NCBI GenBank assembly: GCA_013204645.1
Contig: JABMSE010000125.1
Coordinates: forward strand, 1 to 51,696
Direction of reading: 5' to 3'
Source: Candidatus Saganbacteria bacterium
Lineage (GTDB): Bacteria > Margulisbacteria > WOR-1 > O2-12-FULL-45-9
DNA length: 51,696 nucleotides
In this document: positions 1-51,696 of the stretch, one piece after another
Layout: every line of letters begins with the position of its first letter
Position numbering within the stretch: position 1 is the first letter of the stretch
Program-made: the position numbers and the translations under genes
The notes under the pieces: model-generated
What the model was told of the DNA's origin: nothing
The model's database searches: none
The model's input: the letters and a program-made list of their open reading frames with translations, nothing else

Positions 1-196
1 CCCCAGAAGGAGCTGTTTTTTCTTCTTCCTGGACCTGTTTTGTTGCCACAAGGCCTTGTGGCACAATCGGACTCTCAACCTTTACCCCAACCGGCTCTTT
101 TTTAGGCAACAAAGAAGAAAGGAGAGGCCAGTAAGTGTACGCCGCGTATCCCAGTGCTGCCACAAAAAGCCCAATTAAAATAATTTTTTTTGCCAT
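1..196 (-). CDS. Partial CDS (N-terminal part only; C-terminus lies beyond the window edge): small membrane-anchored protein downstream of the pilO-like gene, possibly a PilP-like partner
   Basis: ATG at 196..194 on the minus strand, with the frame open to position 1. My translation is MAKKIILIGLFVAALGYAAYTYWPLLSSLLPKKEPVGVKVESP..., one hydrophobic helix followed by a polar region. It starts 6 nt after the pilO-like stop. It is absent from the ORF track because it is truncated. Confidence 0.35.
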   Translation of the reverse strand, partial: MAKKIILIGLFVAALGYAAYTYWPLLSSLLPKKEPVGVKVESPIVPQGLVATKQVQEEEKTAPSG

Positions 197-202
197 AAAT
201 GA

Positions 203-712
203 TCAGTAAAAAGCCGTTAATAAAATATTAACGCTCAACTCCGGTTTACGCGACCCTCCCCCGGATATGTTTAGGGAATCGATCTTTACCATAATTTTCG
301 AAGTATGCAAAATGCGCAAGAAATTATACAAATCCTTATAGCTTCCTTTGCAATTAAGGTCAAATTGAAAGCCGCCTTCTTCTTTAATAATAGGCTTAAT
401 GGCAACCAAATTCAACCCAGACTTTGATGTGGCCTGCGCCAGGGATTTTAGGACCTCAAGGGCCTTCTCTTCTTTGGGGGCTTGGCTAGTTTCAGGCATC
501 GCACCGGTTTCTCTTCCAATCTTTTCCAAAAGTTTTATCTTAATTTCGGCGATTTTCAACTCCTGCCGATCCTTGCGCAAAGACCGATTGAGATTGTTCA
601 CATCATCCCATTTAGGAGCCAACAAAAAGGTATAAAACAAGTAAAGGAGGGCGCAACACAGTGCTATGGTTACTAACTTTTTCTCTCTATCAGATATTTT
701 AAGCGGCGCCAT
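203..712 (-). CDS. pilO: Type IV pilus assembly protein, PilO-like
   Basis: 169 aa with one N-terminal TM helix (LVTIALCCALLYLFYTFLLAP), then a coiled-coil segment and a C-terminal ferredoxin-like part. It lies directly downstream of the PilM/PilN fusion. Confidence 0.6.
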   Translation of the reverse strand: MAPLKISDREKKLVTIALCCALLYLFYTFLLAPKWDDVNNLNRSLRKDRQELKIAEIKIKLLEKIGRETGAMPETSQAPKEEKALEVLKSLAQATSKSGLNLVAIKPIIKEEGGFQFDLNCKGSYKDLYNFLRILHTSKIMVKIDSLNISGGGSRKPELSVNILLTAFY

Positions 713-720
713 TTCTCCTC

Positions 721-2367
721 CTATTTGGCTACATTTATCTCTGCTACAATATCAAAATTAAAAGCATTCTGCACATATTCTTCATTTTTTTTGGCCTCAA
801 TAAGTTTAACGCTCTTAAAAAAGTTAGATTTAGAAAGGATCAAAACAAAGCGTGAGAGCACATTCTCGGGAGCATCCCCCTTGCCAAAAACTACCCCCCA
901 AAGGTGAACCTGATCCGGAGTTAACTTGAGCGTATCAATGAAAACATTGGAAGGAATAAGTCGGCTTATTTCTTCCATTACTCCCAGCATCTGGGTCTCT
1001 TTTTGTCGATAGGCCAGAAAAGCGAGCTTTCTCTTTTGCTCATCCTGGACAGTTTTTTCTAAAATGTTTAGCGTTTCAACCCGTGGCCGGTATTCGGCCA
1101 GCTTAGCACCGACATAATCAGATTCCTGCTTCAAAAAATACCCCTGCACCCAAAAGAACAAATAAATAAGCGCCAGAGCCAAGATAAAAACAGGAATCAC
1201 GTATTGGGGCCTAAAAACCTTCTGAGCCATAGCCTTATAATGATGTCTAACTTCTCGAGGAACCAAATTAATTTTCTCGTCTAAAAGAAGGGCTGCCCCA
1301 ATGGCAGCCGACAACCTTTGCAAGTTTTTTTCAAGCCCTTCCTTATCTGTAATGCTTTCATCGATTAAGAGTTCTTTTTCAATTTGAGGAACAACAATTG
1401 GAACCCCTAACCCCTCTGACAAAAAAGCAGCTAAATTTTTAGTCAAAGAGCTTCCCCCACTTAAGAAGATCTTATCAATATTAGCTTCCCCAGTTTGGCC
1501 TTTATAATATTCAAAGGTACGCATAATTTCACTTTGGACACGCTCAAGCGCGGGCCGAGCCATAGCTTGCAGTTGGCCAAAGGGAAGGTCTCGGATCTGT
1601 GGGTATTTTTCAGCATCAATTGGAATCCCGTACTCGATCTTGATTTTTTCCGCTTCTTCTGGATTAAGTTCTACACGTCCTTCGTCGGAGACCAAGACCC
1701 CGGACATAGCTAAAGTAATATTTTCCCCACCAATGTTTAACTCACGATTAAATTCTACATTGCCATGTTTTAGGATACTGATATTGGTGGTACGTTTGCC
1801 CATATAAATTACTGAAATAATCTGATCCTTATCCACTACCATCTCTTTAGAAAAGGCAGCCAGCAGGGCATCTGGCATAACCCGAATGGCGACAAGTTTT
1901 AATCCAGCCTTTTTTACAATGAAATCGATCTGATTATAAATTTTAACATTGATAGCTGCAGCTAGATAATCTATTTTTTCAGCATCTTTTTCCTGCAGGG
2001 GAAGCGGATAGTAGTCAATGATAGCTTCTTCAATGGGATAGGAGCTCTCTTCGGCAATTTTCCATTTAATTGCCTCGGCCACTTCCGCGGCAGGCATTTT
2101 TGTCAAAGAAAAAACCTTAAAAAACACATCATCTCCACCAATTACTACCTCCACATCCTTAGTTCTTACTTTGTGATCGGAAAGCAATTTACTTAAGGCT
2201 TCAGCCTGGGCTTCCTCTTTTTGAGGATGTTTATCAATCAAAGTAAAGGGGACCTCGGTTAGCCCCCAATTTTTTATTGTGTTTTTTTCGTTGACCTGTT
2301 CAAGTTCAACAAACTTTACCGAAGTAACCCGCAGGTCAATTCCTAAAATTATTCGTGATGTTGTCAT
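721..2367 (-). CDS. pilM: Type IV pilus assembly PilM-PilN fusion protein
   Basis: The N-terminal ~350 aa is an actin-like ATPase fold (ILGIDLRVTSVKFVELEQ..., GGSSLTKNL). This is followed by INLVPREVRHHYK plus a TM helix (VIPVFILALALIYLFFWV), typical of PilN. Confidence 0.75.
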   Translation of the reverse strand: MTTSRIILGIDLRVTSVKFVELEQVNEKNTIKNWGLTEVPFTLIDKHPQKEEAQAEALSKLLSDHKVRTKDVEVVIGGDDVFFKVFSLTKMPAAEVAEAIKWKIAEESSYPIEEAIIDYYPLPLQEKDAEKIDYLAAAINVKIYNQIDFIVKKAGLKLVAIRVMPDALLAAFSKEMVVDKDQIISVIYMGKRTTNISILKHGNVEFNRELNIGGENITLAMSGVLVSDEGRVELNPEEAEKIKIEYGIPIDAEKYPQIRDLPFGQLQAMARPALERVQSEIMRTFEYYKGQTGEANIDKIFLSGGSSLTKNLAAFLSEGLGVPIVVPQIEKELLIDESITDKEGLEKNLQRLSAAIGAALLLDEKINLVPREVRHHYKAMAQKVFRPQYVIPVFILALALIYLFFWVQGYFLKQESDYVGAKLAEYRPRVETLNILEKTVQDEQKRKLAFLAYRQKETQMLGVMEEISRLIPSNVFIDTLKLTPDQVHLWGVVFGKGDAPENVLSRFVLILSKSNFFKSVKLIEAKKNEEYVQNAFNFDIVAEINVAK

Positions 2368-2368
2368 T

Positions 2369-3643
2369 TTAATATATTTCTTCCCATTCTATAATCTCGA
2401 AAGTATCCGCACCCGCGCCCCCCCCAATACCGATTAAGGAATCAAAATCCACCAAACCCGGATGGGTGGATAAAGTTGCATTGTTGCCCACGCTAGCTAA
2501 ATAGCCAGCCACCATACTACCCTCAAAATGAAAATTGTTTCCGGTTTGGGCAAAATCACCCCGAGTAAAAATCAGCCCGTAAAATTCTCCGTTGTTGCCA
2601 AAATCAATGTCTCCAGGAAAGTTGCCAAGACCAATATCTCCAGCTGTAAAAAAGACCGTCCCTTCTCCAGAACCTGGCCCTCCTATATCAAAGTTATTCC
2701 CTACATCAAAGGCTTGTGAAGAATACCAAACCCCACTGCCTCCAATATCGATATTATTATCAATGTCAATGCCCCCACCAGTAATTACACTAAGATTATC
2801 TCCGATATTTACGTTGTTTCTAACCCGAACTGTTCCGGTTGAAACAATGGTAGCTTCCCCGGCAATATTTATTATACAATCAAGACCAAAAGTCACACTA
2901 CCATTAACATAAGTAGTTCCAGAAAGAGTATGGGTGGTATTATTAGGAAAAGCCAGATCACCGGAAACAGCGGCTGCAGCAACGGCAATCTCGCTATCAT
3001 AGTGGGCACTTTCAAGAGTAGGTAAATTATTCGGAAGGGTAATATCTCCTTCATAAGTTCCAGTAATGGTTGTGTTGTTGCCGATATCCACATCACCGGT
3101 TGAATAAACATCACCATCAATATTCACGTTACTGCCAATGTCTAGATCTGCATTCACTAAAATATTACCGGTAATACTAGCGTTATCTCCAATATCAGTT
3201 TCCGCTCCCCCTGCTCCCTCCCCAGCATAAATCACATAATCCTCGGGGATTGATCCTCCCCCACTCGTCCTAGCAACGGTTACTTGAATCTTCCGCGAAT
3301 AGGAGGTGGCACCTACAGTTATTAAGCCGGTAGAAATAAAAGTTATCTGATCAGCAGCTTCATCCGTGGTGGTAATTGAGAAAAAGCCCCCGGAAAAACT
3401 TATCGCTTCAAGCGTTACCGGGCTTGACCAATCACTGTCATCTGCCAGCTCTTTTATATAATACTCACTACCGGAACTTGCAATATAAAAACTAGCTAAT
3501 GAATGATAATTTTTTACTGCATTTACTGAATCCGATGAAAGGAGTGTTGATAAAGTCACGGCCAAGAAGGTTACCGCTAAAACAATAAAAACTGCCGCAA
3601 TCAAGGCAAAACCACTTCTTTTTTTGTTTCTTTGCTTGCTCAT
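2369..3643 (-). CDS. PilX-like large minor pilin with a C-terminal beta-helix-type repeat region
   Basis: The N-terminus KKRSGFALIAAVFIVLAVTFLAV is a pseudopilin/PilX_N-like hydrophobic segment without Glu5. The C-terminal ~280 aa are built of degenerate repeats (DIGDN, DIGSN, DIGNN, NIGDN, DIDNN, DVGNN, FGNN, TGNN, VGNN). Confidence 0.6.
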   Translation of the reverse strand: MSKQRNKKRSGFALIAAVFIVLAVTFLAVTLSTLLSSDSVNAVKNYHSLASFYIASSGSEYYIKELADDSDWSSPVTLEAISFSGGFFSITTTDEAADQITFISTGLITVGATSYSRKIQVTVARTSGGGSIPEDYVIYAGEGAGGAETDIGDNASITGNILVNADLDIGSNVNIDGDVYSTGDVDIGNNTTITGTYEGDITLPNNLPTLESAHYDSEIAVAAAAVSGDLAFPNNTTHTLSGTTYVNGSVTFGLDCIINIAGEATIVSTGTVRVRNNVNIGDNLSVITGGGIDIDNNIDIGGSGVWYSSQAFDVGNNFDIGGPGSGEGTVFFTAGDIGLGNFPGDIDFGNNGEFYGLIFTRGDFAQTGNNFHFEGSMVAGYLASVGNNATLSTHPGLVDFDSLIGIGGGAGADTFEIIEWEEIY

Positions 3644-3655
3644 TATCCCTCCCCC

Positions 3656-4129
3656 CTATTCTATCCTTATTCTGGACGCAGATTCAATCACATATTTTGC
3701 ACCATCATCTGTCGTAGTTAGTCTAATCTGAATAATACGAATCGCGTCCTGGGTAGTTACGTGAGTGCCGTTTTCATCTAAATATAAAACTTGTAACCCT
3801 CCCGGATCCTCAAGGTCCTCCAACAAAAGACTGGTGTTGCGAAATAGGTTAGTACTGACCTGTCTGAAATTTACCGTAGTATCATCGAGATCGACAAATT
3901 CAACTTCATCTGTAGTATAGATTGTAATCTCCCCTAAGTTTTTTATGCGTTTCATCTCGCGCATCATCCGGTTAAGTGCCGCCCGTGTTGAAACTGCCAT
4001 CTGTCTTTGTCCCCCTACCATCCCCCAAGCATCAATCACCTCTCGAATATAAAAAGAAAAAACAAAAAAGATAATTGAGACCAGAACAATTACCATGATA
4101 CTTTCAATTAGAGTAAATCCTTTACGCAT
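3656..4129 (-). CDS. Prepilin-type N-terminal cleavage/methylation domain protein (minor pilin, PilW/GspJ-like)
   Basis: MRKG/FTLIESIMVIVLVSIIFFV is a class III signal peptide with Glu5. Confidence 0.7.
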   Translation of the reverse strand: MRKGFTLIESIMVIVLVSIIFFVFSFYIREVIDAWGMVGGQRQMAVSTRAALNRMMREMKRIKNLGEITIYTTDEVEFVDLDDTTVNFRQVSTNLFRNTSLLLEDLEDPGGLQVLYLDENGTHVTTQDAIRIIQIRLTTTDDGAKYVIESASRIRIE

Positions 4130-4131
4130 GA

Positions 4132-4518
4132 TTAATAAACTGTCCTTATTGATTCAAGCGAAGCTACCCCCTGAAGCTGTGGATGCCGAATCAGAATGGT
4201 TACTTTTTTATAGTCTGTGATAGAGCCAGCAGGTACATCCAAAGCTTCAGGGCTCACATAATTTACAACAATCTCATAAGTATAATTGCTTAAATCAGCG
4301 GAAAAGCTAGTTTCAACCTCAGAACTTATACTTCCAAAGCTCTTAGCCATGGATTCTTCGATTTTTCCCTCGGCCAGTGATTGGGCAACCGTAAAAGCAT
4401 CAATATCTGCTCCCTTAAAGCCCGTATTTATAAAAATGGCAATAAGGGCATACATGAAAATAGCAATAACCAGCATAGAAATAATAACCTCGATGAGAGT
4501 AAAGCCAGATTTGTTCAT
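4132..4518 (-). CDS. Prepilin-type minor pilin (PilV/GspI-like)
   Basis: MNKSG/FTLIEVIISMLVIAIF is a class III signal peptide with Glu5. 128 aa. Confidence 0.7.
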   Translation of the reverse strand: MNKSGFTLIEVIISMLVIAIFMYALIAIFINTGFKGADIDAFTVAQSLAEGKIEESMAKSFGSISSEVETSFSADLSNYTYEIVVNYVSPEALDVPAGSITDYKKVTILIRHPQLQGVASLESIRTVY

Positions 4519-4520
4519 TT

Positions 4521-5054
4521 TTAAGGTCCTACAATGACCGGCCCGCCAGGAATATCAAAAACCCGGATGCGGCCGGTATCCGGAATTATTTGAATGGTCT
4601 TGGTTTGACCAGAATATTCAATCGTTACAAAACCATCATCTACAATTTCAGCGCCGCCATCATCTAAGGGAGTACCTAGGGGATCAAAAATCACTTTGCT
4701 TCCTCCATTAAAATAAACACTACTTATCTTGGTCCCATCATAGTACTCATTTAAATCTACAACAAAATCGCTACCCAGCTGGGAAGGATTTTCAGCTAAA
4801 GTTTGCGTTACGCCATCTATTTCATAAACACTGTAGATATTAGTCGGATCTGCTTCAAAGCTAATCATATAGCTTTTGGCAGTAGAAAGCGCAGAGCTGC
4901 GGGCGTATTTTAAATCAGCTATGACCTTTTGAGTAGCCGCATCAAGCTTAACTGTCTTATAAGGATTAAGATTAAGAAAAACAAAAACCGAGAGGACCGC
5001 CATAATTAACATAACCATTACTAATTCTATTAAGGTGAAGCCCTTATATCTCAT
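4521..5054 (-). CDS. Prepilin-type minor pilin (FimT/GspH-like)
   Basis: MRYKG/FTLIELVMVMLIMAVLS. The track ORF begins at 5072. I prefer Met7 (5054), which gives a short leader and removes the overlap with the upstream GT2 gene. Confidence 0.65.
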   Translation of the reverse strand: MRYKGFTLIELVMVMLIMAVLSVFVFLNLNPYKTVKLDAATQKVIADLKYARSSALSTAKSYMISFEADPTNIYSVYEIDGVTQTLAENPSQLGSDFVVDLNEYYDGTKISSVYFNGGSKVIFDPLGTPLDDGGAEIVDDGFVTIEYSGQTKTIQIIPDTGRIRVFDIPGGPVIVGP

Positions 5055-5065
5055 TTTAAGGAATT

Positions 5066-5821
5066 TTAGCACTTTATCTTGAATTGCTCAAACCTTTTAA
5101 GGCCTATTTTGTGTAATACTAATTTGGCGCAAACCCCTAGAGTTTGCAGGCCATAAACTAAACTGCGCCAGAAATTTATCTCTGAGGCTTCGGAAAAATA
5201 GCGACAAGGAATAGGAATTTCGGAAGCTCTAAAATCAAAGCTTGAAACCTGGGCCAACACTTCGGTGTCAAAAACAAAATCATCTGAATTTTTTTGATAG
5301 GGGATGGTCTCCAAAAGCTTACGACTATAGGCCCTAAATCCAGTATGATATTCTGAAAGATTCAATCTTAAAACTAAATTCTCAACCCAAGTTAAAAACC
5401 GATTGGAAATGAATTTATAAATAGGCATCCCCCCCGCTAGGGTTCCCCGCCGCCCCCCTTTGATCCTTGAGCCCAGCATTACATCCTTTTTGCCCGAAAT
5501 TATAGGTTCTATCAGATCCGGGATCTTGGTAGCGTCGTATTGCCAGTCCGGATGCACCATTACAATTACATCAGCTTTTTGCTCCAGGGCTTTTTGATAG
5601 AGCATTTTTTGATTTCCGCCATAGCCAAGGTTATGTGGGGTTTTCAAAACTTCAAGTCCCAAAGATTTTGCCATCTCAACAGTCCTATCAGTGGAGCAAT
5701 CATCCCCTAAGATAATGTCATCCACACAATTTTTGTCAATATCACGATAAGTCTTTTCAAGCGTTTTTTCCGCATTATAAGCAGGCATAACAACGATTAC
5801 TTTTGTCTTTTTATTTTCCAT
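5066..5821 (-). CDS. Family 2 glycosyltransferase (polyprenyl-phosphate sugar synthase-like)
   Basis: VIVVMPAYNAEKTL...GDDCSTD...VMVHPD are GT2 signatures. The start was moved to MENKK (TAATG overlap with the upstream stop). The track ORF is 5066..5848. Confidence 0.75.
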   Translation of the reverse strand: MENKKTKVIVVMPAYNAEKTLEKTYRDIDKNCVDDIILGDDCSTDRTVEMAKSLGLEVLKTPHNLGYGGNQKMLYQKALEQKADVIVMVHPDWQYDATKIPDLIEPIISGKKDVMLGSRIKGGRRGTLAGGMPIYKFISNRFLTWVENLVLRLNLSEYHTGFRAYSRKLLETIPYQKNSDDFVFDTEVLAQVSSFDFRASEIPIPCRYFSEASEINFWRSLVYGLQTLGVCAKLVLHKIGLKRFEQFKIKC

Positions 5822-7389
5822 TATTTTTTGCGCCTTAAGATAAGCCATTTGTCAATTACCGCTTCCTTTTCGTAATTTGCTTTGAGATATTTTATAAGCT
5901 TATCATAAGCTGCTCCGGGATGAACCCAAATAACGTATTTGGGCTTTTGCACCTTAATATCATCAAGCATTCGCAAGCGTGCCCGTTGGGCCCTTTCGCC
6001 TTTATATAATAACGGATAGTTGTAGAAGTATTTGGAGGCCGCTTTTCTCTGGCTATAAAAATAGACTTCTCCTTCTGAGCCCCAGACAAAAACCTCGTCG
6101 GAAGAGGCTGCGTTTTGTTTTATGAACCCTGCCACTTGTGGGGCGAGAGCAAAATAAGTGATTCCATATTTTTTAATTGAAATTTCTTCGGGCGACAATA
6201 GATGAAACTTAACCCGAGGGATAATACTCATAGCAAAAACTAGAGTGAGCAGAATGCAAACAATAGCCGCCAACCATAATTTTTTAATATTTTCTTTAAG
6301 CCTCAGCAGCCCATAGGCAGAAAGCAGAGCCAGCCCTGGAATAACCTGGATAAAATAATGGCCATAAAAAGTCCTTCCCATACAAACCCCCACAAATGAG
6401 AAGATGACCCAGAGAGCAAGCAACAGCAAATCCAGTTTTCGATCACGAATGAGTATATAGAAAATTGAAAAAATTGAAAGTATCCATAAAAGTGAATTCT
6501 CAAAAATGACAATCCTAAAAAGACGAGGCCACACCCATCTCTGCTCAGCGGCGTAGGCTAGATTATAAAGAATCACACCATCAATAAAATCAGGAAACCC
6601 ACCCTTTAGCCAGAAATAAAGGATGAAAAGCAAGGGGAAGATCATAAAGCCGAGTAATAACATTAGCGGTCCAAAGGGAAAGGTCCAATGCCTCCTTCGG
6701 ACCGAGCACCGAGCCTTTCCTCGGGACGAGGTCGCACCGAGGGGAAGAACAACGCTCGGCACGAGGTGTCGCTTCAGGTAATTATCTACTGTTTGATGTC
6801 GCTTGGGTTTTTGAAATGCTAGATACAAAGAAAAGGCAAACAAAACTAAGAAATTGGGCAAAGAGACCTGTTTTATCATCATAGCCAGGCCAGAAAAAAG
6901 GCCAGATAAAAATAATAAGACCGAATTTCCCTCCTTTTTGTGTACAGCCAGCAAAAAGCAGTAAAGCGCCAGGAGCATAGGTAAAACCATGAAAGTTTCC
7001 GTATTGGCCGAGGTGCCCTGAATATAGGGGCCCCCACAATAGAATCCATAAAAAAAGGCCGCTAAAAGACCGCCTAGGTTGCCCAGGAGCAGCAAACCAA
7101 CGGCAAAAACCGCTAGGGTCGTAAGTAAACTATAGCCGAGAGTAAAAACTCGTATACTGGTTAAGTTATCACCAAAAAGTTTAAATACTCCGGCATAAAT
7201 AAAATAAACTCCCGGCGGTTTGTGATCAAACACATCCCGATAAGGGAGCTCGCCTAAAAGCAATCTTTGCGCAACATAACCATAGCTACCCTCATCTCTC
7301 TCAAAGGGCTCTTTTATATAGGGAATAAACAAGACAACTTGCATAAAAAGGATCAAAACTAGTACTAAGAGGGTGGTTTTCTTAAACAT
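5821..7389 (-). CDS. GT-C fold membrane glycosyltransferase (GT39/ArnT/PMT_2-like) with a GC-rich in-frame insertion
   Basis: More than 10 predicted TM helices. The first loop motif is PFERDEGSYGYVAQRLLLGELPYRDVFDHKPPG. The ATG at 7389 overlaps the upstream stop. Confidence 0.65.
   Translation of the reverse strand: MFKKTTLLVLVLILFMQVVLFIPYIKEPFERDEGSYGYVAQRLLLGELPYRDVFDHKPPGVYFIYAGVFKLFGDNLTSIRVFTLGYSLLTTLAVFAVGLLLLGNLGGLLAAFFYGFYCGGPYIQGTSANTETFMVLPMLLALYCFLLAVHKKEGNSVLLFLSGLFSGLAMMIKQVSLPNFLVLFAFSLYLAFQKPKRHQTVDNYLKRHLVPSVVLPLGATSSRGKARCSVRRRHWTFPFGPLMLLLGFMIFPLLFILYFWLKGGFPDFIDGVILYNLAYAAEQRWVWPRLFRIVIFENSLLWILSIFSIFYILIRDRKLDLLLLALWVIFSFVGVCMGRTFYGHYFIQVIPGLALLSAYGLLRLKENIKKLWLAAIVCILLTLVFAMSIIPRVKFHLLSPEEISIKKYGITYFALAPQVAGFIKQNAASSDEVFVWGSEGEVYFYSQRKAASKYFYNYPLLYKGERAQRARLRMLDDIKVQKPKYVIWVHPGAAYDKLIKYLKANYEKEAVIDKWLILRRKK
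6691..6775. repeat. GC-rich insertion with internal repeats, in frame inside the GT-C gene
   Basis: The segment cctccttcggaccgagcaccgagcctttcctcgggacgaggtcgcaccgaggggaagaacaacgctcggcacgaggtgtcgc is far more GC-rich than its flanks. caccgag occurs 3 times. ctcgggacgaggtcgc and ctcggcacgaggtgtcgc are direct repeats 35 nt apart. cctcgg/ccgagg form stems. Confidence 0.6.
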
Positions 7390-8380
7390 CAAAATGATCT
7401 AACCATTTAAGCATGTCTCTTCCTTCTTTTTCCGCCCAGGCATTTTCCATTTCCTCAAGCACTTGCGCAACTTTCACAAAGGTATTCCTAATGTTTTTAT
7501 CGGCTGGCAAGAGAGTTTGGTTTAATTTTTGATCAAGGATTTCCCAAAATTTCTCGTTCCAAATCTTGCCCGACGCTTCCAAGGCTGCATTTTTGGACGC
7601 CACCGACGCCCTAATATGGTTAACAAAGGTTTTTCCATAAGTCATTCTAAGTCCGCAATGATCCAAGATACGTTTTAAAATAATTCCCATCCATATATCG
7701 TCGAAGCGCCTATATTTTAATTCAGGACACCAGGTCGAAAAATGAACATAGGGGGTTAGCTCTCTTTTGAACCCACAAATTCCACCATTAACCGGAATTA
7801 ATTGTCCTTCTGGCACAATAGTGGCGCGCGGAATATACTTTGGAGGATTTGCACTAAATTCTTTCTCATATTTGAGCTGCGTTTCGCCATCCACGTCCGG
7901 TACAGTCAGAAAAGATCCTACATGAAAAGAAACCTTAATCTCGCCTACATTTTCAACCGGATAGCCGCGCGATCGATAGTTAAGCAAGGGATCCACCCAA
8001 ACCGGTACTCCACCCTCCAAAATATTACAAAACTCAGTAAAGATATTCGTATGCGCAACCGGCCTTACATCATCATCCAGGGTGACAATAATCTTATTAT
8101 TATCGCGATAAGCTTGATAAAAGCCAATCTGGCGGCAACAGGGGGATTTTACATTTATACAATCCAGCAAGCTTTGCGGGGCATCATCGTGACACAAATG
8201 AATTAAATTCACATCCTTATATTTTTCAATTTCTTGGTGTAAGCCAAAAGATCTTTCTTTATTATCTTCGACAATATACACATTAACCTTAGCCTCTAAT
8301 ATTGGTTGGCGCCAACTATTTAGGAACTCCCTAATCTGGTCTTCGCGAATAGTGGGTACAACTAAGGCAAGATTATTCAT
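7382..8380 (-). CDS. Reversibly glycosylated polypeptide (RGP)/GT75-like protein, a putative UDP-sugar pyranose-furanose mutase
   Basis: The blocks VVPTIRE, TLDDDV, RGYPV, PDVDGETQL, RFDDIWMG, ILDHCGLRMTYG and HIRASV match, as recalled, plant RGP1 VIPTIRN, TIDDDC, RGYPF, PDYDAPTQL, RYDDMWAG, ICDHLGLGVKTG and HSKASN. Confidence 0.65.
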   Translation of the reverse strand: MNNLALVVPTIREDQIREFLNSWRQPILEAKVNVYIVEDNKERSFGLHQEIEKYKDVNLIHLCHDDAPQSLLDCINVKSPCCRQIGFYQAYRDNNKIIVTLDDDVRPVAHTNIFTEFCNILEGGVPVWVDPLLNYRSRGYPVENVGEIKVSFHVGSFLTVPDVDGETQLKYEKEFSANPPKYIPRATIVPEGQLIPVNGGICGFKRELTPYVHFSTWCPELKYRRFDDIWMGIILKRILDHCGLRMTYGKTFVNHIRASVASKNAALEASGKIWNEKFWEILDQKLNQTLLPADKNIRNTFVKVAQVLEEMENAWAEKEGRDMLKWLDHFDV

Positions 8381-9107
8381 TTATTTGTCCTTGCTTTTTA
8401 AATTTAATATAACGCTTAGCCTTTAGCGTTTGCCATAATGCTTTTGCCGCAGCAGCTAAAAGCTTGCCCTTAACCAGTGAGACGTTGCCGGTTTTTCGCC
8501 CTTGATAATCAACTGGCAATTCATAAAGCCTAAATCCACAAGATGCGACTGCTGCAGAAATAATTAAATTTGGCGCAAAGGTATCATCCGGAATTTGATT
8601 AATGATTGCCTCCAAAATGTCGGCACGCATTAAGCGATAGGGCACATTTACATCGGTAATCTTAGCACAAAAAAGCCAACCCACCGCCATTTTAGCAGAG
8701 GAGCTGATCAACTTTCGCACTAGATTTTGTTTGCGGTTTATCCTCACCCCAAAGAGAGCATCGTAATGGGCTCTCTTTTCCCAAAGCGCGGGGAAAAAAA
8801 GAGGAGAAATCTCATTGTCGCTATCGCATTGGAACACCCAGTTTGCCATCATCGCTGCCTGGTGATAGCCAGACAAAATAGTTGGGCCATGGCCGCTATT
8901 TGGCTTATGAACAATTTTGAGCCGATTATCTTTTTTGAGGCGATCCAACACCTCGGCTGTGGCATCACTTGAGCCATCATTTAATACTAATATTTGATAA
9001 TTTAATTTGAGGTGACTTAAAACGGTTTGCCAGGAAGAAATAACCTCTGAGATAACTTCTGTCTCATTATATACTGGCATCACGACTATAAGATCAAATT
9101 CCGTCAC
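8373..9107 (-). CDS. Family 2 glycosyltransferase (Dpm1/ArnC-like)
   Basis: LIVVMPVYNETEVI...VLNDGSSD...QCDSDNE. Confidence 0.75.
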   Translation of the reverse strand: MTEFDLIVVMPVYNETEVISEVISSWQTVLSHLKLNYQILVLNDGSSDATAEVLDRLKKDNRLKIVHKPNSGHGPTILSGYHQAAMMANWVFQCDSDNEISPLFFPALWEKRAHYDALFGVRINRKQNLVRKLISSSAKMAVGWLFCAKITDVNVPYRLMRADILEAIINQIPDDTFAPNLIISAAVASCGFRLYELPVDYQGRKTGNVSLVKGKLLAAAAKALWQTLKAKRYIKFKKQGQINE

Positions 9108-9149
9108 AGGTTTTTTTAGTCTATCTTATCACTTTTAATAAGTCAAGCA

Positions 9150-10838
9150 TTACGATTTGCGCCGCATACGGTAAAGATCAAAGTTATACTTACCAAAAGG
9201 CAATCCCTTTATCCATTCCAAATCATAATCTTTTAATAAACTACGCCACTTACCGCTGTAGGGAGGAATCTGGCTCCAGATATCTTTGTAAAAATAGACC
9301 TGATCAGTTTCAGCATAAATCCTATCCATTACATCCTGGCGTGTGGCATAAAAGGTTTGGGCCCCTTTTCTGCCGTTAATTACCACAATGCAGGGATCAT
9401 AAGAAAGCATGTAGCTGTTCTCGGGCAAATCAGAAAGGACTTCAACCATATAGTCATGGGAGGCCCGCACATTTGAAGATTCTTCCCCAATCGGAATTGC
9501 CGGATACACCAGCACAAAAGAGCCAACCAATAAAATAATCCAGATAAAATTAAGGGCGAGAGAATTGACGCGTTTTAATAGGGTTGAATTCAAAAGTAAG
9601 ATTCCACAAGCAGCTAAAATAGTAAGCGGCAAGTTTAAAATCAAAGAAAAGCGCACATCGGTGCCATAATTATAGCTCCCAGCATAGAAGAAAAGAAAGA
9701 TAGTAAAGAAAACAAAAAAAGTAATGAGCAACAAACCCTTTTCCTTGAACCATTTTCTAAAGGGGAAAATCCCAATGATGGCTAGAAGGCTTACTAAAAG
9801 CGGGGTGCGGCTGTTTTCGAAAAAATAGGCGAAATTCGCCTTAAAATTACCCATAAAATGCACCCAGGAAAACATCGGAGCCCTCGTCGCCCCCCAACTT
9901 TCCCCAGCAAATGCCGCAAAAGTGGCAAATTGAGGGAGCAAAAAGACCAAAAATAGGAGCCAGGAACCGACAAAGAATTTATCGGAAAGCTTTTTTGAAA
10001 AATCCCGATCAAAGAAAAGAAAAAACTCAACCGGCAAGAGCAAGAGAAGACCTTCGGGCCTAACCTGGGCAGCATAAGCAAGAGAAAGAAGCGAAAATAG
10101 CAGAGCAAAATTATTTTGGGTACGGCCATAAATAAGTATCCCCAAGAGGGTTAAGGCAGCAAAGAAAACAAAATAGGGCTCAGCCGCTATGGTCGGCGCC
10201 CAAATAATATTTTCCGGCAACAAAACGAAGATGCCACTTGCAAAAAGGGAAAGCAATTCGTTTTTAAACAATAAATAGGCTAGCAAAAAAACCAGGAAAG
10301 CAGTTAATAATGTGAGGATAACCGTGATTCGCGAGGCTAGATATTCGCTCACCGGCAAAAAACTATAAAACAAACTAATCAGGGCCGGCATTCCGCTGGG
10401 ATCCTTATTATACTCACCCTCATAACACTGATCAGGAGTTCCAAAATTAGTTTTTAAGGCGCGGCCATCAGCTGCAATGTTAGCAGCGATATTAGCATAA
10501 ATATCCTCATCAAAATAAACCCGATGGGTGTCCGGAGCAATAAACCAAAACTGGCAAAAACCAACTATCAAAATCAATCCTAAAATAATCCAGGTTTTGT
10601 TACTTATTTTTTTGAGCTGGCCCAGCAGGGGGGAAAGCAGAAAGAAAAAAAGCACAATAAGTAGCACCAGGTGTAGTCTTAATGTATAGGAGACGATCAC
10701 GGCCAAAACCTGGCACATAATGCCCAGCATGAAAGAGGGAATGATGAATCGAGGAACCAAAAAAAGCAATAGGATAAAGCAATTAAGCAAGATTAAAAGA
10801 AAAAAATTATCTTTGTATTTTTCAAATAAGGCTTTCAT
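9150..10838 (-). CDS. Polytopic membrane protein, GT-C/GT39-like glycosyltransferase
   Basis: Many TM helices. The first extracytoplasmic loop carries YFDEDIYANIAANIAADG (acidic DE motif). The C-terminal soluble domain is about 120 aa. Confidence 0.5.
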   Translation of the reverse strand: MKALFEKYKDNFFLLILLNCFILLLFLVPRFIIPSFMLGIMCQVLAVIVSYTLRLHLVLLIVLFFFLLSPLLGQLKKISNKTWIILGLILIVGFCQFWFIAPDTHRVYFDEDIYANIAANIAADGRALKTNFGTPDQCYEGEYNKDPSGMPALISLFYSFLPVSEYLASRITVILTLLTAFLVFLLAYLLFKNELLSLFASGIFVLLPENIIWAPTIAAEPYFVFFAALTLLGILIYGRTQNNFALLFSLLSLAYAAQVRPEGLLLLLPVEFFLFFDRDFSKKLSDKFFVGSWLLFLVFLLPQFATFAAFAGESWGATRAPMFSWVHFMGNFKANFAYFFENSRTPLLVSLLAIIGIFPFRKWFKEKGLLLITFFVFFTIFLFFYAGSYNYGTDVRFSLILNLPLTILAACGILLLNSTLLKRVNSLALNFIWIILLVGSFVLVYPAIPIGEESSNVRASHDYMVEVLSDLPENSYMLSYDPCIVVINGRKGAQTFYATRQDVMDRIYAETDQVYFYKDIWSQIPPYSGKWRSLLKDYDLEWIKGLPFGKYNFDLYRMRRKS

Positions 10839-12517
10839 TGCTCAACCAAGAAATCGCCAATCGCCATATATTTGTTTTTTGTTTTTTTAAAGGCCTCGAT
10901 TGCATTAAGGGGACTCTCCACAATGGGTTCACCATGCTGATTAAAACTTGTATTAAGGATTATGCCCTGACCGGAAAGCTCGCGGTATTTTTCAAGTAAT
11001 CTTCTATATTTGGGGTTTTGCTGCCCTAATATCTGGGGGCGGCAGGATCCATCCACATTAACTACCGCAGCAAATTTATCAACCAATTCGGGAGCTATTT
11101 TATAACCCATAGTCATAAAAGGATCAGGATGAAAACTTGCATCACAAACATACTCGCTAAGATTTTCTTCTAGAATGGTCGGGCAAAAAGGCTGATACCA
11201 AACCCGTTTTTTTAAGCGGAGGTTAATGTCATTCTTTAGCTTATGCGAATCTGCCCGGGCCAAAATGCTGCGGTTCCCCAGCGCTCGAGGTCCTAACTCC
11301 ATCCGGCCCTGGAACCAAAAAACAATATTCCCTTGCACTAAAAGCTTAGCTGTTTTTTGGCAAATATCGTCTTCTTTCTTAAAGTTGAGCCCGCTAGCTT
11401 TTAGCGCTTTTTCAATCTGACTATTTGCGTAGTCTCGGCCAAAATAAATATTATCAAATTTATAAGCAGCTACCCCGTTTAATTCTGAATTAGCTAACAA
11501 AGCCGCCCCAATAGCTAAACCACCGTCGCCCATGTGGGGAAAAACAAACCAACCTTTACCCGAAAACAGGTGGCGTATTTTTTGGTTGACCTTAATATTG
11601 GAAGCCACCCCCCCAGCCCAACAAAGATACTCCTCCCCAGTTTCCTTTAAGCAATTAGAAAACCATTGCAGAACAAAATATTCCAGTGCATCCTGAGCCA
11701 TGCGCGCAAACTGCTCACTTGGCGTGTGCCAGAGAATCTTTTCTAAAAGTGACTTCATTTTGGAGGTAGGAACTTTAGCTTTTATCCTCATGCCTGAAAC
11801 GGCAAAAAAATCAAGCATGGGATTATCCTCTTTCGGAATTGGATAAGCAAAATCCGCCAGAGCCATGACTTTTCCTTCATCTTCTAATTCGCGCATATTA
11901 AGCAGGTTGGTTACATGCTCAAAAAAGATGCCCAATGAATCCCGCGCGCTTATTCCCATTATCTTCTTTATTTTTCCCTTAGCAAAAAGATTAACGCTTC
12001 CCGACAACCCATCCCCCACCCCATCTAAGGTAAGCACCAGCCCCTTTTTGAATCCACTGCAAAAACAAGTGGCAGCATGGGCCAAGTGATGGTCAACCAG
12101 GTAGAAACGATAATCAGCAAAGCCCAACTTATTTAACTGAGATTTAAGGTTAGCATTACTTAAAGCCGTGGTAAGAAAACTTGGTCCAAACTCAGTAAAA
12201 ATATACTTCATATTTTTCTGAAAAAGCATAAGCGCCGGGATGGCTTTTCTGCGGCGAATAAGATAATATTTTTCTTTAAGCGAAGGAAGCACCCTGGTCA
12301 AGGTCTTTGAAAAATCAGAGGTTGAAGCAGAAACAACCGCTATATCTAAAGGAGATAGGCCCAAATAATCTAGGCAGGCTTTTATGGATTTAGCTGGGAA
12401 ACCCACATCCAACTTTCTGCCCGAGAGACGCTCCTCATTTATGGCAACCTTTATCTCAGCTCCCTCAATTATGGCAGCGCCGGCATCATGTCCGTCCCAA
12501 ATCCCCAGAATTTTCAT
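10835..12517 (-). CDS. Carbamoyltransferase (NodU/CmcH family)
   Basis: MKILGIWDGHDAGAAIIEG...INEERLSGRK, HHLAHAA, and a C-terminal NTSFNQHGEPIV motif. 560 aa. Confidence 0.8.
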   Translation of the reverse strand: MKILGIWDGHDAGAAIIEGAEIKVAINEERLSGRKLDVGFPAKSIKACLDYLGLSPLDIAVVSASTSDFSKTLTRVLPSLKEKYYLIRRRKAIPALMLFQKNMKYIFTEFGPSFLTTALSNANLKSQLNKLGFADYRFYLVDHHLAHAATCFCSGFKKGLVLTLDGVGDGLSGSVNLFAKGKIKKIMGISARDSLGIFFEHVTNLLNMRELEDEGKVMALADFAYPIPKEDNPMLDFFAVSGMRIKAKVPTSKMKSLLEKILWHTPSEQFARMAQDALEYFVLQWFSNCLKETGEEYLCWAGGVASNIKVNQKIRHLFSGKGWFVFPHMGDGGLAIGAALLANSELNGVAAYKFDNIYFGRDYANSQIEKALKASGLNFKKEDDICQKTAKLLVQGNIVFWFQGRMELGPRALGNRSILARADSHKLKNDINLRLKKRVWYQPFCPTILEENLSEYVCDASFHPDPFMTMGYKIAPELVDKFAAVVNVDGSCRPQILGQQNPKYRRLLEKYRELSGQGIILNTSFNQHGEPIVESPLNAIEAFKKTKNKYMAIGDFLVEQ

Positions 12518-12561
12518 GAATTAATTATATCACAGCCTAAGAGGGCCAAGAAACAAAGCCC

Positions 12562-14100
12562 CTACTTAACATAATAAATTTCTATGTCTGCTACTTGCTT
12601 TGCCAAGTGCCAATCATAAGGAGGCTTTTTGATGGGCAATAGATCAAACACTTTGGCTTCCCCCACATCATGTCCCCTGGCTCCGCCAAAAACAACATAG
12701 GCGTTGTGCATTTTGTTGGGGTCGGTTTGTTCGTCCCAATAGTTGATATTGCCTAATTTGTGCCGGGTTAATATACGTAGATTATTTACCGCCAGATAGT
12801 CACCAAAAAAGGTGTCGGCCGGGTGTTCTCGGACAAATTCTGCAACCTGCCGCAAGGGCGCCAGGGATCCACGGTAAAACTTATGATCCTCATTAACATA
12901 ATATAGTGAGGAGAAAAATAACAGCCCTATCAGAACCAGCAGAACAAACTTAAAGCGTTTTAGCTCCATCAACAAAAAAGAAACCAGCAAAAGCAGGGGG
13001 ATAGTTAACATGGTCAAAAATCTTGGGTCTTTAAAAATCATCAAATAAGCCAAAGCGCCATTTTGCCATTTAACACTTACACAACCAAACTCAAAATAAA
13101 AGAATAAGAATAAAAGCCATAAGACTATAAAAATATTCTTACGCTTTAGCAAGCTGTATATAACAGCTATGGCACCAAAGATGCCAAAAAGACCAACCAA
13201 ATTAACATTTGATCGATGGGAAGCTAAGAAGAAAAGATGTTTAATATGATAAATAGGGGTTCCCGTATTATAATAAATTTTAATTTTCGAGAAAGGCGCC
13301 CAAATCCCTACCGGTTCAACCACATACTTATTTATCAATGCCGATGAATTGATGTGGTAATTTAAAAATGGGTCTCCGCTCTGAGAATAAAAGAAGGCCG
13401 CTTCAAATAAAAAAACCAATAAGAATCCACAAACAAAAAAGGAGGCATAAAAATCTATTTTTTTTGTCCTGATACAATCAAGAACAACCTTGATTAAAAG
13501 CACAGGAATAACAATAAGGGCCGTGATTTTAACTAAATAGGCTACCCCTAACGCAACCCCGGAAAAAAGATAAAATAAGGGCTTTTTCTTTTTGCCTGCT
13601 AACAAAAACAGCAAAACACAAAGGCCGACAAAAAAGGCTAAAGGAATGTCACCTAAAATTCGCGTGGCATAAATAACATTTAAGGGATAGAAAGAAAGGA
13701 GAAAAGACGCCAGCAGACCAACTTTAACATTGAAAAGCAATTTCCCCATATAGAATATAAGAACCACCATTGCTAGAGAGGTAAAAAGAGAAAACAAAGC
13801 AGCGCTTACCTCACTTGGACCAAACAACTTAAAAAACCCGGCAACCGGATAGATAACCAGGCTGCGAAAAGAAAAGGTTTCAGCGGGATTTGCCTGATAA
13901 TCAGCTGGTAAATCCTTATATTTAGATAAATTGAGCCCACCTTCTTTAAATATAATAAAAGCATTGTTGTAATATATGCCATCATCCTGGGGATCAGCAC
14001 TAACCAGGCCCACAAAAAACCAGACCCTCAAAAAAAGAGCAAAAAGCAAGATTGCCAAAAGCCAGATTTCTGGGCGTGTTTTTTTAAAGGCCGAAATCAT
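12562..14100 (-). CDS. GT-C fold membrane glycosyltransferase (GT39/ArnT-like)
   Basis: Polytopic, with a first loop SADPQDDGIYYNNAF. I prefer the start at MISAFKK (14100), which gives an ATGA overlap with the radical SAM gene stop. The track ORF begins at 14160. Confidence 0.6.
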   Translation of the reverse strand: MISAFKKTRPEIWLLAILLFALFLRVWFFVGLVSADPQDDGIYYNNAFIIFKEGGLNLSKYKDLPADYQANPAETFSFRSLVIYPVAGFFKLFGPSEVSAALFSLFTSLAMVVLIFYMGKLLFNVKVGLLASFLLSFYPLNVIYATRILGDIPLAFFVGLCVLLFLLAGKKKKPLFYLFSGVALGVAYLVKITALIVIPVLLIKVVLDCIRTKKIDFYASFFVCGFLLVFLFEAAFFYSQSGDPFLNYHINSSALINKYVVEPVGIWAPFSKIKIYYNTGTPIYHIKHLFFLASHRSNVNLVGLFGIFGAIAVIYSLLKRKNIFIVLWLLFLFFYFEFGCVSVKWQNGALAYLMIFKDPRFLTMLTIPLLLLVSFLLMELKRFKFVLLVLIGLLFFSSLYYVNEDHKFYRGSLAPLRQVAEFVREHPADTFFGDYLAVNNLRILTRHKLGNINYWDEQTDPNKMHNAYVVFGGARGHDVGEAKVFDLLPIKKPPYDWHLAKQVADIEIYYVK

Positions 14101-15143
14101 CTTAAGAAATCTCCCAAAATAGTTTGATAAGCCTCGCACGGGGTCCAGCAATTCGGGCATTCCTTTTGACGAATAGTTTGTCTTATTTTTCGTGTCTCGT
14201 CAAGATTCCACAGCCGCGAAAGATCAAAGCCGCAATTTTTTAGGTTTCCCAACTTTTTATCAAACAGCGCACAAGGATAAATATCCCCTGACGGACCAAT
14301 ATAGCAGGAAGCCCTAAGTGCCTGGCAGGGCAGCGGGGTTTGGCCTTTTTCAAGAAAGCTGATGAGCAACTTTAAATACTTTTTTTCGATCCAGGTATCT
14401 GGATTTGCCGGCACACGATAAAGCGCGAGAAAATTCTCTATTTCAGAAAGAGCCCCTTCATCAAAACCAGTCCCTGTTTTCAATCTCTGATTGCCATAAT
14501 AATGATCTGAAAAATGGAACAAATTTACATGGAATTGGGTCAACTTAAAATCTGGCACTGCCGAGCGTATGGCAGAAATAGTTTCTTTAAGCCTTCCTAG
14601 ATTTTGGGGGGAAATGGTATAACTTATAAAAGGCTGGTAGCTCGTTTTTGCAAAAATCTTTTTTAATCCTTTAAATGTTTCGATGGCTTTTGTAAAACTT
14701 TTCGCCACCCCCTTAATTTTTTCGTCAATTTCAGGCGGCCCTTCGATGCTTACTCCAATAGCAAACTTGGGTATTGTTATAACTGATCTGATCTTTTCGG
14801 CCTCTTTAAGATAGTGCTCTGGACAAAGACCATTCGAAGTAAAATTTAAAAAATAAAGCTTGGGGGTTTCAGCAGTTATGATCCGGATAATATCGACTAA
14901 ATCAGGACGAAGGAAAGGCTCGCCCCCAGTTAGATTAATCCAGGAAAACTTGTTTTTTTCAAAAAACGTAGCAATCTCATCAAGGCTTAATTCGTCTTTT
15001 TTTTCTCTCTGCCAAATATTGCAGGTGCTGCAGCGACCATTGCAGCGATAGGTAATGGCAAAAGTAAGTTTGTAGGGATCAGCCAAAAGATTGAAGTTAG
15101 AAAAGAGAGCTTGTTTTCCCAGATTTAAAAAAGGAAGAAACAT
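14097..15143 (-). CDS. Radical SAM enzyme with a C-terminal SPASM/twitch-type Cys-rich domain
   Basis: CNGRCSTCNIW is a CX3CX2C motif, followed by LTGGEPF. The C-terminal cysteines are CQALRASCYIGPSGDIYPC...CPNCWTPCE. Confidence 0.8.
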   Translation of the reverse strand: MFLPFLNLGKQALFSNFNLLADPYKLTFAITYRCNGRCSTCNIWQREKKDELSLDEIATFFEKNKFSWINLTGGEPFLRPDLVDIIRIITAETPKLYFLNFTSNGLCPEHYLKEAEKIRSVITIPKFAIGVSIEGPPEIDEKIKGVAKSFTKAIETFKGLKKIFAKTSYQPFISYTISPQNLGRLKETISAIRSAVPDFKLTQFHVNLFHFSDHYYGNQRLKTGTGFDEGALSEIENFLALYRVPANPDTWIEKKYLKLLISFLEKGQTPLPCQALRASCYIGPSGDIYPCALFDKKLGNLKNCGFDLSRLWNLDETRKIRQTIRQKECPNCWTPCEAYQTILGDFLR

Positions 15144-15814
15144 TATTTTCTAAAAAGCTCCTTTAGGATTCTCTTAAGAACAATAGCGCCATCACGCGCT
15201 ACCTTCAACTTGCCGCTGCCCCGGAAGCGCAGCTTCTCAAAGCTTGGAACCTCAAGTACAGATAAGTGGGCCTTGGCTGCCTTAATGGAAATTTCGGTTT
15301 CAATGCCAAAGCCGTCTGATTCTAAAGAGAGCTTAGGGATTATATCTCGTCTCAAGGCGCGGTAGCCATAACATAGATCAGAATAATTCATACGCCACAA
15401 CCGATTAACCAGGTGGACCAATGCTTTGTTGCCTAATTTGCGGATAAAGGTAATGTCTTCGCTTCCCCCTCCCTGGATAAAACGCGATCCCATACAAATA
15501 TCATAGCCCGCCTCTATCCCAGAAACCAGCAAGGTGAGCTCAGTGCTTAGATGGGAACAATCAGCATCCATCATTATAATAATCTCTCCCGAAGCCATCT
15601 GCATTCCCTTACGCAGCGCCGATCCCTTGCCTTTTTCATCAAAGAGAACCGTTGCCCCAAATTTCTTGGCAATCGGAACTGTCTTATCAGAAGAATGTCC
15701 ATCAACTACTATGACTTCATGAAGCCCCAGGGGCAAACTTTTCAAAACTAATCCCAGATTGCCTTCTTCATTTAAAGTGGGGATGACCAAAGAAACCTTT
15801 TTTGCGTCAAACAT
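15143..15814 (-). CDS. Family 2 glycosyltransferase (Dpm1-like)
   Basis: LVIPTLNEEGNL...VVDGHSSD...IMMDADCSH. Confidence 0.75.
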   Translation of the reverse strand: MFDAKKVSLVIPTLNEEGNLGLVLKSLPLGLHEVIVVDGHSSDKTVPIAKKFGATVLFDEKGKGSALRKGMQMASGEIIIMMDADCSHLSTELTLLVSGIEAGYDICMGSRFIQGGGSEDITFIRKLGNKALVHLVNRLWRMNYSDLCYGYRALRRDIIPKLSLESDGFGIETEISIKAAKAHLSVLEVPSFEKLRFRGSGKLKVARDGAIVLKRILKELFRK

Positions 15815-15824
15815 TTAAAAACCT

Positions 15825-16616
15825 TTATTTTCTTTTTTTCAAGAAATAAGCAGATATAACAATTATTATGCCTAAAAGAATGAGAATAATCGCTGCTACT
15901 CTAACTTTTTGTGGTGGACCATCCGTGGTTATCAAAACGTGGCCGGGGATGATTTGGGTAGCATGGATGCCATCTTTTTCATATTGAGAAACACAATAAA
16001 CCTGGTAATTACTACCATTTAAAGCTGAAAAGTTTTCGACCGGGAAATTTATCCTGGCAGTTTCATATTTAGAAATTATGCTTTCATGCAAGGGCTTATC
16101 AGCCGTGAGTTCATTGGGCACAAAAATACGGGATGAAACTTGTAAATCAGTTCCGCCTAAGTTTTTTAGGTGCGCGGCCAGTGTACCTTTTTTAAAAAAA
16201 GCAAGAGACTTGAGTTTGCCAAAGAGTTCAGGGGCAACCTCGAGGACCTTATAATTAAAAGTTTGGGCTAGCAGGGCTGAAAAGGGATATTGGTTGGCGT
16301 CAGAGTAATGCATTTTAACGACTAAGGGGTAGCTTCCCGGGCGTTCTATATCAAGCCTAATCTTTTTCGACGCACGATAAACAGCTCCTCGATCAAGTTC
16401 TGGAATTTTTCTAAAAAGGACGCGTTTTCCTGCTAGATTAACCTCAGCGAAAACATTGTAGGCTGCCTCGTCCCCGGCATTCGTTGCCTCAAGTATCACC
16501 TCAATAGTGTTACCTGAAACCTTCGACGTAACTGCTGTTTCAAGACTTATAAAAGAGGCAAAAGCAGCCGAGGCACAAATAAACAAAAATAATGAGGAGG
16601 TAAATAGTTTTTTCAT
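15825..16616 (-). CDS. Secreted protein with a C-terminal TM anchor (CARDB/DUF11-like fold guess), function unknown
   Basis: Signal peptide MKKLFTSSLFLFICASAAFA. The segment EATNAGDEAAYNV is CARDB-like. The C-terminal helix is VAAIILILLGIIIVISAYFLKKRK. Its start overlaps the glyS stop by 4 nt. Confidence 0.45.
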   Translation of the reverse strand: MKKLFTSSLFLFICASAAFASFISLETAVTSKVSGNTIEVILEATNAGDEAAYNVFAEVNLAGKRVLFRKIPELDRGAVYRASKKIRLDIERPGSYPLVVKMHYSDANQYPFSALLAQTFNYKVLEVAPELFGKLKSLAFFKKGTLAAHLKNLGGTDLQVSSRIFVPNELTADKPLHESIISKYETARINFPVENFSALNGSNYQVYCVSQYEKDGIHATQIIPGHVLITTDGPPQKVRVAAIILILLGIIIVISAYFLKKRK

Positions 16617-18745
16617 CCGGGAAGCACCACTTTACGAAAATCAGCCACCTCAAGATATACTTTTTCGAGCGCGCCCAAGAGAGCCAAACGATTTAATTTT
16701 AGCCTTTCTTCTTTATGCATAACTAAGACCTTATCAAAAAATTTCTCGATAGGATCGGTAAGCTCTGCCAAAGATCTTAAGGCTTCCCCCCAGTCTTCGG
16801 CATTAATGGCCTCCCCCACTTCCCAATTTACCTTCATATAAAGATCAAAGAGATCTTTTTCTTCTTTTTCTTCCAAATCCGCTTTAATCACTTCTTCGCG
16901 AACAACATCCGTTGCAATGCGCGAGATACGATCCGCTGAAGCAACGATACCCGGAAACCATTTTTCATTAACGTGATTATTCAATATTTTAGCTTTTTCA
17001 ACTGTATCTAAAATATCATTGAAATCCCCCAAGGCCGCATCCACAATATCATAGCGGATACCCAAATCTAGAAGAACGGGTTTCAATCTTTTTGCCATAA
17101 AGTCTAGAATTTGCCCTCGAATTTTAGCAAAATCCTGATATCCCGTCTCACCCTGCTCAAAAAGGTAAGCCAAAAAGACCGGTTGATAAAGCTTATAGCT
17201 GTGCTCAATGAGTTCGTCCAGTAAAATATCAAGCTTCTTTTCGACAACAATACGTATTATCCCGTTAGCAGCTCTGCGCAAAGAAAAGGGGTCCGCCGAT
17301 CCCGAAGGAATCGCCCCGATACTAAAGCAACCAACCAGAGAATCGATCCGGTCGCAAATGGCCACACACATTCCACAAAGCGACTCAGGCAACAAATCCG
17401 CAGCGTGCCGGGGCAAATAATGTTCAAAGATGCCCAGGGCCACCCGGGGATCCTCTCCTGAAAGTATGGCGTATTCGCGACCCATAATGCCTTGAAGAGT
17501 TGGGAATTCATAAACCATCATCGTGGTTAAATCCGCCTTAGAAAGCTCGGCAATTCTTCTGGCAACCTTTATTTGCTCGGCGTTAAGCTTTAAGCGTTTC
17601 CCAACCCATTCTGAAAGCTTTGCCATCCGCTCTACTTTATTAGAAATCATACCCAGCTTGTCAAAAAAGGCCACTTTTTCTAAATCTACTGCCCTTAACT
17701 TTAAGGGTTCTTTTTTGTCTTCTTCAAAAAAGAATTTCGCGTCCGAAAGGCGCGCTCCCAGAACTTTTTCGTTGCCCCCCACCACCTCTTTATGGCTACA
17801 GCCATCAGTTATAACCACAAATTTATTAATCAGCTGGCCAGATTTGTCGGTTAAGGAGAAATATTTCTGATTCTTCTTCATGGAAGTAATCAAAACCTCT
17901 TGCGGCAACCCTAAAAATTTCTCGTCAAACTCTCCAAGATAAGCAATTGGATTTTCAACTAAGAAAGTAACTTCAGCCAATAAATCTTGTTCTACCAGCG
18001 CCGCTGCCCCAACTTTTTTAGCCAAACCCTCTACTTGTTTTCTAATCAATTTCTTGCGCTCCTCCGGGTCAACCACAACGCCAAGTTTTTGCATTAAATT
18101 CTTATACAATGACAATTCCGCACTTTTTAGCTTCGAACTTTTACTTCCTGTTTTTAGATGCCTGTGTCCATGGGTAACACCCCCGGATTCAACCCCAGCC
18201 AAGAAAAAACTGACTACCTTATTTCCACACAAGGCCACCATCCAATGGATGGGCCGAATAAACTTAAAATCTAGATTGCCCCAACGCATTGCTAAAGGCT
18301 GATAAAGGGATGAAATTATCTCAGGAAAAACTTTAGCCAGGACCTTTTCGGTAGGCTCTCCTTTTTGCACTATTTTAGCAAAAACATAGTCGCGACTACC
18401 AACCGGCTTAACCTTTAAATCCTTTAGCGCAACCTTTTGCTTTCTGGCAAAGCCTAGGGCAGCCGGGGTGGGTTGCGAGGACGAATCAAAGGCAATTTCA
18501 GCCGGGGGGCCTTTCACTTCTTGTGACAAATCATTTTGTTTTTTGGCTATGTTTTCAACAAATAAAACTAGGCGACGGCAAGTCCCCAGGGTTTCAATTT
18601 TAGAAAACGAAACCCTACCCTCAACCAGTTTTTCCTCGGCCTTCTTTTTTAAGTCTTCGAGAAATCCTGGCATAAAACGCGCAGGGATTTCCTCACAACC
18701 TATCTCAAGCAGGGCATTAATTTTGCGACTTTGGACCTTAGACAT
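16613..18745 (-). CDS. glyS: Glycine--tRNA ligase beta subunit
   Basis: LLEIGCEEIPARFMP is at the N-terminus, and homology is full length. The start was set at MSKVQSRK (18745) with GAGGTG 7 nt upstream. The track ORF extends to 18820. Confidence 0.9.
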   Translation of the reverse strand: MSKVQSRKINALLEIGCEEIPARFMPGFLEDLKKKAEEKLVEGRVSFSKIETLGTCRRLVLFVENIAKKQNDLSQEVKGPPAEIAFDSSSQPTPAALGFARKQKVALKDLKVKPVGSRDYVFAKIVQKGEPTEKVLAKVFPEIISSLYQPLAMRWGNLDFKFIRPIHWMVALCGNKVVSFFLAGVESGGVTHGHRHLKTGSKSSKLKSAELSLYKNLMQKLGVVVDPEERKKLIRKQVEGLAKKVGAAALVEQDLLAEVTFLVENPIAYLGEFDEKFLGLPQEVLITSMKKNQKYFSLTDKSGQLINKFVVITDGCSHKEVVGGNEKVLGARLSDAKFFFEEDKKEPLKLRAVDLEKVAFFDKLGMISNKVERMAKLSEWVGKRLKLNAEQIKVARRIAELSKADLTTMMVYEFPTLQGIMGREYAILSGEDPRVALGIFEHYLPRHAADLLPESLCGMCVAICDRIDSLVGCFSIGAIPSGSADPFSLRRAANGIIRIVVEKKLDILLDELIEHSYKLYQPVFLAYLFEQGETGYQDFAKIRGQILDFMAKRLKPVLLDLGIRYDIVDAALGDFNDILDTVEKAKILNNHVNEKWFPGIVASADRISRIATDVVREEVIKADLEEKEEKDLFDLYMKVNWEVGEAINAEDWGEALRSLAELTDPIEKFFDKVLVMHKEERLKLNRLALLGALEKVYLEVADFRKVVLPG

Positions 18746-18771
18746 CAGACACCTCGTGCTGAGCCATATGT

Positions 18772-19638
18772 TTATCCTCTGTGCGAAGCATTGGACTCCT
18801 CCATATAAAGCCTGGCACATCTGCGTGCCAATTTGCGGATGCGCAAGATATAGGCCATTCTCTCTGTAACAGATATGGCACCGCGCGCATCCAAAACATT
18901 AAAAACATGCGAACATTTTAAGAGATAATCATAAGCAGGAAGGACCAACTGCTGGCCCAAAAGATGTTGGGCTTCTTTTTCAAAAACGGCAAAAAGCCCA
19001 CTTAAACGTTCAATATCGGCTACTTCAAAATTGTATTTTGACTGCTGCTTCTCTTGGGACAAATAGATGTCCCCATACTTGACTCCCTTGGTCCATTCGA
19101 TATCATAGACACTGTTAACTTTCTGGATAAACATAGCGATGCGCTCCAAACCATAAGTTAATTCGACCGAAACCGGTTTGCAAACTACTCCCCCACATTC
19201 CTGAAAGTAAGTAAATTGGGTAATTTCCATGCCCTCGGCCCAAACCTCCCAACCGGTTCCCCAAGCTCCCAAGGTTGGTGATTCCCAATTGTCTTCTACA
19301 AAACGCACATCATGTTTAGCTGGTTCAATCCCAATGGTACGTAGGGAATTAAGATAAACATCTTGGGCATCAAGCGGGGATGGCTTAAGAATTACCTGAT
19401 ACTGAAAATAATGGAAAAGGCGGTTGGGATTTTCCCCGTAGCGGCCATCCGCAGGGCGTCTTACCGGATCAATATAAGCAACTTTCAGAGGTTTCTCTCC
19501 TAAAACCCCAAAAAAAGTAGCCGGCGACATTGTCGCCGCTCCCTTTTCTAAATCATATGGCTGGCGGATAACACACCCATATTTATCCCAATAATTGTTC
19601 AGTTTACTAATAATTTGTTGAAAAGAGAGCTTTTTCAC
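18772..19638 (-). CDS. glyQ: Glycine--tRNA ligase alpha subunit
   Basis: [28 protein letters not shown]...GWEVW...LERIAMF. The upstream 86 codons of the track ORF are antisense to trpD. The probable GTG start is at 19638. Confidence 0.85.
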
Positions 19639-19696
19639 GATACAATTATAGCACGACAGGTTGTGATTACAAGTCTCTTGTTGTGAAGGAGAAAAT

Positions 19697-20713
19697 ATGC
19701 AAAAAGAATCTATTAAGAAAATTGTTGAAGGATCTGATTTGACCCGGCAAGAAGCTGCCCTGACCATGGACACCATCATGCAGGGAAATGCCACCCCCTC
19801 CCAAATTGCCGCTTTCATTACTGCCCTGCGTATGAAAGGCGAAACCGTGGATGAGATCACCGGCTGTGCAGAAAAAATGCGCGAGCATGCCACCAATATT
19901 TATCCCCAACAAAAGAATCTCGTTGATACCTGTGGAACCGGAGGGGATGCATCCGGAACCTTTAATATTTCAACCGTGGTTGCTCTGGTCGCTGCCGGAG
20001 CAGGCATCCCAATTGCCAAACACGGCAATCGATCAGTATCTTCGCGCTGTGGCTCCGCAGATGTCTTGGAAGCCTTGGGTGTAAAAATAGATCTTGAGCC
20101 AAAGAAAGTCGAAGAATGCATCAACAAAATAGGAATTGGCTTTATTTTCGCTCCCAAGTTTCACCAGGCCATGAAATATGCTATGCCCGCGCGCAGAGAA
20201 ATCGGTATTCGAACTATTTTCAACATCCTTGGGCCCCTAACCAACCCAGCCAACGCCAGCGCACAAGTGCTCGGTGTATTTCATCCCGACTTAACCGAAG
20301 TCATGGCCAGTGTCTTAGCCAATCTAGGCGTAAAACATGCTCTGGTAGTGCATGGAATGGATGGCCTGGATGAAATCTCAATTTCGGACAAAAGCAAAGT
20401 TACCCATCTAAAAGATGGGGAAATAAAAAATTATTTTATCAAACCTGAAGATATGGGAATTGCCAAAGCCAAAAAATCCGATATCCTGGGCGGATCCAAA
20501 GAAGAAAACGCCCAAATCGCCATTGAAATTTTAAGAAACGAAGATAGGGGTGCTAAACGAAATATTGTCCTAGCTAATGCTGCCGCAGCTATTCTGGTTG
20601 GCGGCAAAGCTTTGGATCTAAAAGAAGGCTTAAAACTGGCTTCCGAGTCAATTGATTCTGGGGCGGCTTACAAAAAGCTGGAAGAGTTGATTGAGTTTAC
20701 GCAGAAAAACTGA
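19697..20713 (+). CDS. trpD: Anthranilate phosphoribosyltransferase
   Basis: [29 protein letters not shown] and NILGPLTNP. The RBS GAAGGAG lies 6 nt upstream of the ATG. Confidence 0.85.
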
Positions 20714-20760
20714 TACCAACTCGTTTTCTTATTTTTCCTCTAGCACCAATGGAATCCAGG

Positions 20761-20769
20761 TGTTATAAT
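20761..20769 (+). promoter_or_regulatory. Candidate extended -10 promoter element (TGTTATAAT) upstream of lptB
   Basis: tgttataat lies about 50 nt upstream of the lptB ATG, which has an AAGGA RBS. I cannot identify a clear -35 element. Confidence 0.3.
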
Positions 20770-20819
20770 ACTTACGTAAAAAAAACGCCTGAAATTTCAC
20801 TATTTTAAGGATATATATA

Positions 20820-21545
20820 ATGTACATAAAAGCAGAAAAACTGGTAAAAAAATACGGTAAAAAGGTAGCGGTTGATGGGATCTCGATTGAAGTGAAACAA
20901 GGAGAAATTGTAGGGCTCTTGGGACCCAATGGCGCAGGAAAGACCACTACCTTTTATATGGTGGTAGGCCTGGTTCGCCCAAATTCCGGCCGCATATTTT
21001 TAGATGAAAGAAATATAACCCCTCTTCCCATGCACCGCCGCGCACGCATGGGGATCGGCTACCTCCCCCAGGAACCATCAATTTTCAGAAAACTCTCTGT
21101 TGAAGATAACATCCTGGTGCTCTGGCAACTTATGCCCGGACTCAAAAAAGAAAACTACGAGAAAAATCTGGTCGCCCTGCTGGATGAATTAGGTGTGACC
21201 CATCTTCGCAAACAAAAAGCTTATACCTTATCGGGGGGAGAACAGCGCCGGGTTGAAATTGCCCGGGCCCTCGCCACCCATCCCTCTTTTATCTTGCTGG
21301 ATGAACCTTTCACCGGCATTGACCCCAAGACTGTATCTGATCTGCAAGAAATCATAAAACATCTAACCCAAGATAAAGGCATTGGCATCCTAATCACCGA
21401 CCATAATGTACGCGAAACCCTGGCCATCACTAATCGAGCCTATATCATCCATAAAGGCGAAATTATGGTCTCAGGCAATTCTAAAGTAATTGCCGAATCC
21501 GAGGAAGCCAGAAAATTATATCTCGGGGATAAGTTTGAACTATAG
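20820..21545 (+). CDS. lptB: LPS export ABC transporter ATP-binding protein
   Basis: GLLGPNGAGKTT, LSGGEQRRVEIARAL and ILLDEPF. 241 aa. It is followed by an LptF/G-family permease gene. Confidence 0.85.
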   Translation: MYIKAEKLVKKYGKKVAVDGISIEVKQGEIVGLLGPNGAGKTTTFYMVVGLVRPNSGRIFLDERNITPLPMHRRARMGIGYLPQEPSIFRKLSVEDNILVLWQLMPGLKKENYEKNLVALLDELGVTHLRKQKAYTLSGGEQRRVEIARALATHPSFILLDEPFTGIDPKTVSDLQEIIKHLTQDKGIGILITDHNVRETLAITNRAYIIHKGEIMVSGNSKVIAESEEARKLYLGDKFEL

Positions 21546-21569
21546 TATTTTTTACATTCATTAGTCATT

Positions 21570-22661
21570 ATGATAAAAATATTGGATCGTTATATCTTCA
21601 GAGAGCTGATTGAACCCTTTCTCTTTGGGCTCGGGGCTTTCACGGCCATCCTTTCTGCCAGCATGGTTCTTTTTGAGTTGGTTCGCGCCGTAATTTTAAG
21701 AGGCATGCCCTTTATCATTGCCATGCAAATCTTTGTTTATAAACTTCCCAGCATTATTGTCTATATTTTTCCCATGGCAACCCTCCTGGCCGCCCTGCTC
21801 GCTTTTGGAAGACTTTCCAACGACTCAGAAATTGTTGCTTTCCGCGCTTCGGGAATATCCCTTTACCGCTTGATGGTCCCGGTCCTTTTCTTGGGATTAT
21901 TGGTTTCCTTTACCAACCTGGCTTTTTCAGAAATTGTGGTTCCCGAAGCCAATAAGGCCGCTAAAAATTTATTAATTGAAACCACCACCACGCGCTCCCC
22001 GAAAATACAAAAAAACATATTTGTTCCTGAACTTAAAAACGGGGAGCTAAAAAGGATTTTTTACGCCGAAACCATGCAGGGAAACTCAATGCAAGACGTA
22101 ATTGTCCAGGAATTTTCAGAGGGAAAATTAACCCAAATTCTAACTGCCAAGGAAGGGATCTGGGACCGAGAAAAAAATAAATGGGTCTTCAAAGACGGAA
22201 TCATCTACCTTCTCTCCGATACAGGGGAATATAAACACCTCATAAAATTTAAGGAACAATCAGTTGCCATAAAATATTCTCCGGCCGATTTTGCCGTTGG
22301 GGATCGCAATCCAGACGAAATGACTATCTCGGGACTGCGGAACTATATTTCACTCAAACAGAAAATGGGGGTAGATGTAACCGATTACAAAATTCAACTG
22401 AATATGAAAATGGCCCTCCCCTTCGCTTCGCTGGTCTTTGCACTGCTCGGCGCTCCGCTCGGAATTACTTCTCGCCGGGCCTCATCTTCGCTGGGACTAG
22501 GCCTCTCTATCCTTGTAATTTTCTTCTACTACATCGTAACCTTTATTAGCATGTCAATTGGCGAACTCAAAATTGTACCGCCGGGCTTTTCTGCGTGGCT
22601 ACCCAACATCATAACCGCAAGCGTGGGCTGGTATATTCTCTATAAGGCTTCAACAAGATAA
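21570..22661 (+). CDS. LptF/LptG family permease (YjgP/YjgQ)
   Basis: MIKILDRYIFRELIEPFLFGL. The architecture is three TM helices, a periplasmic beta-jellyroll segment, then three TM helices. Confidence 0.8.
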   Translation: MIKILDRYIFRELIEPFLFGLGAFTAILSASMVLFELVRAVILRGMPFIIAMQIFVYKLPSIIVYIFPMATLLAALLAFGRLSNDSEIVAFRASGISLYRLMVPVLFLGLLVSFTNLAFSEIVVPEANKAAKNLLIETTTTRSPKIQKNIFVPELKNGELKRIFYAETMQGNSMQDVIVQEFSEGKLTQILTAKEGIWDREKNKWVFKDGIIYLLSDTGEYKHLIKFKEQSVAIKYSPADFAVGDRNPDEMTISGLRNYISLKQKMGVDVTDYKIQLNMKMALPFASLVFALLGAPLGITSRRASSSLGLGLSILVIFFYYIVTFISMSIGELKIVPPGFSAWLPNIITASVGWYILYKASTR

Positions 22662-23716
22662 TGCTAACATTTGGGATTCAAATAATTTTAATTGTCCTGG
22701 TGATTGCCGGGGTGGCTGCCCTGGTAGGCGATTATATCGGCAGATCAATTGGCCGCAAACGCCTAAGTTTTTTAAAACTTCGGCCTCGCTATACCGCGAT
22801 CATTTTCACCGTGCTTACCGGCGTGCTGATTGCTTTGGGCACCATAATTATTTTATTAGCTGTCTCCCAAGATGTGCGCACTGCGCTCTTTGGTCTTGAG
22901 GATTTAAAAAAAGAACTGGCCGATAAAAGCTTAAAACTTACCGAAACCAAAAAAGAGCTCTTGATAAAAACTACCGAGAGCCGAGAAATTGATGCACAGC
23001 GAGAACGGTCTGAGCTAGAACTGGCTGCCTTCCAAAAAAAACTGAACGCTTCTAAGCGGGAAATTTCCACTTTAGAAGAAACAAAATCCCGACTTAAACG
23101 AGAAATCCAGGCTGCCCGCAAAGGAACGGTTTTGTTTGGGGTGGACGAAGTTATTCTGACTTCAACTATTATGGCAGGACCAGAAAAAGAAAAGCTGGAA
23201 ACTGGCCTAAAACAAATTCTTTCCGCAGCCGATGCCTACGTTAGAAGCTTTGGAATCCCCACTGATAAACACTTGATTTTTATGAACCCAGAAGATTTTT
23301 CCGCGGCCGTCTCAACTCTTTCCCAGCGCGGCGGAGAAAATATTGTAAGTGTAATTGCAATTTCCAACACGGTCCTTGGCGAGGAAGTTCCGGTGCGTTT
23401 TTCTCTAGCAGAAAATAAATTGGTTTACCCTGAAGGATCAGTTATTGCGCAAACAACCATCCCCGCATCCCTTTCTATCCCGGAAATTGAGCAAAGAATA
23501 AAAGGGTTACTCTTACTTGCCCACCAAGATGCCAAGGAAGAAGGGATCGTAGGTGATGCAAGTGGATCCATAGGAAGCATTCCCTACTCTCAAATCTATG
23601 CCCTGGCCAAGAAAATCAAGGCTTATAACAAAGGAGTTACGCTACAAAGTATAGCCAAAACAGACACATCACGCATGGGGCCGCTTCAAATAGAATTTAA
23701 GATTCTCTATAAATAA
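22661..23716 (+). CDS. DUF3084-like membrane coiled-coil protein
   Basis: LVGDYIGRSIGRKRLSFLKLRPRYTAIIFTVLTG is followed by a long coiled coil. The family assignment is from memory. Confidence 0.5.
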   Translation: MLTFGIQIILIVLVIAGVAALVGDYIGRSIGRKRLSFLKLRPRYTAIIFTVLTGVLIALGTIIILLAVSQDVRTALFGLEDLKKELADKSLKLTETKKELLIKTTESREIDAQRERSELELAAFQKKLNASKREISTLEETKSRLKREIQAARKGTVLFGVDEVILTSTIMAGPEKEKLETGLKQILSAADAYVRSFGIPTDKHLIFMNPEDFSAAVSTLSQRGGENIVSVIAISNTVLGEEVPVRFSLAENKLVYPEGSVIAQTTIPASLSIPEIEQRIKGLLLLAHQDAKEEGIVGDASGSIGSIPYSQIYALAKKIKAYNKGVTLQSIAKTDTSRMGPLQIEFKILYK

Positions 23717-23717
23717 T

Positions 23718-24107
23718 ATGATTTTAGCTATTGACCCGGGAAGGGAAAAATGTGGCATCGCAGTTCTGGACAATGACGGAAGGGTTATTTGCAAACAAGT
23801 TGTCTTGCGGTCTCACGCCATAGCGTCGGTCATATCCCTGATGGCCAAATATAGTACTTCGGCTCTGGTGGTAGGAAGGTCCGCCTCAGGCAAAGAAATC
23901 GAAAAAAACCTTTTAAGATTAGATCTTAGGACAAACATAATCTTTGTTTCAGAAGAGCAGTCAACCCTCTTAGCTCGAAAAAGATATTGGAAAGAAAACA
24001 AACCCCAGGGACTTTTAAAACTTATACCCACTTCAATGCGCTTCCCCCCCATCCCGGTCGACGATTATGCGGCAGTTATCTTAGGGGAGCGCTATCTCAA
24101 AGGTTAA
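23718..24107 (+). CDS. RNase H-fold nuclease (YqgF/RuvX-like putative pre-16S rRNA nuclease or resolvase)
   Basis: MILAIDPGREKCGIAVLD is at the N-terminus, with DDYAAVILGERYL at the C-terminus. 129 aa. Confidence 0.5.
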   Translation: MILAIDPGREKCGIAVLDNDGRVICKQVVLRSHAIASVISLMAKYSTSALVVGRSASGKEIEKNLLRLDLRTNIIFVSEEQSTLLARKRYWKENKPQGLLKLIPTSMRFPPIPVDDYAAVILGERYLKG

Positions 24108-25451
24108 CACTCGTCTCGTGTTTAGCTCTGTTTTTTTAAGAATCCGGCCAAAGGGATCAATAACAGCAGAGATACCAGTGTTTGCCACAAAAATTACATA
24201 CTTGCGATTCTCAATTGCCCTGAAAATAGCTGTATTTAAATGGAAATAAGGAGCCGCCGAATTGCCAAACCAAGCATCGTTGGTAGCTGTTAATATGAAA
24301 TCTGCCCCTTGGCTAGCCCTCTCTCGAATTAGGCTTGGAAAAGTGGATTCAAAACAGATTGCCGGCGCAATTTTAAGGTCGCCAAGGATAAGCATTTTAA
24401 CTTTTGGGTTTGAATCAAACTGATTATCGTAATAGCCTACCCCCTTAAAAATGGGATATAAGATTTGAGAAAAAGGCAGGTATTCAGCAAAAGGCACCAG
24501 GTGCTGTTTATCATAGCGTGAAACTACCTCCCCACTGGGAGAGATACAGACAAGTGAATTATAAGTTTTACTCCCAATATAATGCGGGGTTCCAAAAATA
24601 ATCCATGCCCCCGTATCCCGGGAAAGTCGCCTAAGGCGGGGCAATAATTGTGAATTATGTAAGAGATACGAAAAAACAGAAGTTTCCGGCCAAATAATAA
24701 TATTGGGTTTCTCTTGGGCTGCTTTTCGACTTAATTCTTCATGAACTTTGAAAACCGGAATTATCGAAGCTACCGACATTTTTTCTTCCTGATCAATATT
24801 AGGCTGGATAAGGGCAATTTTTAATGGTCTAAGTGAAAGGGGTGGATCTTGCCTTAAAACATAAAACCCATATCCCAGGGCTAAAACAATTAAAAGCAGT
24901 GAAATAATTAAGCCTTGCCACTTTCGTCTGTCCAACAAAAATTGGGCCAATGAGGCATTAACCAAGACAACCAAAAAAGTTATTCCATAAACGCCAGCAA
25001 AAGAGGCAATTTGGATTAAAGGTAATAGGTCGACTTGAGAATAGGAAATATCCCCCCCAGTTACCCCAAATGGCCCCCAAGCCCTTATCCATTCAATGGC
25101 CGCAAAGAGGAAGGCCATAATAATCGGATAGACAACTCTTTTGGGGTTACCCAAAAAATAGGCTAAAAAGCTAAAAGCTAAAATGAACAAGGTTTGATAG
25201 AAAACCAAGCCCACCCATCCCAAGGCAATCCACCAAGAAACAAAGCGAAAAAGCGACCACATCCAGGATAAATGTATAGCAAAGAAAAAAATGCCAAAGA
25301 AAAACCCACAAAGCAATGCTTCTTTCAAGTCCTTGGCTTTTATTAACGCAACAAAAAATGGCACCAGGGCAAGAAAAGCTAGCCAATAGAGATTAAATTT
25401 GGGAAAAGCCAAGGCAAGCAGCAGCCCGGATACAATAGCTAATAACATCAC
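24081..25451 (-). CDS. lnt: Apolipoprotein N-acyltransferase
   Basis: N-terminal polytopic domain plus a C-terminal nitrilase-like domain (IIWPE, ICFES, TNDAWFG). Confidence 0.85.
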   Translation of the reverse strand: MMLLAIVSGLLLALAFPKFNLYWLAFLALVPFFVALIKAKDLKEALLCGFFFGIFFFAIHLSWMWSLFRFVSWWIALGWVGLVFYQTLFILAFSFLAYFLGNPKRVVYPIIMAFLFAAIEWIRAWGPFGVTGGDISYSQVDLLPLIQIASFAGVYGITFLVVLVNASLAQFLLDRRKWQGLIISLLLIVLALGYGFYVLRQDPPLSLRPLKIALIQPNIDQEEKMSVASIIPVFKVHEELSRKAAQEKPNIIIWPETSVFSYLLHNSQLLPRLRRLSRDTGAWIIFGTPHYIGSKTYNSLVCISPSGEVVSRYDKQHLVPFAEYLPFSQILYPIFKGVGYYDNQFDSNPKVKMLILGDLKIAPAICFESTFPSLIRERASQGADFILTATNDAWFGNSAAPYFHLNTAIFRAIENRKYVIFVANTGISAVIDPFGRILKKTELNTRRVLTFEIALP

Positions 25452-26179
25452 TCCATCTCAACCCTTAACTCAAGGATATCCAGGCTGACATCAACATCTA
25501 CATCTTTAAAGGCCGTAACCACTTGGATAGAACCGGAAAGATAAGAAATATAATTATCCGTCGATGGCAAATGATCATAAGGGATTTTTTCTTCCCCATC
25601 CGGCCACGACACACAAATAAAGTCGAAATAGATCTTGGCCGGAATAGGATCAAAGATTTTTCCCAAAAGAAAAGTGAAACTAATTGTATCGCTAATTTCT
25701 CCCAAAGTTGCAAAAACTTCCCTCGTTAGCGTTTGCCCCTCTACAAAGGGTCCGCACACTACTGAATATCCACTGGGATCAACCACGATATAGCCAGACC
25801 AGGTATCAAAAAAATTGCTGTAATAGGCTTCCGCGCTGCCCGTCTCGGGAGTCATTCCTGGTTCAATAAATTCCGGGGCCGACTCAATAATATCGGGAGG
25901 AGGCAGCGGTACCTTATAATTTGAATCATCCGAGAAGACCATAAAATAACGATTATTCTCTACATCCATGGTCCCAGCTAAGCTCGCGGAAACTCTCATT
26001 TGTTCGCCGTAGTTGACCACTGGAGTTACGGTACGCGCACATCCAAAGGCAAAAGTAAAAATGCAAAATGCAAAAATACACTTTAAAATCAAAAACTTTT
26101 TAATTTTTAACGCCTCGACATTGCTCGGCGTTAAATCTGAGCTCTGTCGAAGATTTACTTTTGCCTTTTCAACTATCAT
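25448..26179 (-). CDS. Lipoprotein of unknown function (positional LptE-analog candidate)
   Basis: Lipobox FAFGC after a hydrophobic segment. There is a TAATG overlap with the LptD-like stop and a 4-nt overlap with the lnt start. Confidence 0.5.
   Translation of the reverse strand: MIVEKAKVNLRQSSDLTPSNVEALKIKKFLILKCIFAFCIFTFAFGCARTVTPVVNYGEQMRVSASLAGTMDVENNRYFMVFSDDSNYKVPLPPPDIIESAPEFIEPGMTPETGSAEAYYSNFFDTWSGYIVVDPSGYSVVCGPFVEGQTLTREVFATLGEISDTISFTFLLGKIFDPIPAKIYFDFICVSWPDGEEKIPYDHLPSTDNYISYLSGSIQVVTAFKDVDVDVSLDILELRVEME
26049..26096. repeat. 7-nt-period degenerate tract encoding the lipoprotein signal-peptide core
   Basis: gcaaaag taaaaat gcaaaat gcaaaaa tacactt taaaatc aaaaac. Confidence 0.5.
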
Positions 26180-28479
26180 TAGTACCTCTTAATCGATCCT
26201 TCTTTTTTTAACCCCTTAATTTCCTTTTCAAGACTCTCCATATAGAAACCCCGACCCGAAGACATCCCAATAGGCTCATCTGGCAACGCCTTCAAACTAA
26301 AGCTAATACTAAATTCTTTGCGAAAATCAGAATAGGTGTATTGTAATTCCCAGCAATGCAGGTCTTTAACAATTATTATATCACGAACCTTAAACTGCCC
26401 GGTGCCAGATTCGTAGACCTGACTTAAGCGAAAATGCCATTGATTGAGCTGGCCTCGTAAAAGGAAAAGATCATACAAAATGCTTCCGGAGTTAATATTA
26501 CCAGTGTTAATATCACTAACACTTGAAAAGGTAAGATCTAAAAAAGAGGAGGGAGAAAGACTCAAGCTATTTATAAGATTCTTATAGCGCTTATTTTCGA
26601 TATCCCACCCCAAACGTGATCTCCAAGACAACCTTGTGCTAGGCTTAAACAACAAATTGCCATTAACATCAAACCAAGTATGAGTTTGCCAGTTATGACC
26701 GGAATCAAGGGTTAAACGCACCTTATTCAAATAATAAAAGGTCATGGTATCTACCAGGCTGTGATAATTGGTAGAAAGCTGATCAAACAAAAAAGGTGTA
26801 TTTCCGTCACTTTTGCCTTTTCTATAATAAATGCTATTCTTAAAAAAATCAAAAAGATCAGTGCTTAATTGTGCCGATTCACGATAAGTATACATCTGAT
26901 CACCGGGCCCATAAAGAAATTGATCTATTCCTGCCAACAAGGTAGCCGTTGTCCCAAGTCCCAACTTAAGGCTTTTCTTTGCATCCAAAGTAGCCTGATA
27001 GCGCTCAGTTGAAAAATCACGGTTGGCAGCAAGTGCTGAAACATAGGCTACCTCATGATAATGCCCATAGCCAAAGGAAGGGGCTAATTTAAAAAAAGTA
27101 AAATCAAGCGCCTTGGGAAAAACTACAATTTCTGGCTTCTTTTCCAGATATTGAAAGGAATCATCGCCTAAATAGCTGTCTTCATCCAGATCAATATAAA
27201 AGTTCTCCGTAAAGCGCCATGAATATTTTTTTTCCCTACCAACAATCTCAACAAAAGGCTCCAAGCGCTCATCCCCTGGCTCCCCACTGTCCGCCACATT
27301 GTTATAATAACTGGCGCGGGTAGTAAGCATCACGCGATCAGAGAACAAGGGGCGGCGAAACTGAAACCTTTGAGAAGCACGAATCCATTTTGGATCACTT
27401 TTTGAAAAATCGTAATTAAAATTATAATTGGTAGATATTTTTTGATAGGCCTGGGAAAAGGCTAGAGAATATTTCTGAAGAGAAGCGATGCGATCATCAA
27501 AGGTCTTTAAATTTAGATTCCAGCGCGCGGAATCTTTAAAACCCAAATCCATTCCAAATCTGGTCTGATCCCTTCTGCCGGAAGGGATCAGATAGGTAGT
27601 ACTATAATCATGCGAAAGTTTCAAGGTGGTAGCAGAATTAAGTTGCTTGGTGTGGTTTATACGCGTTACCCAATCAGTTATGTGGGTATCCTTTTCTTGA
27701 AGATGATATAAATAGAGGGAGCCAGCACCCAACGCCCCCAGAGCATAAGGTACTTGAGATCCTAGCCCTAAGCCCTTCTTTTGCATAAGATCCACATAAA
27801 GGATGCCATAAGGATACCCCCAAGAAGATTTGATAAAATCCCCTTCTACTTGATTGTGCCCAAATACCCAGTTTTTTTCTCTTTTTTTACTCAAATCATA
27901 AACCATATAGGGCATGAACCAAACCGGCAGCTTGCCGGCAAAAAGATAAACATTTCTTCCGACTATCTTGTCATCGGGGTAATATTCAATTTTGTCCGCC
28001 GTAAAAAAGAAATGGGGGATTTTATACTCACAAGTAGTCACTAATCCATCCTCCCCCAGCATTTTGTTTCGCAAATCAACCAACTCACCGGAGCTAACAA
28101 AAAGGCTTCCCTTTATTCGGCTAGGAGAAAGTTGGGATGAAAAATTGGAAAAGGTAGAAAACTGTGTATTAGCATCATAGCGGACCTTGTCCGAGCGGGC
28201 CTGATAATCCTTGGCAATCATTAAAACACGACCCTCAGCAGTTGCAATATTTGTTTCTGAATCAATCGACACCTTATCCGCATAGATAATTATTTCTTTT
28301 AATTTGATCTCAACTTTCCCGGTGGCTTCAATTATTTTTGTTTCTTCAATATACTTTAGATTTTCGGCCTTTATATTAACCGGAATGTCTTGGGCAAAAA
28401 GAGGAAGGACAAAAAGAAATAATAAGTAACAAGTAATAAGTAACAAGTAAAGGAATAAATTATTTATATGATGTCGCAA
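26179..28479 (-). CDS. lptD: LptD/OstA-like outer membrane protein
   Basis: Signal peptide, then an OstA-like N-terminal domain (IKAENLKYIEETKIIEATGKVEIK...ADKVSIDSETNIATAEGRV), then a large beta-rich C-terminal part. The context is Lpt/Lnt genes. Confidence 0.65.
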   Translation of the reverse strand: MRHHINNLFLYLLLITCYLLFLFVLPLFAQDIPVNIKAENLKYIEETKIIEATGKVEIKLKEIIIYADKVSIDSETNIATAEGRVLMIAKDYQARSDKVRYDANTQFSTFSNFSSQLSPSRIKGSLFVSSGELVDLRNKMLGEDGLVTTCEYKIPHFFFTADKIEYYPDDKIVGRNVYLFAGKLPVWFMPYMVYDLSKKREKNWVFGHNQVEGDFIKSSWGYPYGILYVDLMQKKGLGLGSQVPYALGALGAGSLYLYHLQEKDTHITDWVTRINHTKQLNSATTLKLSHDYSTTYLIPSGRRDQTRFGMDLGFKDSARWNLNLKTFDDRIASLQKYSLAFSQAYQKISTNYNFNYDFSKSDPKWIRASQRFQFRRPLFSDRVMLTTRASYYNNVADSGEPGDERLEPFVEIVGREKKYSWRFTENFYIDLDEDSYLGDDSFQYLEKKPEIVVFPKALDFTFFKLAPSFGYGHYHEVAYVSALAANRDFSTERYQATLDAKKSLKLGLGTTATLLAGIDQFLYGPGDQMYTYRESAQLSTDLFDFFKNSIYYRKGKSDGNTPFLFDQLSTNYHSLVDTMTFYYLNKVRLTLDSGHNWQTHTWFDVNGNLLFKPSTRLSWRSRLGWDIENKRYKNLINSLSLSPSSFLDLTFSSVSDINTGNINSGSILYDLFLLRGQLNQWHFRLSQVYESGTGQFKVRDIIIVKDLHCWELQYTYSDFRKEFSISFSLKALPDEPIGMSSGRGFYMESLEKEIKGLKKEGSIKRY
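28421..28453. repeat. Perfect 14-nt tandem duplication (two 7-nt subunits each) at the 5' end of the LptD-like gene
   Basis: aataagtaacaagt aataagtaacaagt aaagg. This encodes LLLITCYLLF of the signal peptide. Confidence 0.7.
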
Positions 28480-28504
28480 AACAACTCCATCATGGGATAC
28501 TTAG

Positions 28505-30883
28505 CTACGCAGACTTATACATAAGCCGTTTCTCTGAAAGCTCAGTTAACACATCAAAGTTCCCCGGACGTCTATAAAGATCAATCGCTCGCCTGATCTC
28601 CCCTTTAAGATAACAGATGTCCCCCAGATTAATACAAACGCCGTTATTCTCGGGATCAAGCGTATAAGCCTTTTCTATTTCAGAACTGCCGCGATCAAAA
28701 TCCCCCAGCATAAAATATATCAGCCCTAGATTATTGCGAAAAACAACTGAATGGGGTTCAATCTGAACCGCACTTTCTAGTTTTATCTTTGCCTCAGCAA
28801 TTTTACCCTCTTTGACCAAGGAAACCCCTAAGTTGTTTAAGGCAGTGGCAAAACCCACATCCAAGCTAACGGCTAGCTGAAATTCCTCCAGGGCCGCCTT
28901 ATACATTCCTTTCATAAAATACTCAAATCCAGAAACATTATGGTTCTGCCCAAAAGAAAGACTAACCTCTTCTTTGCGACTTCCCTTAATATTTTTGCCC
29001 TCCCTTCCCCAAAGGACTACCATACGATTAGTTTTGGGATCCGACAATACCATAAGCAAAGCTTTGCCCTTAATGCTTTTCAAGCTAGTTGTTTTAAGAT
29101 ATTTGACCCTTTTCTTTAAGGCTCCAAAATCAATATCCTCCTGAAGAATAGATTCATAAACCTTTAAAGCCTTGTTAATCTGGCCTTGTGCTTCGTGACA
29201 AGTCCCAAGATTAAAACGAACAGTACGGATAAAATCGCAAAGCTCCAGAGGGGCCAACTCCAAAGCCTTGTTGAATTGGGCAGCAGCTAAATCGAAACGC
29301 CCCTCCCCCCGATATATTCCCCCTAAAAGATTGGCTGAAAAAGGAGCCCGGGATTGGTCCTTTTGGGCGATCTGTAACTGACGAATAGCTTCTTCCCGTA
29401 AATCTTTTTCAATATAGAGTTTTGCTAAATCGAGATGAAAAGAAATCCTCCAGGGGTCCTCAATTAATCTTTCGCGTAGTTTTGAAATTTCCAAATCAAT
29501 TTCCTTTTCTTTTGCCTTTTGATATTCATTCTGGACCGAAACATTAAAGGGATCAATCAAAAGGGCCGTATGTAAAACCTTTACTGCCTTGCGACAAAGC
29601 TTCAAGTTGGAATAGGCTTCCCCCAAAAGGAGATAGGCCTCTGAAAATTTTTTATCGACCAAAATAATCTCTTCGGCGCATGTCACAGCCTTCTGAAAGT
29701 CGCCCGACGCCAGGTAAGCCCTTCCCAGAACTAAACGTGCCAAAAGGAGTTGGGGGTGGGATTTAATAACATCTCTACATCTTAAAATAACTGAGGAGGC
29801 AGAGCTTGGATCCATCTCTAACATATTCTTAAATTCGTTCAAGGCTTCTTTTATCTGATTTTTATATAAGAAGGCCTCTGCAAGATATGCTCGCGCCAGG
29901 ACCTGGTTGGGACAAAACTCCAAAACCGCCTGATAGCCACGCATTGCTTCTTCGATTAACTCTGGCTTAGCCCGCGCCAGCCGATAATAGTTTTCAATCG
30001 CCTCGCTGAAATTTCCCTGTGTTTTAAGGACCTCTGCTAAAGCTAAGGTGGCAGAAGGGTGACCAGGATAGTTTTTCAAGATCAGCCTTAATTTGGAAAC
30101 GACGCTATCGGTCTTGGTAGCATCTAAACGTACAATCTCAGAAAGTTTTAAAACCGCGGCGTCGGGCTTAATCGATACCCGATAAATATCCGCCAGGATT
30201 TCACGAATGAAAACATTTCCCTCTAATTTCTTCAAAAGATCTTCAAGGCGCTGAATCACTTCATGACTAACTTCGGGGTCATCGGAGAACATTTCCTGGT
30301 AACTTTTTGCTGCACGATTATATTCCTCGGTACGCGTAAAAAGTTCTCCTAAAATGCGTAAAATCTTTTTATCCCCGGGCCGATAATTTAAAATATCTTC
30401 ATAGAAGGTTATGGCTTCTTTTATGCGTCCCTTTTCAAGATAAGCCCCAGCCAGGTTTTCTGAAAGAGAAACGTCGGAAACACCCTCTCTAAGAGAATGC
30501 TCGAGCAACAAGATAACTTCGTCCATCCTACCCTGTTTTGCCAAAATTCTACCCAAGAGATTATAAGCCTCAACATTTTTAAGGCCGAGCTCAATCATTT
30601 CCTCAAGTTCTAAAATGGCACAATCAACTTCCCCTGAAAAAAGCCTAAAGCCAGTCAAAGATAGGCGCACCCCAAGTTTTTCCGGATCTTTTTCAATTTC
30701 CTCTTCATAATCCAAAATTATTTCTGAGAAAAGATGGGGACAAACACGTTGTGCCTGATAGTAATGGTTTTTGGCTAATTTGTAATGGCCTTCCTTTAAA
30801 TAATACTGGCCTACCGCGCGTAAGGCCTGCGCATTATCCGGATCCCTTTTTAAAATTTCCCTTATCTCACTTAAATCTTGCAT
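28505..30883 (-). CDS. Tetratricopeptide (TPR) repeat protein
   Basis: 792 aa with recurring A..Y..AL...P TPR heptads throughout. No TM segment was seen. Confidence 0.7.
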   Translation of the reverse strand: MQDLSEIREILKRDPDNAQALRAVGQYYLKEGHYKLAKNHYYQAQRVCPHLFSEIILDYEEEIEKDPEKLGVRLSLTGFRLFSGEVDCAILELEEMIELGLKNVEAYNLLGRILAKQGRMDEVILLLEHSLREGVSDVSLSENLAGAYLEKGRIKEAITFYEDILNYRPGDKKILRILGELFTRTEEYNRAAKSYQEMFSDDPEVSHEVIQRLEDLLKKLEGNVFIREILADIYRVSIKPDAAVLKLSEIVRLDATKTDSVVSKLRLILKNYPGHPSATLALAEVLKTQGNFSEAIENYYRLARAKPELIEEAMRGYQAVLEFCPNQVLARAYLAEAFLYKNQIKEALNEFKNMLEMDPSSASSVILRCRDVIKSHPQLLLARLVLGRAYLASGDFQKAVTCAEEIILVDKKFSEAYLLLGEAYSNLKLCRKAVKVLHTALLIDPFNVSVQNEYQKAKEKEIDLEISKLRERLIEDPWRISFHLDLAKLYIEKDLREEAIRQLQIAQKDQSRAPFSANLLGGIYRGEGRFDLAAAQFNKALELAPLELCDFIRTVRFNLGTCHEAQGQINKALKVYESILQEDIDFGALKKRVKYLKTTSLKSIKGKALLMVLSDPKTNRMVVLWGREGKNIKGSRKEEVSLSFGQNHNVSGFEYFMKGMYKAALEEFQLAVSLDVGFATALNNLGVSLVKEGKIAEAKIKLESAVQIEPHSVVFRNNLGLIYFMLGDFDRGSSEIEKAYTLDPENNGVCINLGDICYLKGEIRRAIDLYRRPGNFDVLTELSEKRLMYKSA

Positions 30884-30923
30884 AAAATATATTTTTTATC
30901 CCTCGATACTCGCAGGACAAATT

Positions 30924-30958
30924 TTTTACTTTTGAATTTTTACTCTTTACTTTACTTG
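30924..30958. repeat. 7-nt-period tract in the lptF/G-TPR intergenic spacer
   Basis: ttttact tttgaat ttttact ctttact ttacttg. Confidence 0.45.
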
Positions 30959-32028
30959 TACCAGCTTTCCCAGCACAAAAACCCAGCTCCAATAACAACA
31001 AAAGCTACCTGAGGGGTAAAAGCTGCCAGAGCCGGAGAAATAACACTACCACGTCCCAGCGACCTGAAAACTGAAGCGAAAACATAAAAAGTAAACATAA
31101 ATACTATCGTCATCACCATTCCCCAAGTCCTTCCCGAACGAGGAGATGAAAGCGAAAAAGGTATCCCAATCAAGGCAAAGACAAAACAGGTAGCAGGAAC
31201 AGAATATTTCATTAGCAATTCGGTCTTCAGAGCATTGGTACTCATCCCACCTTTGCCCAGCATACCAATCATATTTTTAAGCTCTCCTGAATCCATCTCC
31301 TTATAGGTCTTTTGTTCGGTAAAGCTTAAAACATCTTCAGAAACATTAAGCTTCATATCGGAAAATACGGCTTCATAAGTTAAGAAGCCTTTTTGATCAT
31401 ATTTATGTATTACTCCCTCTTTTAGGTCCCATATCCTGGCACCAAAATTGGCCTTTTTAGCCAAAATTACCCGGGGGAACTTTTCGCCGGTAACTTCGTA
31501 AACCATGACATCTTCCATGCTTTTGTTTTTCATATCCACACGACGAGCATAATAATGTCTATTATGCGCATCTTTAAAAAACATATTCTCGGCTACTTCG
31601 GGGAGGGGTCTTTTATGAATAATTTGGCGAATAATATTGGAGGAAATATGATTGGCATAAGGAACAATTTGTTCACTGTTGAGGTAAGAAAAAAAACTAA
31701 TAACGATGCCAAAAACAAGAATGGGCACTGAAATTCTAAAAAGAGAAATACCCGAAGTACGCAAAGCAATAATTTCACTGTCCTTTGAAAGGCGCCCCAG
31801 AACCATAGCAGTGGCAAAAAGGGTAGAAACAGGGAAAGTAAAAACCATGATGGAGGGCAATTTATAAAACAAAAGTTTAAGCACTGCCCACAAAGGAACC
31901 CCTTTGTTAATAATCAAATCCGCCATGGTAAAAAGCAAATCAACCGCCATGACCAGCACAAATCCTACGACCCCAATCAAGAACGGTCCAATCATCTCAG
32001 ACAAAACATAGCGATCAAGAATCTTCAT
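30952..32028 (-). CDS. LptF/LptG family permease (second paralog)
   Basis: MKILDRYVLSEMIGPFLIGVVGF. The architecture matches 21570..22661. Confidence 0.8.
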   Translation of the reverse strand: MKILDRYVLSEMIGPFLIGVVGFVLVMAVDLLFTMADLIINKGVPLWAVLKLLFYKLPSIMVFTFPVSTLFATAMVLGRLSKDSEIIALRTSGISLFRISVPILVFGIVISFFSYLNSEQIVPYANHISSNIIRQIIHKRPLPEVAENMFFKDAHNRHYYARRVDMKNKSMEDVMVYEVTGEKFPRVILAKKANFGARIWDLKEGVIHKYDQKGFLTYEAVFSDMKLNVSEDVLSFTEQKTYKEMDSGELKNMIGMLGKGGMSTNALKTELLMKYSVPATCFVFALIGIPFSLSSPRSGRTWGMVMTIVFMFTFYVFASVFRSLGRGSVISPALAAFTPQVAFVVIGAGFLCWESWYK

Positions 32029-32219
32029 TCAGCTTCCTTGCGGCGTTTTTGCTCACGTCTCCTAGCAGCCTCTTTTTTCTTTCTTTTGCGCTGAGAAGGC
32101 TTCTCATAAAATTCGCGATCTTTTATCTCATCCAAAACCCCTTCCCGTCTAAGCTTGGTCTTAAACTTACGCAGAGCTTTTTCAAGGGCTTCCCCTTTTC
32201 TTAGTTCTACTTTAATCAT
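32025..32219 (-). CDS. rpsU: 30S ribosomal protein S21
   Basis: MIKVELRKGEALEKALRKFKTKLRREGVLDEIKDREFYEKPSQRKR. Confidence 0.9.
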   Translation of the reverse strand: MIKVELRKGEALEKALRKFKTKLRREGVLDEIKDREFYEKPSQRKRKKKEAARRREQKRRKEAE

Positions 32220-32252
32220 GTTTTCCCTCCTTTCTTCTCAATGACTAATTCG

Positions 32253-32942
32253 TCATTTCTTGTTATGTTCGTATTCCAAACAACACATCAGCCTCCCACA
32301 AATTCCCGAAGTCTTAGTAGGAGAAATTGAGAGGCCCTGTTCCTTTACCATTTTAACCGTAACATGCCGAGGCTTTTCTAGCCAGACCGAACAACAAAGT
32401 GGTCGACCGCACGGCCCCAAGCCCCCCAAGATGCGGGCTTCCTCCCGGGGAGATATCTGGCAAAGATTTACCCGGGCTCCCAAAGTGCTCGACAAATCCC
32501 GGGTTAAATCCCGCAAACTCCGAACCTTTTTTCCCTGCTCAACCTTATAATAGATAATCACACGGTTGGTATCAAATAAATATTCAATATTCACCATTTT
32601 GACCGGAAGCTCATGCTCCAGCACTTTCTGGGTGGCAGCCGTCATGGCTTTTGCTTCTAACACGGAAAGACTTTTTGTTTTTTCTAGGTCCTCTTCCGTC
32701 GCATAACGAATTACCTTTTTTAGATTTACATCTCGAGAAAGGGCCTTGGGCAGTCCCTGGCGATAGGCAACAATTTCACCATATTCGATTCCCCGGTCAG
32801 TTTGAACAATAACTGATGCCCCCACCCTGATCGTTTCCTCACGATAACCGGTGATAGGACAAACGCGATTAAATTTGCGAAGTTTAATCGCCATACGTTG
32901 TTTATCTAAAATTTGTTTATCTGGCATTTTATTGTCGCGCAA
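32253..32942 (-). CDS. PSP1 domain protein (YaaT/RicT-like)
   Basis: LGGLGPCGRPLCC...CGRLMCCLEYE is a Cys-rich PSP1 C-terminal region. It lies downstream of holB, as in many bacteria. An alternative start MPDKQ is at 32927. Confidence 0.75.
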   Translation of the reverse strand: MRDNKMPDKQILDKQRMAIKLRKFNRVCPITGYREETIRVGASVIVQTDRGIEYGEIVAYRQGLPKALSRDVNLKKVIRYATEEDLEKTKSLSVLEAKAMTAATQKVLEHELPVKMVNIEYLFDTNRVIIYYKVEQGKKVRSLRDLTRDLSSTLGARVNLCQISPREEARILGGLGPCGRPLCCSVWLEKPRHVTVKMVKEQGLSISPTKTSGICGRLMCCLEYEHNKK

Positions 32943-33612
32943 GCCTTAAACACATCACATCCAAGGCCAGCTTTAGGTTCGCCCTCCTTTTTATATAACG
33001 CAAAGTATCCAAAATAATCCTAGCTGAAGAAACATCGCGAAGCTCATAGCGGGCAAAATGCACTAAATCATAAAGTAATTCATCAATCTTTTTCTTTTCT
33101 TTTTCTATTTTTCTTGATAGCTCCAAGGGTTTTGTTTTTTTAATGTCCTTTAAGTCCATGTAAAAGGGATTAGCTTGACCCATTTCCCACTCCCCACTTT
33201 CTTCGGGAAAAACGATTTTTTGGCAGCGGGATAAAATAGTCGGCAAAAGCTTGTCTCTCTTCTCGGCTAATAAAATAAAAACAACCCCTGGGGCAGGCTC
33301 TTCTAAGGTTTTTAAAAAAGCAGCTGCAGCCTGATCGGTTAGATTATCCGCTCCATAAACGATAGCTACAAGATAGCGGCTAGCCGATGGACCGTATCTT
33401 ACCGCAGTTTGAAGCTCTCGAATTTGATCAATTTTCAAACTGGTTCCGCTTGGGGAAAGCAAAAACCTATCCTGTTTTTTGCACCCCAATTGATCACAAA
33501 AATCTTCTGCCGCCTCTTTTTTAAAAGGCCCAGGAGGTCCCACAAAAAGGTAAGCGCTGGCCACCCGATCGCTTTTTACAATCCCATCCAAGATCTTCTT
33601 TGTCCGCGACAT
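32929..33612 (-). CDS. holB: DNA polymerase III delta-prime subunit (short form)
   Basis: AYLFVGPPGPFKK is a degenerate P-loop. Also present are LKTLEEP and LSRCQKIVF. Confidence 0.7.
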   Translation of the reverse strand: MSRTKKILDGIVKSDRVASAYLFVGPPGPFKKEAAEDFCDQLGCKKQDRFLLSPSGTSLKIDQIRELQTAVRYGPSASRYLVAIVYGADNLTDQAAAAFLKTLEEPAPGVVFILLAEKRDKLLPTILSRCQKIVFPEESGEWEMGQANPFYMDLKDIKKTKPLELSRKIEKEKKKIDELLYDLVHFARYELRDVSSARIILDTLRYIKRRANLKLALDVMCLRLARQ

Positions 33613-33663
33613 TTGGATTCATTATAACACGATTTTGGTAGGGAAAAAAGAAGCAGCTATTAG

Positions 33664-35622
33664 TTAACGATGCACGTCGTAGACGTCGGATAGTTTCTGA
33701 ATTGCCTTGATAACTTGCTCAAGATGGTTTCGGTCTTTTACATCCACGGTCAAACGCAGGAAAGCAGAACTACCACGCTTAGCAGAACCTTTTGCGGCTG
33801 AAACATTGGTTTTGATCTCGGAAATTTGCGCCAGAATATCCTTTAGGACTCCCATGCGATCAAAGGCCTCGACCTCAATTTCTACGGGAAAAAGCATCTC
33901 GCTTTGAGGATTCCACTCAACTTTGACAATGCGCTCCTTTGGGGTTTCAGAGCTTACAACATTTTTGCAATCCCGACGATGGACAGCAATGCCGCGGCCA
34001 CGGCTAACAAACCCTATGATTTCTTCTCCCGGAATGGGACCGCAACATTTAGAAAACCTCACCAGTACATTTTGCAAGCCAGAAACCGTCACCGCGGATT
34101 TGGCCCTTACACGAGGGCGTGGAACCAAGAGCGGCTTTACCATTTTCTCCTCTTGGGCTACAATGGCTTTGGCTGCCTCGGCTTTCTTTTCCCCTCTTTG
34201 TTTCTTAAACCAGTTTCTTATCTTTACCCGTGCGCCAGCCGTTTTCACAAACCTTAACCAGTCCTGGCTAGGATGGTCCTTTTTGGCCGTTAAAACTTCT
34301 ACAATATCCCCATTACGCAAGCAAAACTCTAGCGGGACAATCCGACCATTTACCTTTGCCCCTACGGTCCGATGCCCAACTTCGGTATGTACATGATAAG
34401 CAAAATCAATCGGAGTTGCTCCGTTGGGCAGCCCAAAAACATCACCCTTAGGAGTAAAAACAAAAACCTCATCTATAAACAGATCAATCTTTAGGCTTTC
34501 CATGAAATCTTTGGCGTCCTTTAGCTCATCCTGCCACTCCAGCATTTGCCTAAACCAAGACATCTTTTGGTCCATACTTTTATCGGTTGCACCTTCTTTA
34601 TAACGCCAGTGTGCAGCAATCCCATACTCGGCAATTTTATGCATTTGTGCGGTTCGAATCTGCACTTCAACCGGCTTTCCCTCGGGACCAATTAAGGTAG
34701 TATGCAATGATTGGTAACCGTTTGATTTTGGCATAGCAATATAATCTCTGAATCTTCCCGGAATAGGCTTCCAGGCTGCATGCACCACCCCCAAAACTGC
34801 ATAACATTCCTTAATGGTATCAACAATTATGCGAACCGCAGTCAAATCATAGATCTCATCAAATTCAATATTCTGGTCTACCATTTTATGGTAGATACTA
34901 TAAAAATGCTTGGGACGACCATTAATTTCTGCCTTAACTCCTACTCTTTTCAACAATTCTTTGGCTTGTTTAATATAGCCCTCAATATAGGCCTCTCGAT
35001 CTCCTCGACTCTCGACTACTTTATTTCTTATTTCATTATATTTATCTGTCTCCAGATAAAGAAAGGAAAGGTCCTCCAATTCCCATTTAAGGCGCCACAT
35101 TCCCAGGCGGTGGGCCAAAGGAGCAAATATTTCACCGGTTTCAAGCGCGGTTTCTTTTTGTTTAGCAGGAGGAAGGTATTTGAGCGTTCTCATATTATGC
35201 AGGCGGTCTGCCAACTTAATAATTATAATGCGGAAGTCTTCACCCATGGCAACAAACATTTTACGGAAATTTTCTGCTTGCCGAACTTCACGGCTAACAA
35301 AAGTAAGTTGGCTAAGCTTTGTGACTCCCTCAACTAATCTGGTTATTTCTTCGCCAAAAATTTTTAAAATGTCTTCCCGGGTAACGTCAGAATCTTCAAC
35401 AACATCATGTAAAAGCGCAGCAGAAATGGTCAGGGGATCCTGCTCCAAATCAGCCAGGATCAGGGCTACGGCCAAGGGATGGGTTATATAGGGGTCTCCG
35501 GAAAGTCTTTTATGTTCTTTGTGGTATTCCTTAGCAAAGAGAAAAGCCTGCGCGATAATATCAAAATCGGCTTTTGGGTTATAAACTTTAATTTTTTTTA
35601 CTAAATCATCAAATTCTTTCAT
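33664..35622 (-). CDS. rel: Bifunctional (p)ppGpp synthetase/hydrolase, canonical long RSH
   Basis: HD motifs: HPLAVA, LLHDVVEDS, KLADRLHNMRTL. Synthetase motifs: GRPKHFYSIYHKM, DLTAVRIIV, RFRDYIAMPKSNGYQSLHT, VEVQIRT. TGS motif: VFTPKGDV. Zinc-finger motif: FSKCCGPIPGEEIIGF...HRRDC. An ACT domain follows. Confidence 0.9.
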   Translation of the reverse strand: MKEFDDLVKKIKVYNPKADFDIIAQAFLFAKEYHKEHKRLSGDPYITHPLAVALILADLEQDPLTISAALLHDVVEDSDVTREDILKIFGEEITRLVEGVTKLSQLTFVSREVRQAENFRKMFVAMGEDFRIIIIKLADRLHNMRTLKYLPPAKQKETALETGEIFAPLAHRLGMWRLKWELEDLSFLYLETDKYNEIRNKVVESRGDREAYIEGYIKQAKELLKRVGVKAEINGRPKHFYSIYHKMVDQNIEFDEIYDLTAVRIIVDTIKECYAVLGVVHAAWKPIPGRFRDYIAMPKSNGYQSLHTTLIGPEGKPVEVQIRTAQMHKIAEYGIAAHWRYKEGATDKSMDQKMSWFRQMLEWQDELKDAKDFMESLKIDLFIDEVFVFTPKGDVFGLPNGATPIDFAYHVHTEVGHRTVGAKVNGRIVPLEFCLRNGDIVEVLTAKKDHPSQDWLRFVKTAGARVKIRNWFKKQRGEKKAEAAKAIVAQEEKMVKPLLVPRPRVRAKSAVTVSGLQNVLVRFSKCCGPIPGEEIIGFVSRGRGIAVHRRDCKNVVSSETPKERIVKVEWNPQSEMLFPVEIEVEAFDRMGVLKDILAQISEIKTNVSAAKGSAKRGSSAFLRLTVDVKDRNHLEQVIKAIQKLSDVYDVHR

Positions 35623-36323
35623 CGTCTGCGCTGGCGGCTGCGCTGGCGGCTGCGATCCATAACCCCAATCCCAGGAGGAATAGCCGATTTAAACTCTCTC
35701 TTATCTCTGCTACCCCCACCACCATGGCTTCGGCCAGGACGGCTTGGGCCAGTAGTTCCCTTGGCTGACTCCCTCCCGGAGGTTGAACGTACAGCAACAA
35801 GAATGCGACAGGAATTTTCTAACGCCGAGGTAAATTTATAGGCCTCCTCGAGTGTTTTCCCGGTTGCAAAACTCCCATGGCTTTTTAGCATGGCAACAAC
35901 ATTTTCCCTCCCCAAAAAAGAGGGAAGCAGGCGCACGGTTTCTTCAGACCCTACTCCACCCCGAACCCTTACAATGGGAGCAGCTTTATAAAGAAAAAGC
36001 CCTTCTGCATCCTGAGGAACCACTTTATTATCTGTAATCGAGATGGCAATTGCGTTGGCCGGATGGGCATGGATAATAGCTTGGGCACTACTTTGCTTGT
36101 AAACCGCCCGATGGGTCGCCAAGTCCGCAGAGGCCAAATCGTCATCTTCTTTTGGTGTAATGGATGCTTCGATAATATCTCCTTCTTTTAAATCACCCAG
36201 CATTGCCTCTTTTCGCGTTATAAAAATTTTATCTCCCTGGCGAATGCTCATGTTGCCACCGTGAGAATCAACTAATTTTTCCTCAAACATATATTTCCCA
36301 ATCCGTCTAAATTCCTCAAACAT
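35619..36323 (-). CDS. Class II aldolase/adducin family protein (FucA/MtnB-like) with a low-complexity basic C-terminal tail
   Basis: DSHGGNMSIR and AIIHAHPANAIAIS. I prefer the start MFEEFRR (36323). The track ORF begins at 36401, inside the PfkB gene. The last ~55 aa (GRESAKGTTGPSRPGRSHGGGGSRDK...SRQRSRQRRR) are encoded by a GC-rich segment. Confidence 0.7.
   Translation of the reverse strand: MFEEFRRIGKYMFEEKLVDSHGGNMSIRQGDKIFITRKEAMLGDLKEGDIIEASITPKEDDDLASADLATHRAVYKQSSAQAIIHAHPANAIAISITDNKVVPQDAEGLFLYKAAPIVRVRGGVGSEETVRLLPSFLGRENVVAMLKSHGSFATGKTLEEAYKFTSALENSCRILVAVRSTSGRESAKGTTGPSRPGRSHGGGGSRDKREFKSAIPPGIGVMDRSRQRSRQRRR
35626..35654. repeat. 12-nt tandem repeat (ctgcgctggcgg x2 plus a partial copy) at the aldolase 3' end/rel start
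   Basis: ctgcgctggcgg ctgcgctggcgg ctgcg. This encodes the SRQRSRQRRR tail. The aldolase TGA overlaps the rel ATG (ATGA). Confidence 0.7.
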
Positions 36324-37254
36324 TTTTTGCCTCCTTTTCTGAAAGTGATTCGAATTCTGAAAAACAACGAAATTCATCAAAGCGCGTGAAAATCTCCTCA
36401 TGTTTTAGGCGTTTCATTCTATCCAGGCTAAAATCCTCAACATTAAAGGAAGCCATAACTGAGCCAACAATAATGGCTCGCCTAATATTTTTCTCGGACA
36501 TATCATTTGTCTTTGCCAAATAGCCCATAAATCCCCCAGCAAAAGAATCACCTGCTCCAGTTGGATCACGCAACATATCCTGGGGATAAGAAGGAGCTGA
36601 AAAATGTAGCTTATCTGTAAAAAGGAGGGCCCCATGCTCGCCCTTCTTAATAATAACTGCCTTGGCCCCCAGCTTTAGCAGCTTTTTCGCCGCAATAGGA
36701 ATATTAGGTGTTTCCATGAAGTGCCGGGCTTCCCCATCATTCATCAATACAAAGTCAACGCGTTTGATAACTTCACGCAATGCATCCCGCTTATTATTAA
36801 TCCAAAAATCCATGGTATCCATGGCCACCAGGGTTGGCTTCTCTAACTGATCCAGGACCTTTAGTTGTAATTCTGGATCAAGGTTGGCCAAAAAGACAAA
36901 TTGTGCGCTTTTTAGCTTTTCCGGTAGTTTGGGATCAAACATGGTATAAACATTTAAGCGCGTATCGCGCGTATGGGCCTGGTTCATATCATATTCATAA
37001 TAACCTGACCAACGAAAAGTTTCTCCCGGGACAACCTGAATCCCAGATATGTCAATTTTTTTGGATTTCAAAAAATCGAGATGTTTCTTTGGAAAATCAA
37101 CCCCCACCACCCCACAAATCGCTGTATCAGCATAAAAGCTAGAAGATATCCCAGCATGGATAGCCGAACCACCTAATATTTCGTTCTTTTTACCAAAGGG
37201 CGTTTCAACCGTATCCAATCCTATGGTGCCAACTATAAGCACTCCCATTTTCAA
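36316..37254 (-). CDS. PfkB-family carbohydrate kinase
   Basis: DPTGAGDSFAGGFMGYLA is the ribokinase/PfkB signature 2. There is an N-terminal GG dipeptide region. Confidence 0.8.
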   Translation of the reverse strand: MKMGVLIVGTIGLDTVETPFGKKNEILGGSAIHAGISSSFYADTAICGVVGVDFPKKHLDFLKSKKIDISGIQVVPGETFRWSGYYEYDMNQAHTRDTRLNVYTMFDPKLPEKLKSAQFVFLANLDPELQLKVLDQLEKPTLVAMDTMDFWINNKRDALREVIKRVDFVLMNDGEARHFMETPNIPIAAKKLLKLGAKAVIIKKGEHGALLFTDKLHFSAPSYPQDMLRDPTGAGDSFAGGFMGYLAKTNDMSEKNIRRAIIVGSVMASFNVEDFSLDRMKRLKHEEIFTRFDEFRCFSEFESLSEKEAKNV

Positions 37255-37266
37255 AAACTCCTTTCA

Positions 37267-37524
37267 CTATTGTAATATAGACAAGATTATTCTTTGTGAA
37301 ATCCACAAGAATATTATTAACACAAAAGGCGAAACATCCATTCCAATCCGTGCCGGGGGAAGCCCGGCCCGCACAATAGACAAAATCGGTTCAGTTAAAA
37401 GATAAACCGGTCGCAAAAAGGGATTCATCCGGTTATGCGGCAACCAAGGCAGTATGGCTCGCAAAGCTAAAAGAACATAATAGCACCCAAAGAGAAAATT
37501 AATAACGAAAATCAAAAAATCCAT
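37267..37524 (-). CDS. yggT: YggT family membrane protein
   Basis: 85 aa with LLALRAILPWLP...PVYLLTEPILSIVR. It sits in a sepF-proC-yggT context. Confidence 0.75.
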   Translation of the reverse strand: MDFLIFVINFLFGCYYVLLALRAILPWLPHNRMNPFLRPVYLLTEPILSIVRAGLPPARIGMDVSPFVLIIFLWISQRIILSILQ

Positions 37525-37527
37525 TGA

Positions 37528-38346
37528 TTACTTGGTCCACTTCCTTGAAAGAAGCTTAGATTTTTTGGCAGCAGCGCGCACTGCACCCATGAGGTCATGA
37601 AAAAATTTTCCTTTTTCCAGAACCTTTAACCCCTCAATGGTTGTTCCTCCGGGCGAAGCAACCATTTTCCGAAGCTCCCGCGCAGACTTTCCGGTTTCAA
37701 GCATAGTTTTGGCTGAACCTAGCACTGTTTGCAGGGCAAGTTCTTGCGCGGACTTATGATCAAGCTTTAACTCACAGCCAGCAGCAATCATGGCTTCAAT
37801 CGTTAAATATATAAAAGCTGGCCCGGAACCAGATAGTCCTGTCACAGCATCCATTGATTTTTCGGAAACCTCAATTGCTTTGCCCACTTTTTCAAAAAGC
37901 ATTCTGGCTTTTTTAAATGCGGCGTTGGATACTTTCGGCCCCTTAGTCAAGGCAGTTATCCCCATGCCAACCAAACAAGGATTATTGGGCATAGCGCGCA
38001 CAATTGGAACTCCCGGCAATTTTTTCTGCAAATAGTTTAAGGGGATGCCGGCTGCAATTGATATGATTAATTTATTCTGCCACTGTGTCGCTGTGTTACT
38101 GTATCGCTGTGTCTCAAGTTCCCTCAAAACCTCTGCCATAGTTTCCGGCTTAACCGCCAAAATGACAATTTGGGCCTTGGCAAACACAGCAAGATTAGTT
38201 TTAGCAACCTTAATTTTATATTTGCGCTTAAGATAGCTAAGCCGTTTTTTAGAAATATCAGAAGCAATAATACTTTGAGGCGAACCCAGGCGGCTAATCA
38301 GTGCCTCGGCCATCTTCCCTGCCCCAATAAATCCAACGCGTGTCAC
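37528..38346 (-). CDS. proC: Pyrroline-5-carboxylate reductase
   Basis: VGFIGAGKMAEALI, RAMPN and SPGGTTIEGL. Confidence 0.85.
   Translation of the reverse strand: MTRVGFIGAGKMAEALISRLGSPQSIIASDISKKRLSYLKRKYKIKVAKTNLAVFAKAQIVILAVKPETMAEVLRELETQRYSNTATQWQNKLIISIAAGIPLNYLQKKLPGVPIVRAMPNNPCLVGMGITALTKGPKVSNAAFKKARMLFEKVGKAIEVSEKSMDAVTGLSGSGPAFIYLTIEAMIAAGCELKLDHKSAQELALQTVLGSAKTMLETGKSARELRKMVASPGGTTIEGLKVLEKGKFFHDLMGAVRAAAKKSKLLSRKWTK
38083..38115. repeat. 8-nt-period degenerate tract inside proC
   Basis: ctgtgtcg ctgtgtta ctgtatcg ctgtgtct c. This encodes ETQRYSNTATQW. Confidence 0.55.
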
Positions 38347-38359
38347 AATGTTACCTCAA

Positions 38360-38803
38360 TTATCTTGAAAAAAATGTTTCCCTTTTTTCGGATTCAACCC
38401 CTAAGTCTTCTTCCAGGGTAGATCGCTCATCAGCCGAAGTAATGGCAATATTCTGGGGGGTAAACATAAAAAGCGATTCGCCAATTTTCATCATGTGGCC
38501 ATCAATCGCATAGGCGGTACCGCAGACAAAATCAATCAAGCGGGTACCCTCCGCTGGATCAAGATGTTTAAGATTAATCACTACCGGCGATCCAGACCTA
38601 AGGTGGGTAGAAATATTTAGCGAGTCCTCATAAACCTTAGGCTCATAAAACATAATATCAGAGCTACCGCCTTCGCCTTTGGGCTCCTTTTTACCTTTGA
38701 GGATAGTGCTCATATCCATCTGCTGACCGTAGTGTTTATCTTCCTCTCCTTCTTCCTCCAAACCTATAAAAGCCTTAGCCCGTTTAAACAAACCTTCTAC
38801 CAT
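38360..38803 (-). CDS. sepF: Cell division protein SepF
   Basis: GSPVVINLKHLDPAEGTRLIDFVCGTAYAIDGHMMKIGESLFMFTP. Confidence 0.85.
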   Translation of the reverse strand: MVEGLFKRAKAFIGLEEEGEEDKHYGQQMDMSTILKGKKEPKGEGGSSDIMFYEPKVYEDSLNISTHLRSGSPVVINLKHLDPAEGTRLIDFVCGTAYAIDGHMMKIGESLFMFTPQNIAITSADERSTLEEDLGVESEKRETFFSR

Positions 38804-38809
38804 TTACTA

Positions 38810-39502
38810 TCATCTCCTCTCACCAAATATGGCTCGGCCAATGCGCACCATATTTGATCCTTCAGAAATAGCGATCTCAAAGTCATCGGTCATTCCCATC
38901 GAAAGATACGCAATCGAAACATTCGGAAGGTCTAACTTTCTAATTTCTTCGCTCAATTTTCTTAATCTTATAAAGGAGGGTCTAGCCGCTTCTGGATCAT
39001 CTGCTAAAGGTCCAATCGTCATCAGACCTCGAACGTTAATATTACCAAAATTTGATATTTTTTTCAAAAAATCTACAACCGAATCAGGCGGCAATCCATA
39101 TTTTGTTGCTTCTTTTGAGGTGTTAACTTCAACCAAAATCTGTGTTCCCTCGGGACGAAGTCGGTGTTCTATTTCTTTAGCTAACCGTTCTGAATCAACC
39201 GATTGTATTATAGCAAAGAGATCAAGCGCTTGTCTAACCTTATTTCTCTGCAGGTGGCCTAGCATGTGCCAAGTAACATTTGGATATTTTTGTTTTAGGG
39301 CTTCAATTTTGGGTTTTGCTTCCTGGACCCGATTTTCACCGATGTCGACTATTCCGGCTTGGATAGCTTGTTCAATTAACTCAACCGGAACGGTTTTGGT
39401 AACGGCAATAAGTTTAATCTCTTCGGGATTTCTCCCGGATTTCTGGGCAGCTATTGAAATACGTTGACGAATAGCTTCTAAGTTGGCTTTAATATCGGGC
39501 AT
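38810..39502 (-). CDS. yggS: YggS-family pyridoxal phosphate homeostasis protein
   Basis: LIAVTKTVP, WHMLGHLQRNK and LSMGMTDDFEIAI. Confidence 0.85.
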   Translation of the reverse strand: MPDIKANLEAIRQRISIAAQKSGRNPEEIKLIAVTKTVPVELIEQAIQAGIVDIGENRVQEAKPKIEALKQKYPNVTWHMLGHLQRNKVRQALDLFAIIQSVDSERLAKEIEHRLRPEGTQILVEVNTSKEATKYGLPPDSVVDFLKKISNFGNINVRGLMTIGPLADDPEAARPSFIRLRKLSEEIRKLDLPNVSIAYLSMGMTDDFEIAISEGSNMVRIGRAIFGERR

Positions 39503-39553
39503 GCAAAATCAGTATAGCTTGGCAAAAAAGGGGTGTCAAACCAAAACCTGGTG

Positions 39554-39574
39554 CTTAGGTGCCAGGCACCTAAG
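39554..39574. repeat. REP-like perfect hairpin CTTAGGTGCC-A-GGCACCTAAG in the yggS/kinase divergent spacer
   Basis: 21-nt palindrome read directly from the sequence. Its core is GTGCCAGGCAC. Confidence 0.8.
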
Positions 39575-39692
39575 GGGCAGGCAGGGATCTTAAGATTATG
39601 CGCAAAATCTGAAATTTTTCATCTATTCCTTCGATAATAAACCAGAAGGGTTTTAGTTGCGTCTAGAACGAAGTGAATTTGAGGTTTAAGCT

Positions 39693-40799
39693 ATGTCAGC
39701 GAGAATAAATTTACTACCGCAAATATGGGTTACATCACAACGTGGAGTAGTTGCTCACGCCACGCATGCGGACGTAATACTTAGAAGGGTGGCGGCAAAA
39801 ATTGCAAACCGAGGGGATGACATTAGAGATAAATTAACCGGTCGCTATCGCTTGATAATAAAGCTAGGATCGGGGGCGAGATCAGAAGTATGGATGGTCG
39901 CTAGAGATAAAAGGTTGGGAAGAGGCATGGGAATGGATGCACTGAAATTTTCAGAAAATACGCCCGCGTGTCATCGGACATTGGGGGGGGTTGAGGAGAG
40001 TGGTGTGATTTTTATTCCTGAGTGGCAACGGCGCTATGGACAAGAGTGGCATGAATTTTGTGAGAGGGAGTGGCGTCCCCAATTAAGCATTGAAGCACGT
40101 TTTTTAGCTTTTCTGAATGAAGCTAAGGTGAAAGGAGTGCCACATTATCGTGGATACGGTCGAGTCGGCCTAAAAGAAGAATACTTAGCAATGGACGTGA
40201 TTGGGGGTTCTCCATTAAAAAAAATGCTTCAAGACAAACAGGAACATGGTCAGGCTTTTTCTTTGGCGGCAGCACTAAACATTGTGGAGCAAGTTGCTAG
40301 AACCCTTCAGCAAGCAAAGTTAGCTGGGGATAGGCTGGGCAGAGTGGTAGTAAACGCAGATGTTAAACCACATAATATTGTTGTAACGGAAGATGGGATT
40401 GCAATTCTTCTTGATTGGGGACTTGGAGCACTCATTTGGGATTTGATTCCAAGAGGGGAAGGAATAATACGTGGTTCACCAGCGTATTTGGCTCCTGAGA
40501 GTTGTAAAGGAAAAATGCAAACTTATAAAGCAGATATTTTTTCTCTGGGGGTGGTTTTGTGGGAGATGGTGGAAGGCGAACATCCGTTGGTGGATTGCGG
40601 ATCAGTGGGCGAGATTTTGAAAACAATTGTTGAAGATGACTTTCCACGCTGCACACGTGTGCCAATGGCAGATGGGCTTATTCAACAAATGGTTTGTAAA
40701 GATCCTACGCAAAGGATTGATTACCCAGCATTATTTGAACAGATAAATGTTGTTAGGTGGAATGCCGGCATCCGGCAAACAGGCGGTCCGAGATATTAA
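39693..40799 (+). CDS. Atypical Hanks-type Ser/Thr protein kinase (soluble, single domain, non-RD)
   Basis: Motifs: LGSGARSEVW (Gly loop), ALKF (Lys), NADVKPHN (catalytic loop, with HRD replaced by NAD), DWG (in place of DFG), GSPAYLAPE and DIFSLGVVLWEM. The RBS GAGG lies 9 nt upstream. Confidence 0.75.
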   Translation: MSARINLLPQIWVTSQRGVVAHATHADVILRRVAAKIANRGDDIRDKLTGRYRLIIKLGSGARSEVWMVARDKRLGRGMGMDALKFSENTPACHRTLGGVEESGVIFIPEWQRRYGQEWHEFCEREWRPQLSIEARFLAFLNEAKVKGVPHYRGYGRVGLKEEYLAMDVIGGSPLKKMLQDKQEHGQAFSLAAALNIVEQVARTLQQAKLAGDRLGRVVVNADVKPHNIVVTEDGIAILLDWGLGALIWDLIPRGEGIIRGSPAYLAPESCKGKMQTYKADIFSLGVVLWEMVEGEHPLVDCGSVGEILKTIVEDDFPRCTRVPMADGLIQQMVCKDPTQRIDYPALFEQINVVRWNAGIRQTGGPRY

Positions 40800-40812
40800 G
40801 GTTAATTACTCC

Positions 40813-40906
40813 CTTAGGTGCCTGGCACACTTCCGTAAACCGGTAACCAGTGTCCCAGGAACCGTCGAGAACCTGTGCCAGGCACAGGTTGTGCCTGGCA
40901 CCTAAG
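40813..40906. repeat. REPIN-like element: inverted REP pair with an internal perfect hairpin, between the convergent kinase and RAYT genes
   Basis: cttaggtgcctggcac (40813-40828) and gtgcctggcacctaag (40891-40906) are inverted, 15 of 16 complementary. acctgtgcc-a-ggcacaggt lies at 40871-40889. Confidence 0.75.
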
Positions 40907-40917
40907 CGGGGATTTCC

Positions 40918-41568
40918 CTACCAACGGCGGTGCAGTATTATCCCGCTTTTCCTGTGCCATTTCTCAATAAATTTTCTATCCCCCAACGGCAGCCCCCTTC
41001 TAGTATATTCTCTTATCGTTTCTAAGTATTCTTTGTCCCCCCCCACTTTAATAAATTCCTTCCAGTCTTTTTGCTCCATTCTTATATATTTAAACAAATC
41101 ACCTTTCACAAGTTTAGAATCCTTTTCTTCGCCAATATGATAAGCAGCACTTGACCATGGCCAATCCCAGGCTTTCTTTACCATTTTTGCCCTAACTGGA
41201 TTACGTTCTACATAGCGAGCTGCGGAAAACAGGTGTCTCTCGTCGAGAATGCAAGAATAAAACCTCCCCTCCCACGCATGCCCAGACCGCCCCAATTTTT
41301 TACCAAAATAGCGGCTATACTGGGTGTGGGCACAAAGAATTGTCTTGCTCAATGAATCTGGTTGCTGTGGAACGGCAATAAAATGAACATGGTTGGGCAT
41401 CAAACAATACGAAAGAACAACCAGGTTATACTCTAAACAATATTTGCTTAACAATGAAAGATACTTATTGCGATCGTAATCATCAAAAAAAATCTTCTGC
41501 TTGTTGTTGCCCCGGTGAGTCACATGATACGGATAACCAACTCCTACGATTCGCGGTAATCTTCCCAT
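40918..41568 (-). CDS. IS200/IS605-type Y1 (HUH) transposase of the REP-associated (RAYT/TnpA_REP) kind
   Basis: From Met78 of the track ORF: MGRLPRIVGVGYPYHVTHRGNNKQKIF, LMPNHVHFIAVP (HUH motif) and ARYVERNPVRAKMV (catalytic Tyr motif). AAGGAGG lies 9 nt upstream of this ATG. The 77 upstream codons run through REP copies and AT-rich DNA. Confidence 0.8.
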   Translation of the reverse strand: MGRLPRIVGVGYPYHVTHRGNNKQKIFFDDYDRNKYLSLLSKYCLEYNLVVLSYCLMPNHVHFIAVPQQPDSLSKTILCAHTQYSRYFGKKLGRSGHAWEGRFYSCILDERHLFSAARYVERNPVRAKMVKKAWDWPWSSAAYHIGEEKDSKLVKGDLFKYIRMEQKDWKEFIKVGGDKEYLETIREYTRRGLPLGDRKFIEKWHRKSGIILHRRW

Positions 41569-41581
41569 TTTAAAATCCCTC

Positions 41582-41634
41582 CTTAGGTGCCTGGCACAGT
41601 TAGCTTTGTGCCTGGCACGAGCTGTGCCTGGCAC
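41582..41634. repeat. Direct cluster of three REP cores immediately upstream of the RAYT gene
   Basis: cttaggtgcctggcac agttagcttt gtgcctggcac gagct gtgcctggcac. Confidence 0.8.
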
Positions 41635-41830
41635 GATTTGCATCTCCGGACACCATTTATTAAGTAGTAGCAAGGTTATTACCAGGAATACGAATAATTC
41701 TAATAAAAACCGAATTGCACTAATTTTTCGTATAAACACAACAAAAAGCATTCGCCTCATTCGACTACTCATTTGTAAAATTCGTATTACAGGTGCCAAG
41801 ATCTCGACACCCCTAAATCAACTTGAACTC

Positions 41831-41893
41831 GTACCTGGCACAGTTGCTTAGGTGCCTGGCACGAGCTGTGCCTGGCACCGGCGTGCCTGGCAC
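41831..41893. repeat. Second direct cluster of four REP cores (the first is degenerate)
   Basis: gtacctggcac agttg cttaggtgcctggcac gagct gtgcctggcac cggc gtgcctggcac. About 45 nt are nearly identical to 41590-41634. Confidence 0.8.
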
Positions 41894-41956
41894 AGTTTGC
41901 CAGTTTGGCAATTTCACTTTTAGCCTAATTTTATGTACAATACTTGTATGCCTTAT

Positions 41957-42286
41957 ATGCGAAAATTAAGCTGGCTTTTACTTGTGGTCTTAGCTGCCAC
42001 GGTTATCAACTACCCCAACCCCTTCAATCCCCAAGGAGGAGAAATTACAACCATTGAATGTACGGCCGACACAACAGCTGAAGCCTTCCTCTATATATAT
42101 GATATGGCAGCATGCCGTATTTTGCGCACAGCCTTTAATCAAACTGGCGGCACCACCAACCAAATCACCTGGAATGGCTACAGCGGCTACAATAATCTAG
42201 TGGGAAACGGGGTTTATTTATATTGGATCGTTGACACATCCCGGAATCGGATTGGCAGGGGGAAGATATGGGTTGTGAATCAATGA
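41957..42286 (+). CDS. Small secreted protein consisting only of a FlgD-Ig/T9SS C-terminal-sorting-domain-like module
   Basis: Signal peptide MRKLSWLLLVVLAA, then NYPNPFNP...EAFLYIYDMAACRILRT...ITWNGY...NGVYLYWIV...GKIWVVN. The track ORF starts at 41933. I prefer Met9. Confidence 0.6.
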   Translation: MRKLSWLLLVVLAATVINYPNPFNPQGGEITTIECTADTTAEAFLYIYDMAACRILRTAFNQTGGTTNQITWNGYSGYNNLVGNGVYLYWIVDTSRNRIGRGKIWVVNQ

Positions 42287-43395
42287 AAATTATAAATAAC
42301 AAGTTACAAACAACAAACAATATCAAAGTCCCAAATCTAAAATTCCAAACGTTTCATGCATTGAAGAATGGAACTTTGGTATTGTTTGTAATTTGGTGCT
42401 TGGGATTTGGAAATTTATCCCACGCCCAAACCACCTTCGACCCTCTTATCATAAGCGTTGGGGCCCGGGCTATGGGGATGGGGAGAGCCTACGTAGCCGT
42501 AGCTGAAGAAGGAGATACAATTTTTACTAACCCAGCCGGATTAGGGGAAATCGATGCTTTTAATTTTACCAGCATGGCCGGGGTACTACTGGAAAATGTA
42601 AATTACACCGTGCTGGGTGGGGTTTATCCTCTCGGGGAAAAAACCGCAGTAGGCATCGGTTATGCAGGAGCTCACATTGGCGGAATAGAGATGCGGGATA
42701 TTTCGGGCAACTTTGAGAAAAACACGAGCTTTGTAAATAATGTTTATTTTGCTTCTCTGGGAAGAAAATTGTCTGATAAATTTTCCTTGGGATTAAATCT
42801 CAAATACTTTTCCCAAAATGCTCCGGATGATAACAATGGAAGTGGCACTGGGGTCAATCTTGATATCGGCGTCCTACAAAAAGGATGGGAATGGATCTCC
42901 TTCGGCGTGGTAGCACAAAATATTTTAGTTTCTTCCAAAATCCATTATACAAGTGGGCAAACGGAAGACTTGCCCTTCATCCTAAAAGTTGGAACTAGGA
43001 TGTATCTTTTGGGTGAAGAATTTGAATCTGCCCGCATCTCAGCCATAAAATTAGTTACTTCTGCAGATGCTCATATTAACTTAAGGGAAACGCAACCTAC
43101 CACTGCCCACCTAGGCCTTGAGCTCTCCCCCAACAATTTCTTAACTTTTAGAGCCGGCCTTGACCAGGATCCAAAACCAGGTGGGGTCCAAAACAATTTA
43201 ACTTATGGCTTAAGCCTAACTCTGGCTGGCTTGGGTTTTCACTATGCCTACCACCCTTACACTGAAGCCCTTAACAGCTCCACCAATTATTTCTCCATCT
43301 CTTTTAATGAGGGTGGGTGGCCACCCGAAGGCCTGCCAGATATCTTTTTAGGCGAGCAGAACACCCCCGCTATTGCAAAACTCCCGTCTCTATGA
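42283..43395 (+). CDS. Outer membrane beta-barrel protein, PorV/PorQ/UPF0164-like
   Basis: GARAMGMGRAYVAVAEEGDTIFTNPAGLG is an N-terminal signature. Alternating beta-strand patterns follow. The ATG at 42283 overlaps the upstream TGA (ATGA). The track ORF starts at 42268. Confidence 0.55.
   Translation: MKIINNKLQTTNNIKVPNLKFQTFHALKNGTLVLFVIWCLGFGNLSHAQTTFDPLIISVGARAMGMGRAYVAVAEEGDTIFTNPAGLGEIDAFNFTSMAGVLLENVNYTVLGGVYPLGEKTAVGIGYAGAHIGGIEMRDISGNFEKNTSFVNNVYFASLGRKLSDKFSLGLNLKYFSQNAPDDNNGSGTGVNLDIGVLQKGWEWISFGVVAQNILVSSKIHYTSGQTEDLPFILKVGTRMYLLGEEFESARISAIKLVTSADAHINLRETQPTTAHLGLELSPNNFLTFRAGLDQDPKPGGVQNNLTYGLSLTLAGLGFHYAYHPYTEALNSSTNYFSISFNEGGWPPEGLPDIFLGEQNTPAIAKLPSL
42301..42349. repeat. 7-nt-period degenerate tract encoding the N-terminal extension of the PorV-like protein
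   Basis: aagttac aaacaac aaacaat atcaaag tcccaaa tctaaaa ttccaaa. Confidence 0.55.
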
Positions 43396-43447
43396 TAAAA
43401 TAATTCTTTGTTTTTGGCTCTATAATTTTAAATAAAGTCCTGAGCGA

Positions 43448-43464
43448 GTCCGCCGAAGGCGGAC
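43448..43464 (+). promoter_or_regulatory. GC-rich stem-loop (7-bp stem, GAA loop) in the rpsB leader
   Basis: gtccgcc gaa ggcggac sits within the GC-rich segment tgagcgagtccgccgaaggcggacgagtcgaagggcgagg, which ends in the rpsB RBS GAGGAG. Confidence 0.5.
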
Positions 43465-43489
43465 GAGTCGAAGGGCGAGGAGAAAATTA

Positions 43490-44338
43490 ATGGCAGTTGT
43501 TACCATGAAGGAATTACTCGAAGCCGGGGTTCACTTTGGGCACCAGAGCAAGCGCTGGAACCCAAAAATGAAAAAATACATCTACGCCGCACGCAATGAG
43601 ATCCACGTAATTGATCTAAACAAATCCATTCCCTTGATCGAAAAAGCTTATGAGTTTATCAGAAATGCAGTAGCAAATAATGGCACCATCCTGTTTGTCG
43701 GCACTAAAAAGCAAGCCCAAGAGGCAATTGAAGCAGAAGCTAAGCGTTGCGGCATGTTTTTTGCTAACCAGCGCTGGATGGGCGGCACCTTAACTAACTT
43801 TAAAACTCTAAAAAAGAATATCGCCCGCTTAAACGAGATCGAAAAAATGAAAGAGGATGGAACTCTTGCTCTGTTGCCTAAAAAAGAAGTTATTTTGATT
43901 GACCGGGAACACAGAAAACTAGTCCGGGGCTTAGGCGGTATTCGCCAAATGACAAGCCTTCCAGCAGCCGTTTTCGTCGTCGACACCCCAAAAGAACAAA
44001 CGGCAGTAGCTGAAGCACGCAAACTTAAAATCCCAATTGTGGCTATTGTTGATACTAATGCTGATCCAGATGAAGTTGAGTATCCAATGCCAGGAAATGA
44101 TGATGCGATTCGAGCAATCAAGCTCTTAACCGGCTTAATGGCCGATGCAGTGTTGGCCGGAAGGGAGCTCTTAAAGCCCCCTGAGGAAAGAAAAGAAGAA
44201 ATAGCCGTACCGCTGGCCGTCCCAGTTGACGTCCCTGAAGAGGCTAAAGCTATCTCCGAAGAGCAACGCCTTGAAGAAGCCGGATTAACTAAAATTAAGG
44301 TGAAAGAAGAAAACGCAGAAAAACGGGTAGGATTTTAG
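43490..44338 (+). CDS. rpsB: 30S ribosomal protein S2
   Basis: [22 protein letters not shown] and [14 protein letters not shown]. Confidence 0.95.
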
Positions 44339-44938
44339 ATGGGAATTGCAGTAGAAGCGATCAAAGAGCTCCGCGAAAAAACCGGTTGCGGTATGATGGA
44401 CTGCAAAAAAGCTCTTTCAGAAACCAAGGGTGATTCCGAAAAGGCCATGGATCTTTTGCGTAAAAAGGGATTGGCCGCCGCCGCCAAACGTGTGGGTCGG
44501 GTTGCTGCTCAAGGAATGGTGGATGCCTACATCCATACTGGTGGAAAGCTTGGGGTTTTAGTTGAAGTAAATTGCGAATCGGATTTTGTAGCACGCAACA
44601 TTGAATTTCAGGCTTTTGTAAAAGATATAGCTATGCAAGTGGCAGCTTCCAATCCACAATATGTCTCACGCGATGAAGTGCCCGAGACTATTATTTCGCA
44701 CGAAAAAGAAATTTTGGAAACCCAGGCTAAAGGAGAAGGAAAACCAGCTAAAGCCGTGGAAAAAATCGTAAACGGCCGATTGGAGAAGTTTTATGCTGAA
44801 ACCTGTTTGCTCGACCAACCCTTTATCAAAGATCCTAAGGTCATCATTAAAAATCTTTTAGCAAACCTAGTAGCTAAAATCGGCGAAAATATTGTAATCC
44901 GAAGGTTTACGCGATATCAATTAGGTGAAAAATCCTAA
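44339..44938 (+). CDS. tsf: Elongation factor Ts (short form)
   Basis: IKELREKTGCGMMDCKKAL and LVEVNCESDFVARN. Confidence 0.9.
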   Translation: MGIAVEAIKELREKTGCGMMDCKKALSETKGDSEKAMDLLRKKGLAAAAKRVGRVAAQGMVDAYIHTGGKLGVLVEVNCESDFVARNIEFQAFVKDIAMQVAASNPQYVSRDEVPETIISHEKEILETQAKGEGKPAKAVEKIVNGRLEKFYAETCLLDQPFIKDPKVIIKNLLANLVAKIGENIVIRRFTRYQLGEKS

Positions 44939-47636
44939 AGTAAATTCTCCCAAGATCGTTCTCATAGACGGAAACTCCCTCGCCTATCGTGCCTTCTATG
45001 CCCTCCCCGATACCATGCATACCACTTCTGGTATTACCACCAATGCTATTTACGGTTTTACCAACATGTTAATTAAAGTCTTAGATGAAGAACCTGATTT
45101 TGTGGCAATTTCTTTTGACCGGCCAGAGCCAACTTTTAGGCATAAGGCCTACAAGGCCTATAAAGCAACTAGACAGAAGGCTCCCCCAACGCTCTACGAA
45201 CAAATTCCTTACGTAAAAGAAGTTACAGAAGCCTTTGACATACCAATTTATGAAATTGCCGGCTTCGAAGCTGACGATGTAATTGGAACCCTGGCCAAGG
45301 AAGCGCAAGCCCAAGGTTTTGAGGTAACCATTTTAACCGGTGACCTTGATCCACTGCAACTGGTTAACGAAAAAATAAAGGTGCTGACGACACGCAAAGG
45401 AATAACCGATACTGTCCTCTACGGCGAAAAAGAAGTCGTAGAACGTTATGGCATAGTGCCGGAACAAGTAATTGATTTCAAGGCCTTAAAGGGAGATTCA
45501 TCCGATAACATTCCCGGAGTTCCAACTGTGGGAGATAAAACCGCCAGTCAGCTTTTAAAAGAATTTGGAACCCTTGATAATATCCTGGAGAATGTCGACC
45601 GCATAACGAAAAGGAGTCTAAGAGAAAACATCAAAAATAATGTTGACTTGGCAAAGCTTAGCAAAAAACTAGCCACAATTGTAACCAATGTACCGCTTGA
45701 AATTGACTTTAAGAAATGCAGACGCTCAGCAATTAACTGGCAAAAAATTATCCCCTTGTTTGAAAAATTTGAGTTCAACAGCCTGGTCAAAAAATATTCA
45801 AAGGGGCTAGCCGAATATCAAACTGAAACCGTTATTGAAAAGAAAAGAGATAAAATCTCAAAACTTGATTTTAAATGTGTGCAAAATGAAGAGCAACTAC
45901 AAGAACTCGTTGCTGAATTAGAAAAATCAGAGGCTTTTGCTTTTGACCTAGAAACAACCGGGCTCGATCCCTGGGAAGCCCAGATTGTTGGTATTTCTTT
46001 TTCCACCCAAACCAAATCCGCCTATTATATTCCTTTGCAACATAGTGACAAAATAAATTTGGAATCGCTAAAACCGATCTTTGCCTCAGACAAACTAAAA
46101 ATCGGCCACAACGTTAAATATGACATTGAGGTCCTAAAAAATTCTGGCATCGAAGTCTGTGGTCCTTATTTTGACACCATGGTAGCCGCTTATCTCTTAG
46201 ATCCAATTTCTGGTAAATTTGCCTTAAAGACTTTAGCCAAACAATTTCTGGGGCGCGACATGATAAACCTGATGGATCTTATTGGAAAAAATGGAGAATA
46301 TGATAATTTTTCACAAGTACCAATTGATCTAGCAGTTGACTATGCTTGCTCCGATGCCGAAGCAACTTTTGGCCTCTATGAAATATTTAAACTAGCCCTA
46401 AAAGCACAAAAGTTAGACAAGCTTTTTTATGAAGTAGAAATGCCTTTAATTTCTGTGCTAGTTGAAATAGAGGGCAATGGCGTAAAAATTGATGTTCCAT
46501 TGCTTGCTAAAACCTCCAAACAAATTGACAAATCCCTAAAAACCTTGGAAGAGGATATTTATGCGATTTCTGGAGAAAAATTTAATATTAATTCCCCCAA
46601 ACAACTCTCCCATGTTCTCTTTGATAAATTAATGCTTCCCGTCATAAAAAAAACTAAAACTGGTGCTTCAACCAACATCTCTGTCCTAGAAGAGCTGGCA
46701 GCGCAAAAATTTGAAATCGCTGAAAAACTCATGGAGTATCGTCAGCTAACCAAGCTTAAATCTACCTATGTAGATGTGTTGCCCACCCTGATCAATTCTA
46801 AAACTGGGCGTATCCATACCTCTTTTAACCAAACCATTACCGCCACCGGAAGGCTGTCTAGCTCCAAGCCTAATTTACAAAATATTCCAGTCAAAGGGAA
46901 TTGGGGAAAAATAATTCGCTCGGCTTTTATTCCAGAAAAAAAAGATTGGGTGATTTTGGCGGCTGATTACTCACAAATTGAGCTTCGTATTTTAGCCCAC
47001 ATGAGCCAGGATCCCGAGATGTTAGACGCCTTTAGGCAAAAGCAAGATATTCATAAGAGAACCGCTGCCGAGGTCTATGGAATTTCCGAAGATGAGGTAA
47101 CCGGGAAGATGCGTTCTGCAGCCAAAACAGTTAATTTTGGCATTATCTATGGTATCTCAGATTTTGGCTTGGCCAAACAACTAAAAATCAAAAGACCAGA
47201 GGCAGCAAAATTTATAGAGAGATATTTCAAAAAGCACAAAGGGGTCAAAGAATTTATGGATAAAACCGTAAAAGACGCCAAAGAAAAAGGCTATGTTACG
47301 ACCCTCTTAGGCCGAAAAAGGCCGATGCCCGACATTAACAGCCCCCACTTTGGCATGCGCGCCTTTGCCGAGCGAACCGCCATTAACACCCCAGTCCAAG
47401 GCAGCGCCGCAGACATGATAAAAGTAGCCATGGCCAGAATAAATTCCAAAGGCAAAATTAACAAGGCGAGAATGATTCTTCAAGTTCACGATGAGCTAGT
47501 GTTTGAATGTCCCAAAGAGGAAATAACTACACTTACAAAAATAATAAAAGAAGAAATGGAAGCGGCACTTCCTCTAGATATACCAATAGAAATTGATATT
47601 AGTAGTGGAGAAAATTGGGCCGAGGCAAAATCCTAG
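44925..47636 (+). CDS. polA: DNA polymerase I (5'-3' exonuclease, 3'-5' exonuclease and polymerase domains)
   Basis: LIDGNSLAYRAFYA, DNIPGVPTVGDKTA, FDLETTGLD, DYSQIELRILAH and QVHDELVFE. The GTG start is at 44925. Confidence 0.95.
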   Translation: MKNPKVNSPKIVLIDGNSLAYRAFYALPDTMHTTSGITTNAIYGFTNMLIKVLDEEPDFVAISFDRPEPTFRHKAYKAYKATRQKAPPTLYEQIPYVKEVTEAFDIPIYEIAGFEADDVIGTLAKEAQAQGFEVTILTGDLDPLQLVNEKIKVLTTRKGITDTVLYGEKEVVERYGIVPEQVIDFKALKGDSSDNIPGVPTVGDKTASQLLKEFGTLDNILENVDRITKRSLRENIKNNVDLAKLSKKLATIVTNVPLEIDFKKCRRSAINWQKIIPLFEKFEFNSLVKKYSKGLAEYQTETVIEKKRDKISKLDFKCVQNEEQLQELVAELEKSEAFAFDLETTGLDPWEAQIVGISFSTQTKSAYYIPLQHSDKINLESLKPIFASDKLKIGHNVKYDIEVLKNSGIEVCGPYFDTMVAAYLLDPISGKFALKTLAKQFLGRDMINLMDLIGKNGEYDNFSQVPIDLAVDYACSDAEATFGLYEIFKLALKAQKLDKLFYEVEMPLISVLVEIEGNGVKIDVPLLAKTSKQIDKSLKTLEEDIYAISGEKFNINSPKQLSHVLFDKLMLPVIKKTKTGASTNISVLEELAAQKFEIAEKLMEYRQLTKLKSTYVDVLPTLINSKTGRIHTSFNQTITATGRLSSSKPNLQNIPVKGNWGKIIRSAFIPEKKDWVILAADYSQIELRILAHMSQDPEMLDAFRQKQDIHKRTAAEVYGISEDEVTGKMRSAAKTVNFGIIYGISDFGLAKQLKIKRPEAAKFIERYFKKHKGVKEFMDKTVKDAKEKGYVTTLLGRKRPMPDINSPHFGMRAFAERTAINTPVQGSAADMIKVAMARINSKGKINKARMILQVHDELVFECPKEEITTLTKIIKEEMEAALPLDIPIEIDISSGENWAEAKS

Positions 47637-50449
47637 ACGGCGGGTTCATCAGAGGTTTCGCCCGGCGTCGCTTGCTCTCTCGCCTCTCGCTCAGCAACTG
47701 CATATTCCAATCCCATAGCTTTCCTTTTAAGTAAGTCTAATACATCCCGTTCACTAGGGGTGCAGATATCTCTTCCTCCAATATCGTTTGATTTTCCTGC
47801 TCGTCTTGCTATTTCTCTTATCATTAATCGCTGAAGTTCTCCCACCATCCCTGGTTCCCCCCTACCCCTCATTACATCTTCCACTTCTATGACAACTTCA
47901 ATTATACCTTCTTCTCTTGGAACAGAAAAAGTTTTAATATTGTATCCCATTTCTCCAAACGCCTTTAATAAATCCCCCCCCAATCCAACGCGATCTCGGG
48001 TTATAACAGAAACATAATAGGGACCCATTCGCATATGGGGATTTGTCAAATTATCCCGATGAGCCTGCTTATGCATTCTTTCCAATTGGAGGACCACTTC
48101 TTCTGGTCGGCAACCCGCTGTTCCAATTTTAAAAAACAATTCCTCCACTCCTTGCGCAGAAGATCTCAGCAATGCTAACATTTGAGCTCGTTCCCCATCA
48201 TTCCAATCCTCAGCCGCTCTCCCAACTCTCCCCCCTATCGTCTCTTCTGCATTCGGAGCAAACACCAGAGTTTTCGCCTCCGCGTTATGAACAATCTGCT
48301 TCCAAGACTCATTTTCTGGCCCACAATCTTGCCGCAACCTCAACAATTGTGCCCTTCGTCCTGGTCCAATCCTCACAGAATCAAAATAAGCTCGCGCTTC
48401 ATCGTCTCCTTCTATTTTAGCCAACACAGCCTCAAAATCTGGCCTAAATATAATTTTACCCCTCCGATCTGTTGGATTATATAATAGTCGGAATAAAGCC
48501 CTACAAAGAACTTGATTGGCCTCATACCCACGCCCAAATATTTCTTCAAGTTTTTCCATTCCCACCCGCTTGGCAAATATCTTCAAAACCGCAGTTCTAG
48601 CTACTAATGCCTTGAGAAAACCCTGTGAAGTTAGATATCTTCTAAAAAGGGTAGTATTAACCAATCCCCTAACCGGGACAAAACGTCTGCTACTGGCCAC
48701 ATCCAGGGCTTGGCGACCAATTTCAATAACTTTGGCTCTGTCCGTAAGCGCCTGAGCTTTTAGCGCCCGCCGTAATTCTTGAGCTCCTTTAAGGGTATGA
48801 ATATGATTTAGCCATTCTAATTTAGCCAGGTTAGCCTCTCTCCCAGGGCTAAGCAAAACCTCTACTCGATCGCGATTACGAACTTCAACTGAAAGCGGTC
48901 TTTCGTGATCATTGATCTTTATACCAATAGCTCTACGAAAAACATCACTTCTCATCGCCGCAACATCGTAGCCAGTTGATCCGGGCGGAAACTCTTTAAC
49001 ATCTCCCTTTGGCGTGATAATCTGGACAGGATTTGGCATATCAGCCAGAACCTCAAAAAATTGCTGCGAACTAAGTCCTTCTTTTCGCAAATCATCCAAC
49101 ATTCCCAGCAACAAATTGCGCGCTTCCCTTGGATCATAACCCCTTCTTTGTCTTCTGGCAATCAAACCAAATTGATAATCCTCATACATTGTGGGGGTCA
49201 TAATATGAATCAACAATTCCCCAAAGCCTTCTACGTCTACCCAGGTTTCCAAAAATCGATGAAAATTGGTCAAAGGATTGTTTATAAAATCATTTTGACG
49301 GCCTTTAATAGGACGAAACAATTTGTGTATGCGAAATTGAATCGTGGCACATTCTTGTGGTCCTCTAGAAACTATGACATTGATACGCCAGACATCACTG
49401 GGAGAAACTTCGTTAAGATCATGCAGTTGTATTCTCTGATGAAGCTCATAAATCCCCCGGCGTTCCAATTTAACTTTCACCCCGACCCCTAATTCTCTTC
49501 TTATGGCAGCGCAAATTACCTCTACCCTAGGTTTGCTTGCCCTCACAACCATGGCCTGTCTTCTTTGAACTCGTCTATATTCTCTAGGCTCAAGATATTT
49601 AAAAGAAATGTCCTCATAGCTTCGTTTTAGATACCAGATACCAAAACGATCGGCCATCGGCACATAAACCTTCATGGTCTCCTCTGCCTTTTCGGCTTGT
49701 CTTTCGTTTTTTGTCCTTCCCCCCTTAGCTTTCATACAATCCAAGGTATTCATATTATCATTTCGATCAAAAAGTTTGATCAACAAGGTTGCAATTTCTT
49801 CGGCTCCAGCCTCTAATAATTTCAATATTATGGCAACGTGCGTAGGCATGGGGCCCGTGTAGTCAGGCTCTTTTCCCGCTTCAGTAACACCATTGGCTAA
49901 AAAAGCAACCCGCGGAGTCAACATCTTTTCTAATTGTTCAGGTGTAACCCTTTTTCCAGCTAACATCACATCTTCTATTACGTCATGAATAAGGATTGCG
50001 GCCAACTCCTCTGGATCAGTCATTCCACATTTTCTAGCCTCTTCTGCTACACTTACAGGATGTTCTATATAGGGCTCCTTTTCCACACCTTCCCTCCGCA
50101 GCTTAGCCCGAACCCCGTCACGGAATACACCAAAATGCCCGGTGAAAGCCAGCTTATAGGCTACGTCAAGAAGCTCATTAGCCGCAGCTGAAAGATTCGG
50201 TAAACTTGCTTTTAATCTTCGTAGGCGCGCTGTATAGGGGGCAGGATTAATAAAAGAAGGTCTAAAAAGAGGTGTCACTCCAGCAACGTGGGTTACGGCC
50301 CGGGCTGCTGTAGGGGTAGAGGGACTGCGGCGCGGCTTCTTTGTTGTAACAAATTGCCTAATTCTAACTTGCCTATCTCGCCAAAGAGCAAAATAATCTA
50401 CGTGACTACGTCTTGGTTGTGTAACTACTCTCAATAAAGGCTTTGCCAT
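47633..50449 (-). CDS. Divergent long RelA/SpoT homolog (HD hydrolase motifs intact, pseudo-synthetase, TGS, long helical insert, ACT-like C-terminus)
   Basis: HD motifs: HPVSVA, LIHDVIEDV, KLFDRNDNMNTL. Degenerate synthetase blocks: ERRGIYELHQRI, DVWRINVIV, RQNDFINNPLTNFHRFLET, ELLIHIMT. TGS motif: IITPKGDVKEFPPGSTGYDVA. I prefer the ATG at 50449 (MAKPLL). The track ORF begins at a TTG at 50461. Confidence 0.75.
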   Translation of the reverse strand: MAKPLLRVVTQPRRSHVDYFALWRDRQVRIRQFVTTKKPRRSPSTPTAARAVTHVAGVTPLFRPSFINPAPYTARLRRLKASLPNLSAAANELLDVAYKLAFTGHFGVFRDGVRAKLRREGVEKEPYIEHPVSVAEEARKCGMTDPEELAAILIHDVIEDVMLAGKRVTPEQLEKMLTPRVAFLANGVTEAGKEPDYTGPMPTHVAIILKLLEAGAEEIATLLIKLFDRNDNMNTLDCMKAKGGRTKNERQAEKAEETMKVYVPMADRFGIWYLKRSYEDISFKYLEPREYRRVQRRQAMVVRASKPRVEVICAAIRRELGVGVKVKLERRGIYELHQRIQLHDLNEVSPSDVWRINVIVSRGPQECATIQFRIHKLFRPIKGRQNDFINNPLTNFHRFLETWVDVEGFGELLIHIMTPTMYEDYQFGLIARRQRRGYDPREARNLLLGMLDDLRKEGLSSQQFFEVLADMPNPVQIITPKGDVKEFPPGSTGYDVAAMRSDVFRRAIGIKINDHERPLSVEVRNRDRVEVLLSPGREANLAKLEWLNHIHTLKGAQELRRALKAQALTDRAKVIEIGRQALDVASSRRFVPVRGLVNTTLFRRYLTSQGFLKALVARTAVLKIFAKRVGMEKLEEIFGRGYEANQVLCRALFRLLYNPTDRRGKIIFRPDFEAVLAKIEGDDEARAYFDSVRIGPGRRAQLLRLRQDCGPENESWKQIVHNAEAKTLVFAPNAEETIGGRVGRAAEDWNDGERAQMLALLRSSAQGVEELFFKIGTAGCRPEEVVLQLERMHKQAHRDNLTNPHMRMGPYYVSVITRDRVGLGGDLLKAFGEMGYNIKTFSVPREEGIIEVVIEVEDVMRGRGEPGMVGELQRLMIREIARRAGKSNDIGGRDICTPSERDVLDLLKRKAMGLEYAVAEREAREQATPGETSDEPAV

Positions 50450-50528
50450 AAAACGCCCCAATTCATTATATTATAACCCAATTACCTATCGTCCGCATAT
50501 TCCAAAAATTTCACTTTTTGGGGAAATT

Positions 50529-51641
50529 TCACACAATCAACATCGCATCGCCAAAGGAGAAAAAGCGGTATTTTTGGCGGATAGCAGCTTTGTAGGCTTT
50601 GCGAACAAACTCTTTGCCTGCAAAAGCAGAAACCAGCATAATTAGGGTCGACCGCGGCCAGTGAAAATTGGTGATCATAGCATCAACGGTTTTAAATTTA
50701 TAGCCGGGATAGATAAACAAATTGGTTTCGCCAAAAAGTTGGGACGGGGAACGCGGGACGCGGGACGACTCCAGCGCCCTCACAACTGTCGTCCCGACAG
50801 CAATTACTCGCTTGGCTTTTTTTATGGCCTTGATTGTTTCGGGAGGTACCGCAAATGATTCAGAATGCATCTTATGCTCAGCAAGATTATCAACTCTTAC
50901 CGGCAAAAAAGTTGCCAAGCCGGTATGCAGCGTAAGGTATGCAATTTTAACCCCCTTAGCTTTGATTTTTTTAAGCAGATTAGGTGTAAAATGAAGCCCA
51001 GCAGTAGGTGCCGCCGATGCCCCGGGCCGATTAGCATAAACCGTCTGATAACGTTTATCCAATTTGAGTTTTGAGTTTTTAAATTTTTTGTAATTTGTAA
51101 CTTGTAATTTGGTATTTATATACGGTGGTAGAGGAATCTTTCCCAATTTATGCAAAACCTTCCAAAAACCCCCGCGGCTTACAAATTCAATAATTTGCTC
51201 CCCACTTTCAAGTTTTTCGATAACCGTTCCAACCAGTTCTCCTTTGCCAAACCTCACTTTCGATCCAACTTTCAAGCGCTTCCCTGGTTTAACGAGGCAT
51301 TCCCAGGTCGTCTTCCTATTTTCGATTCTCGATTGTCTATTTTCTACTTTCTGCTTACCACACGCCTTCTCAATAGGATCTCTCTTTATCAGCAACACCT
51401 CAATCCTTGCTCCTCCCCCAACTTTCGTCCCAAACAACCTCGCCGGAATAACCTTCGTATCATTTAGCACCAAAAGATCACCGGGTTTAAGATAATCTAA
51501 AATATCGCTGAAGTGTTTGTGAGAGATGGTATGTTTTGTGGAATCAAGCACCATTAAGCGGGATTGGTCTCGCTTTTTGGATGGCTCATGGGCAATTAAT
51601 TCATCTGGAAAATTATAATCAAAATTAGATGTTTTAAGCAT
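50529..51641 (-). CDS. queA: S-adenosylmethionine:tRNA ribosyltransferase-isomerase
   Basis: FDYNFPDELIAHEP, LPPYI, RYQTVYA, SAAPTAGLHFT, VGTTVVRALES and FFSFGDAMLI. Confidence 0.9.
   Translation of the reverse strand: MLKTSNFDYNFPDELIAHEPSKKRDQSRLMVLDSTKHTISHKHFSDILDYLKPGDLLVLNDTKVIPARLFGTKVGGGARIEVLLIKRDPIEKACGKQKVENRQSRIENRKTTWECLVKPGKRLKVGSKVRFGKGELVGTVIEKLESGEQIIEFVSRGGFWKVLHKLGKIPLPPYINTKLQVTNYKKFKNSKLKLDKRYQTVYANRPGASAAPTAGLHFTPNLLKKIKAKGVKIAYLTLHTGLATFLPVRVDNLAEHKMHSESFAVPPETIKAIKKAKRVIAVGTTVVRALESSRVPRSPSQLFGETNLFIYPGYKFKTVDAMITNFHWPRSTLIMLVSAFAGKEFVRKAYKAAIRQKYRFFSFGDAMLIV
50741..50768. repeat. 7-nt-period G/C-rich tract inside queA
   Basis: gggacgg ggaacgc gggacgc gggacga. This encodes SRVPRSPS. 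Confidence 0.6.
51064..51119. repeat. 7-nt-period T/A/G tract inside queA
   Basis: ttgagtt ttgagtt tttaaat tttttgt aatttgt aacttgt aatttgg tatttat. This encodes KLQVTNYKKFKNSKLKL. Confidence 0.65.
51309..51357. repeat. 7-nt-period tract inside queA
   Basis: cgtcttc ctatttt cgattct cgattgt ctatttt ctacttt ctgctta. This encodes KQKVENRQSRIENRKT. Confidence 0.65.
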
Positions 51642-51661
51642 TTAATTCGAAAAATAAAAAT

Positions 51662-51696
51662 TCGGAGCGGCGGGATTCGAACCCACGATCTCTACC
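51662..51696 (-). tRNA. 3' portion of a tRNA gene cut by the window edge (possibly tRNA-Pro; no encoded CCA)
   Basis: The reverse complement is ggtagagatcGTGGGTTCGAATCCCGCcgctccgA. It shows a T-arm with a TTCGAAT loop, the acceptor 3' strand CGCTCCG and discriminator A. The implied C1:G72 pair with A73 is typical of bacterial tRNA-Pro, but the anticodon lies outside the window. Confidence 0.6.

Follow-up and report, generated by a model that had tools for sequence, protein, structure and literature searches.

The window, by which we mean the whole 51.7-kb stretch of Saganbacteria DNA that was analysed, contains a repeat-bounded block of 2,340 bp (39554-41893, no strand assigned). Comparison with relatives places it where yggS and a gene for a small secreted protein diverge, in between their two promoters. 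Within the block lie a minus-strand gene for a Y1/HUH single-strand DNA transposase, P0001 (40918-41568; 216 aa), recognised by Pfam, homologues and fold, and a plus-strand gene for a Ser/Thr protein kinase of 368 aa (39693-40799; Pfam Pkinase, 72.5 bits). Four extragenic clusters hold all the palindrome units, and the Y1 gene is flanked on both sides, with clusters C and D upstream and clusters B and A downstream of it; the kinase gene lies between A and B. Clusters D and C are separated by a non-coding element of 176 nt (41640-41815, minus strand), which is conserved according to nhmmer and alignments.

Palindromic Repeats in the Window

The preliminary description of this DNA had counted 11 copies of the palindrome GTGCCWGGCAC between 39559 and 41893 and none elsewhere, which a search of the window bore out. 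Ten exact copies start at 39559, 40818, 40875, 40891, 41587, 41608, 41624, 41852, 41868 and 41883, and the eleventh unit, at 41831 (GTACCTGGCAC), has one mismatch. The chance expectation is 0.35 copies, and 100 shuffles gave at most 2. When one mismatch was allowed over the full window, the sole match outside the block was at 14318, and with two mismatches the extra matches outside the block were at chance level. The remaining 49 kb of the window, with about 50 intergenic regions, contains zero copies, which limits the repeat density to about one per 16 kb at most. The extension of some palindromes to the 16-mer CTTAGGTGCCWGGCAC was likewise recovered, in this or the reverse-complementary orientation, at six positions (39554, 39559, 40813, 40891, 41582 and 41847).

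Cluster A (39554-39574) is a lone full 21-nt palindrome, CTTAGGTGCCAGGCACCTAAG, found by sequence search, which folds as DNA into a 9-bp stem with a 3-nt loop (-14.8 kcal/mol, z -4.4). Cluster B (40813-40906) consists of three units between convergent stop codons, in which inverted outer 16-mers surround a second perfect 21-nt palindrome (40870-40890) in a REPIN-like geometry (-28.3 kcal/mol, z -5.3); the inverted pair extends over 40804-40829 and 40890-40915. Both complete hairpins and the REPIN-like pair had been noticed earlier, and both were found again. Cluster C (41582-41634), with three units immediately upstream of the Y1 gene, shares a 48-nt direct repeat (88% identity) with cluster D (41831-41893), whose four units, the first being the mismatched one, form the distal edge of the block (-26 kcal/mol, z -5.1). 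Every cluster in the window is extragenic, and as single-stranded DNA each folds better than shuffled sequences do (z -3.1 to -5.3).

The flanks of the units read CTTAG, AACT, AGCTC or GCCG, and none carries GTAG or GTGG, the 5' GT[AG]G tetranucleotide that marks the hairpin foot in canonical REP/RAYT systems (subclasses 2.2, 2.4, 2.5 and 2.7). As the units are almost perfect palindromes that differ only in the central W and the flanks, they offer weak strand and orientation cues of the Y1-substrate type. The central W is A on the strand of the Y1 gene in 9 of the 11 units (the ten exact ones and the one mismatched elsewhere), and this strand bias is not significant (p ~0.07, binomial estimate). 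A link to restriction-modification through CCWGG was ruled out, since the window shows no avoidance of CCWGG.

The Y1 Transposase

The start codon (ATG) of the Y1 gene lies at 41568-41566, and its ribosome-binding site CCTCCTT (41578-41584; AAGGAGG on the minus strand) shares CTT with the 16-mer at 41582, so that the repeat flank does form part of the site, as had been described. P0001 scored 50.9 bits against Pfam Y1_Tnp (PF01797; cut-off 23) and contains the motifs NHVH (59-62), WE (99-100), YVERNP (119-124) and WSS (138-140), with H60, H62, Y119, N123 and P124 invariant in an alignment of 29 homologues. Its AF2 model (pLDDT 93.6) had as top Foldseek match 4ER8, the E. coli TnpA_REP in complex with a REP hairpin (E 3.9e-9, TM 0.72), followed by IS608 and ISDra2 (E about 1e-5). 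4ER8 was also the best sequence match, at 19% identity, and in the alignment H60, H62 and Y119 correspond to H59, H61 and the catalytic Y115. Both the PF01797 score and the aligned catalytic Tyr thus upheld the earlier assignment as an HUH, YxxxNP-type Y1 transposase. Against the NCBIfam model REP_Tyr_transpos (NF047646) P0001 reached 71.7 bits over the full model, under the cut-off of 80 yet much closer to it than with the IS200 model (16.6, cut-off 55).

The signature Y-x3-N-P defines class 2 of the TnpA-Y1 proteins, as against Y-x3-Q in IS200 (PMC6006769), and P0001 has it as Y119-V-E-R-N123-P124. Subclass 2.1 is characterised by NHVH, W[EQ], YIELNP or Y[IV]HLNP and SS in the proximal tail, with a median of 238 aa (PMC6006769, Table 1), and its C-terminal domain resembles the HTH profiles Bac_DnaA_C, HTH_23 and HTH_28 (PMC6006769). 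The same group has been named TIRYT (PMC3733652), TnpA-Y1 subclass 2.1 (PMC6006769) and RAYT Group 1 (PMC5581495). P0001 therefore reads as a putative RAYT-like class 2 enzyme with a motif-level fit to TIRYT/subclass 2.1. In E. coli TnpA_REP the GTAG tetranucleotide is recognised by W94, Q95, E100, H101 and R104 (PMC6006769); in the alignment of P0001, W alone is kept (W99), and E100, H101 and R104 are replaced by S105, C106 and D109. Judged by its sequence, the locus is not a canonical GTAG REP/RAYT system.

The model of P0001 places three helices at 166-208, which form a helical C-terminal domain with no HTH similarity found by Pfam; the C-terminal tails of P0001, P0006 and P0024 gave no Pfam match, HTH included, at E values up to 10. 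The basic RGRPxK tail present in most of the family is absent, the last ~10 residues being missing, and for this reason the function of P0001 may be impaired.

The Block at the yggS Site

In two relatives (L174 and L175) 84 nt lie between the starts of yggS and of the small-gene orthologue, compared with about 2.4 kb in the window. YggS is 68% identical and the small gene product 62% identical between the window and these relatives, and the 52 + 63 nt that remain on either side of the block can be aligned to their short spacer, with both sigma-70-like promoters retained. The block is also absent from L176-L178. Because two relatives lack it at the corresponding intergenic site next to yggS, the block probably arrived by insertion, the direction of the change (gain here, as against loss in the relatives) being a matter of parsimony over those two. 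The locus would then present a repeat-bounded block with a passenger gene, caught as a clean insertion.

The kinase gene is a near-orphan: among 5.8 billion clusters it has one close homologue (P0242, 75% identity), the rest being at most 38% identical, and a kinase is absent beside the Y1 genes at all other loci fetched. We regard it as a passenger or bystander. Base composition was tried as a mark of the block and gave nothing distinctive (GC 44.6%, with 42.2% for the window), and known RNA families were represented in 39400-42100 by merely two spurious miRNA matches.

Sister Loci and Their Repeats

Orthologous Saganbacteria loci share a common order: distal repeats come first, then the 176-nt element, then proximal repeats that reach the ribosome-binding site, and finally the gene and its 3' repeats. 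Short hairpin repeats flank the gene in ten homologous loci, and their sequence differs locus by locus. One group of loci forms a graded series, GGTG-NC-W-GN-CACC, represented by CC/GG in the window, CC/GT and AC/GG in L171, TC/GT in L001 (where the repeat is GGTGTCAGTCACC) and GTGTCTGACAC in L173; the other group has AATAGGGACAG-type repeats (L003, where the repeat is TAGGGACAGACCCTA, L004 and L166-168). Protein similarity was tracked by repeat type across the loci. In addition, the repeats in the sister loci are restricted to the flanks of the gene, the one exception being L001, where a further doublet lies at a distance of 1.3 kb. These locus-specific repeat sequences argue for the view that repeats and enzymes form cognate pairs. 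The proteins of the window and the sister loci are 51-78% identical, their hairpins are one or two stem positions apart and their architecture is identical, and thus hairpin reading by Y1 enzymes becomes testable by swaps of repeats and proteins; the window and its sister loci constitute a natural specificity series for hairpin reading by RAYTs.

The Palindrome in Other Phyla

It had been proposed that the repeats are a new REP family of this lineage, and for the core sequence this claim fell, since many other phyla have the same 11-mer, even in its CTTAG-tagged form, as a dispersed repeat outside genes. A permissive doublet pattern (gap 0-30) applied to genome contigs yielded at least 120 stretches, from other phyla, and a metagenome scan with the CTTAG-tagged doublet yielded 41. 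The CTTAG-tagged motif elsewhere is multi-copy over several contigs of single assemblies, and 108 of 117 tagged copies (92%) are extragenic, though ORFs make up 82% of the sequence. A Y1 gene lies at most 228 nt from a palindrome copy in 7 of 161 doublet-selected loci, among the matches listed. The 11-mer, being linked to Y1 genes and extragenic in many phyla, is thus not specific to the Saganbacteria lineage, and its occurrence beside unrelated Y1 genes in several phyla may reflect either horizontal movement of repeat-enzyme modules or convergence on one hairpin. Homologues of yggS were also seen on two palindrome-bearing contigs (L136 and L163); as 3-4 kb separates them from the repeats, we take this to be a coincidence.

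The Conserved Upstream Element

The 176-nt element (nhmmer E 1.5e-37) is 89-90% identical to L003 and L002 over 41-72 nt, with the coding sequence at 67-70%. Within it, a palindrome occupies 41792-41811, and a block that is invariant includes TGGTAATAACCTTGCT (41669-41684), a motif resembling a sigma-54 -24/-12 promoter, and in four loci the palindrome lies 118-119 nt from the GG of this motif. A structured RNA was considered and rejected: apart from the palindrome, RNAalifold gave nothing but one trivial hairpin, compensatory changes were absent, and given this lack of covariation a DNA-level regulatory element was preferred. The element has no Rfam match, a consensus scan detected no sigma-70 promoter in it, and the conserved block had no match in viral contigs.

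As a hypothesis only, the element could be a sigma-54-type control region. It is doubtful, though conceivable, that the Y1 enzyme of the Saganbacteria clade is not constitutive and is governed by a switch of sigma-54 and an enhancer-binding protein. The element would then supply an invariant -24/-12 promoter (CTGGTAATAACCTTGCT) and, at a fixed distance of 118-119 nt, a palindromic upstream activator site (GGGTGTCGAGATCTCGACACCC), and repeats would be tolerated downstream only, in the leader. Genes for rpoN or enhancer-binding proteins were absent from the small sample covered, the window and about 120 kb of relatives. Where 5 nt separate the two units of a repeat doublet, the sequence is TGGCACGAGCTGTGC, near the sigma-54 -24/-12 consensus (2 found, 0.14 expected); if the sigma-54 view were true, such TGGCAC-N5-GTGC doublets would mimic sigma-54 promoters, and the spread of the repeat could seed new sigma-54-type sites.

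A Transposase-Repeat Module and Alternative Readings

Nearly all that is known of RAYT/REP biology comes from Proteobacteria. To our knowledge, host lineages of the Margulisbacteria type postdate the surveys of TIRYT/subclass 2.1, and we know of no demonstrated substrate for the Group 1 RAYTs (subclass 2.1, TIRYT), which form the largest group and the one most like an IS. The locus is a further example of the known repeat-plus-transposase module; it leaves the known picture unchanged and extends it to a little-studied phylum. The account that we consider fairly likely is a Y1-transposase-plus-cognate-repeat module (REPtron/TIRtron) of the TIRYT/subclass 2.1 type, with mostly local, low-copy repeats, in a block that was inserted. 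It stands on four observations: the palindromes themselves, a protein whose catalytic motifs and fold are intact, an architecture that is conserved while the repeats are specific to each locus, and the inserted state of the block. The substrates would be short hairpins built on GGTGCC-W-GGCACC, often CTTAG-tagged, which may extrude from DNA in its single-stranded state, as at a replication fork. The enzyme would bind these hairpins and cut and rejoin beside them by means of Tyr119 and a His60/His62 metal site, and this activity may have multiplied and homogenised the units into the four clusters around the gene, although local multiplication could instead be due to slippage or gene conversion. 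The 2.34-kb block with its passenger kinase gene would have been gained by insertion between two divergent promoters, and the repeats of the clade would stay mostly local and low in copy number, as in a TIRtron, instead of building up into a large population of REPs. We infer both the catalysis by P0001 on these repeats and the mode of the block's arrival.

Published TIRYTs are flanked by TIRs, and many of the flanking inverted repeats share GGGGWSAS (PMC3733652). RAYT Group 1 is the most IS-like group, with modest counts of flanking 16-mers, about 12 (PMC5581495), and in this TIRYT/subclass 2.1 group REPs have been reported as absent or low-copy (PMC6006769, PMC3733652, PMC5581495). The likeness extends to NHVH, W[EQ], Y[IV]E.NP and the SS tail motif, a C-terminal extension and a length of about 220-240 aa, the lack of GTAG repeats, inverted short repeats around the gene, possibly self-complementary and in dimers or clusters, and low copy number with IS-like behaviour (insertion, occasional plasmid copies). 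Repeats of the sister loci fit or nearly fit the GGGGWSAS consensus (GGGGACAG in L004, GGGACAG in L003 and L166), and the conserved upstream palindrome starts GGGGTGTC, one mismatch away from it, whereas the window core GGTGCCAG does not match. The window also differs in that its repeat is a near-perfect 11-13-nt palindrome with 11 copies in four clusters, compared with one TIR per side, and in that the tail of P0001 has no HTH Pfam match and has lost its last ~10 residues.

Among the alternatives, a classical domesticated REP/RAYT system, in which the window would hold the single master RAYT and the 11-mer and 16-mer would be a high-copy dispersed REP/REPIN family, is unlikely. The E. coli REPtron, too, has a single-copy gene between clusters of extragenic palindromes, some in inverted pairs, and the HUH and catalytic Tyr of TnpA_REP (RayT/YafM, 4ER8, subclass 2.2) align with those of P0001, with the Y-x3-NP signature in common. 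This reading would suit the repeats on both flanks of the gene, the REPIN-like cluster B, TnpA_REP as the closest structure and the multi-copy, 92% extragenic CTTAG-tagged motif of other assemblies. However, the two proteins are only 19% identical, P0001 has an additional three-helix C-terminal region, and the stem in the window is 4-9 bp compared with about 12-15 bp with a bulge in E. coli, where hundreds of copies are dispersed, whereas those of the window are confined to 39554-41893, with none in the other 49 kb. The GTAG guide tetranucleotide and the GT[AG]G foot are absent and the GTAG-reading residues are not conserved, the motifs fit the low-copy, IS-like subclass 2.1/Group 1 (PMC5581495, PMC6006769), the repeats of the sister loci are local only, and the insertion of the block, missing in two relatives, clashes with long vertical residence. 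What survives of the REP-RAYT system in the preliminary description is the RAYT-like enzyme, the flanking palindromes and 4ER8 as best match; the GT[AG]G foot is missing, and the NF047646 score falls below its cut-off.

We also weighed, and consider improbable, an autonomous insertion sequence of the IS200/IS605 type whose hairpins are subterminal and which simply carries extra DNA. P0001 shares the HUH/Y1 fold of the IS608 and ISDra2 TnpA (Foldseek E about 1e-5), known TnpA works on hairpins in single-stranded DNA, and the block is an insertion-like unit. Moreover, L003 has a unit of about 1 kb at the 3' end of tmRNA with a 33-nt duplication on its flanks, L171 is a 967-nt contig with identical 55-nt termini, and a few homologues are plasmid-borne. 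Yet P0001 is longer than the IS200/IS605 enzymes, has Y-x3-NP instead of Y-x3-Q (PMC6006769) and scores 16.6 against the NCBIfam IS200 model NF033573 (cut-off 55); the block has no tnpB gene and many units per end, not one hairpin each at defined left and right ends; there is one Y1 copy in the window, just one contig is on record for the protein cluster, and the homologues, at 45-61% identity, fall short of near-identical copies.

Compared with the transposase-repeat module, it is most improbable that the palindromes are operators, bidirectional terminators or sigma-54-like sites unrelated to Y1 catalysis, with the transposase a bystander or decaying remnant, for, although cluster B lies between convergent genes in a terminator-like place, the 5-nt-spaced doublets approach the sigma-54 consensus, cluster C sits in the presumed 5' leader beside the ribosome-binding site and the C-terminal tail of P0001 is gone, the hairpins are not followed by a T-run, a terminator scan was at chance level, the repeats at the same orthologous positions change with the protein, unlike a host-factor site, the palindrome abuts Y1 genes in seven unrelated loci too, and the catalytic residues of P0001 are all intact.

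Palindrome Clusters of the Locus

The palindrome GTGCCWGGCAC occurs between 39554 and 41893 in ten exact copies (39559, 40818, 40875, 40891, 41587, 41608, 41624, 41852, 41868, and 41883) and one copy with a single mismatch (41831), and a scan of the window bore out the count made by eye in the preliminary description, including the absence of the full 11-mer elsewhere. The chance expectation for the window, obtained from shuffles, is 0.35. The sole further match with at most one mismatch in the 51,696 bp is at 14318, and a two-mismatch search of the whole window found only chance-level matches outside the block. The copies fall into four clusters. Cluster A (39554-39574) is a single complete 21-nt palindrome, clusters B (40813-40906, with an inverted pair) and C (41582-41634) have three units each, and cluster D (41831-41893) has four; C and D match each other as 48-nt direct repeats of 88% identity. 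Also found in the sequence as first described were the extension of several copies to a 16-mer, both full-length palindromes, the inverted arrangement within cluster B, and a repeat flank that overlaps the ribosome-binding site. When folded as single-stranded DNA, each cluster lies well beyond its shuffled controls (z -3.1 to -5.3), and with the Y1 gene starting at ATG 41568-41566, every copy is extragenic.

A RAYT-Like Enzyme of Probable Subclass 2.1 Type

The Y1/HUH gene (40918-41568, minus strand) encodes a 216-aa protein, P0001, which scores 50.9 bits against the Pfam Y1_Tnp cut-off of 23. The HUH and YxxxNP motifs noticed at the outset correspond to H60, H62, Y119, N123, and P124, all invariant in an alignment of 29 homologues. 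In the PDB, P0001 alone and its family profile each match best to E. coli TnpA_REP (4ER8), a RAYT bound to a REP hairpin, whose catalytic Y115 stands opposite Y119 and whose H59/H61 stand opposite H60/H62. A confident AlphaFold model built from the homologue alignment (pLDDT 93.6) also retrieved 4ER8 first in Foldseek (E 3.9e-9, TM 0.72 on the target), with the IS608 and ISDra2 transposases following at about 1e-5. As 4ER8 is matched best and IS608 and ISDra2 more weakly, P0001 is a RAYT-like class-2 Y1 enzyme and not an IS200 transposase, for which the NCBIfam model gave 16.6 (cut-off 55). The corresponding NCBIfam model for RAYTs aligned with P0001 end to end but scored 71.7, below its cut-off of 80.

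The TnpA-Y1 family has been split into subclasses by motif, of which subclass 2.1 was taken as equivalent to RAYT Group 1 (Bertels et al., 2017) and provisionally also to the TIRYTs described by Di Nocera et al. (2013; PMC3733652); unlike in the classical REP-associated groups, GT[AG]G-tagged REPs were not found adjoining subclass 2.1 genes (Quentin et al., 2018; PMC6006769). TIRYTs carry terminal inverted repeats, at times self-complementary and clustered, in low or moderate copy number (PMC3733652). Group 1 is the most IS-like of the true RAYT groups, and its flanking 16-mer has about 12 occurrences genome-wide, some of them duplicates and some plasmid copies (PMC5581495). With its NHVH, WE, YVERNP, and WSS tail motifs and a C-terminal extension, P0001 bears the motif signature of subclass 2.1 and probably belongs to it; Pfam detected no similarity to the HTH expected in the tail of this subclass. 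The REP-RAYT reading of the preliminary description holds for a Y1 HUH enzyme bracketed by palindromes of its own, but not for a canonical REP/RAYT system: as in TIRYTs and subclass 2.1, the window repeats have no GTAG or GTGG foot, and E100, H101, and R104, the GTAG-reading residues of E. coli TnpA_REP, are replaced by S, C, and D. The locus is better filed as a TIRYT or subclass-2.1-like REPtron with mostly local repeats in a probably inserted block. It adds to a known kind of system, in a poorly studied host phylum.

P0001 is without the terminal RGRPxK stretch that most relatives in the 29-homologue alignment carry. In the window (40918-40950) and in the sister locus L001 (6120-6149), the repeat clusters on the 3' side adjoin or run into the end of the gene, and the homologue P0005 has lost about 25 residues at the point where its repeat cluster starts; the C-terminus of these Y1 proteins may be undergoing erosion by repeat insertion.

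Concerted Change of Repeats and Enzyme

Among 1,483 matches to P0001, the closest (51-61% identity) belong to Candidatus Saganbacteria, followed by Elusimicrobiota and Omnitrophota. Ten homologous Y1 loci were fetched, and all ten have short hairpin-forming repeats directly upstream of the Y1 gene and, inverted, directly downstream of it. The repeat sequence varies between loci: GGTGTCAGTCACC / GGTGACTGACACC in L001, GGTGCCAGTCACC / GGTGACTGGCACC in L171, GTGTCTGACAC in L173, TAGGGACAGACCCTA in L003, GGGGACAGCTTACC in L004, and ATAG(G/T)GACAG types in L166-L168. Together with the window GGTGCCWGGCACC, the repeats of L001, L171, and L173 form a graded series, GGTG-NC-W-GN-CACC, and the proteins of these loci are the ones that resemble P0001 most closely. 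Across the Saganbacteria clade one order is kept (distal cluster, conserved element of some 176 nt, proximal cluster touching the ribosome-binding site, gene, 3' cluster), yet the repeat sequence is switched at all positions together. These conserved positions and the concerted, protein-correlated change are the strongest available evidence from which we infer that the enzyme acts on its own flanking repeats. The main value of the locus and its relatives is as a natural series of enzyme-hairpin specificities.

Sister-locus repeats are limited to the gene flanks, except for an L001 doublet 1.3 kb off, on the far side of a neighbouring gene, which mirrors window cluster A. In L003, the whole repeat-element-gene unit (about 1 kb) lies at the 3' end of tmRNA (5412-5859, minus strand) and has on either side one copy of a 33-nt direct duplication of that end (4375-4407 and 5403-5435; 85% identity), as after site-specific integration; no integrase is present in L003. 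L171 is a 967-nt contig comprising one unit alone. Its 55-nt ends (1-55 and 913-967) are identical and consist of the repeat cluster and the first part of the conserved element; a long direct repeat, a tandem arrangement, or a circular assembly-graph path could account for this.

Probable Insertion of the Block Upstream of yggS

YggS homologues place the window in Margulisiibacteriota (Margulisbacteria, Saganbacteria, WOR-1), with named matches 57-69% identical, and the yggS-sepF-proC-relA-lptF operon is syntenic with two independent relatives. Upstream of and divergent from yggS, both relatives have a gene for a small secreted protein (62% identical to window 41957-42286) and then a PorV-like gene (52% to 42268-43395). 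The start codons of yggS and the small gene are 84 nt apart in the relative L174 vs about 2.4 kb in the window. Window sequence outside 39554-41893 aligns with the short L174 spacer, both sigma-70-like promoters being retained, so that the coordinates first read by eye probably delimit a 2,340-bp insertion bounded by clusters A and D. Its absence from the relatives could also have arisen through two losses, which is less parsimonious than insertion. An imperfect inverted repeat flanks the block, with CCAAAACCTGG just beyond its left edge (39541-39551) and CCAGTTTGG just beyond its right edge (41900-41908); the uninterrupted L174 site has a single CCAGTTT.

The block is of unremarkable base composition and holds two genes, the Y1 gene and one for a 368-aa Ser/Thr kinase (39693-40799; Pfam Pkinase) with no Pfam domain in its first 120 or so residues. 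The kinase is nearly an orphan: the protein collection holds one close homologue (75% identity), on a 1.6-kb contig, and the rest are at most 38% identical.

Distribution of the Palindrome

No palindrome copies were found in the other 49 kb of the window, with some 50 intergenic regions. In E. coli a repeat cluster occurs about every 13 kb, a density at which about 4 would be expected in this remainder; because of this shortfall, a high-density family in this genome is unlikely, and a family of a few dozen copies may exist.

A scan of genome contigs found GTGCCWGGCAC doublets in at least 120 genome stretches from many phyla, with about 4 expected by chance in 596 Gb by our own estimate. Hosts among the matches listed include Chloroflexota, Actinomycetota, Planctomycetota, Acidobacteriota, Gammaproteobacteria, and several cultured Bacillaceae isolates, often with doublets on several contigs of one assembly. 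A CTTAG-tagged doublet occurs in 41 metagenome stretches (GC 41%-72%), in up to 11 copies per stretch. In loci with GC of at most 56%, 108 of 117 copies are outside long ORFs, which make up 82% of the sequence. The 11-13-nt palindrome GGTGCCWGGCACC is multi-copy and mostly extragenic, for example in L164, L141, L163, L036, and L117, and its flanks differ from genome to genome. In seven of 161 loci (L005-L165) fetched solely for the palindrome, a Y1 gene (25-43% identical to P0001, with differing motif types) lies at most 228 nt from a copy. In L166, two GTGCCWGGCAC copies (10772 and 11010) precede a second Y1-like ORF (337 aa, 11070-12083) that has lost the HUH histidines (PTSVNLL) and adjoins the active-looking gene of the homologue P0006, which has a different repeat. 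Given these seven loci and the L166 ORF, the core palindrome recurs as an extragenic repeat associated with Y1 genes and is not an invention of this lineage; for the core sequence, which is a Y1-linked repeat in many phyla, the earlier proposal of a new REP family of the lineage does not hold. In L141, six tandem 33-nt repeats, each with GTGCCTGGCAC, lie at 14488-14696, some 2 kb away from a palindrome-flanked Y1 gene.

A Conserved Element Upstream of the Y1 Gene

A non-coding element (41640-41815, minus strand) lies between clusters D and C, and has counterparts in L001 (5334-5503), L003 (4462-4618), L171 (45-213), and L004 (2-183). It occurs once in each locus, upstream of all Saganbacteria-clade Y1 genes, and was not found in any other part of the fetched DNA; between loci whose coding sequences are 67-70% identical, stretches of it reach 89-90% identity. 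Neither an Rfam match nor covariation was found in it. The element opens with a 20-22-nt palindrome, GGGTGTCGAGATCTCGACACCC (41792-41811), and closes with an invariant block that includes CTGGTAATAACCTTGCT (41669-41685) and agrees with the sigma-54 consensus TGGCAC-N5-TTGCW at its critical positions, GG-N10-GC and TTGC. This block is the single match to TGGNA-N6-TTGCW in the window, where the motif alone is not statistically compelling. The palindrome centre is 118-119 nt from the GG in four loci and, because a 22-nt repeat is inserted there, 141 nt in L004; the block lies 32-88 nt from the ribosome-binding site, varying with the size of the proximal cluster. This fixed geometry of palindrome and -24/-12-like block suggests, as a tentative and rather doubtful reading, an enhancer-dependent sigma-54 promoter region. 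No rpoN or activator genes were seen in a small sample of relatives, and a literature search found no account of sigma-54-type control of such Y1 genes. The locus is also a lead to regulated RAYT expression.

In addition, doublets of the repeat whose units are separated by 5 nt read TGGCACGAGCTGTGC on the plus strand (41613-41627 and 41857-41871), close to the sigma-54 -24/-12 consensus; two such readings were found in the window vs 0.14 expected. Both are directed away from the Y1 gene, and the second faces the small gene that begins at 41957. The more distant homologues L166 (9955-10000), L167 (9960-10000), and L168 (9960-10000) have, as read by eye, a near-consensus sigma-70 promoter directly after the upstream repeat. 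In L167 this is TTGACA-17-TATAAT, with the start codon just 6 nt past the -10 element, which suggests that leaders in the more distant homologues are very short or absent.

Follow-up and report, generated by a model that had tools for sequence, protein, structure and literature searches.

The window analysed here, a stretch of 51,696 nucleotides from a Candidatus Saganbacteria genome, contains two genes from the superfamily of RelA/SpoT homologs (RSHs): a canonical rel, and a second, divergent long copy that we refer to as RSH2 (Table 1). RSH2 is a minus-strand open reading frame without interruption, which encodes 942 aa if read from a TTG at 50461, while an alternative ATG at 50449 yields the 938-aa form listed in the public protein collection (P0001). 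The ATG is the more likely start, and residues of RSH2 are numbered on the 938-aa form, with catalytic positions given in the numbering of B. subtilis Rel (checked on the 6yxa alignment). The stop codon of RSH2 (47633-47635) overlaps that of polA.

Table 1 Features of the two RSH genes in the window, with the parts of RSH2 listed from N- to C-terminus
Feature	Residues	Coordinates	Strand	Basis
Canonical bifunctional-type rel, 652 aa, partner gene		33664..35622	-	Pfam, NCBIfam, alignment
RSH2 gene, divergent long RelA/SpoT homolog		47633..50461	-	ORF, Pfam, NCBIfam, public protein record
N-terminal extension, Arg/Val/Pro/Thr-rich	1-64	50258..50449	-	pLDDT below 50
Confidently modelled helices preceding HD core	65-104	50138..50257	-	alignment, model
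HD hydrolase domain	105-300	49550..50137	-	Pfam, alignment
Window-specific 8-aa insertion DGVRAKLR, HD active-site loop	111-118	50096..50119	-	alignment
Window-specific 7-aa insertion KGGRTKN, after DR..N..T motif of HD	242-248	49706..49726	-	alignment
Pseudo-synthetase domain, fold retained	301-432	49154..49549	-	Pfam, alignment, model
Core/linker helices, pseudo-synthetase to TGS; Rel AAHWxYK block lost	433-472	49034..49153	-	alignment, model
TGS domain	473-540	48830..49033	-	Pfam, alignment, model
Helical (HEL/AH) domain, first part, common to family	541-615	48605..48829	-	alignment, model
Window-specific insert, ~150 aa	616-766	48152..48604	-	alignment, model, homology searches
Helical domain, second part	767-800	48050..48151	-	alignment
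ACT/RRM-like domain	801-885	47795..48049	-	Pfam ACT 17.9 bits, model
C-terminal family helix and window-specific acidic tail (residues 920-938)		47636..47794	-	alignment, model

The two proteins are 28% identical over 454 columns (BLASTP, E = 4e-38), and every motif string quoted for them in the initial annotation was found in the RSH2 and canonical rel ORFs. In Pfam searches RSH2 exceeds the cut-offs of HD_4 (66.7 bits, cut-off 27.2) and TGS (25.0 bits, cut-off 22.2), and lies below those of RelA_SpoT (15.4 bits, cut-off 27) and ACT (17.9 bits, cut-off 27); the canonical copy reaches 165 / 154 / 81 / 70 bits on the corresponding models. Similarly, RSH2 scores 213.9 bits on TIGR00691 spoT_relA, below the curated cut-off of 499.2 (canonical rel, 804), and 151.3 bits on the SpoT equivalog NF008303, below its curated cut-off of 947. 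The modelled HD and SYNTH half superposes on the N-terminal half (NTD) of S. aureus Rel (7oiw) with a target TM of 0.91 and an rmsd of 2.0 A, while the full-length fold matches are B. subtilis Rel (6yxa) and A. baumannii SpoT (7qpr), the former being the nearer by sequence (3.4e-40 versus 4.5e-24). AlphaFold models of the window copy and of a short family member reach TM 0.41-0.49 to 7qpr and to ribosome-bound RelA alike, and the predicted global arrangement (TM ~0.46-0.49 to either) fits the compact SpoT-like state no better than the extended one. Of the features of the long-RSH superfamily, RSH2 possesses the HD domain, the synthetase fold, TGS and ACT/RRM, and lacks the zinc finger.

RSH2 was originally described as hydrolase-competent, and the alignment bears this out: all 12 of the HD catalytic or substrate positions examined are kept in the window copy (R44, Y50, H53, H77, D78, E81, D82, K141, D144, R145, N148, T151), nearly all of them are kept across 33 RSH2 family representatives, and HD_4 is detected in 13 of 13 family members. 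The family additionally possesses an HD loop motif, GVTE(A/L)GKEPDY, in which G192 and K193 are invariant and which ordinary Rel does not have. Two small HD-loop insertions are, together with the ~150-aa insert and the C-terminal tail, the features unique to the window copy. The first lies between the R44- and Y50-equivalents (and counts 11 aa when measured against the family consensus), and the residue equivalent to Lys45 has gone; to judge from the alignment, these changes could leave substrate binding impaired or retuned. Preceding the HD domain, the ~130 Arg/Pro-rich residues first reported as novel shrink to ~64 low-confidence residues, which are probably disordered according to the model and carry the family N-terminal motif in degenerate form only. 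The remainder (residues 65-104) is made up of confident helices in which the family motif 'PAPY..RL..L' occurs; the second helix is homologous to the first helix of Rel. The extension is, moreover, a trait of the RSH2 family and not a novelty of this gene.

The synthetase domain is degenerate, as had been claimed: residue alignment shows that it has kept neither the G-R-P-K motif nor the G-loop Tyr, and that both its catalytic Glu and the AAHWxYK block are absent. The replacements comprise R241→E, S247→E, R269→N, Y308→H, S310→F and E324→L, and D264 and N306 are the only kept members of the synthetase catalytic set (G240-R241-x-K243, D264, Y308, E323/324, Q, R). In the window copy H312→E, Q326→H and R328→M are added, and the same extra E, H and M occur in another WOR-1 MAG (L022). 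Across the family E324→L, Y308→H and R241→E are invariant, within a family-invariant replacement set that reads E-x-R..YEL..R, D-x-W-R-x-N, N-G-H-R-F and L-L-x-Q-I-R. The RelA_SpoT domain is detected in 10 of 13 family members at E <= 0.001. With a within-family mean pairwise identity of 39% (HD 45%, TGS 35%) and 14 positions at least 90% conserved, the pseudo-synthetase is the second most conserved domain of RSH2 after the HD, yet its identity to real synthetase domains is only 26%. Since the domain ranks second in conservation and its replacement residues are invariant, its sequence indicates a repurposed regulatory pseudo-domain.

In the C-terminal half, the TGS domain is retained (it is detected in 13/13 family members), with the tRNA-CCA-sensing His of Rel replaced by Arg in the window copy. 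The ACT-like end is likewise retained, and is modelled as a beta-alpha-beta-beta-alpha-beta unit at residues 807-896 with pLDDT ~80-90. The reported absence of the zinc-finger domain holds, in that the window copy, like P0072, P0002, L022, L023 and L025, has gaps at the CC...H...C columns, and PF19296 was found in 0/13 family members; the loss is a family trait, where it had been taken for a novelty of this gene. The ~250 helical-looking residues said to replace the zinc finger are in fact composite, consisting of the family HEL/AH domain (~110 aa), whose second part contains the family motif FL..IG.G in the form 'FFKIGTAG', and the window-specific insert of ~150 aa. This insert is predicted to be helical with pLDDT below 50 over most of its length, both of its flanks are confidently modelled, and it sits at an insertion hot spot of the family at which other members bear unrelated inserts. 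We found no homolog of it in the genome, the RSH2 family or Pfam. Origins from a mobile element or by duplication were considered and rejected, given that tblastn found no donor in the genome, that the insert is unlike the rest of the protein and the inserts of other members, and that it shows neither tandem repeats nor a composition break, with only chance 11-12-mers repeated at its flanks.

Of the 64 genomes sampled from the class of Candidatus Margulisiibacteriota to which the window belongs (WOR-1/Saganbacteria type), 22 carry RSH2 and 2 more carry it in part, against 0 of 82 sampled genomes of other classes, and every carrier except one 51%-complete MAG also has a canonical rel. A profile search of 1.84 billion representatives recovered ~36 RSH2 clusters, which score from 987 to ~460 bits in one full-length stretch, while ordinary Rel scores 442 bits or less. 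As far as this search and the published ranges of the known subfamilies (see below) extend, RSH2 is therefore not a common, already classified RSH subfamily, and in the literature we found no paper on its clusters and none linking Margulisbacteria with ppGpp. Patescibacteria matches from a scan of named genomes (L028-L036) were rejected as RSH2: they keep Y308 and mostly keep the catalytic Glu, and represent a different RSH type without the zinc-finger domain (ZFD). The RSH2 clade (34 rows) is monophyletic with an SH-aLRT of 100, and the window copy, which is sister to P0072 (support 98), is its most derived member (end branch 1.3, median 0.79). RSH2 is often located in the rel...polA neighbourhood, with synteny across genera; a block RSH2-polA-tsf-rpsB-...-pfkB-rel, in which RSH2 is convergent with polA, is kept in L016, L018 and L020. 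No upstream partner or operon conserved across sub-lineages was found, and the adjacency of queA is confined to this window.

The canonical rel retains all HD and synthetase residues and the zinc finger intact, with ~60 aa of the helical domain missing. It is the one match to PF04607 above cut-off in the genome, and is the sole credible synthetase there. The expectation of a single Rel in this lineage does not hold, as the class contains a radiation of long-RSH paralogs. Their decay does occur in the lineage, since the same genome carries a fully degenerate RSH-like ORF on contig C48 and a related genome contains an RSH fragment interrupted by a stop.

The probable explanation of these observations, in our view, is that RSH2 is a vertically inherited, class-confined paralog of Rel, most likely a monofunctional alarmone hydrolase ([Hs]) with a regulatory pseudo-synthetase domain, whose activity, substrate and regulatory role we infer. 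Acting on (p)ppGpp that the canonical Rel produces, the Mn-dependent HD site would cleave off the 3'-pyrophosphate, while the former synthetase domain would be incapable of pyrophosphate transfer because its GRPK motif is lost, as are its catalytic Glu and G-loop Tyr. Selection nevertheless maintains the latter domain, whose most likely role is that of a pseudo-domain for regulation or scaffolding, and by analogy with A. baumannii SpoT it would probably tune the hydrolase together with the TGS, helical and ACT-like domains. Furthermore, the missing zinc finger and the looser conservation of the tRNA-sensing His suggest a protein that no longer reads the starved ribosome. Counting against a role as hydrolase, the HD site of the canonical Rel is intact, and a second hydrolase is not obviously needed. 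The replacement residues that are strictly kept in the dead pocket could also reflect a new ligand or chemistry instead of mere scaffolding. That the remodelled pocket has become a new ligand-sensing (even catalytic) site, coupling another nucleotide or metabolite signal to alarmone hydrolysis, is a speculative extension that we think unlikely, though not negligibly so.

Several alternative hypotheses may be considered. A little less likely again than such a sensing site is an HD domain active on another substrate, such as (p)ppApp, pGpp or another 3'- or 2'-phosphorylated nucleotide, with the pseudo-synthetase pocket binding a matching signal. The family's own conserved HD loop motif (G.TE.GKEP..), with its invariant Gly and Lys, would fit such a change, as would the hydrolase site for (p)ppGpp that the canonical Rel already provides. 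Moreover, fold searches with RSH2 reach small alarmone hydrolases, 7smg (a hydrolase of (p)ppApp) and, with a non-alarmone ligand, MESH1 (9chy), so that the HD fold is known to accept other nucleotides. However, RSH2 keeps the complete Rel-type set of (p)ppGpp hydrolase residues, its best structure and sequence matches are long Rel enzymes and not ppApp hydrolases, and no candidate (p)ppApp synthetase was seen in the genome, where PF04607 has one good match.

The copy in this genome might instead be a non-catalytic regulator, or be drifting to loss, such that the family was a hydrolase and this member has been disabled by insertions. We rate this slightly lower still. Its branch is the longest in the neighbourhood, two of its HD loops carry insertions, it contains a long low-confidence insert without homolog and additional substitutions in the pseudo-synthetase motifs, its matches to the RelA_SpoT and ACT models are sub-threshold, and the degenerate and interrupted copies mentioned above show a fate that it could share. 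Yet its 2.8-kb frame is uninterrupted, the HD catalytic residues are all intact, the additional substitutions recur in L022, unrelated inserts are tolerated at the same site in other members, and the sequence on both sides of the insert is confidently modelled. It is far less credible that the remodelled domain is still a nucleotidyl- or pyrophospho-transferase with different catalytic residues. In its favour, neither N306 nor D264, the Asp that binds Mg, varies, and conservation extends to the replacement residues (E, H, R, F, L). Against it, the catalytic Glu is Leu in 34/34 members, the Arg/Lys motif that binds ATP has gone together with the Tyr that stacks on guanine, and no known RSH synthetase works without the lost residues, of which the Tyr is essential (PMC7229694).

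A conspicuous Arg-richness had been taken to suggest foreign origin. The composition itself is as described: RSH2 contains 11.1% Arg, which places it in the top 0.2% by Arg fraction among the 1013 open frames of 250 aa or more in the genome, and its R/(R+K) of 0.68-0.69 compares with a mean of 0.41 (sd 0.12) for the window. Horizontal acquisition from a donor of different composition would account for this, and for a free tree in which RSH2 is not nested in the lineage's own Rel clade. Nevertheless, a tree joining RSH2 with that clade is not rejected (p-AU 0.57), GC3 is ordinary (0.358, genome 0.391, sd 0.041), and no closer relatives outside the class appear among the representatives searched. 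RSH2 is a monophyletic family restricted to one class, is Arg-rich across its hosts and keeps its polA...rel synteny across genera, which, with the ordinary GC3, argues that it is not foreign. Consequently, a horizontal origin is largely refuted for this genome, and we consider it very improbable.

A vertically inherited, hydrolase-only RSH2 would have parallels in known systems. Experiments have shown the SpoT of A. baumannii to be a long RSH that is hydrolase-only and in which the pseudo-synthetase domain is regulatory (Tamman et al. 2023, PMC9974481; PDB 7QPR). Like RSH2, the SpoT[Hs] of Moraxellaceae is a long RSH beside a synthetase-competent paralog, in which the HD is intact, the synthetase is dead but retained, and the TGS, helical and ACT/RRM domains are kept. 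RSH2 is, however, of independent origin, in another phylum and a clade of its own, and the likeness is one of functional analogy only; unlike SpoT[Hs], it is without the zinc-finger domain, which fine-tunes SpoT, it bears an N-terminal extension of ~60-100 aa, and it is paired not with a hydrolase-dead RelA but with a Rel whose hydrolase site is intact. The RelA of Beta/Gammaproteobacteria offers a mirror image, in that one catalytic domain of a duplicated long RSH became a conserved regulatory pseudo-domain, although there the dead domain is the hydrolase, the synthetase being alive and the protein ribosome-activated. Plant RSH1 resembles RSH2 as a long RSH with TGS, helical and ACT domains and an unconserved CC/zinc-finger domain, and the Arabidopsis protein is regarded as hydrolase-only. 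In contrast to RSH2, compared by description, plant RSH1 is a eukaryotic protein targeted to plastids, in which erosion of the synthetase motifs is far less advanced.

Divergent, lineage-specific second copies of Rel have been described as RshA-RshD (Atkinson, Tenson and Hauryliuk 2011, PMC3153485), groups defined for Actinobacteria, Bacteroidetes, Bacilli and Deltaproteobacteria (PMC3153485). These share with RSH2 the status of extra, faster-evolving long-RSH copies beside Rel in single bacterial groups, and some have lost C-terminal domains (RshC and Salinispora RshA are without CC and ACT), whereas RSH2 is confined to a class of Margulisiibacteriota, keeps ACT and is missing the CC/ZFD. To our knowledge, no genomes of Margulisiibacteriota were available in 2011. 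The published taxonomic ranges of RshA-D and of the 13 long-RSH subfamilies (Jimmy et al. 2020) do not cover this phylum, and it is by those ranges that RSH2 is set apart.

As a putative hydrolase-only long RSH, RSH2 is a variant of a known theme and by itself opens no new kind of biology. Nevertheless, such enzymes with a regulatory pseudo-synthetase have so far been studied in one proteobacterial family, and RSH2 would represent an independent, older and more radical case, in which the zinc finger was lost, an N-terminal extension was gained and a remodelled pocket was conserved, within an uncultured sister phylum of Cyanobacteria and with a reciprocal change in the partner Rel, which lost part of its helical domain. 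It would thereby provide a natural experiment on which regulatory domains the hydrolase-on state needs, and on how alarmone synthesis and degradation are divided after duplication, even in reduced genomes. If the pocket does sense a new ligand, a class with small genomes (1.2-2 Mb) would run a multi-paralog RSH circuit, composed of a Rel[HS] with a shortened helical domain, an RSH2[Hs] without zinc finger, and RSH3-type and doubly degenerate copies, in which each paralog would have inherited a share of the ancestral Rel's sensing domains.

We find a divergent long RelA/SpoT homolog (RSH), for which we coin the family name RSH2, encoded in the window alongside the canonical rel (33664..35622), confirming the initial annotation, and all of the motif strings quoted there were recovered from both reading frames. 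An ATG at 50449, four codons inside the TTG start, gives the 938-aa form present as P0001 in the public protein collection. Pfam matches of the window copy to the hydrolase domain (HD_4, 66.7 bits) and TGS (25.0 bits) exceed their cut-offs, and those to RelA_SpoT (15.4 bits) and ACT (17.9 bits) both fall under a cut-off of 27; the canonical rel matches all four strongly, and is the only sequence in the genome matching PF04607 above cut-off. Similarly, the window copy scores 213.9 bits against NCBIfam TIGR00691 (cut-off 499.2), compared to 804 for the canonical rel, to which it has 28% identity over 454 columns (E = 4e-38).

The RSH2 gene and the stretches found only in the window copy (residues of the 938-aa form)
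Feature	Position	Strand	Remark
RSH2 open reading frame	47633..50461	minus	unbroken frame, 942 aa with TTG start
Window-only stretch	residues 111-118		loop between R44 and Y50 equivalents
Window-only stretch	residues 242-248		
Window-only stretch	residues 616-766		
Window-only stretch	residues 920-938		

Catalytic positions follow B. subtilis Rel numbering, which we verified by counting residues in the HMMER alignment with 6yxa. The hydrolase set (R44, Y50, H53, H77, D78, E81, D82, K141, D144, R145, N148, T151) is complete in the window copy and conserved in nearly all of its 33 relatives, in keeping with the earlier claim of intact hydrolase motifs. The companion claim, that the synthetase is eroded at catalytic positions, also held under alignment: R241->E, Y308->H and a change of the catalytic Glu (E324->L) are invariant in RSH2, G240 and the AAHWxYK block are lost, S247->E, R269->N and S310->F are further changes, K304 is variable, and D264 and N306 are retained. 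The window copy additionally carries H312->E, Q326->H and R328->M, a trio shared with another WOR-1 MAG (L022). The dead synthetase domain is nevertheless not in random decay: mean pairwise identity within RSH2 is 45% in the hydrolase domain, 39% in the pseudo-synthetase and 35% in TGS, and 14 pseudo-synthetase positions are at least 90% conserved, with identity to real synthetase domains only 26%. The tRNA-CCA-sensing His of TGS is retained in 17 of 34 RSH2 proteins vs 12 of 12 ordinary Rel, and is Arg in the window copy.

In a collection of 5.8 billion proteins, the nearest to the window copy are P0002 (37% identity) and P0003 (32%), beyond which all other matches are ordinary Rel at ~28%. 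A search of 60 relatives' genomes revealed a recurrent ~735-aa paralog with 33-39% identity to the window copy across residues ~70-615 and 773-891; in many cases it shares a contig with the canonical rel, at a distance of 11-14 kb. When a family profile built from a 13-sequence alignment (A1) was run against 1.84 billion representatives, ~36 clusters matched at 987 to ~460 bits in a single stretch spanning the whole profile, whereas ordinary Rel formed a plateau at or below 442 bits, matching in two stretches and ending near profile position 620. The hosts are MAGs of Candidatus Margulisiibacteriota, candidate division WOR-1 or Candidatus Saganbacteria.

The phylogenetic placement that the initial annotation called for, a maximum likelihood tree of 69 long RSHs, unites all 34 RSH2 rows in one clade (SH-aLRT 100), with P0072 as sister of the window copy (SH-aLRT 98), whose end branch is long (1.3; median 0.79). 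The canonical Rel proteins of the lineage form a separate clade (SH-aLRT 100) within ordinary bacterial Rel. A tree that joins RSH2 to the Rel of its own lineage was not rejected by an AU test (p-AU 0.57) and was 3.3 log-likelihood units better; consequently, duplication within the lineage followed by acceleration fits the data, and we regard this origin as compatible with them rather than proven.

Foreign origin, suggested earlier from the Arg-richness of the protein, is rejected. The composition itself was correctly described (Arg 11.1%, Lys 5.1%; R/(R+K) 0.68-0.69 vs a window mean of 0.41, sd 0.12), its Arg fraction ranking in the top 0.2% when compared with the 1013 open frames of 250 aa or longer in the genome. 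However, GC3 is ordinary (0.358; genome mean 0.391, sd 0.041) and Arg-richness is common to the family (R/(R+K) mean ~0.55, up to 0.68), so that the bias is a property of the protein family and not a nucleotide signature of transfer.

A scan with this family profile over 146 genomes of the phylum placed RSH2 in 22 of the 64 from the window's class (by family, f1 10/16 and f2 8/15, and also f6, f8 and f10), plus two copies cut off at contig ends, and in none of the 82 from other classes. The canonical rel co-occurs in every RSH2 genome save one MAG, 51% complete, which answers the earlier question of co-occurrence. A genome that lacks RSH2 contains a 96-aa fragment (G010:C26:618-899) interrupted by an in-frame TAA; it matches RSH2 residues 211-310 at 34% identity and is possibly what remains of an RSH2 gene since lost. 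The window block RSH2 (convergent) polA-tsf-rpsB-PorV-like-CTD-yggS-sepF-proC-pfkB-rel recurs at three loci in relatives (L016, L018, L020), and RSH2-polA adjacency at four more (L015, L021, L022, L027); the convergent RSH2 and polA frames of the window have overlapping stop codons (ORF ends 47633 and 47636). No upstream partner was found to be kept across sub-lineages, and adjacency to queA is confined to the window, where a 67-nt spacer (50462-50528) separating RSH2 from the upstream queA holds a TATAAT box ~20 nt before the ATG and no matching -35 element.

An AlphaFold2 model of the window copy built on A1 (mean pLDDT 75.8, pTM 0.63) is confident for residues 65-613 and 748-931, and falls below pLDDT 50 at residues 1-64 and 614-747, parts of the N-terminal region and of the insert whose structures had been singled out for prediction. 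Foldseek matches in the PDB include B. subtilis Rel (6yxa, E = 1e-24), full-length A. baumannii SpoT (7qpr, E = 1.6e-21), ribosome-bound RelA and Rel N-terminal halves (7oiw, target TM 0.91, rmsd 2.0 A); a short member (L004, 737 aa; pLDDT 82.8) gives the same matches. The models do not tell a compact, SpoT-like overall arrangement from an extended, RelA-like one (TM ~0.46-0.49 to both). The zinc-finger domain (CC...H...C) is missing throughout the family (PF19296 in 0 of 13 members), and an N-terminal extension is a family trait. Of the 34 members, 14 have a short motif of LIRVRDLDRW type ([LIV][LIV]R.x-D-L-x-R-W; for example P0002 residues 10-19) in this region, against a mean of 0.2 and a maximum of 2 after shuffling; the window copy has it in degenerate form. 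For the 150-aa insert in the helical domain we found no donor in the genome, relative in the family, Pfam match, flanking repeats or composition break. The same point is an insertion hot spot, P0067, P0090, P0094 and P0096 (819-873 aa) carrying independent helical or coiled-coil-like inserts there that are unrelated to the window's and to one another.

In RSH2-bearing families the canonical Rel is only ~650 aa (the window gene and L040-L047), owing to a ~60-aa deletion in the helical domain, between TGS and zinc finger, that takes in the '...IGYG...' segment. RSH2 retains the 'FL..IG.G' segment and lacks the zinc finger, the reverse of the canonical Rel, a pattern suggestive of reciprocal loss of domains in the two paralogs; however, G043 has RSH2 and a full-length Rel, such that coupling of the two losses is not strict.

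Other unusual RSHs were also encountered. Contig C48 of the window's own genome (L039:505-3141, minus) has an ~880-aa ORF resembling a doubly degenerate long RSH (HD_4 22 bits vs a cut-off of 27.2; BLASTP to relatives' Rel E = 3e-5, 20% identity), with AALLRDTATF for LLHDVVED, LANKMSKL for LADRLHNM and ISFQVLT for vEvQIRT. A third long-RSH paralog group in relatives (L052, L053, L054 and L055, in G016, G004, G017 and G021; frames of 832-890 aa) forms its own clade (SH-aLRT 100), with HD..ED intact, R-P-K and NGY(Q/R)SLHT kept and the catalytic Glu replaced by Arg (vRFQIRT). Additional divergent copies are G021_x745, G002_x749, G057_x777, G007_x813 and G036_relA (= P0110). Patescibacteria, Woesebacteria and Shapirobacteria MAGs (L028-L036) encode a different family of ~580-630-aa RSHs without a zinc finger, with HD intact and partial erosion of the synthetase motifs (K243->N, Q326->A, R328->V/A/T and, in three, E324->K).

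Divergent second long RSHs are already known, namely RshA-D and the Moraxellaceae SpoT[Hs] (hydrolase alive, synthetase dead), as is loss of the CC domain with ACT retained, in some Pasteurellaceae SpoT and plant Rsh1 (PMC3153485). On taxonomy, tree position and curated-model scores, RSH2 appears distinct from RshA-D and SpoT[Hs]. Our literature search found no paper linking Margulisiibacteriota and ppGpp.

RSH2, a Rel paralog restricted to one class and inherited vertically, has an intact hydrolase domain, a synthetase fold that is dead yet constrained, and TGS, helical and ACT-like domains, and lacks a zinc-finger domain. The main reservations about a hydrolase-only role are that an insertion in the window copy adjoins the substrate-binding Arg, that the partner Rel retains its own hydrolase site, and that the conserved, remodelled pocket might bind a new ligand. 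In the hydrolase-only SpoT of A. baumannii, allosteric regulation of the hydrolase domain by the pseudo-synthetase and C-terminal domains has been demonstrated (PMC9974481). A hydrolase-only role, which we consider moderately likely as a whole, would have RSH2 hydrolyse the (p)ppGpp that the canonical Rel synthesises, without responding to starved ribosomes, and its pseudo-synthetase and C-terminal domains regulate the hydrolase site allosterically, as in that SpoT.
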